Source of the DNA: Salpingoeca rosetta
Taxonomy: Eukaryota > Protista > Choanoflagellata
Reading direction: 5' to 3'
DNA length: 64,000 bases
Assembly: GCA_033442325.1 (NCBI GenBank)
Contig: JAWQFM010000029.1
Location: forward strand, 59,066-123,065
The translations under genes and the position numbers were made by a program. The notes under the pieces are model-generated. The model made no database searches, was not told the origin of the DNA, and saw only the letters and a list, made by a program, of their open reading frames with translations. Of this stretch, positions 1 to 64,000 are shown piece after piece; position 1 is the stretch's first letter, and the number at the start of each line of letters is the position of its first letter.

Positions 1-2
1 TT

Positions 3-3000
3 GTGTCGTTTGTTGGCGCTGATGCGACGTTTGGGGGAAGCCTGGAGGCCACGGACGATGGCCAGGGCTCGTTGCGTCTCGGTGGTGTTGTGTCTTCGAG
101 CGGCGTTGGCGGGAGCGCTGCTGCCATTGCTCACGTTACGTTCCAGGCCGTCAGCGCTGGCGCGTTTGTGGTTGAGGGCGCGGTGACGGACTTGTTGGAC
201 CGCCAGCTTCCATCGCAACCGATTGTGGCGGGCCTGCCGTCTGCGGTTGTTGCTGGACGCGTGTGGATTTCGGTCACCGGTGCCGACGGTGGAGAGCAGC
301 AGAGACGAAGGCGTTCGGGGGTGCGGCTGCCGGTACCACCACCCCAGTCCCTGGCGCAGCCACGGCGGCGGCGCAACGCAGACAGCGACCCGTTTGCAAG
401 TGCAGCGGACGTGGACGGCGATGGGCGGTTCACAATTGGAGACGCGTTCTTCACGCTGCGGTATGTGGTGCTGGAGACGCAAGAGTTTGCCGGGGCGGAC
501 GGAGCGGCGGTGCAGGCCATTCTGGCCGAGGACCCCCGGCGACGCAGCGCACTCGACGCAGACCGGGACGGCACTGTGCGTCTGCGCGACAGCAGGCTGC
601 AGAGCCAAGTAGCCACTGGCAAAGCGGTGTTCCTCGGCAGCATCCCAGGCGTGGACGTTGCCGTAAACCAAGACACGTCAGCATGTGGCGTTTCCGTGAG
701 CGCAACTGTGTTTGAGCCTGGCCTTGGCGGAGCTGCTGCCTCCTCGACACGGGTGTTTGTGTTGGTTGATGGGCTTGCGCAAGACGGGGGCACAACCGCC
801 ACCCTGCTATCGCTGCCTGGCACTGGCACTGGCATTGATGTGGCACAGCTGTCACCGGCTCTGTCCGACGCTGTCGCTGTGTACGGCAGCGAGCCTGGGG
901 CGCAGGCTGTGCTGCTCGAGGCTGTGCCATCAAATGCAAGTGCACCCGTGAGCGCTGTGTACACGGCTCTCTTGCCACCTGCTGTGGATACGCAGCTCAT
1001 TGGCGTGTCGGTGTTTGCGGTTGTGTCACGTGGTGTGCGGACGTACGCAACGTTCTTCGGCAACCAGGCAACGACGGGTGCGCCTGTCGTGCCCTCAAGG
1101 CGCACCGAGACTGTGCGCGCATTTGCCAACGCAGACGTGGACGCCGCAGTCCTAGATACGGGGCTTGATTCTGGCTACAACCCCCTCACCACCGCAGCCC
1201 TCAACAACACGCGCGCGCAGCAGTATTGTATCCGACAATGCGTGGCCACGGGCGACGATGTCGTGTCTGCCTACTTTTACAACACGACCGCGTTCACGTG
1301 TGTTTCCACCAGCACATGCGACACGCTGAGTGAGTACGAAAGTGAGCCAGCAACGAGCACAAGCAACAGAGAATGTGAGCCGCTGAGAGCTTGTGACGCA
1401 GCAACAGAGTACGAGACGGCAGCACCAACAGCAACGTCTGATCGCACCTGTGCCAACGTCACAGCGTGTGATGCAGCTACAGAGTACGAGACGGCAGCAC
1501 CAACAGCAACGTCTGATCGCACCTGTGCCAACGTCACAGCTTGTGACGCAGCAACAGAGTACGAGACGGCAGCACCAACAGCAACGTCTGATCGCACCTG
1601 TGCCAACGTCACAGCGTGTGATGCAGCTACAGAGTACGAGACGGAAGCACCAACAGCAACGTCTGACCGCACCTGTGCCAACGTCACAGCGTGTGACGCA
1701 GCAACAGAGTACGAGACGGCAGCACCAACAGCAACGTCTGATCGCACCTGTGCCAACGTCACAGCGTGTGATGCAGCTACAGAGTACGAGACGGAAGCAC
1801 CAACAGCAACGTCTGACCGCACCTGTTCCAACGTCAACACTTGCAGCATCGAGCAATACGAGACGGCAGCACCAACAGCAACGTCTGACCGCACCTGTGC
1901 CAACGTCACGTCTTGTGCAGGTGACCAGTACGAGATAGCAGCACCAACAGCAACGTCTGACCGCACGTGCGCCAACGTCACAGCGTGTGATGCAGCAACA
2001 GAGTACGAGACGGCAGCACCAACAGCAACGTCTGACCGCACGTGCGCCAACGTCACAGCGTGTGATACAGCAACACAGTACGAGATAGCAGCACCAACAG
2101 CCACGTCTGATCGCACCTGTTCCAACGTCAACACTTGCAGCATCGAGCAATACGAGACGGCAGCACCAACAGCCACGTCTGACAGAGAGTGCGCCAATCT
2201 CACTGTGTGCGATCCAGTCACGCAGTTCCAAGCAACTGCACCAACAGCCACATCCGACAGGCTTTGCGCGAACTTGACTTCTAGTTCAACTCAGAGTCCA
2301 ACAGCAGCTGCTGCTATTGCTTCTGTTCAAATTCCGGAAGCATCAAACCTTGGGCTAGCTGTGTCTGTGCTTGGCGCCCTTGTGTGTTGTTTTGGTTTGG
2401 TTCGGACGGTTCGTACACCAGTGTGGCCACTGTTTCTTTCACTCGCTCTGTGCCACGTGTACTTCGGCGTTGAGTCCGTTGCACTGTCCGACGACATTTC
2501 GTTTTCTCTTGTTGCGGACCGGTGCCTCGCCCTCGGCGCTTTCAAGCTTGCGCTTTCATTGAGTTGTCTCTGGTAAGATTGCTGATGGGATGATGTGTCC
2601 AGTTCACCTTGTGCCTGCATTTGATTCGCTATGTGTTACTCACTTTCTCCACTTGCTTCTTTCGCTAGCTGGCTTGGTGCATGCGTCCTTCAGTCGTCCA
2701 CCGACATCAATCCTTTCACGTTGCGTCCTCTCGGGCTCTTTGCCATCGTCTGCGGTCAGTGCGCTCCTAGTGCAGCTTTGAGTGTTTGTTCCAAGCAGTG
2801 TAGAGCCTAGGTCCACGCGCCTGCTGTACTCACCAACATTACTTTGCTATCCGCCTACAGCCATTCCAATCACAACTGCTGTTGCCCTCGTCGCTGCCGC
2901 GCCGTCCTCATTTGGAGCGTCGACCGGCTGGTAAGTGTATTGGAGGTGTTGCACCACATGAAACGATCAACTGCGCGTGGGTGTGGGCCGTCGCTGTGCC

Positions 3001-3857
3001 AACTTTACTCACACCAGGTACGCCTTGCTCGCTTCGCTTTTGACAGGTGTGACCTCCATCAACCGCTAGCACGAGGCCTCGCTGGTATTCTGGCGTCCTG
3101 TACTCTGGGCTTTTCCCCGCTGATTTACGCGAGCATACGACGCATCCGTCACCGCCGCCAGTTCTTCATGGGCGACATTGTTGATGATTTGTTTGGGAAC
3201 GAGTCTCGCATCCAGCGGCCGTTGCTGGCTGCTGCCATCCTCCTCGTTGTCGCCAACCGCGTCTCACTCAACCTTCCAGTGCATCTGAGTGTGGATGACG
3301 ATATTCCAGAGCACATGCCAGTGGTGAACGTCATGTGTGCGGTTGCGTTGACGGCGGTGTCCCTGGTCTTCTTGTGCACGCGTCTTGGTCGATCAGATAA
3401 CAACGGCAGCAACAAGGGCGGTCTTGCTGGATATGCTTCACCCAACAACAGTGGAGACCCATCCAAATTCGTTCATTTGAACACCATGCCTGCAGATGAT
3501 GTTCCACGCAGCTTTGTCAGCCGCATTAGCAAACGAGGCGCGTTCTCGCCTTCAACACCCGCTCACCTACCAGGCAGCATCAGCAGGAGCATGCTGACTT
3601 CCTTCCGTTATCTTCCACGGTACGAAAATGACAGCAGTTCTGACGATGTGTCAGGCATGAGTATCTCGGACAAAGTGCACGAGGACGTCAGTGGCATTCA
3701 CGAGGATACATCTTCCTCTTCGATTCTAAGAGGTTTGACGTCACTGGACATTAGCGATGGGGGGGAATCGATCGACTTGTTCCCAGTTGCAATCGATCGA
3801 CAGGAGGTTGAGAACGCCGATGTGGAAAGTATTGAGGACAATGTTGTTGTGGTTTGA
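3..3857 (+). CDS. Adhesion/secretin-family (7tm_2-like) GPCR, 5'-partial: cohesin-like segment, dockerin-like domain, Cys-rich repeat stalk, 7TM, cytoplasmic tail
   Basis: ORF 3..2576 is open from the window edge. It continues by GT-AG splicing: ~2572|2669 gives LSCL-CWLGACVL, ~2753|2861 gives AIPITTAVALVAAAPSSFGASTG, and ~2930|3047 gives WCDLHQPLARGLAG to the stop at 3857. TM1 LGLAVSVLGALVCCFGL, TM2 LFLSLALCHVYF and TM3 CLALGAFKLALSLSCLCWL resemble family-B C..IA...HYFFLASFFWM. The ECL2 Cys is present. Confidence 0.75.
1317..2280 (+). repeat. Coding tandem repeat, 13 x ~75 bp (CDAATEYETAAPTATSDRTCANVTA), TNFR-module-like with N-glycosylation sequons
   Basis: Directly visible in DNA and protein. 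Two Cys per unit, an NVT/NLT sequon in most units, near-identical DNA copies. Confidence 0.95.
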
Positions 3858-4181
3858 ATGCTTTGCGGTGACGTTTTTGAAGATCACGAGTGTGTACTGG
3901 TGTGCTTTCTGAATTGTAACGTGCGCTGTGTTACCTTCTAATAAATATGACCTTGTTTTCAGTTGACTGACACGCATGACAGACATGCTACAACGAAATT
4001 TCTTCCAAATTCATAAAACCAAAGCAAGCAAAACCAATGCAGAACCGCTTGAATGTTGAATGTTACGAGGACAGCCAGTGTTCCTGCATTGACTCACTGT
4101 GTGTGATGGCACTCAATGATTTCTAAGATCCAGCATGTTGTAGACAGGGTAGAGTGCATCACATGGAATTCACTGCCATTC

Positions 4182-4732
4182 TGCTAAAACACGGTGTGTG
4201 TGTGTGTGTTTTACTGTAGGCAAACGCAACAAACAAGAACACAAGGAGAATGAACAAGCACAACAAGCTGCCGCCAAATCAACTCGGGCAGCATGCTCAA
4301 ACAAACACAAGACTAGTGCACACACAGTCAATGGCGCTGCCAAGGCGACATGGGCAGCGTGTGCACGAACACAAACAATCTAAACAATGAGCAGCATGCA
4401 TACATGCGCGCAGAGCAATGCTAGGCATGGCATGAATGCTTGCAGGCAAGCATACACAACAGACAACACTTCACAACACTGCATGGTACGCACACATAGC
4501 ATTTGCCAAACATGGCGAGCATGCACACACACACACATGGCACACAACTCACGTGTGTAGGGGAAGGAGGAGAGGAGAGGCAGTTGGCACACATGCATGC
4601 CAGCAGAGTGGAAGGAATGTTTGCCAACGGAAAAACCACAAAGCAGGTGTTGTTGGCAAACAAGACAAAACCACATGAGAAGGCAAATTAGGAAGGACTC
4701 AACACAAAACAGAAACTCACTGACTCTCAACA
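4182..4732 (-). mobile_element. LTR (family A), solo or remnant copy
   Basis: ~550 bp, TG...TCTCAACA, highly similar to 7875-8330 and 12762-13572 and in the same orientation. Followed by a 35-bp duplication of its end (4733-4767). Confidence 0.9.
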
Positions 4733-4767
4733 CTCAACACAAAACAGAAACTCACTCACTCTCAACA

Positions 4768-7700
4768 AACTTCCGCGGCCACTGCGCGCAGCAGTGCCGC
4801 AAGCTGCAGGCGGCCAAGCGCTACCACGTCATCGACGTGCGGCAGATCCTGGCTACGCTTCGCAACCACGGCAACGGCAACGGCAAGCGGCCAGGATCCT
4901 CTCGCCCGCAGCACGGACGAGCAGCTCCATTCAAGAAGGCGGCCGTCGTCAGCCACGGCCCTCAGCGCATGGAGACCTTCGCCATCCACCACGATGCCCT
5001 CATGCTGCAGCCCGAGGGCGAGGAGGAGGGCCACGCCATCGGACCAATGCCACCACAGCTGTGGCTCGCTGACAGCGGTGCCACGGCGCACATCACCAGC
5101 GACGCCTCCCTCCTCACCAACTACATCGCCGTCACGCAGCACGTCACCGTTGCCAACAGCCAGGCCGTCACGGTCATCGGCAAGGGCGACGCCGTGCTCC
5201 GCGTGACTGGCACCGACGGCGCTCCAGGCACCATCACGCTGAAGAACGTGCTGCATGTCCCCGACATCAAGTACAACCTTTGGCGCTGAACCCTGGTGAC
5301 TCGCGCGCGTCGGGTGCTTCCGTCGTCATTGCTGCGGACGACGAGCCGCATCCCAGGTTGCCACATGGAGCGGGCTCTGCTGCCGTCTCAAGGACACGGG
5401 CCATCTCTCCTCTACGCCAGTGGCACTAACTTCCCAACAAGCCACGGCGCTTGCGGGGAGCTCGTGCACAGCAGCGATGGGGAAGCCGAGGATGCTGACG
5501 AGGGCGCCTCTGCACACGACGTGCTAGGCATCGCAGCAGCGCGGCCGTCGACGCCATCCGGCAGCAGATCGCCAGGCCTCTTCCAAGCACATCGTTACCT
5601 GTGGACCATGTTGCGCTTGGCAAGAGCACGCCGCGCCTCCATCCCGAAGCAGTCTGCTCCACGTAGCGCTGGGCCATGCCAGCTGCTCTACGCCGACATC
5701 GCCGGTCCGCTGGAGGAGACGTCGCTGCGAGGTGCACGCTACGCGCTGACCTTCATCGACGACTGCACGCGCTTTGCCTGGACGTTTCTCATCCGGCACA
5801 AGAACGAGGTCGGTGCGGCCCTGGAGCAACTGCGCAAGGACCGTCACGTCGTCAACGCCACGCTGCAGACGGATAGCGACGCCGTCTTCAAGAGCCAGGA
5901 CTTCACCGACCTGTGCCTGGCCTTCGACATCAAGCAGCGCTTCTCGCCACCGCACTCGCAGGCCAAGAACGGATCCGCGGAGCGCACTTTCCGCACCCTC
6001 TTCGAGACGGCGCGTACGATGCTGTTTGCTGCGGACCTGGACAAGCCGTTCTGGGGCTTCGCCGTGCAGCACGCCACGCTGCTGCACAACATCGCGCCAC
6101 GCAGGAGCCTCAAGGACAAGTCACCGTTCGAGGCCCTGACTGGGCACCCCTTTGACGTCAGCCTGTTGCGCGTCTTCGGCTCGCCGGCCTACGTGCATGT
6201 GGAGAAGAGCAGCACGCGGCACAAGCTTGACCCACGCTCACGCGTTGGCGTCTACGTCGGCTTCGCTGAGGAGGACCAGGCCCACGTCGTCTGGATGCCG
6301 GACACGCGACGCGTTGTCCACACCATCCACGCTCGCTTCGGCGCCATCAAGAACAAGGACGCCGTCTCCTCTCAGCAGCAGCAAGAGCAGAACAGCGGTG
6401 CCTCTGCTTCGCATGCCAACAAGACCGCTCAGCGTTCGACCGAGGACAGTGCCACCGGCGCTCCCCCTGCACCACGTGCGGGGGAGCCGCAGCTCCAGCC
6501 ACGCGCCCTTGGCGGCTCCGTCTGGGACCAGCTGCTGTTGTCTGAGACCCTCGGCGACAAGGACACCTCTGGTGGCTCAACCACCACGTGTCACGTTGCC
6601 ACCAGCGCTGCTGGTACGGGGGAGAAGACATCAGCAGTGGGTGGTCATCTACCAGACATCGCTGCTGGCAGTTTTGCCACGTCAGCTGAGCCAGCCACCG
6701 TCAAGGAGGCGCTTGCCTCGCCAGACTCTGAGGAGTGGCGCCAAGCCATCCTGGACGAGTTTGCGGCAATGCAGGCCAATGACGTCTACGACGTCGTGCC
6801 TCGCGCTGACCTTCCCAAGGGCCAGAAGGTGCTCCACAGCATGGTCATCTTTCGGAGGAAGCGCGATGACCAGGGCAAGGTAATCAAGTACAAGGCGCGC
6901 TGGGTTGCCAAAGGCTACTCCCAGGTCCACGGTGTCAACTACACGGACACCTTTGCTCCGACGGCTACCATCGCAGCCATCCGCACCATGCTCGCCATGG
7001 CCGTCGCGCGTGGCATGAACGTCCAGCAGATGGACGTCAACACGGCGTTCCTCAACGCGCCCGTGGATCACGAGATCTACGTCCAGCCACCGGCCGTCGA
7101 CGGCATCTTCTCGCCGAATACGGTGCTGCGCCTCAAGCGTGGGCTGTATGGGCTGAAGCAGAGCCCGCGCCTGTGGAACCACACGCTGGACGCCTGGATG
7201 CGCGAGCAGGACTTCGTCGCTACAGCCACGGACGCCTGCATCTACCGCCGCACCTGCAAGGGTGGCAAAGTGATGTGGGTTGCCGTCTACGTGGACGACC
7301 TGCTCATCTTCGCCGACAGCGACAGCGACATGGCCGCCTTCAAGAAGGCCATCTCCAAGCGCTTCAAGATGAAGGACCTGGGCAGCCCAGACATATGTCT
7401 CGGCATCAAGGTGCAGCACAACCGCAAGGCCAGGACCGTCACCATGAGCCAGGAGCACTACCTGCGCAACGTGCTGGAGGCCTTCGGCATGGCTGACTGC
7501 AAGCCTGTCGGCACGCCGCTCTGCACGGGCTACGTCGACAAGCCAGCCGACAAGGAGGAGCCACTGCCGGATGTGCCGTTCCGCGAGCTGCTTGGCTCCC
7601 TCCTCTATGCTGCGACGATGACGCGCCCAGACATCTCGGCGGCTGTCTCCATCCTGTCTCGCCGCATGCAGCACTTCGGCATGGACCACTGGAAGGCTGC

Positions 7701-7874
7701 CAAGCACCTTCTTCGCTACATCAAGGGCACCTTGTCCTACACCATCAAGTACGCCGCCACTGGCGACACCAGCAACGGCAGCACTGCCGACGGCGTGCTC
7801 TCAGCGTACTCGGATGCGTCGTTCGCCTCCGACGTTGACACGCGACGTTCCCGCACGGGCTTCGTCGTCTTCTG
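4768..7874 (+). mobile_element. Degenerate Ty1/copia internal region (family B): gag zinc-knuckle remnant, protease, integrase, RT; truncated in RNase H
   Basis: WLADSGATAHI (protease); LQTDSDAVF...SPPHSQAKNGSAER (integrase); KYKARWVAKGYSQ, QMDVNTAFLN, LYGLKQSPRLWN, YVDD (RT); SAYSDASFASD..RRSRTG (start of RNase H). Frameshift at ~5280. Confidence 0.95.
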
Positions 7875-8330
7875 TGTTGAGACACGACAGGTGGTGTGTG
7901 TGTGTTTACTGTAGGCAAACGCAACAAACAAGAACACAAGGAGAATGAACAAGCACAACAAGCTGCCGCCAAATCAACTCGGGCAGCACGCTCAAACAAA
8001 CACTAGACAAGTGCACACACAGTCAATGACGCTGCCAAGGCGACATGGGCAGAGTGTGCACGAACACAAACAATCTAAACAGCGAACAGCATGCATACAT
8101 GCGCGCAAAGCAATGCTAGGCATGGCATGAATGCTTGCAGGCAAGCATACACTTCACAACACTGCATGGCACGCACACATGGCATTTGCCAAGCATGACG
8201 GGCATGCACACACACATGGCACACATGACACACAACTCACGTGTGTAGGGGAAGGAGGAGAGGAGAGGCAGTTGGCACACATGCATGCCAGCAGAGAGGA
8301 CGAATGTTTGCAACGGAAAAACCACAAGGC
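7875..8330 (-). mobile_element. LTR (family A), probable 3' LTR of the minus-strand copia; runs into a gap
   Basis: Begins TGTTGAGACACGACAGG and aligns with the other two LTR copies. Confidence 0.85.
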
Positions 8331-8809
8331 NNNNNNNNNNNNNNNNNNNNNNNNNNNNNNNNNNNNNNNNNNNNNNNNNNNNNNNNNNNNNNNNNNNNNN
8401 NNNNNNNNNNNNNNNNNNNNNNNNNNNNNNNNNNNNNNNNNNNNNNNNNNNNNNNNNNNNNNNNNNNNNNNNNNNNNNNNNNNNNNNNNNNNNNNNNNNN
8501 NNNNNNNNNNNNNNNNNNNNNNNNNNNNNNNNNNNNNNNNNNNNNNNNNNNNNNNNNNNNNNNNNNNNNNNNNNNNNNNNNNNNNNNNNNNNNNNNNNNN
8601 NNNNNNNNNNNNNNNNNNNNNNNNNNNNNNNNNNNNNNNNNNNNNNNNNNNNNNNNNNNNNNNNNNNNNNNNNNNNNNNNNNNNNNNNNNNNNNNNNNNN
8701 NNNNNNNNNNNNNNNNNNNNNNNNNNNNNNNNNNNNNNNNNNNNNNNNNNNNNNNNNNNNNNNNNNNNNNNNNNNNNNNNNNNNNNNNNNNNNNNNNNNN
8801 NNNNNNNNN

Positions 8810-11800
8810 AGCCGGCTGCTCCAAGACACAAGACAGCCGTTGATGTAGCAGGTGAAGCCCGTCGTGGAGCGGCCCGTCAGCTGGTCTGTTCCGAAGCTGG
8901 CATCGCTGTAGCACACAAGGTTCAGCGGCTGGTCTTTGCACGTGCCGCTGCGTCGCTTGAAGAGGAGGCCGTGCTCGCTCGTCGCCTTCAGGTACCGCAC
9001 GACGTGCTTGGCTGCCTGCCAGTGGACCGTCGTGTAACGGTCCATGTAACGGCAGAGCAGTCCGCACGCGAAGCTGACGTCTGGTCTCGTGCGGTTGGCC
9101 AGGTACAGGAGCGAGCCGACGAGGTTGCGGAAAGGCAGGCGTCGGTCGGGCTGCTCGCTGATGCTGGAGGCGTCGATGCCAACACGCATGGGCGTGGAGA
9201 CGCTGGCTGCCGCTGCCAGGTTGTAGTCGTTGACGATGTCGTTGATGGCCTGTGTCTGCGTAATGTGCAACACCCCGTCAGCTGGTGACGTCAGGTGAAG
9301 GCCCAGGTACCAGGTGAGCGGGCCCAGGTCCTCTGCCTCGAAGCTCTCCTTGATCTGCTGCTTGCAGGCACGGATGTGACGCTCGCTGCTGCTGCTGATG
9401 ATGAGGTCGTCAACGTACGTGATGATCCATGTGCGCTGTCCGTCGTCGTGGAGCTTGGTGAAGAGGCAGGCGTCGACATTGCTCTGCGCCCATCCGTTGG
9501 TCTTGAGGAAGGTGTGCAGCTTCTTGGCCCATGCACGGCCAGCTTGCTTGAGGCCGTACAGCGGCTTGAACAGCCGGCACACCTTGCCCGCGTAGCGTTG
9601 AGCGCCGTCGCCGATGTCGGTGAAGTGCGGCGGCAGCTCCATGTACAGCTCCTCCTTGAGATCAGCCTGCAGGTAAGCCGACTTGAAGTCGAGCTGGTGC
9701 AGCTGGTGCTGTCGTTGCAGGGAGACGGCGAGCACAGTGAGGATGGTCTTGGCTGCTGGTGTTGGGGCGTAGGTCTGGTCGAAGTCGATGCCCGGTCGTT
9801 GGCTGAAGCCCTTGGCGACCCAGCGTGCCTTGAAGCGCGTCGGCGCGCCCTCAGCGTCACGCTTCACCTTGAAGACGAAGCGTGACTTGAGAGGCGTGTG
9901 CTGTCGTGGCACGGCGCTGCGTGGGATGAGCTTGATGACGCCGTTGCGCTCCATGGCCCCGATCTCCTCCAAGCATGCCTGAGTCCACTGCTTGCGTTGC
10001 TGGCTCTTGAGTGCCTGCTTGATGCTTTGCAGGCTCCGTGAGGCTGTTGTCGTCTCTGCTGCTTGCTGTGAACGCGCCTGTCTCGGGGACGCTTGTTTCT
10101 GTTTTTGTCGTGTTTCGTAGTTGGCGTCGTNNNNNNNNNNNNNNNNNNNNNNNNNNNNNNNNNNNNNNNNNNNNNNNNNNNNNNNNNNNNNNNNNNNNNN
10201 NNNNNNNNNNNNNNNNNNNNNNNNNNNNNNNNNNNNNNNNNNNNNNNNNNNNNNNNNNNNNNNNNNNNNNNNNNNNNNNNNNNNNNNNNNNNNNNNNNNN
10301 NNNNNNNNNNNNNNNNNNNNNNNNNNNNNNNNNNNNNNNNNNNNNNNNNNNNNNNNNNNNNNNNNNNNNNNNNNNNNNNNNNNNNNNNNNNNNNNNNNNN
10401 NNNNNNNNNNNNNNNNNNNNNNNNNNNNNNNNNNNNNNNNNNNNNNNNNNNNNNNNNNNNNNNNNNNNNNNNNNNNNNNNNNNNNNNNNNNNNNNNNNNN
10501 NNNNNNNNNNNNNNNNNNNNNNNNNNNNNNNNNNNNNNNNNNNNNNNNNNNNNNNNNNNNNNNNNNNNNNNNNNNNNNNNNNNNNNNNNNNNNNNNNNNN
10601 NNNNNNNNNNNNNNNNNNNNNNNNNNNNNNNNNNNNNNNNNNNNNNNNNNNNNNNNNNNNNNNNNNNNNNNNNNNNNNNNNNNNNNNNNNNNNNNNNNNN
10701 NNNNNNNNNNNNNNNNNNNNNNNNNNNNNNNNNNNNNNNNNNNNNNNNNNNNNNNNNNNNNNNNNNNNNNNNNNNNNNNNNNNNNNNNNNNNNNNNNNNN
10801 NNNNNNNNNNNNNNNNNNNNNNNNNNNNNNNNNNNNNNNNNNNNNNNNNNNNNNNNNNNNNNNNNNNNNNNNNNNNNNNNNNNNNNNNNNNNNNNNNNNN
10901 NNNNNNNNNNNNNNNNNNNNNNNNNNNNNNNNNNNNNNNNTCGACGATGACGAGGCTGTAGCGCTTGCCCGTGGGTGAGTCCGCGTCCAGTCGACGAGTC
11001 GGCGTGGATGCGCTCGCCGGGCACCTGTGTGCGCTCCGCGTGCTTGCTGACGCTGTGACGAGTGCTCTTGGTCACTGCGCACGTTGTACACTGCTTGCTG
11101 CTGATGGCGTTGCGATGTCGATGCCCATCAGCTTGCAGTACTGCTGCACGTCGTTGTCGTTGCGGTGACCAAGCACCTCATGCATCGATGGTGTGTGCGC
11201 CTTGCTCTGGGATGCAGGAACTGCTGCGGGTTGCTGTGGTTGCTTGCAGGCATCGGCGGTGAGACCGTGTGCCGTGGATGGACCAACAGCAACAATGGGC
11301 CAGCACCGGAGGCTGTTGCGCTCCTTCAGCTTGACCTCGGCTCCGTGGCTGAAGCGCACGTAGTGCCCATCAGCGCCATCACGCTGCGAGTGGCCCGTTG
11401 GCCTGCCGCTGCTGTCCCTGGTCAGACGACCGAGGGCGATGAGGTTGGCCTGGCCCTCGGGCACGTAGAGGCACTCCTGTAGCACAATCTGCATCGTGGC
11501 TCCGCTCGTCGTGCGTGCATGCAACAGCACAGAGCCAACACCGCGCACGGGCACACGTGTGCCGCCAAACGCAGTGATGTGGCGTGGATGGTGCTGTTGC
11601 AGGTGCGGTGTCAGCTCCACGAAGGCGTCCTTGACGAAGGTGAGGTGGTGTGAAGCACCAGTGTCTACAAGCCACGTGAGTGGGTCATGCAGCTGCGTGG
11701 GTGTAGTAGCTGTGGCAGCGACGAAGGTTGCTGCGTCTTGACCATGTTGATGCTGTGCCTGTGCAGTGAAGCCTGTTGCTCCGTTGTCGCGTTGCTTCTT

Positions 11801-12638
11801 GCGACACTCTGCTGCACGGTGTCCATACTTGCCACAGTAGTGACAGTTGCCACGGAAGCGGCGCCCCTTGCTGTTGCTGTTGCCGTTACCACCGTTGTTG
11901 CGTCCCTGGCGTCCGTGGTTGTTGCTGCTGTTGGAGAAGCCGCGTCTTCCACCTCTGCGTGGCGGTGCTCTTGCCACGAAGCCGCCTGCCTGCGGCTGTG
12001 TGCGTGAACCACGCATCTGCTGCTCCAGCTGCTGCAGCCTGATGCTGAGCTCGAGGAGGGAGGGAAAGCGGCCACTGGCAAAGTAGGGAAGCGTGAGCGG
12101 GGGCTGTCCAGCGTGGCAGCTGCTTCCAGACGATGGTGAAGAGGTCCTCGTTGTCCTGGCGCACGCCCGCGTCCTGCAACTGCTGCTGCAGCTCCATGTG
12201 TCGCTCGAAGAAGCGGGCCAGGTTGCCGCAGGGGACGTGAAGCTGCGCCTCCTTGAGCTCTGCGATGCGGAGGCGGTCCTGCGAAGCGTAGTGGTCCTTG
12301 AGCCGGGCCCATCCTTGGCCGGCGTTGACGTCTGCTTCTCCGTTGGTGAAGAGGAGAAGGGGGTAGCCTGAGAGCGTGGACGCGATGAGGTTTGCAGCGG
12401 TGAGGTTGGCGTGATCTCCTGCTGTCGGTCTCCTTGCACTTGAGCGTGTCGCTGAGCTTGGACCTCCCGATGACGATGCTCCTGCCTCCACAGCTGCCCA
12501 GACGTCGTCGCCGCGCAGCTTGAGCGCCATCTTCATGCGAATGCTCCACGCATGAAAGGTGCCGGGCGAGCCAGAGAACTTGGGCAGGTCCATCTTGAAT
12601 CCTGGCGTGGAAACGACGTGGTCCGACGGGTCAGACAT
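8810..12638 (-). mobile_element. Ty1/copia gag-pol (family A), frameshifted, with an internal gap
   Basis: Gag MSDPSD..LPKFSG; zinc knuckle CHYCGKYGHRAAEC; protease WLVDTGASHH; integrase Zn finger HEVLGH..CTTC; RT FKARWVAKGFSQ, LYGLKQAGRAW, YVDD; RNase H CYSDASF..RSTTGF. Frameshifts near 12100 (C run) and ~11100. Confidence 0.95.
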
Positions 12639-12750
12639 ACTGCACGCTCAAGAAGGGTGATGGAGAAACAAGAGAGGGGAACAAGCAGAAGGGAGAGAAG
12701 AAGCACAAGCGAGTGTGAGATAAGTGGTGATGATGCTCAGGAGTGGCTGG

Positions 12751-12761
12751 GTCTCATAATC
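12751..12761 (-). promoter_or_regulatory. Primer-binding site GATTATGAGAC, complementary to a tRNA-Met anticodon arm (half-tRNA priming)
   Basis: Immediately follows the CA end of the 5' LTR on the minus strand. The + strand reads GTCTCATAATC, the anticodon-arm sequence typical of eukaryotic elongator tRNA-Met. Confidence 0.7.
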
Positions 12762-13572
12762 TGTAGAAACACGACAGGTGTGTGTGTGTGTGTGTTTACT
12801 GTAGGCAAACGCAACAAACAAGAACACAAGGAGAATGAACAAGCACAACAAGCTGCTGCCTAATCAACTCGGGCAGCACGCTCAAACAAACACTAGACAA
12901 GTGCACACACAGTCAATGACGCTGCCAAGGCGACATGGGCAGAGTGTGCACGAACACAAACAATCTAAACAATGAGCAGCATGTGTTACAAAGGGGCTTC
13001 GCATGGTCAAGGGGAACAGAAGGATGTTTACTAGTACCAGCCACGGGCATCAGCCCGGGCCACAAGAGGGCACAACAACAGAGAGGGGAAGCGATCGACA
13101 ACAAGGAACGCAAAGGGCAAAACCACAAGGCCCAACGGAATGGCATGTGCAGATGAAAATCGTCCTACAACAAGGACAAAGGACCACTTAAAGCACACGG
13201 TAGTCAGGCGGTACAGTTGCATCACAACACATGCATACATGCGCGCAGAGCAATGCTAGGCATGGCATGAATGCTTGCAGGCAAGCATACACAACAGACA
13301 ACACTTCACAACACTGCATGGCACGCACACATAGCATTTGCCAAACATGACGGGCATGCACATACACACAAACACATGGCACACAACTCACGTGTGTAGG
13401 GGAAGGAGGAGAGGAGAGGCAGTTGGCACACATGCATGCCAGCAGAGAGGAAGGAATGTTTGCCAACGGAAAAAACCACAAAGCAGGTGTTGTTGGCAAA
13501 CAAGACAAAACCACATGAGAAGGCAAATTAGGAAGGACTCAACACAAAACAGAAACGCACTGACTCTCAACA
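12762..13572 (-). mobile_element. 5' LTR (family A) interrupted by a nested insertion
   Basis: Minus strand TGTTGAGAG...TTTCTACA, followed by the PBS and gag. Matches 4182-4732 once 12984-13229 is removed. Confidence 0.9.
12984..13229. mobile_element. 246-bp nested solo LTR (family C) with a 4-bp CATG target-site duplication
   Basis: TGTT...AACA termini; CATG at 12980-12983 and 13230-13233; absent from the other LTR copies. Confidence 0.85.
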
Positions 13573-14739
13573 CTGGGCGCTTACTCATTCACGCAACCCG
13601 TGCGCATGAGGTCTCTCTGGCAGCGGTTACGGCGCCAATTGACAGTGACGCCGCGAACTCAGGGTATCACCACGAGCGTATGGGGCACCGTCGGTGCTTG
13701 ACAGCATCGCAAGCCGTGCACGCAACCAAGTACCGTGTCATGCATGCGGCATCACAACGAGCACAAGAGCGAGCATACCTTAACAAGCTAAGCCACGCAC
13801 TGCACTGCCGCTCAAGCTTTTCTATGCAGACATTGTGGGCCCATTGTTGGCGCCCCTGTGTCACTTCGTGGTTTATTCATGTTTGACTTGTTTTATTGTT
13901 TCGTTCACTTCTTCTACAAAGTTTCCTCTTGTGTTCACTCACCAATACAATGGTCGACAACGCACATGAGAGAACAGCAAACAGCTACACAGCACACAGC
14001 CACACCATCACAGACACACACACACACGCACAGCCACAATGTGCGATCTGCTGCGTCATCATTGACCTCCCTTCTTCACGACACCACAAATTTGCATTCA
14101 CCTCTCTTGTGTTCTGGAATGTTCACGTGATTTCCCTCCAACCTGTTGCACGTGCAGTGTTTAGCTTGTGTGGTTGCTCGATGTTACATGCTCTTGCATA
14201 ACACACCACATAACCACACAACTCTCAACAAACACTGCCACGTCACCACTTTGCGTTGTCGACAATTCTTGTCTTCTGCTCTGTTTCTTTCTATTGGAGT
14301 GTTCATTCATCCTACATCCTTGTTTGCTTCACAACTCAAGTAAACACACACAACTTCCTCTTCCCAAGCCAATCTCCCACAGCACACACAGCACACACAC
14401 ACACACACACGAGTCTCCAACAACAGCACCACTATGAGTATTCATCAACCACATCCTTCGACGCTTACCGGCGGCAGATTTGCGGTCGTGCTCCTTGACA
14501 TCGCAACCCAGTGCAGCAGCGTCGGACTCTCGGACCTTGCTGACACCCTGGACAGCATGCTGATGATACTGCCCCGGGCAGTGGGCACTGGAGACAGGGT
14601 GAACGTCCTCAAGACGGACAACGAGGCTGTATTTACCACTCCAGCTCAGTTGAAGTTGCTACACAAGCACAAGCTCGACATGCAGCATTCTTCCCCGTAC
14701 GACCAGACAAGAATGGAGATATCGAACGGCATATCCAAA
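13573..14739 (+). pseudogene. Fragmented third copia pol relic (pre-integrase and integrase core) interrupted by repeats
   Basis: HHERMGH at ~13668-13690; GRFAVVLLDIAT..VLKTDNEAVF..HSSPYDQ..NG in ORF 14434..14745. Confidence 0.7.
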
Positions 14740-15433
14740 TGTTGACATCACGGTTCCACTGTCAATGCTTGCTGTGTCAGCAAATTCTGCTGTAAACGTT
14801 TCTGTGCACGTGCGCCCAGAAACGAGCGTTTCTGGTTGTTTTGCCACGTGGCACTTCTCTCTCTCCTCCAGTTTTCTGTCTATGTATGAAAGTGTCTCTC
14901 GTCAGTTCATGTTCATTCATGCTACATCCTTGTTTGCTTCACAACTCAAGTAAAACACACAACTCTCTCTTGCCAAGACAAACTCCCACACAACACACAA
15001 CACACACACAACACACAACACACACAGCACACACACACACACACACACATCCCCATCTCCAACACCACCACCACCATGAGTGTTCAACAACAGGGGGCGC
15101 CAATGTCTCTCGCCAACAACCACCAGCATGAATGTTTACCAATGGTGGTGATGTTCCTGATGGGGAGCGTTACACTTCAAACCCATAGGTGCGGTAGAAC
15201 GACACCGCATCTGGCGGGCTTTCGTGCCTTAGGCACGAGTTGTAGTGGCCTGCCTCCAGCACGTGGTGTGCAGGGCAGCTCTAACTGCCTGTTAGGACAA
15301 GTGTTGTCAGGCTAGCCCTGTCTGCCGAGTCACCATTGACCTTCCTTCCTAACGACACGACAAATTTGCATTCACCTTTCTTGTGTTCTGGAATGTTCAC
15401 GTGATTTCCCTCCAACCTGTTGCACGTGCAGTG
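14060..15433 (+). repeat. ~100-bp direct repeat pair (14060-14159 and 15334-15433)
   Basis: CATTGACCT..CAAATTTGCATTCACC..GTTGCACGTGCAGTG occurs twice. Confidence 0.85.
14740..15089 (+). mobile_element. Solo LTR (family D), ~350 bp
   Basis: TGTTGACATC...TTCAACA; inverted near-identical copy at 15509-15849; partial related copies at ~14274-14450 (+) and ~16449-16660 (-). Confidence 0.75.
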
Positions 15434-15508
15434 GATTCTTGGGCGTGAAACTCGACAGCGCGCCAAGGCGATGGCCGTCCCCAGTGATGAGGGCGTCTGC
15501 AGGGTGAC

Positions 15509-15849
15509 TGTTGTAAGTTCATGGTGGTGGTGCTGTTGTTGGAGACTTGTGTGTGTGCTGTGTGTGCTGTGTGTGCTGTGTGTGCTATGTGTTGTGTGGG
15601 AGATTGTCTTGGCAAGAGAGAGTTGTGTGTGTTTACTTGAGTTGTGAAGCAAATAAGGATGTAGGATGAATGAACATGAACTGGAAGACACTCTCACACA
15701 TAGACAGAAAACTGGAGGAGAGAGAGAGAGAGAAGTGCCACGTGGCAAAACAACCAGAAACGCCTGTTTCTGGGTGCACGTGTACAGAAACGTTTACAGC
15801 AGAATTTGCTGACTCAGCAAGCATTGACACTGGAACAGTGATGTCAACA
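15509..15849 (-). mobile_element. Solo LTR (family D), inverted relative to 14740-15089
   Basis: TG...CA termini; flanks GTGAC/GTGAG form an imperfect 5-bp TSD. Confidence 0.8.
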
Positions 15850-16925
15850 GTGAGTGTGTGTGCGTGCATCTGCGTGTGTGTGAGTGTGTATTGACTCACG
15901 AGTCGCTGTAAATGCACCGAGGGGCACCGTGATGGCGCCCAACCTATCCGTGTGCCTGGTGCAAGAACGAGGGAGAGTGTGTGTTGTGAGCACGTGAATG
16001 TGTGAGCGTGTGTGAGCGTGAGTGTGTGTACGTGTGTGTATGTGTGCGTGAGCGTCTGTGTGTGTCTGCGTGCGTGTGTATGCGTGTATGTATGCGAGCG
16101 TGAGCGTGTGCGTGTGCGTGCGTGTTTGTGTATTCGTGCGTGTGTGTGCGCGCGTGTGTTTGTCTGCGTGCGTGTCTGTGTGTGTTTGTCTGCGTGTGTG
16201 TATGGCGCGTGTGTTTGTGCGAGAGCGTGAGCATTTGTGTGTATGCGTGCGTGTGTGTGTGCGAGCGCGTGAGCATATGAGTGTGTGTGCGTGTGTCTGT
16301 GTGTGTGTGCGTATTGGCTCACCGGCTGCTGTAAATGCGCCGAGTGATACCGCGATGGCGACCAAGCTATCCACGTGCCTAGTGCCTGTGCGGGGGAGAG
16401 AGAGTGAAAGTGTGTGAGCGTGTGTGTATGAGGGAGAGTGTGTATGAGTGTTGTAAGTTCATGGTGGTGTTGCTGTTGTTGAAGACTCGTGTGTGCTGTG
16501 TGTGTGCTGTGCGTGCTGTGTATTGTGTGCGTGCTGCGTGTGCTGTGTGTTGTGCAGAGAGTGTCTTGGCAAGAGGAAATTGTGGTTTACTCGAGTCGTG
16601 AAGCAAACAAGGATGTATGTACGATGAAATGAACACTCCAACAGAAAGAAGCACAGAGGAAAGATCAGCCGTTGATGCTCTTTAACATGAATTACGCGCC
16701 GTGGTCCATACAGCTGAGCGCTTCTTTGACGTACACAAGCTGGAATTTTCAAGCCACGTATCCAAATGTACGCGCACACAGACACACAGATACACAGACA
16801 CACAGAGACACAGACACAGACACACACACACAGACACACACACGCACACACAGACACACACACACAGACACACATACTAATAATAGGACCGTAACCTATT
16901 TTCTGGCCACACCTCAGCAGCGGAG

Positions 16926-25586
<8,661 letters not shown>

Positions 25587-26107
25587 CGCCAGAATGAAGG
25601 CGCTGTGAGTTTCTGTGTGTCGATGCGTGTGTGCGTGCGTGTGTGCGTGCGTGTGCGTGTGTTTGGCAAGCATGGACAAGTGCCACATTTTCTCTGCATC
25701 GAATTCACTTGAACGTGTTCATTTTCGGTCATCATCATCATCATCATCATCATCAGGCAAGCGAGCAAGACAGACACCGTTTTGCTGGTGGTTGCAGCTC
25801 CTAAAACAGCAACGGCAAGCGACGTACAAAAAGCGAATAGAACAATCACATACGCGCACGAATGCAACCAGGAATAAGGGTGAAGGTGGGAATTTAGGGC
25901 AGGGGAGAAAGCGAAGAAGACAAACATGCGAGCGATACAACGACAAGGAGCAAGGCGCGAACGTAGCAAAACTGGTTGTTGTTGTTGTTGTTGTTGTTGT
26001 TGTTGGAAGATTCGTCCATGCGTGTGGGCATGAGCAAGAGTCCCACAGTTGCCGAGTGCTCATACGATCATACGATCATACGATCATACGATCACACGAT
26101 CACACGA

Positions 26108-30815
<4,708 letters not shown>

Positions 30816-30826
30816 GGCGTGTGTGT

Positions 30827-30901
<75 letters not shown>

Positions 30902-31050
30902 GTGTGGAAGAACAAGAAGAAGACGAAGAAGAAGAACAAGAAGAAGAGGGAAAAACACACACGCACACGCAATCCAGCACAACAACGCCAAACACTGACC
31001 ACACACCCCCCCCACACCACACCACAACAACGATCCACCACCCTCTCGTG

Positions 31051-34149
<3,099 letters not shown>

Positions 34150-34581
34150 AGAGACACACACTTCTGGGCACATGTGTGTGTATGAGTGCTTGTTGTGGGA
34201 GGTGTACATTGGTAATGAACCCGTCTTTGCATTCATTGATAGCGGCGTATGAGCCATTGGTCAAAGTCAGAACGGGGGGGGGGAACAGGCCGGCTTGTTA
34301 GGGAGACAAGATGAAGCAACCAGTTGAATACTCAGTGTGGCAGTTAGATAGAGGGCAGCGGCATGTCACTGCGCACAAAAGCACAAATAATGTGCATGAC
34401 GCACACACTGATACAAACACAGACAAACAGAAGCACAGAGACGCACACACACACACACACATTATCACACACACGCGCGCGCACACACACACACGCGCAC
34501 ACACACGCGCACACACACGCGCGCGCACACGCACACACACACACATTATTACACACACATGTCCGTAACATGTGCTTGCTC

Positions 34582-35595
34582 CTATGCTGGGCTCGGCACG
34601 GTGAGGTTACAGTCTCGCTCAAAGTTGACGCTGTGCAGACACGTGTATCCGCACATCTGGTCAACCTCCATGCAGTCGCTGTGCTGCTGGTCAGCACACT
34701 GCTCCCGCGCACACGCGAGCGCCTTCTCAAAGAAGGCTTTCTCGTCTGCAATCTTCTTCTGCCCGAGCGTGTCGATGTGCTCATCCAGCCGCGCCACCGC
34801 CGCGCGATGCAGGGCCGTGTCCGCTGCCAGCGTTGTGTTGGCAAGCTTCTCCAGGAAGCCGACCACAGCCTCGCTCTCCGTTTCGGGCCGCGCGGGCGCA
34901 GGCAATCCGTAGTCGTCCTTCTCGCCCTGCTTGAACTTCTTCGCGGGAAAGTGCAGGATGTCGTGGAAGGTGAGGTCGAACAGGTGGCGGAACACCAGCA
35001 GCGACTCCAAGTACCGCTCGTTCACGGCAACCAGGTGGTACGTTGCGACGATGGCGTGCGCCTGCGAAGCACTGCCGTCCGACGCATTCACGCGCAGGCC
35101 ACACGGCGCGAGGTACTCCGCTGCGGACGTCCGGTGCGCCGCCAGATATGCCAGCTTGAACTCGTCCGAGGAGCGATCAACGTCCTTGGGGAACTGAGAC
35201 TCCACGCCGCGGCAGTTGCTGCGGGTGAGGCAAAAGTGGTAGAACGCAGACAGGACTGCCGCCTGCGGCTCGCGCACGAGCGAGATGCGCAGCCAGGGGT
35301 GCTTTGGGCCAAATCTGTTCACGCGCATGAAGATGTTGCAGGCGCTGTAGTGGTACACGGAGTAGAAGGGTTCGCGCGCGATGGACGTCGTTGGGATGAC
35401 AATCTGCTTGTTGTAGGTCCGCTTCATGCCCAGCATGAGGCCGCTCATCGTGGTCCCGCCAACCTTGAAGTACCTCACAAAGGCAATGCTCGCGTTGTTG
35501 AACGCATGCGCTTCTTGTCCACCCAGCCCCACCACCGCCAGCAACACCACCGCCACCGCCAACACCATCATCGTCATCGTCATCGCCACTGCCAT
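34582..35595 (-). CDS. Galactose-3-O-sulfotransferase-like Golgi sulfotransferase, single exon
   Basis: N-terminal hydrophobic anchor; 5'-PSB-like IAFVRYFKVGGTT; 3'-PB-like ISLVREPQAAVLSAFYH; YHLVAVNERYLESLLVFRHLF; DTALH. Confidence 0.75.
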   Translation of the reverse strand: MAVAMTMTMMVLAVAVVLLAVVGLGGQEAHAFNNASIAFVRYFKVGGTTMSGLMLGMKRTYNKQIVIPTTSIAREPFYSVYHYSACNIFMRVNRFGPKHPWLRISLVREPQAAVLSAFYHFCLTRSNCRGVESQFPKDVDRSSDEFKLAYLAAHRTSAAEYLAPCGLRVNASDGSASQAHAIVATYHLVAVNERYLESLLVFRHLFDLTFHDILHFPAKKFKQGEKDDYGLPAPARPETESEAVVGFLEKLANTTLAADTALHRAAVARLDEHIDTLGQKKIADEKAFFEKALACAREQCADQQHSDCMEVDQMCGYTCLHSVNFERDCNLTVPSPA

Positions 35596-35661
35596 GCACT
35601 CAGATTGCCAGGTCCACCTCAACCGCCAGCCATGAGATGCTGGACAATAAATAGTACAAGG

Positions 35662-35672
35662 TCTTATATATA
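35662..35672 (-). promoter_or_regulatory. TATA-like element upstream of the sulfotransferase
   Basis: TATATATAAG on the minus strand ~70 bp before the ATG, in sequence that is otherwise TA-poor. Confidence 0.3.
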
Positions 35673-35835
35673 GGCCAAACCAGGCACAAGGCAGACATGC
35701 ACGGCAACACAGAACGGGTGACAGACACAGACAGGGCGACATACACAGACACACACACAGGCAGATACACACACACACAGATCGACAGACAGAGCGACAG
35801 ATACAGACACACAGACACACACATGAGAGCTCAAG

Positions 35836-36140
35836 TCAATCGCTGTCATCGTCGCTGCTGTCGTCTGGGATGGAGATCTTCGCTCGCTTGAAGGGGTCGT
35901 CATCGTCCTTCACAGCAGCAGCAGCAAAGGCCGCAGCGGTGCTGCTTGCGTCTCTTCCTGCTTTCCTGCGCACATATGTACACATTGTCATTGAAGAGAG
36001 AGGATTGAGTACACGGGATTGGAGGATAGTAATGGTGGCAAGACGCATAGACATACACGAGTACAGAAACACACACGCCCTCATGCTTGCGCATGCACCA
36101 CCGGGGAACTGACTTGCTCTCGTCCTTCGTCGGCTGAGCT

Positions 36141-36187
<47 letters not shown>

Positions 36188-36362
36188 CTGCCTCTTCTCC
36201 TGTGCCCTTCGCTTCTTTGCTTGGCGCTTTCGTTTCCGCGTTGCTGCCAGCTTCTCTTTCTGCGAGGGAAGCATTGGGCGTGGGGGGTAGATGGGATGAA
36301 GTCAGTGAAGGCCGCAGAGATCGAGAGACACAGTGGCACACACATACACACACAGAAAGCGT

Positions 36363-36431
<69 letters not shown>

Positions 36432-36920
36432 CGCACTGACACACACACACACTCACGTAAGCATCCACAACGCACTGTGTATACCTTGGCCTTTCTCTCT
36501 TCATAGATCTGCTCGAGTGGATCGAGGTGTGCCTTTGATGCGATCGCTGGGGTTGGTGGGGCAGGTGTCCGGCTCTCCACCGCAACTATTGGTACTGGCG
36601 TGGATGCAGCTTTGTGGGACAGCGTGACCGCCTTGCCCTTTCTCCCCTTTGCGGAGCTGACGCCTTCATCGTCGCTGTCAGACACAACATCCTCCACTGA
36701 AACACAAGCGGGAAGGAGAGGGTGACATAGGGGGGGGGGGTTGTTGCCAGACGTGAAAACGGGTTTGTGAATGGGTGTGAGGACATGGGTGCGCGCACGG
36801 GATGCAAACGCGCAATGTATCGAAGAGCAGACAGACAGACACCCCCGACACCCCCGACACCCCCGAGGGGGGGCACACGACAGACACACACACGCACACT
36901 CACACACGGCACACTCACAC

Positions 36921-36951
<31 letters not shown>

Positions 36952-37155
36952 CACACACACAGACACTTACTTGCGATGGCTAGTAGCGCATCTGTTCGGC
37001 TCCCTTCGCTTATCTTTACAAACTTAGAGCGCGTGCGTTAGGACTAAGACTCGAACCTCTATCGGTACTTCCGCTCCTAGCTTTTTAAGCAGCCCTACAT
37101 ACCGTAAATAGATCTGCTTTCTGGATCAAGAATCTGCTTCACGGCACACTCACAC

Positions 37156-37186
<31 letters not shown>

Positions 37187-37214
37187 CACACACACAGACA
37201 CACGCACACGCACG

Positions 37215-37245
<31 letters not shown>

Positions 37246-37682
37246 ACGCACACGCACACACACTGGCACACTCACACACACTCGCACTCACCAACACACT
37301 TACGGTCTTCTTCCTCGGAGAGCTCGCCTGACTGCCGTGCCTTGCGAAGGCCCTTCTTGATGCTCTTAGTGAGCGCAGATGCATGTGAGGTCTGCTGCGC
37401 ACGACTGGGTTTTGCACCGAGTCCAAGTCTGTGGGTTCGTCCAACGCCCCGCTCAACCGCGTTGTGCTGCTGGTTGTTCCCCTCGCTTGCACGTGCGTTC
37501 TCAGCTTGACGTGTGCCAGCTCGCCTCTTTCCCTGTTCCCCTTGCCGTGTTAAGAGTTGCTGCTGCTGTGTCTGTTGCTGCTGTGCCTGCTGCTTCGGTT
37601 CCTTGCCTGACCCTGATGCCTTCATGCGGTCCAGGAACTTGCGAGCGAACACAGAGCTCGCGGTTGACACATTCACCTCCAT
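35836..37682 (-). CDS. Hypothetical charged/low-complexity protein with an RLGLGA motif, probably nuclear; about 4 exons
   Basis: MEVNVSTASSVFARKFLDRMK..RGVGRTHRLGLGAKP..SEEED; a phase-1 intron (37303-36698) joins to LEDVVSDSDDEG; basic RKRKRQAKKRR; ends DDSSDDDSD*. Confidence 0.65.
36905..37201. other. 173-bp non-repetitive insert (36967-37139) flanked by perfect 62-bp direct repeats (36905-36966, 37140-37201)
   Basis: Both flanks read CACGGCACACTCACACAC(AGAC)7(AC)5AGACAC. The insert is ~46% GC and TA-rich, unlike its surroundings. Confidence 0.9.
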
Positions 37683-37820
37683 CCTCTTGCTTGCTTGTCT
37701 GCTGCCGTGTTCGTTGTCCTTCCACCGCGAAAGAAAATTCGCACATGTGCACGCTGTACCTTGTGTGTGTGTGTGTGTGCTTGAGTGTGTATGTGTGTGT
37801 GTGCGTGTGTGCGTGTGTGT

Positions 37821-37871
<51 letters not shown>

Positions 37872-38236
37872 TGTGTGTGTGTGCGTGTGCCGTCTTTGTC
37901 CACCCTCAGTCGTTGTGCTTCGTGCTTGCTTCACTCATGTCAAAGCTTGCTTGTTCAATATGTCATCACGCTGTCATGCGCGCTCATCCACACTCACACA
38001 CACACAGACACACACACACAGAATACACACGTGCGCACACAGGCAGAGCACTGCCTCACTGATGTTGCTGATACATAGATATATGCGTTATGTACACCAC
38101 AACCTCACAAGCACATGGACATTCAGATTGCTTCCTCGTGCTCTATCTCCCCCTTGCCCCCCCCCAACACATCACAACTACAACCCCCACCACGCCCACC
38201 CTCCCCCAGCATCACATCACATCACATCACATCACA

Positions 38237-40357
38237 TCACCGCCGCCTGCGCTTGTCGTCGTTCTGAAAGGTCCACCTGTGCACGTGTTCCCACGTGCTC
38301 GTGTCGACCGGCGAGTGCTCCCGCCCTGCGTCGCGGTGCGGGATGACAATGTACGGAAAGGCCACGCGCACGGGCATGCCGCGGTCGCACAGGTAGCGCC
38401 AGGCGTGGTCAAACGGCTGGTTGGCGTGCGACGGGTTGCTCAGCCACGTCAGCAGCAGCTGCATCGCCCGCCGCTCAAGCACAAACGCAAACGTGTTCTC
38501 CACGCCCGAGTTGAAGTTGTAGCACATGGTGCCGGGCGTCCTGCGCATCTCCTCATCCGCCATCGCCCACCCGCCCGTGTGCGCGTCCACCCGTGGATAT
38601 GTGCCGTTGCGGGCAATGGTTGCGCCGAGCAGCAGCGCGCCGCCCGATCCGGACGACAGGTAGCTGCCGCACCGCGGGTCCTGCAAGAGCGTGTCCAGCC
38701 GCTGCGCAAACACCGGCGACAGCACAACGTCGTCCTCCACCACCAGGTACAGCGCGTCGTTGTCGTCCGTGGCGCTGAAGACGCGGTGCAGCAGCAGCCG
38801 GTATGTCTCCCGCCGCCCAACGTCCCGCGCACTCAACGCATGCACCGCGCTCGATGGCGACGACGATGACGATGAAGACGTGCTGTTGCTCGACGCGCCC
38901 TTACCCTTGTCGGCGTGTGCACTTGATGATGCAGAGGAGGATGCGAGGTAGGAGGAGGACGTAAACGCCTGGTGTGTGGCCGTGTCGAGGTGGGCACCGT
39001 CAACCCCGTTGAACAGCGACGCCTTGATGCTGTGCGCCCGCAGCTCCTTGGCCATGGCCATCGCCCGCGCAACAGAGCCCTGGTCGTGCGCCAGGTGCAG
39101 CACAAACGCCTCCTGCAGCTTGCGCGGGCGGTGCGGGCGGCGCGGCGGGCACTCGCGCAGCACAAACCCAGATATCTCGTACTGCCGCGCGGGGTTGTAC
39201 ACGCACAGGTTGCGCAGCTGGGGCGGGGTGGGCCGCTGCTGCGTGGCCTTTGGGTTTGGGAAGAGCGGCAGGCGGTTGTAGAAGACGGCCTCGTGGAACA
39301 CAACCATGTCGCGCTCCGTCTTGAGCGGGTGCGCAGACACGGTGTTGAACAGGGCGCTGTTGAGCGGGTGGTACAGCGGCAGCACGCTCTGCGCTTGCTC
39401 GTTCAGCGTCACCCCCGTGATGGCGCCGTCGCGAAAGTCCCAGTAGCGGTTCATAAACGACCAGCGAAACTGCTTGTGCACGTGGTCCATGCACGTCACG
39501 CCGCTGTGCTCCGTCACAAAGTAGGAGAAGGTGGTGTCGGAGTTGGGCAGCTTGGTGGCCTTGGCCTGCACGTCGCTCGGCACCGCCCCCAGCGTGTGGC
39601 GGCTGAGGATGTACGCGGGGCCCATGCAGTACGCAGGCAGGTCGCCGTCGCGCCCAGAGCCCACGCCACCGGCAAACAGCGGCCGCGTGGGCGGGTTCAT
39701 GGCCAGCAGCACAAGCAGGTTGGGGATGTTGAGGTACGTGTCTGCGTCCACCTTGAGAAAGTAGTCGTAGGCGTCGAGCCACGTGGTGCGCGCGTGCTCC
39801 CACATGCACAGCACCTTGTCCACAGGCGGGTAGTCGTCGCTGCACTGCCGCAGATACACCATCATGTTCTCCTCCACCTCGGGCTCCCCGGAGCACGCCT
39901 GCTCGCGCGTGCCAGAGTCGCCCACCACGAAGCGCACCGTCACAAACTCGCGGCCGGGCACCGTCGTCCACGTGCGGTAGATGGCCCGCGCCATCGTCTT
40001 GGCGCTGTCGCAGTGCCCGTTGATCATCACCAGCACGCGCGTGTTGTTGGCTTGGTGGATTTGCATCGCATACGCCTGCGTAAAGGTGGGCACAAACGGC
40101 GTCAGCGTCGCCGTCGTTGGCAGCGGCGTCAGCCGTCCGGAATGGCGGCTTCCCGACGACGACGATAATGACGACGATGAAGATGTTGCTGCCGTATTTG
40201 CTGCCACCGCTCCCGGTAGCGATGCCGGTGGTGGTGGCTGCTGGTGCTGGTGCTGGTGCTGGTGCTGGTGCTGCTGCTTTGCAGCGGAAGACGCATGGTT
40301 GTCACCGTGGTTGGATGGTCGCACTGCCACAGGCTTGGCATCCTTGTGGTGGGATAC

Positions 40358-40437
<80 letters not shown>

Positions 40438-40663
40438 CCTTGGGGGTTGTTGTGTCGCCGGCCACTGGGGAGATGGAGGGCAAAAGGGACAAAATCAATG
40501 ATGGAGGGGGGGCAAAGCCCGCCATCGCCGGTGACGATGGGGATGAGGATGAGGATGAGGATGAGGAGGGTGCTGGGCCCCTAGTGGCGGGAAGGACGGC
40601 ACCAAAGCAAGACATTAGCAAAAGCGTGAGCACCGTCCACGCCAGCAGGGTGCGCGGAGCCAT
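38237..40663 (-). CDS. Secretory-pathway bifunctional glycosyltransferase: GT31 (Fringe/chondroitin-synthase-like) + GT25-like, single exon, polyQ stem
   Basis: Signal MAPRTLLAWTVLTLLLMSCFG; GT31 motifs DDYPPVDKV, YDYFLKVDADTYLN, YCMGPAYILSR; GT25 motifs AFVLHL..R..FNGVDG, ALYLVVEDDVVL, FAFVL. Confidence 0.8.
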
Positions 40664-41551
40664 GATGTCGTTGTTGCGGGTGAGCGGGAAAGCGCGCGAC
40701 GGTCGTGGGTTGTGGAAAGCTGCTGAGTGCTGTTGCGGCTGTCGTTGCTGTTGCTGCTGCTGCTGCTGCTGCCAATGTCGTCTGCCGTTGGCAGTGCACC
40801 GGAGCGACAGCGGGGATGACGGCAATGACAAGGATGACGCTGGCTGCCGCGGGGATGGCGGGAAAAGCGGGACCGACTGGTGTTCCAACAACTGCTGCTG
40901 CTGCTTGATAAAGCTGGTGGCTGCTTGCCTTGAGTGTAAATGGGCGCACACACCACGCCCGCTTTCACACATCCCTTTCAACCACACTTGCTGCGCTTCC
41001 ACGGCTGCTGTCCTACTTTCATTACAATCACCACCAGTCCAGCCCCGTGGACATTGCTTGCGGTTGTCGCCCCGCTGCGCCCCCTGCCGTTGTTGACATG
41101 CTCCTTTTTCTTGGTGGTGGTGTTGAAGATCACACGCACGTTTTCCCACCAACGCCATCATCCACAGCCGCCATTCACACAACCCCACCAAACAAATGCC
41201 GCAGAAAATCACCGAGTGGCATCAACGAAACTCGCTAACAATGCAACCAAGAAGGTGTGCGTATGATGAGCGGCTGAGAAGGAAAAATCTACATGACACG
41301 AGTGCAAGTCCTCACAACTCTATCTATCGACTGAATCCAGTGTTGACCACGTTTTTTTTTGTTGGAAGAAGGGTCAATTCGCAGCAGCAGCAGAACACAC
41401 AACAACAAGGATCGTTGTGCTTCGCTGGTGCGTGTGCGTGTGCGTGTGTGTGCACTTTCTTTGAGCAGCTTTTGTATTTCAACCAACCAACCCACCCAGT
41501 CATCGAGGAGAGGGGGAACTTGTGTTCTTCGCAGAACCGCGTCGATCGACA

Positions 41552-48835
<7,284 letters not shown>

Positions 48836-50257
48836 CGCTGCTGTGTGTGGCCCTGATGGATGTGGCTGTTGAGGTTTCATCTGCCTGCTCGCCGCACCAC
48901 TGCCATTGTGTGCTATTGAGCTCAGTGCTGGCTGGCATAACCACCAGCATAGGAATTGCGTGCGTGTGCGTGTGTGTGCACGCGTGCGTGTGCGTGTGCG
49001 CGCGCGTGTGTGTATGCGTGTACCTTCGTGTGCAGATGTGTCCCGTCGCTATGTCATTCGCCGCGCCTACTTGGTGTTGCTTCTTGTTCCTTGCGTGTGT
49101 TTGTGTATGTGTGTGTGTCTCGCTCTCTCTCTCTCTCTCTCTCTGTCTTCCCATGTTGGTTGTGTATGCGAACCGGGTAGTAGTCGTAGTTGTAGAAGTA
49201 CAAGGCAACTCTAGACACTGTGGCTGTGACGCTGACACCGACAACGACAACACAGCACCACCACACAGCAGTTTGCGGCGGCAGCCACGACACCACCACT
49301 AAACATGCGTCGTTGTGTGGCGCGCTTTCCTTGCCGCAATCGCGACCGTTGCAGAGCAATCTTCGAAATCTTTAACGAATAGTCAATTCCAGCACATTTT
49401 TTTTTTGATTTCGCTGAAACTGATCAGTGAGGAGAGTCCACCACACACAAGCTCCACAACAAGACACAACCCAGCAAGCAAGCAAAGCAACGCACTCGCT
49501 GCTTTCCCTGCTGCTCTTGTTTCGTTCGAGTGGCGCGTTTGCTCGTGCGTGTCCTTACTTTCACAGCATCCTCTGCTGAACACGCACACACCACACACGC
49601 AAACACCACACGCACACGCATCACACGCACACGCATCACACGCACACGCATCACACGCATCACACGCACACGATCGCGTGCTCTCTCTTGTTTGAACCTT
49701 TGTTGTTGTTGTTGCTCTTGCTGTTTCCGCACACAAGAGCAACAAGGCAATCCATCCATCGCGGTGGCGTGTGTGTTCATTCGACTGACTACACAGCCAG
49801 CCACACAATCTCTCCCCCCCCCCCATCGTTCACTTTCCCACACCTTCCGAACAAAGCACTCGTCATCCTTTGATTGCATTTTTTGTCACACCACGCTCGT
49901 GCGCTTGTGCATCGTTGAGGAATGATGATGGCGACCACCACCACCGCCACCGCCCACACAGAAGACGTATGTTGCTTTGCTTCACCTGATTCTTGCTTCG
50001 TTCTTGCTTCACTGCTGCGTGCATCGATGTGTTGTATGGTTCTCTTCTTGCTCATCACCCCATCCATCCATCCATCCATCCATCCATGTATCCGTCCACT
50101 TTTTGTATCTCAATCGCTCCGTTTGTGATATCCATCCTCCTCCTTGTCTTTTCTGTCACACACACACGCACGCACACACACACACACACTCACTCACGCA
50201 CACGCACGCATACACACACACACACACTCACTCACATCCGCTCTCTTGCTGAACACC

Positions 50258-50790
50258 ATGAACACCACTACGCTGCCATGTGGCATCGTTGTACAGGCTG
50301 GCACCGCGCAGCCTGCACAGCCCGCACAGGCTTCCACCACCGCAAACGGCGACACGAACACTCAGACCAAGGTGTGTGTGTGCGTGTGTGTGTCATGCGC
50401 AGCCTCGAATCGTGGCCTGCCATGTGCTGCGCTTGCTACTTAGCGGCTCTGTGGTTTCGCCTGTCTCGTCTGACACAGCCATCCACATCATTGACACTAA
50501 CATCGAACACCCTCCCCCTTCCACACACACAAACACGTGCACGTGCACATGCAACCTCAACTCCCACTGCCGCCCCAACTTCCTTCTGTCAGGATGCGTT
50601 TGTGCTTGGCACGCCGTTGAAGCTGGATGACCTGCACAAGTTTGCCCGCAGCCCCTACCGCGAGGTCGACTATGACAGCGACTGGAACCCCAGCACCAAG
50701 GTACACGCTCGTGTCGTGGTCACTTTGCGTGTGTGTCTGTCGTTGCCTTTTGCAGTGCCAACGCGTGCTAGCCCCTTCGCAAACCAACAC

Positions 50791-50829
<39 letters not shown>

Positions 50830-53800
50830 CTCTCTCTCTCTTTTCCCATGTCGCTCTTCGCTTTCAACGTCCAAAGATGCCAAAGGTGACATACGAGCGG
50901 TCTGCTGTTGAACCCAACGCGGTGCACCCGGACCACCACGTGTTCCGCCCGACACGCGACCTCGGCGACGATGTTATGCCGTGGCAGCTGCCGTCGCCAC
51001 ACTGCAACGCAACAGCCCGCGCACCGGCAGACCTCCACCCGCTCAATTTCCATCCAGATAACCACAAGTGCGTGGCGCTGGTCGCTGGTCGTGCTAGAAG
51101 CGCATGTGCCGTTTTCGCAGACGCCTTGCATGTTGCTTGTCGTTTAACCTTGGGCCCACGTCCACTCAAACGTGTCCATTTGTGTATGCGCGTGTACACG
51201 TGTCTACATGTGTATGTGTGTATCGCGCCAGGTTTCGTGATGAGATTCCGTCGTGGTCGCTGCAGGTGCCCTGGAAGGTGGCGGGCAAAGCAGAGGTGCG
51301 TGCAGCATGTGTCATGATTCACGTGTTTGCAATTTGGAGCGTGTGGGTCGTATGTGTTCCTGTTGCGCAATTGTGGTTGGAGCTGCTGATGTTGTGCTGT
51401 GCTGCCACTGCGTCACATCTTTTCATTCCTCCCTCGACTGCCGCATGTACACTCATGTATGCACACACATACACAAACACACACACACACACACACTGTT
51501 CATGCTCCCCATCTACTCCCCATCTCCACCATTGCCTGTGCGTGCCTTCACCTCCACCCTGCTATACAGACGGAGCCCTTTGGACCGCAGCTCGAGCCCA
51601 ACGCGCGCCATCCAGACACATATGTGTTCCGGGAGGACGCGCACTCGGACGTGGAGTGGGTGCCAAGCGGGCCCGTCACCACGCACCCACAGGACAGGTC
51701 GCTTGTCGACACGACACCCAACGCACACCCTGACAACCACAAGTTCAGGGACGAGGCTGAGGTGGATGTGGAGTGGAAGGCACTTGGTGCAGTGACACAC
51801 GACGACAACCACTTGCTTGACACGACACCGAACAAGCACCCAGACAACCACAAGTTCAGGGATGAGGCTGAGGTGGATGTGCAGTGGCACGCGGGTGGCG
51901 CTATTGCTCGTGACGACAACCACTTGCTTGACACGACACCCAACGCACACCCAGACAACCACAAGTTCAGGGATGAGGCTGAGGTGGATGTGCAGTGGCA
52001 CGCGGGTGGCGCTATTGCTCGTGACGACAACCACTTGCTTGACACGACACCCAACGCACACCCTGACAACCACAAGTTCAGGGACGAGGCTGAGGTGGAT
52101 GTGCAGTGGCACGCGGGTGGCGCTATTGCTCGTGACGACAACCACTTGCTTGACACGACACCGAACAAGCACCCTGACAACCACAAGTTCAGGGATGAGG
52201 CTGAGGCAGACGTGCAGTGGCACGCTGGTGGCGCTATTGCTCGTGACGACAACCACTTGCTTGACACGACACCAAACAAGCACCCTGACAACCACAAGTT
52301 CAGGGACGAGGCTGAGGTGGATGTGGAGTGGAAGGCACTTGGTGCAGTGACACACGACGACCACCACTTGCTTGACACGACACCGAACAAGCACCCAGAC
52401 AACCACAAGTTCAGGGACGAGGCTGAGGCAGACGTGCAGTGGCACGCGGGTGGTTCCATTGTGTACGAAGACAACCACCTCCTCGACGCCACCCCCAACA
52501 AACACCCTGACAACCACACCTTCAGGGACCTTGCTGTGACGCCCGGCAGCGACGAGGCGTGGAACTTCAGCACACACGTAGATGAGCCACCGCTGGCCCT
52601 CGACACGAAGCCGCTCAACTCCCCCGCGCATGTGTTCCGGGACCTGCGCAACCCGGAGGTGCCGTTCAAGTTGACGCCGCGTGTTGATCGCTCGTCGCCC
52701 GCACTCGACACCACGCCCGCACCCGTGCACCCGGACAACGTCACGTTCAGAGACGTCTCCCTGGTCAGTTGGTTGATAATTGCGGTTGGTGGTTACGGTG
52801 ATTGTGTTGAGTGGCGGTTGGTGACTGGTGCTTGTTCTTCTCGTTGAACCGATGTTGTTACCCACAGCTCGACTGTCACCCTGCCCTTCCGTCTCTTTCC
52901 TCAACTCACCACTCGCTCGTTGCTTCCGGTTGCGCCTTCGTCTCATGTCGCGTATCCATATTCGTTCAATTCTGGTTCTCCTCTCCCTTCTCGTTGACAG
53001 GACCGCCAGTGGAACATCTCACGCGACCGCTCCGAGAGCCCCATTGTGCTGCAGAAGCCAATCTACCTCAAGGAAAGCGTCGACAAGGTGCGTGCCTGTG
53101 CATGCATACTCTTGAGAGAGAGGAAAGGGTGTGCGTGTGTGTGTGCGTGTGTGCTGTATATGTGTGCGTGTTGTGTGTGTGTGTGTGTGTGCGTGCTGTA
53201 TATGTGTGCGTGTTGTGTGTGTGTGTGCGTGTATGTGCGTGCACGTGCCTTTGCACTGTCGTCATGTGTCTGTTTTTATACCCCAAGCAATTCGCTTACG
53301 AAAATCTCACCTCATCTTCCTCCGTCTGCGTGTGGCGCTGCACCTCTTCTCTGCCTCCCTCCCTCCAACATACACCCGCTGACCACTGCACGGGCCAGTT
53401 TGCGTTCCGCGATGTTGTGTACGGCGGCTGGAACGGCTCTCCTCGCTCGTCCTCGTCAGCACAGGCGGTGAGCACCCACCACCACGTGTATGTGTGGCAC
53501 TGTAGACCTTTGGTGATGTTTGATGCTGGTCACCATCACTCTGCTCTTTGCTACCATCACTGTTCTCAGCCATCACCATTCACTCACGACAACACCCCCA
53601 CTCATCCTTGCACCAATCCCCCACCCCCACCAGCGCCCCTTGTCGTCGGCCGGCGGCAGCGAGCATGATCTGTTTGCCACGCGTGCGCGCAAGCACATCT
53701 TTCGCAGCATCAACCCGTCCCCGCTTGGGTGGAACGCCAGCACCCGCCCCGTGCCCATCAAGGGTCCCCAGAGCCTTGGTGCAGCCGAAGCAGAGGCCGT

Positions 53801-53863
53801 GCGCCTCCTCAAGCCATCGTCGGTGCGTTCCTCCGTATGTGTCTCTTGTGTGTGTGTGTGTCT

Positions 53864-53936
<73 letters not shown>

Positions 53937-54277
53937 CGTTTCCTCGAATTTGTGTCTGTCAAGAACCCACCTCATGCCGTGTGCTCACGTGCTCACCAAC
54001 TTGTCTTGCGTTCCCATGTGTTCCATGTGTGTGTATGTGTGTGAATACAGCGCCCATCGTCGCGTGGTGGCCACCGTCGCCGCACCTCCCTCAGCCCGCG
54101 CACAGGCACCCCAACTTCCTTCAGGTGCAGATGCCATGCCCACGATTGGCTTTTGTGTTTAATTGACACACACATACACACACATATACACACACATGCA
54201 CACACATGCACATGCACATGCGTCTTGGCTCTCACAGCATACTGCTTCCCCCTTCAACGCGGCAAATCCGTGCTCAC

Positions 54278-54310
<33 letters not shown>

Positions 54311-54329
54311 ACAACAACAACAACACCAA

Positions 54330-54364
<35 letters not shown>

Positions 54365-55396
54365 TCAACAACATCAACATCAACATCAACATCAACATCA
54401 ACATCAACATCAACATCAACATCAAACATCGCCATTCCACCATGCCTTGCCAGGCGCCGTGCCCCGCGCCCCCGTGGGCGCTCGCCAACAGCTGGCCGCG
54501 GGCCTTCATCGTCGGCGTCGTCGTCGTATTCCATGGTGGCAGCCAAGAGCGCATCGCCCATGTTGCGGAAGAAGCAGATGGCAGCACAGGCGAGCAGGGC
54601 CAGCGGTGTGCCCAAGGCGGGACGGCAGCAGGCCGTGGCCACGAAGAAGGCGAAGAAGGCTGCAAACACAAAGTCTGGCAAGAAGAAGACACAGAAGAAG
54701 GTGAAGAAGGGAGCAGCAAAGGCGCAGCTGGAGGGTGAGGACGTGCAGCCATCCCAGACGGCCGCTGCCGCTGCCGCAACCACAACCGGCACAGAGCAGG
54801 AAGAGATGGATGTGGAGCAGGACACCGCTGCTGGCGCTGTGTCTGATGCTGAGCACGAAGCAGAGGAAGAGGTGGAGAGATCTGACATTGAGATCACCCT
54901 GGCAGATGAAGATGAAGATGAAGATGAAGAGGCGAGTGAGGAGGAGGAGGAAAAGGCCGATGGCGCTGTGGCGATGGGGCCGCTCGTGGTGGAAGGCGGC
55001 ACTAGCAGCGGGGAGGAAGAAGACGACGAGGAGCTGGTCACTGTTGAGGAGGAGGCGGAGGACGAAGAGGCTGTGACGGCAGCTGCCACAGAGCAGCAGC
55101 AGGAGGAAGAGGAGGCGGAGGAAAAGCAAGCTGTGGCTGCTGAAACCGTGGCAGAAGACAAGGAAGAGAAGGAGGAGGAAGAGAAGAAGGAGGAAGAGAA
55201 GGCACCGCCAGCCGTGACCGTGACGACTGGAAGCGGTGCAGCGGCGGTGATTTCCGAGACGAACCCCTTCTTTGCGGCGCTGAGCGGTCTGGAGGAAGAG
55301 AGCACCGCTGATGGCACCACCGCCACCAGCGACAATGCCGGGGACGCCACAGCTGCCCGCACCAACGTGTACGCCACCAGCAAAGATGATGCCGAT

Positions 55397-55432
<36 letters not shown>

Positions 55433-56774
55433 GAAGACGATGAGCTTGATTTGGTTGAGGTTGATGTGGAGCTGGATGAAGGCAGCGATGAGGACGATGC
55501 AGCCATGTTTGACGACCTGACGCAGGTGGATGCCGGCAAGGGGGACGTGGATCTCTCGTTTGAGGCGGACAGGCAGCACGTGTACCGCATCGACAATGAT
55601 GTGGTGGCGGAGGAGGAGGAGGAGCGAGAAGAGGCAAGCAAGGAGGACAAGGGTGACGAGCAACAGGAACAGCAGGAGAACCGAGTGTCCACTGAAGACG
55701 GTGCTGATGTGAAGCAACAGGGCGATGAGGGGCACGACGACAAGCGCGGTGAGGAGAGCAAGCCCGCCACTGCCGCTGCCGCCGCCTCAGACGGCGCTGA
55801 TGGCGACGACGACGATGATACACAGCAGCCCGCGGGCCGCATTGGTGTTGCTGTTGACGCAGCCGACAACGACAAAACAGCGACCACGCCCACTGCCGCG
55901 GCAGATGGCAGCGCAGCCCCGCAGTCGCCGGCGGTCGATGGTGGCAGCACCAACGGGTCGCTCGCAGACTACGACCACAGCATTGTGGAGCAGCGAAGCC
56001 TGCTTGACGTGCTCACGGAGGGCGATGTTGGCGCCAGTGACGGTGATGGCGAGCTGGCTGGCGACGACGACACGGCCGCGCACGGGCGTGACAGCGGGGA
56101 CATGTTCCCGCCAGAGGAGGATGACGAGGGCGATGTGCTGGCGCTGCTCTCTGCACACACGACGCCGCGCCGCCGCACCCGTCGCAACCGCGACACGACC
56201 GCTACTGGTGGCGGTGCTGGGGGCAAGCGCCGCAACGACAGCGAGGTGTCGGCCTACTCTGTTGACGGCAGCCTGCACGGCGACGGCAACGAGGGGGATG
56301 ACGTCCCCAGCGAGTTTGCAGCGACACGCGCACAGGCGCTGTCGGAGGTGGCGGACGAGATGCTGGCGCGGCCGGAGCAGCAGGCGGCACTGCAGCGGCG
56401 GGAGCAGCAGCAGGAGGAGGAGAGGAAGAAGCGCGAATCCCAGCTGCTGTCTGCCGACGGTCATGACGATGGAAAGGAGGAAGAAGCCGCAAAGGAGGGC
56501 GAGGGTGCACCCGGCGACGACGAGGAGAGCAAGGTGCCAGAGCAGGCGTCCGCTGCCCCTCAGCAGCAAGAGCAGCAGCAGCAAAAGGAGGAAGAAGGTG
56601 CTGAAGACAAGCAGCGTGACCAGCAGTTTGCTGTTGCTGCCCTGCACTCTGCTGTGAAGCATGATGATGCATCTGCTGCTACTGCGGAGGCTGCTCGCGC
56701 CCGCTCCCGCCGTAAGGGCCGTCTTCGTCGCCTCGCTGGCCGCATCTTCGGCCGCAAGGTCAGGGTGTGGGTTA

Positions 56775-56848
<74 letters not shown>

Positions 56849-57112
56849 AGGTGTAGCGTCCACTTTTTGTTGTTGTTGTTGTGCGCTCACGCTTCCGCTC
56901 CAACCTTTCACGTTCACACGACAGAAGCGCGATCACAAGAAGGACGAGGCAGACGTTGATGATGATGATGGTGATGATGACGGCGAGGAAGATGTTGGCG
57001 TGGATGACAAGGACACCGCCGCCACCGCGCTCGCCACCGATACCACCGCTGAGACGAAGGAGCAACAAGACACGCCCGCCAAACAGATGCCCTTCCCAAC
57101 AGAGGTACAGGC

Positions 57113-57185
<73 letters not shown>

Positions 57186-58375
57186 CACCAGAGAGGGGTC
57201 GTAACTTCCTTCTTTTTTTTGGCGTTTCTCTCCCCCTCGTCAAACCTCGCGTGCTTGCCCCCCCCCCTCTCTGCTCACCCCGTCCCTGCCCACCTTCCAC
57301 TCGTCACTTGCCCTCGACAACAGCCGTTTGATTTCGAAGTGGTGATTACGCGCACGGATGACAAGCAGCCGCTTGGCATGCGCATCGGAACTCCAAAGCG
57401 CAGGACAGGTGGGCTGCTCTGTTTTGCTGTGTTGCATGTGTGTTGTTATTGCTTGGTGTGTGTTTTGTGTGTTGTTACTGCTCAGCGTGTGGTGTGTGCT
57501 GTGAACGTGAGGGGTGTGTTTTGTGCCAATGGTGTTACTGACGAAAGCCACGCCCTGTTCCTTGATTCATCTTTCGACCGTCTCACGCTGCTTACCGCTT
57601 GCTTGTGCGCGTGCGACTGTGCGCAGATGCGAGTGGCGCTGTTCAGGACCACTACCCAAAGGTGTCGCTTCTTGAAATGAACGGCCCCGTTGCGTCGACG
57701 GGTAAAGTGCTTGTTGGCGACCGTATCGTCTCCCTCAATGGGGAGTCCATGCTCAACCTCTCCCACACCGCCGCCATCTCCAAGTTCAAGAGCGCCGGCA
57801 CGGAGATGCGCATTGTCTTCCGCCGCGACCCATCTGTTGCCATGCAGTCGCACCTTGTTGCCGCTTCCATGGGCGCCTTCACCGTCGCCACCGCACCGGC
57901 AACTGCAACCACCGCAAACGCTGGCGCCAACGCCGACACCACCGCTGCTGCCTCGTCATCATCATCATCATCCACCCCACAGCCTGCCAACGCTGCGACC
58001 CCTGCGATTACAGCCGCCGCCAGCGGCAACTCAACAACAGCATCGCCGACCACAGCCGCAGCAGCAGCAACAAGGACGACGGGTGGCGAGGATGCGTCGC
58101 CGTCCACCCCGCGCTCCCGGCGCCGGCTGTTCAAGATGTTTGGTGGCAAGAAGGGCAGCAAGAGCCCCGCGGCACCCGCAGATGCAACACCGTCGTCATC
58201 GTCGTCGTCGTCTGTCAAGCATCTCAATCGCGATGGCCAGCACCAGCCCAACGGGAGCGGGTCAACGGATCTTTCGCGTCTGCGTGCGATTGCTGGTGAG
58301 GGCGACGGTGCCACTGCTGCTGCTGATTCTCCAAAGTCGAAACGCCGTGGCCTCTTTGGACGCAAGCGCAAGTAG
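50258..58375 (+). CDS. Large multi-exon protein: 37-aa HPDNHKFRD..W repeats, long acidic disordered region, PDZ domain, basic C-terminus
   Basis: Consistent splice phases link the repeat exons (to ~53822), exon 54051-54124, the acidic ORF (to ~56758), and exons 56924-57104, 57324-57408 and 57628-58375. PDZ: FEVVITR..PLGMRI..GPVASTGKVLVGDRIVSLNGESMLNLSHTAAISKFK. It could be two genes. Confidence 0.7.
51708..52530 (+). repeat. Coding tandem repeat, 111 bp / 37 aa, 7 full copies plus 1 diverged copy
   Basis: DTTPN(A/K)HPDNHKFRDEAE(V/A)DV(Q/E)W..GA...DDNHLL at 111-bp spacing. Confidence 0.95.
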
Positions 58376-58735
58376 AATGGATGCAGTGGGTTCGCATGTG
58401 GGATGTGTGGCGTGGTATGTGGGATGGGAGGTTTGGATTGGACTGGACTTAGTGGCACTGTGTCGTGCGATGCGGCTGATGTGGCGATGGTTTCGTTGAA
58501 TTTGGTGCCAAGCTTCTTCTTGTGGTTTAGCGGTTGGTTTTTTAGGGCTGCCGTGTGCGTGCTTGACAGAATGCACAAGGGATGGATGGATGGATAGTGT
58601 TTTGTTGGTTTCTTATTCACACACGCACGCGTGTGTGTACGTGCGCGTGTGTACGAGTCTCACGTGCGTGCATTCAACTGTCTTCGCCCATTGTCTTCCT
58701 TTCTTTAACCGGAACATGTTTGATCCATTGTGTGC

Positions 58736-58768
<33 letters not shown>

Positions 58769-59224
58769 GTTGCGGTGTGACCGCAGAAAGTGAAACGTGA
58801 TCAGCAGAACAGTTCTTTTCCTGGCGTCAGACATCAAAAAGTCGAGAATATGATGAGGGTTCAAACAACGACAATTAGTGAAGGTTACACGATAACGAAA
58901 GCAAGCAAGTGAGGTGTGACATGATTAAAAGAAAAAGATGCAGGAAAACACATGTGTGCTGTGGTGAGATGAATAACGCGGGGGAAAGGAAATGGGGAAA
59001 CAAGGAAGGAGAATGACCAACGGCAACACAGCAGAGGTGAAATTGAAACACAGCACACACACACACACACACCACACACACACACACACACCACACACCA
59101 CACACACACACACACAACACACACACACACACAACACACACAACACAGCACACACAACACACACACACACAACACAACACAACACAACACAACACACACA
59201 CACACACCAAAAGTGCTGGGTGCG

Positions 59225-61540
<2,316 letters not shown>

Positions 61541-61562
61541 CACAACACGGCGACGGAGGGTG

Positions 61563-61626
<64 letters not shown>

Positions 61627-62234
61627 GAATGTGTGTGAAAGTGAGGTGTGATCGTGCGATGAGTGCAGGTGCAGCTCATATGCCGGCCAAACTGTCTGCC
61701 GACCACCGTGACCAACGCGAGAAGGATAGCGCAAATCCCCCTCTCCTGTATCCAAAGTCCACAACTCGATCGCGTGCGGGGTTGACCTACAAGGTTTCGA
61801 CGGGCTTGCCATGATGAGCGGCGAATAAAAGGCGGGCAAGCAAGCAGCAAGGCGGGAGAATGAGCTCCTCCTCTCCCCGCTCTCTGCCTCGCTTGGAGTC
61901 CGCGCTCCTGTCGCTGGTTGCTGGTTGGTTGCTGGTTGGTGCGCTGTTGTGGACACTTCCGCAACCAAGGAAGCGAGGGAGGGGGAAGGTGAAGAGTGTT
62001 GGCTGGGGCGTGGTATGCAAGCAACCACCGCTTGCGTTTGATTGGTCGTTGTTGATTGGTGGTGTTGTTGTGTAGGACAGCAGCAGTCAAACGTGTGCGA
62101 AAAAAGCAAAACTCGCACGTCCCGTCAGGGTCGACTGAATTCAGCCTTGATTGAAGTCAGTTGCCACAGTTGACGAGTCAGTGGAGAGGTGGAGAAAGCG
62201 AAAGAGAGTTGCTTCAACCACACACACACACACA

Positions 62235-62328
<94 letters not shown>

Positions 62329-63306
62329 ACACACGCGCACACCCCAAGATACTAGGGGTGTGAGGGGCGCCGAGGCGGTGGAGGCATGGGGGGAACTGCC
62401 CCCTTCTCACGCTACAACCAGGACTTTGAACATGCGTGTCACCCGGGGGGGGGGGGGGGGGNNNNNNNNNNNNNNNNNNNNNNNNNNNNNNNNNNNNNNN
62501 NNNNNNNNNNNNNNNNNNNNNNNNNNNNNNNNNNNNNNNNNNNNNNNNNNNNNNNNNNNNNNNNNNNNNNNNNNNNNNNNNNNNNNNNNNNNNNNNNNNN
62601 NNNNNNNNNNNNNNNNNNNNNNNNNNNNNNNNNNNNNNNNNNNNNNNNNNNNNNNNNNNNNNNNNNNNNNNNNNNNNNNNNNNNNNNNNNNNNNNNNNNN
62701 NNNNNNNNNNNNNNNNNNNNNNNNNNNNNNNNNNNNNNNNNNNNNNNNNNNNNNNNNNNNNNNNNNNNNNNNNNNNNNNNNNNNNNNNNNNNNNNNNNNN
62801 NNNNNNNNNNNNNNNNNNNNNNNNNNNNNNNNNNNNNNNNNNNNNNNNNNNNNNNNNNNNNNNNNNNNNNNNNNNNNNNNNNNNNNNNNNNNNNNNNNNN
62901 NNNNNNNNNNNNNNNNNNNNNNNNNNNNNNNNNNNNNNNNNNNNNNNNNNNNNNNNNNNNNNNNNNNNNNNNNNNNNNNNNNNNNNNNNNNNNNNNNNNN
63001 NNNNNNNNNNNNNNNNNNNNNNNNNNNNNNNNNNNNNNNNNNNNNNNNNNNNNNNNNNNNNNNNNNNNNNNNNNNNNNNNNNNNNNNNNNNNNNNNNNNN
63101 NNNNNNNNNNNNNNNNNNNNNNTTTTCATTTTTTTTTGTTTGTAGGCTAGATGTTATTTTCTTCTACACCAATTACGTTTTGCTTCTCTCCACGCGATAC
63201 CCCACATAAACGCACATTACTCACACCCCAACTACAATATCCATACTAATCTCACATATATTGTTTCTTTTTTCGTTCAGGATGGGGGTGAGTTTAGTGA
63301 CACAGA

Positions 63307-63380
<74 letters not shown>

Positions 63381-63553
63381 ACACACCCACACACCTGAAG
63401 ATGCGAGGGTTGCGAGGGCGGGGGGGGGGGGGGGGCAGGGGGGTTCTCCCCCTTCCACACCCCAACCAGGAATTGAAGGGGCGTGGGGGGGGGGGGGGGG
63501 GGGGTTTGCATGTGTGTGTTTGTGTGTGTTTGTGTGTGTGTGCGTGTGTTTGC

Positions 63554-63633
<80 letters not shown>

Positions 63634-63736
63634 TCTCTTGTTGCTTGCATGCTCACACGTGCTCACGCGCATCACCAACCCCAACAACCACCGTCGCCAT
63701 CTCATCACGCCGCTTGCCCAGACACCTCCGAGTCGA

Positions 63737-64000
63737 ATGTCCTGCAAGCAGTCAACGGCACTGGTTGTGGTCGGCGTGGTCGCTGCCATCTTCATCACAG
63801 TGCAGGCCCTCGCCTTCTTTGAATTCTCCTCATCATCCGCCAATGTGGACTTGCACACGCACTTCCAGCAGCAACAACACCACGAGCAGCAGGGGCACCA
63901 CACAGACCAAAACCAACAGATGCACGAGCCACACCAGCAGGCACACGGCGACACAGATGGCTTCAAGGACAAAACAGATCACGGGCAGCAGGGTGTGCCA
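63737..64000 (+). CDS. 5' end of a probable type II membrane protein (Golgi-enzyme-like topology), 3'-partial
   Basis: MSCKQSTALVVVGVVAAIFITVQALAFFEF followed by a Q/H-rich stem; the frame stays open to the window edge. Confidence 0.5.
   Translation, partial: MSCKQSTALVVVGVVAAIFITVQALAFFEFSSSSANVDLHTHFQQQQHHEQQGHHTDQNQQMHEPHQQAHGDTDGFKDKTDHGQQGVP

What the first reader, a model, noticed from the sequence alone, without database searches (positions are those of the whole stretch)
3..620. Cohesin-like and dockerin-like modules separated by twin furin-type sites in a 7TM receptor: a possible GAIN-free cleaved-and-rejoined adhesion receptor
Seen: a beta-rich segment (LRLGGVV..AIAHVTFQAV..VVEGAVTDL), then QRRRRS (303-314) and PRRRRN (363-374), then two Ca2+-loop/helix motifs, ADVDGDGRFTIGDAFFTLRYVV (from ~408) and LDADRDGTVRLRD (from ~555). 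Established: dockerins are paired DxDGDGxxxxxD-helix motifs that bind cohesins with high mechanical strength in bacterial cellulosomes; RxxR/RxRR is the proprotein-convertase consensus; animal adhesion GPCRs stay heterodimeric after GAIN autoproteolysis. Inference: convertase cleavage could leave the distal ectodomain tethered by a Ca2+-dependent cohesin-dockerin clasp. That would be a convergent force- or Ca2+-sensitive release switch, or an exchangeable cellulosome-like docking system on a eukaryotic surface. The cohesin call is the weaker one because the domain is cut by the window edge.
Basis: partly seen in the sequence, partly recalled or inferred. Interest (0 to 1): 0.88.

Follow-up and report, generated by a model that had tools for sequence, protein, structure and literature searches.

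The report
Cohesin, twin cleavage sites, dockerin joint
A giant surface receptor of the choanoflagellate Salpingoeca rosetta carries a bacterial-type cohesin and dockerin side by side, joined by a loop with two conserved protease-cutting sites. The same unit recurs in hundreds of choanoflagellate and sponge adhesion proteins, so the protein is probably cut and then held together by a calcium clasp.

Summary
The finding lies in one 8.4 kb exon of an expressed gene for a 3035 aa protein with a signal peptide, two arrays of TNFR-like Cys repeats and seven C-terminal membrane helices.

- **Cohesin:** the beta segment matches Pfam at 24.7 bits (cut-off 24.1), and the best Foldseek hits of the model are almost all solved cohesins.
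- **Dockerin:** the two Ca loops form a divergent dockerin. This copy scores 19.2 bits, below the 22.9 cut-off; paralogues and orthologues score 33-37.
- **Cleavage sites:** the two RRRR motifs are the only R-x-[KR]-R sites in 2650 aa of ectodomain.
- **Conservation:** the genome has at least 14 such cassettes at about 22% identity. The invariant residues are four Arg of the two sites and four Ca-loop Asp.
- **Spread:** 194 cassettes from 143 proteins, including several choanoflagellates and a sponge Fat4-like cadherin, mostly keep both sites.
- **Contact:** cohesin and same-cassette dockerin covary at the predicted canonical interface. Complex score 0.71, best control 0.01.
- **Enzyme:** the genome encodes furin/kexin-type convertases.

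Cleavage and binding are inferred, not shown. The 7TM domain is an orphan, with no GAIN domain and no Pfam match. The scan noted paralogous cassettes of this genome before (s1-432388 and others).

The parts
1..296 (+). Cohesin module, C-terminal two thirds. The module begins about 150 nt upstream of the window, at G000:C29 about 58918.
   Evidence: Pfam PF00963 scores 24.7 bits against a cut-off of 24.1 on the isolated segment, and 24.3 bits in the genome scan. The AF2 model has pLDDT 80-88 here. The best Foldseek PDB hits are almost all cohesins, e.g. 5nrm_A at E 1.8e-7, with target TM-scores mostly 0.6-0.73.
303..314 (+). Polybasic site 1, RRRR followed by Ser (proprotein-convertase type)
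   Evidence: R151-R154 are invariant or nearly invariant across 15 paralogous cassettes. A [KR]R dibasic is present here in 166 of 194 cassettes, against 1.4% of 12-aa windows in the folded parts.
315..362 (+). Connecting peptide between the two sites (16 aa, Pro-rich, variable in relatives)
   Evidence: pLDDT is about 41 and no secondary structure is predicted. Length and sequence are not conserved.
363..374 (+). Polybasic site 2, RRRR followed by Asn (R-x-R-R type)
   Evidence: R171, R173 and R174 are invariant in 15 paralogues. Across 194 cassettes Arg occupies P1 in 87%, P2 in 76% and P4 in 74%.
378..638 (+). Dockerin-like module with two Ca-binding loops (408-443 and 555-590), each followed by a helix
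   Evidence: Pfam PF00404 scores 19.2 bits, below the 22.9 cut-off. Paralogues score 33.6 and relatives from other organisms 32.8-36.6. D11, D22, D60 and D71 are invariant. Profile search of PDB ranks dockerins first. pLDDT is 84-90.
639..1215 (+). Conserved beta domain after the dockerin, of unknown family, part of the cassette
   Evidence: It aligns across paralogues and 143 database proteins, up to profile position about 450. It has no Pfam hit and pLDDT about 50-60.
1227..2280 (+). Membrane-proximal array of about 13 near-identical 26-aa TNFR-like Cys repeats
   Evidence: Seen in the translation. TNFR_c6 gives a weak hit here and a strong one in the orthologue-like P0041.
2340..3857 (+). 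Seven-helix membrane domain and cytoplasmic tail. Exons end at 2572 and then span 2669-2754, 2861-2930 and 3047-3857, with the stop at 3855-3857.
   Evidence: Hydropathy shows seven peaks. Splice joints are supported by 29-52 reads each in two RNA runs. The result is identical to the annotated protein P0001.

Best explanation
The window begins inside a conserved 'cohesin - basic site - connecting peptide - basic site - dockerin' cassette in the ectodomain of a 3035 aa Salpingoeca rosetta surface protein. That protein ends in an orphan seven-helix membrane domain. The likely sequence of events is as follows. In the secretory pathway the dockerin folds back onto the cohesin of its own cassette through the canonical cohesin-dockerin face, loaded with Ca2+. 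A furin/kexin-type convertase then cuts at one or both R-x-R-R sites and removes the 16 aa connecting peptide, much as the C-peptide is removed from proinsulin. The mature receptor would then be two chains: a distal fragment of about 1950 aa ending in the cohesin, and a membrane fragment beginning with the dockerin. Only the non-covalent Ca2+-dependent clasp would hold them together. Such a joint could part under force or on Ca2+ loss, shedding the distal ectodomain. This resembles Notch S1 and GAIN or SEA cleavage in function but not in ancestry.

Shown here: the domain identities, the conservation of the sites, the predicted contact with covariation, expression, and the presence of the enzyme genes. 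Inferred: cleavage, persistence of the heterodimer, and any release switch.
For: - **Cohesin:** supported by Pfam and by fold.
- **Dockerin:** invariant Ca-loop Asp residues, and dockerins as best PDB profile hits.
- **Sites in this protein:** the only two R-x-[KR]-R motifs of the 2650 aa ectodomain lie in the disordered linker.
- **Sites in paralogues:** in 15 cassettes at 20-27% identity the invariant columns are four Arg of the two sites and four Ca-loop Asp.
- **Sites in the wider family:** of 194 cassettes in 143 proteins, 147 keep a dibasic at both sites, against 1.4% of background windows. The residues after the cut are small or polar, mostly S, A, Q, N or D.
- **Taxa:** carriers include Barroeca, Hartaetosiga, Codosiga, S. 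macrocollata and the sponge Sycon ciliatum.
- **Predicted binding:** the own cohesin with the own dockerin scores 0.71, best of 3 controls 0.01. That mark was reached by 51 of 78 solved complexes and 2 of 108 mismatched pairs. The runs agree in at least 98% of contacts, and partner pLDDT is 84.
- **Covariation:** signal between the cohesin and the same-cassette dockerin is concentrated at that interface. Ten of the top 25 MIp pairs fall in a set holding 3.9% of all pairs, with Mann-Whitney p 8e-9. The top pair is a size swap, G-F against V-A, A-V or L-A.
- **Enzyme:** a gene with Peptidase_S8 plus P-domain, and three further P-domain loci.
- **Secretion and expression:** signal peptide; the gene is transcribed and the cassette is unspliced.
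Against: - No protein-level data exist: cleavage and heterodimer stability are untested.
- The complex score may partly reflect memory of solved cohesin-dockerin complexes, and its calibration held no riding ligand.
- Covariation shows contact between the modules of one cassette. It cannot say whether the chain is cut.
- This copy's dockerin is below the Pfam cut-off. It also lacks the Cys pair at profile positions 193 and 206, which 139 of 194 cassettes have.
- Some relatives have a single long poly-Arg, or only KR, at one site.
- The spacing between the two Ca loops (49 aa) is longer than in bacterial dockerins as I recall them.
Confidence: 0.5

Rival explanations
1. The cohesin and dockerin form a permanent intramolecular structural unit. 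The basic motifs are either not cut, or are cut only to release or shed the distal part for good, so there is no regulated cut-and-clasp state.
For: The contact evidence holds equally for an uncut chain. Some cassettes have one site only.
Against: The two sites are the most conserved linker features in an otherwise free-varying, disordered loop. That pattern is hard to explain without a sequence-specific enzyme. Keeping a tight binding pair on both sides of a cut suggests the pair matters after cutting.
Confidence: 0.22
2. After cleavage the modules act in trans, as in a cellulosome. Cohesins bind dockerins of other molecules or other cassettes, building exchangeable or homophilic surface assemblies.
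For: The genome has at least 16 cohesins and many dockerins in at least 9 giant genes, some with three or more cassettes. Bacterial cohesin-dockerin pairs work in trans (established knowledge).
Against: Covariation is between the cohesin and dockerin of the same cassette, which fits matched pairs rather than free exchange. It cannot exclude pairing between two copies of the same protein.
Confidence: 0.15
3. The Ca loops are an ordinary EF-hand pair, or the beta domain is a generic Ig-like fold, and the resemblance to cellulosome modules has no functional meaning.
For: This copy's Dockerin_1 score (19.2 bits) is below the cut-off. EF-hand models also give weak hits, and calmodulins appear at E about 2e-5 in the PDB profile search.
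Against: Dockerins outrank calmodulins in that search. Paralogues and orthologues pass the Dockerin_1 cut-off. The best fold matches of the beta domain are almost all cohesins. Interface covariation is present.
Confidence: 0.05

Closest known systems
Bacterial and archaeal type I cohesin-dockerin pairs (cellulosome; e.g. PDB 1ohz, 2ccl, 5nrm)
   Same: The fold of the beta module is the same. The duplicated Ca-loop and helix segments have their best sequence matches to solved dockerins. The predicted contact uses the dockerin loop-helix segments against one sheet of the cohesin.
   Different: Here the two modules sit next to each other in one eukaryotic polypeptide, joined by a cleavable loop. 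The loop-to-loop spacing is longer. Most copies carry an extra Cys-rich lead-in (PPCxxC) and a Cys in the first Ca loop. No enzymes or cellulose are involved.
Cohesin-bearing cadherins of choanoflagellates and sponges (coherins, lefftyrins, hedglings) and the TMEM132 architecture (PMC6030884)
   Same: Same lineage and same super-module. Ig_TMEM132_4th, 5th and 6th domains lie upstream of the cohesin in relatives and weakly in this protein. Many carriers are giant cadherins.
   Different: This protein has no cadherin repeat. The cited paper calls the partner of the eukaryotic cohesin unclear and reports no vertebrate dockerin. In its main text as searched here it does not mention the adjacent dockerin or the basic sites. 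I could not read Peer 2009, Abedin and King 2008 or Nichols 2012.
Receptors cut in the secretory pathway and held together non-covalently: Notch S1 (furin), FAT1, adhesion-GPCR GAIN, mucin SEA (established knowledge, not tested here)
   Same: The proposed logic is the same: a cut ectodomain with two fragments kept together, which may separate under force.
   Different: The holding device is a cohesin-dockerin pair, not an HD, GAIN or SEA fold. Two sites flank an excisable peptide. No tethered agonist is evident.
Proinsulin C-peptide excision by PC1/3 and PC2 (established knowledge)
   Same: Two basic sites flank a variable connecting peptide between two parts that stay associated.
   Different: In insulin the association is by disulfides. 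Here it would be by a Ca2+-dependent protein-protein interface.

Membership tests
Cohesin (Pfam PF00963) | Sequence match at or above the family cut-off (24.1 bits) | tested here: met
   24.7 bits on the isolated 200 aa segment and 24.3 bits in the genome scan. The pass is borderline: 18.9-22.1 bits when scored inside longer queries. Ten of 15 paralogues match, best E 1.1e-12.
Cohesin (Pfam PF00963) | Beta-sandwich fold like solved cohesins | tested here: met
   The best Foldseek PDB matches of the AF2 model are almost all cohesins, at E 1.8e-7 to 1e-5 and target TM-scores mostly 0.6-0.73.
Cohesin (Pfam PF00963) | Binds a dockerin | tested here: inconclusive
   Computational support only: ipSAE 0.71 against a best control of 0.01, and interface covariation.
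Dockerin type I (Pfam PF00404) | Sequence match at or above the family cut-off (22.9 bits) | tested here: not met
   This copy scores 14.5-19.2 bits. Paralogues reach 33.6 and relatives 24.3-36.6.
Dockerin type I (Pfam PF00404) | Two Ca-binding loops with conserved Asp, each followed by a helix | tested here: met
   D11, D22, D60 and D71 are invariant in 15 paralogues and 99-100% conserved in 194 cassettes. Helices follow each loop in the model, at pLDDT 84-90.
Dockerin type I (Pfam PF00404) | Closer to dockerins than to other EF-hand-like proteins | tested here: met
   In the PDB profile search, dockerins 2ccl_B, 4fl4_A, 1ohz_B and 4dh2_B score E 2.3e-7 to 1e-6; calmodulins score about 2e-5 or worse. 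The margin is modest.
Proprotein-convertase (furin/kexin) substrate | R-x-[K/R]-R motif in an exposed region of a secretory-pathway protein | tested here: met
   Two RRRR motifs lie in a linker with pLDDT about 41. P0001 has a signal peptide.
Proprotein-convertase (furin/kexin) substrate | The enzyme is present in the organism | tested here: met
   Four P-domain loci over the cut-off. L026 has Peptidase_S8 and P_proprotein in one reading frame.
Proprotein-convertase (furin/kexin) substrate | Cleavage observed | not testable with these tools
   Needs protein work. A convertase cuts after Arg, just as trypsin does, so ordinary tryptic proteomics cannot show it.
Adhesion GPCR | GAIN/GPS domain next to the 7TM | tested here: not met
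   No GPS or GAIN hit. Only about 25 aa lie between the last Cys repeat and TM1.
Adhesion GPCR | Family B (7tm_2) membrane domain | tested here: not met
   No Pfam family at E up to 1, no homologue and no paralogue. The language-model neighbours are Dicty_CAR and 7tm_2 clusters, which is a lead only. The single-sequence fold is poor, pLDDT 46.
Coherin-type cadherin | Cadherin repeats together with a cohesin | tested here: not met
   No cadherin hit in the 2812 aa exon product. Relatives P0004, P0010, P0020 and P0036 do have cadherin repeats.

The most novel reading that the evidence does not exclude
The cohesin - twin convertase sites - dockerin cassette is an ancient joint, older than animals, that is cut and then held together non-covalently. 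It is shared by choanoflagellate receptors and sponge Fat-like cadherins. It would act as a force-sensitive or Ca2+-sensitive release point, independent in origin from GAIN, SEA and the Notch HD domain. It would also identify the original partner of the cohesin-like domain that survives in animal TMEM132 proteins.
Probability: 0.35. Interest if true: 0.85.

Novelty: new variant of a known kind. Interest (0 to 1): 0.72.

Why it matters
Cohesin domains in choanoflagellate and sponge cadherins have been known since 2008-2012, and TMEM132 was linked to them in 2017. Their binding partner in eukaryotes, however, was left open (PMC6030884).

This work gives a direct answer for the pre-animal proteins: the partner is the dockerin next door. 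Covariation supports the pairing, and two conserved convertase sites lie in between. That turns a domain annotation into a testable mechanism for how giant adhesion receptors at the root of animals are processed and might sense force or calcium.

It also offers an independently evolved counterpart to GAIN, SEA and Notch-type cleavage. S. rosetta now has endogenous tagging and western-blot assays for receptor processing (bioRxiv 10.64898/2026.06.27.734982), so the test is practical.

Tried and rejected
- **7TM domain.** Pfam gave nothing. A search with the 406 aa C-terminal piece gave nothing. A search of the own genome gave only the gene itself. The single-sequence AF2 model had pLDDT 46 and was too poor for a fold search. 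Language-model neighbours (Dicty_CAR and 7tm_2 clusters) are leads only. The class of the 7TM stays open.
- **Post-dockerin domain.** Pfam on window 600-1300 gave no family.
- **Link to TMEM132.** Scans of the 15 cassettes matched only Cohesin, Dockerin_1, TNFR_c6 and EGF-type families, with no TMEM132 family among them. The link to animal TMEM132 therefore rests on the upstream Ig_TMEM132 domains and on the literature.
- **Papers not held.** Peer 2009 and Nichols 2012 could not be read, so I cannot exclude that the adjacency of cohesin and dockerin in Monosiga proteins was already noted there. Searches for dockerin together with Monosiga or Salpingoeca found nothing relevant. The choanoflagellate GPCR catalogue does not mention cohesin, dockerin, TNFR or TMEM132.
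- A first brute-force splice enumeration was uninformative; canonical sites and RNA reads replaced it. L010 was read in the wrong frame and left out of A1. The z-score version of the covariation test had undefined values at invariant columns; the MIp version is the clean one.
Full report
**Where the finding sits.** The window is G000:C29:59066-123065 of a 55.4 Mb, 68-contig eukaryotic genome. A 487 aa stretch of Salpingoeca rosetta PTSG_03507 (P0067, named) matches contig C7 at 100% identity, so the genome is S. rosetta. The finding lies in a single open exon of 2812 codons that starts 5.9 kb upstream of the window (L003:138-8576). The annotated product P0001 has 3035 aa. In order it contains:
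- a signal peptide and a Cys-rich head;
- a long array of 26-aa TNFR-like Cys repeats;
- about 900 aa of Ala/Thr/Val-rich beta domains, with sub-threshold Ig_TMEM132_4th and 5th hits;
- the cohesin, the linker, the dockerin and a further beta domain;
- a second TNFR-like array;
- seven hydrophobic helices and an acidic tail.

**Expression and gene model.** Two stranded RNA-seq runs cover window 1-3900 from the + strand RNA at depths of about 4-240. They show no joint inside 1-650. They confirm three GT..AG introns (2573-2668, 2755-2860, 2931-3046) with 29-52 reads each. This reproduces my model and P0001.

**The observation.** Every quoted motif is present within a few bases of the stated places.
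- **Cohesin:** PF00963 scores 24.7 bits against a cut-off of 24.1 on the isolated segment and 24.3 bits in the genome scan. The AF2 model built on 15 paralogues has pLDDT 80-88 over the beta module. Its best Foldseek matches in the PDB are almost all cohesins, at E 1.8e-7 and up, with target TM-scores mostly 0.6-0.73.
- **Dockerin:** Dockerin_1 scores 19.2 bits at best for this copy, below the 22.9 cut-off. A profile of the cassette nevertheless finds solved dockerins as its best PDB hits (2ccl_B at 2.3e-7), then cohesins, with calmodulins an order of magnitude or two weaker. The four Ca-loop Asp residues are invariant.
- **Basic sites:** the two RRRR motifs are the only R-x-[KR]-R sites in 2650 aa of ectodomain, where shuffles expect 0.016 RRRR. 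They lie in a stretch with no predicted structure, pLDDT about 41.

**It is a recurrent cassette.** The genome has 16 cohesin hits over the cut-off, in giant reading frames. Some frames hold three hits spaced about 5 kb apart. Several are followed 250-300 nt later by a Dockerin_1 hit, and 14 loci match a whole cassette. Nearly every locus shows RRRR about 25-50 aa after the cohesin match, a second R-x-R-R 20-40 aa further on, and then a Ca loop. In the alignment of 15 cassettes (A1, 20-27% identical to this one) the invariant columns are R152, R171, R173, R174 and the four loop Asp. R151, R153 and R154 are at least 90% conserved.

**Spread outside the genome.** A profile of A1 finds 10,711 proteins at E up to 1e-3 and 375 at E up to 1e-30 among 1.84 billion representatives. 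Most of the best 150 match the whole profile, often two to six times in proteins of 4000-8000 aa. The named ones are choanoflagellates (Barroeca monosierra, Hartaetosiga gracilis, Codosiga hollandica, Salpingoeca macrocollata and other S. rosetta genes) and the sponge Sycon ciliatum, where the carrier is a Fat4-like cadherin. Many carriers are cadherins with Ig_TMEM132 domains.

Among 194 cassettes from 143 proteins:
- 166 have a dibasic at site 1, 159 at site 2 and 147 at both, against 1.4% of 12-aa windows in the folded parts;
- 88 and 123 respectively have the full R-x-[KR]-R motif;
- Arg at P1 of site 2 is 87% conserved;
- the residue after the cut is mostly S, A, D, E, Q or N.

The sponge copy reads RRRRS ... 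RHRRS ... PPCAVC ... GDTNGDC.

**Do the two modules touch?** The own cohesin and own dockerin, folded as separate chains with two Ca ions, scored 0.71, 0.71 and 0.69, with a best control of 0.01. That mark was reached by 51 of 78 solved complexes and 2 of 108 mismatched pairs. The runs agree in at least 98% of contacts and partner pLDDT is 84. The tool warns that a pass in a family with solved complexes may come from memory, and that its calibration held no riding ligand. The interface uses dockerin residues 13-28 and 72-82, which are the two loop-helix segments, against one sheet of the cohesin.

As an independent check I computed corrected mutual information (MIp) between cohesin and dockerin columns over 193 cassettes (effective number 185).
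- The 340 pairs of the predicted interface, 3.9% of all pairs, score higher than the rest (Mann-Whitney p 8e-9).
- The two strongest pairs of all, and 10 of the top 25, are interface pairs.
- The strongest is a size swap: G with F against V-A, A-V, L-A or I-A.
- Column entropies of interface and other positions are alike. Random column sets of the same size never reached the observed count (maximum 7 against 11 in the top 50). That version has a caveat about undefined values at invariant columns.

So each cohesin is matched to the dockerin of its own cassette. This does not tell whether the chain is cut, nor whether pairing is within one molecule or between two copies of the same protein.

**The enzyme.** The genome has four proprotein-convertase P-domain loci over the cut-off. 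One has Peptidase_S8 and the P-domain in a single frame.

**Most likely mechanism.** The dockerin docks on its neighbouring cohesin. A convertase then cuts at the flanking sites and removes the variable connecting peptide. The receptor becomes two chains held by a Ca2+-dependent clasp that force or Ca2+ loss could open. I put about 0.8 on a true cohesin-dockerin pair in contact, about 0.6 on cleavage, and about 0.5 on the whole chain of inference.

The rivals are:
- a permanent uncut structural unit, or a cut that only sheds the distal part (0.22);
- trans or exchangeable docking (0.15);
- a chance resemblance of an EF-hand pair (0.05).

**Compared with what is known.** Cohesin domains in choanoflagellate and sponge cadherins, and their kinship with TMEM132, are published (PMC6030884). 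That paper leaves the partner open and reports no vertebrate dockerin. I found no paper in the held library that describes the adjacent dockerin or the basic sites, but three key older papers were not available.

The protein is not an adhesion GPCR by definition. It has no GAIN/GPS domain and no 7tm_2 match, and its 7TM is an orphan. It has no cadherin repeat either, so it is not a coherin. It works like the cut-and-held receptors (Notch S1, FAT1, GAIN, SEA) but uses a different holding device. I rate it a new variant of known kinds.

**Earlier notes of the scan.** First readers flagged paralogous cassettes of this genome (s1-432388, s1-433367, s1-432499, s1-432604, s1-436240). One follow-up agent reached the same reading for another copy. 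My scores rest on the tests above.

Noticed in passing
window 1227-2280 and L003:400-3100: There are two arrays of near-identical 78-nt (26-aa) TNFR-like Cys repeats. RNA reads map to more than one place here: 'goes back' joints at 2150->2004, and loose ends at 2245 that match the end of the upstream array. The annotated protein P0001 lacks about 200 aa of repeats that are present in the assembly's open frame.
   Followed up: partly
profile positions 193 and 206 of the cassette (absent at window about 390-425): A Cys before the dockerin (PPCxxC) and a Cys inside the first Ca loop (GDxNGDC) occur together in 139 of 194 cassettes and are both absent in 20, this copy included. They probably form a disulfide that staples the new N-terminus to the loop.
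   Followed up: partly
window 2340-3390: The seven-helix membrane domain has no Pfam match, no detectable homologue of 223-710 aa, and no paralogue in the genome. Only P0002, a 43%-identical relative, shares its first helices.
   Followed up: partly
window about 4780-6500: Downstream of the gene lies a retroelement-like open frame. It has an integrase-like stretch and a broken frame, and reads like a Ty1/copia-type element. Seen by eye only.
   Followed up: no
window 10001-12000 and 62001-64000: Two 2 kb stretches have G+C of about 0.36, against 0.53-0.65 elsewhere.
   Followed up: no
G000:C6:1970367-1980404 and G000:C7:2027135-2037622: Giant reading frames of 6104 and 6844 codons each carry three cohesin cassettes spaced about 5 kb apart, which makes a repeating super-module of about 1600 aa.
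   Followed up: partly
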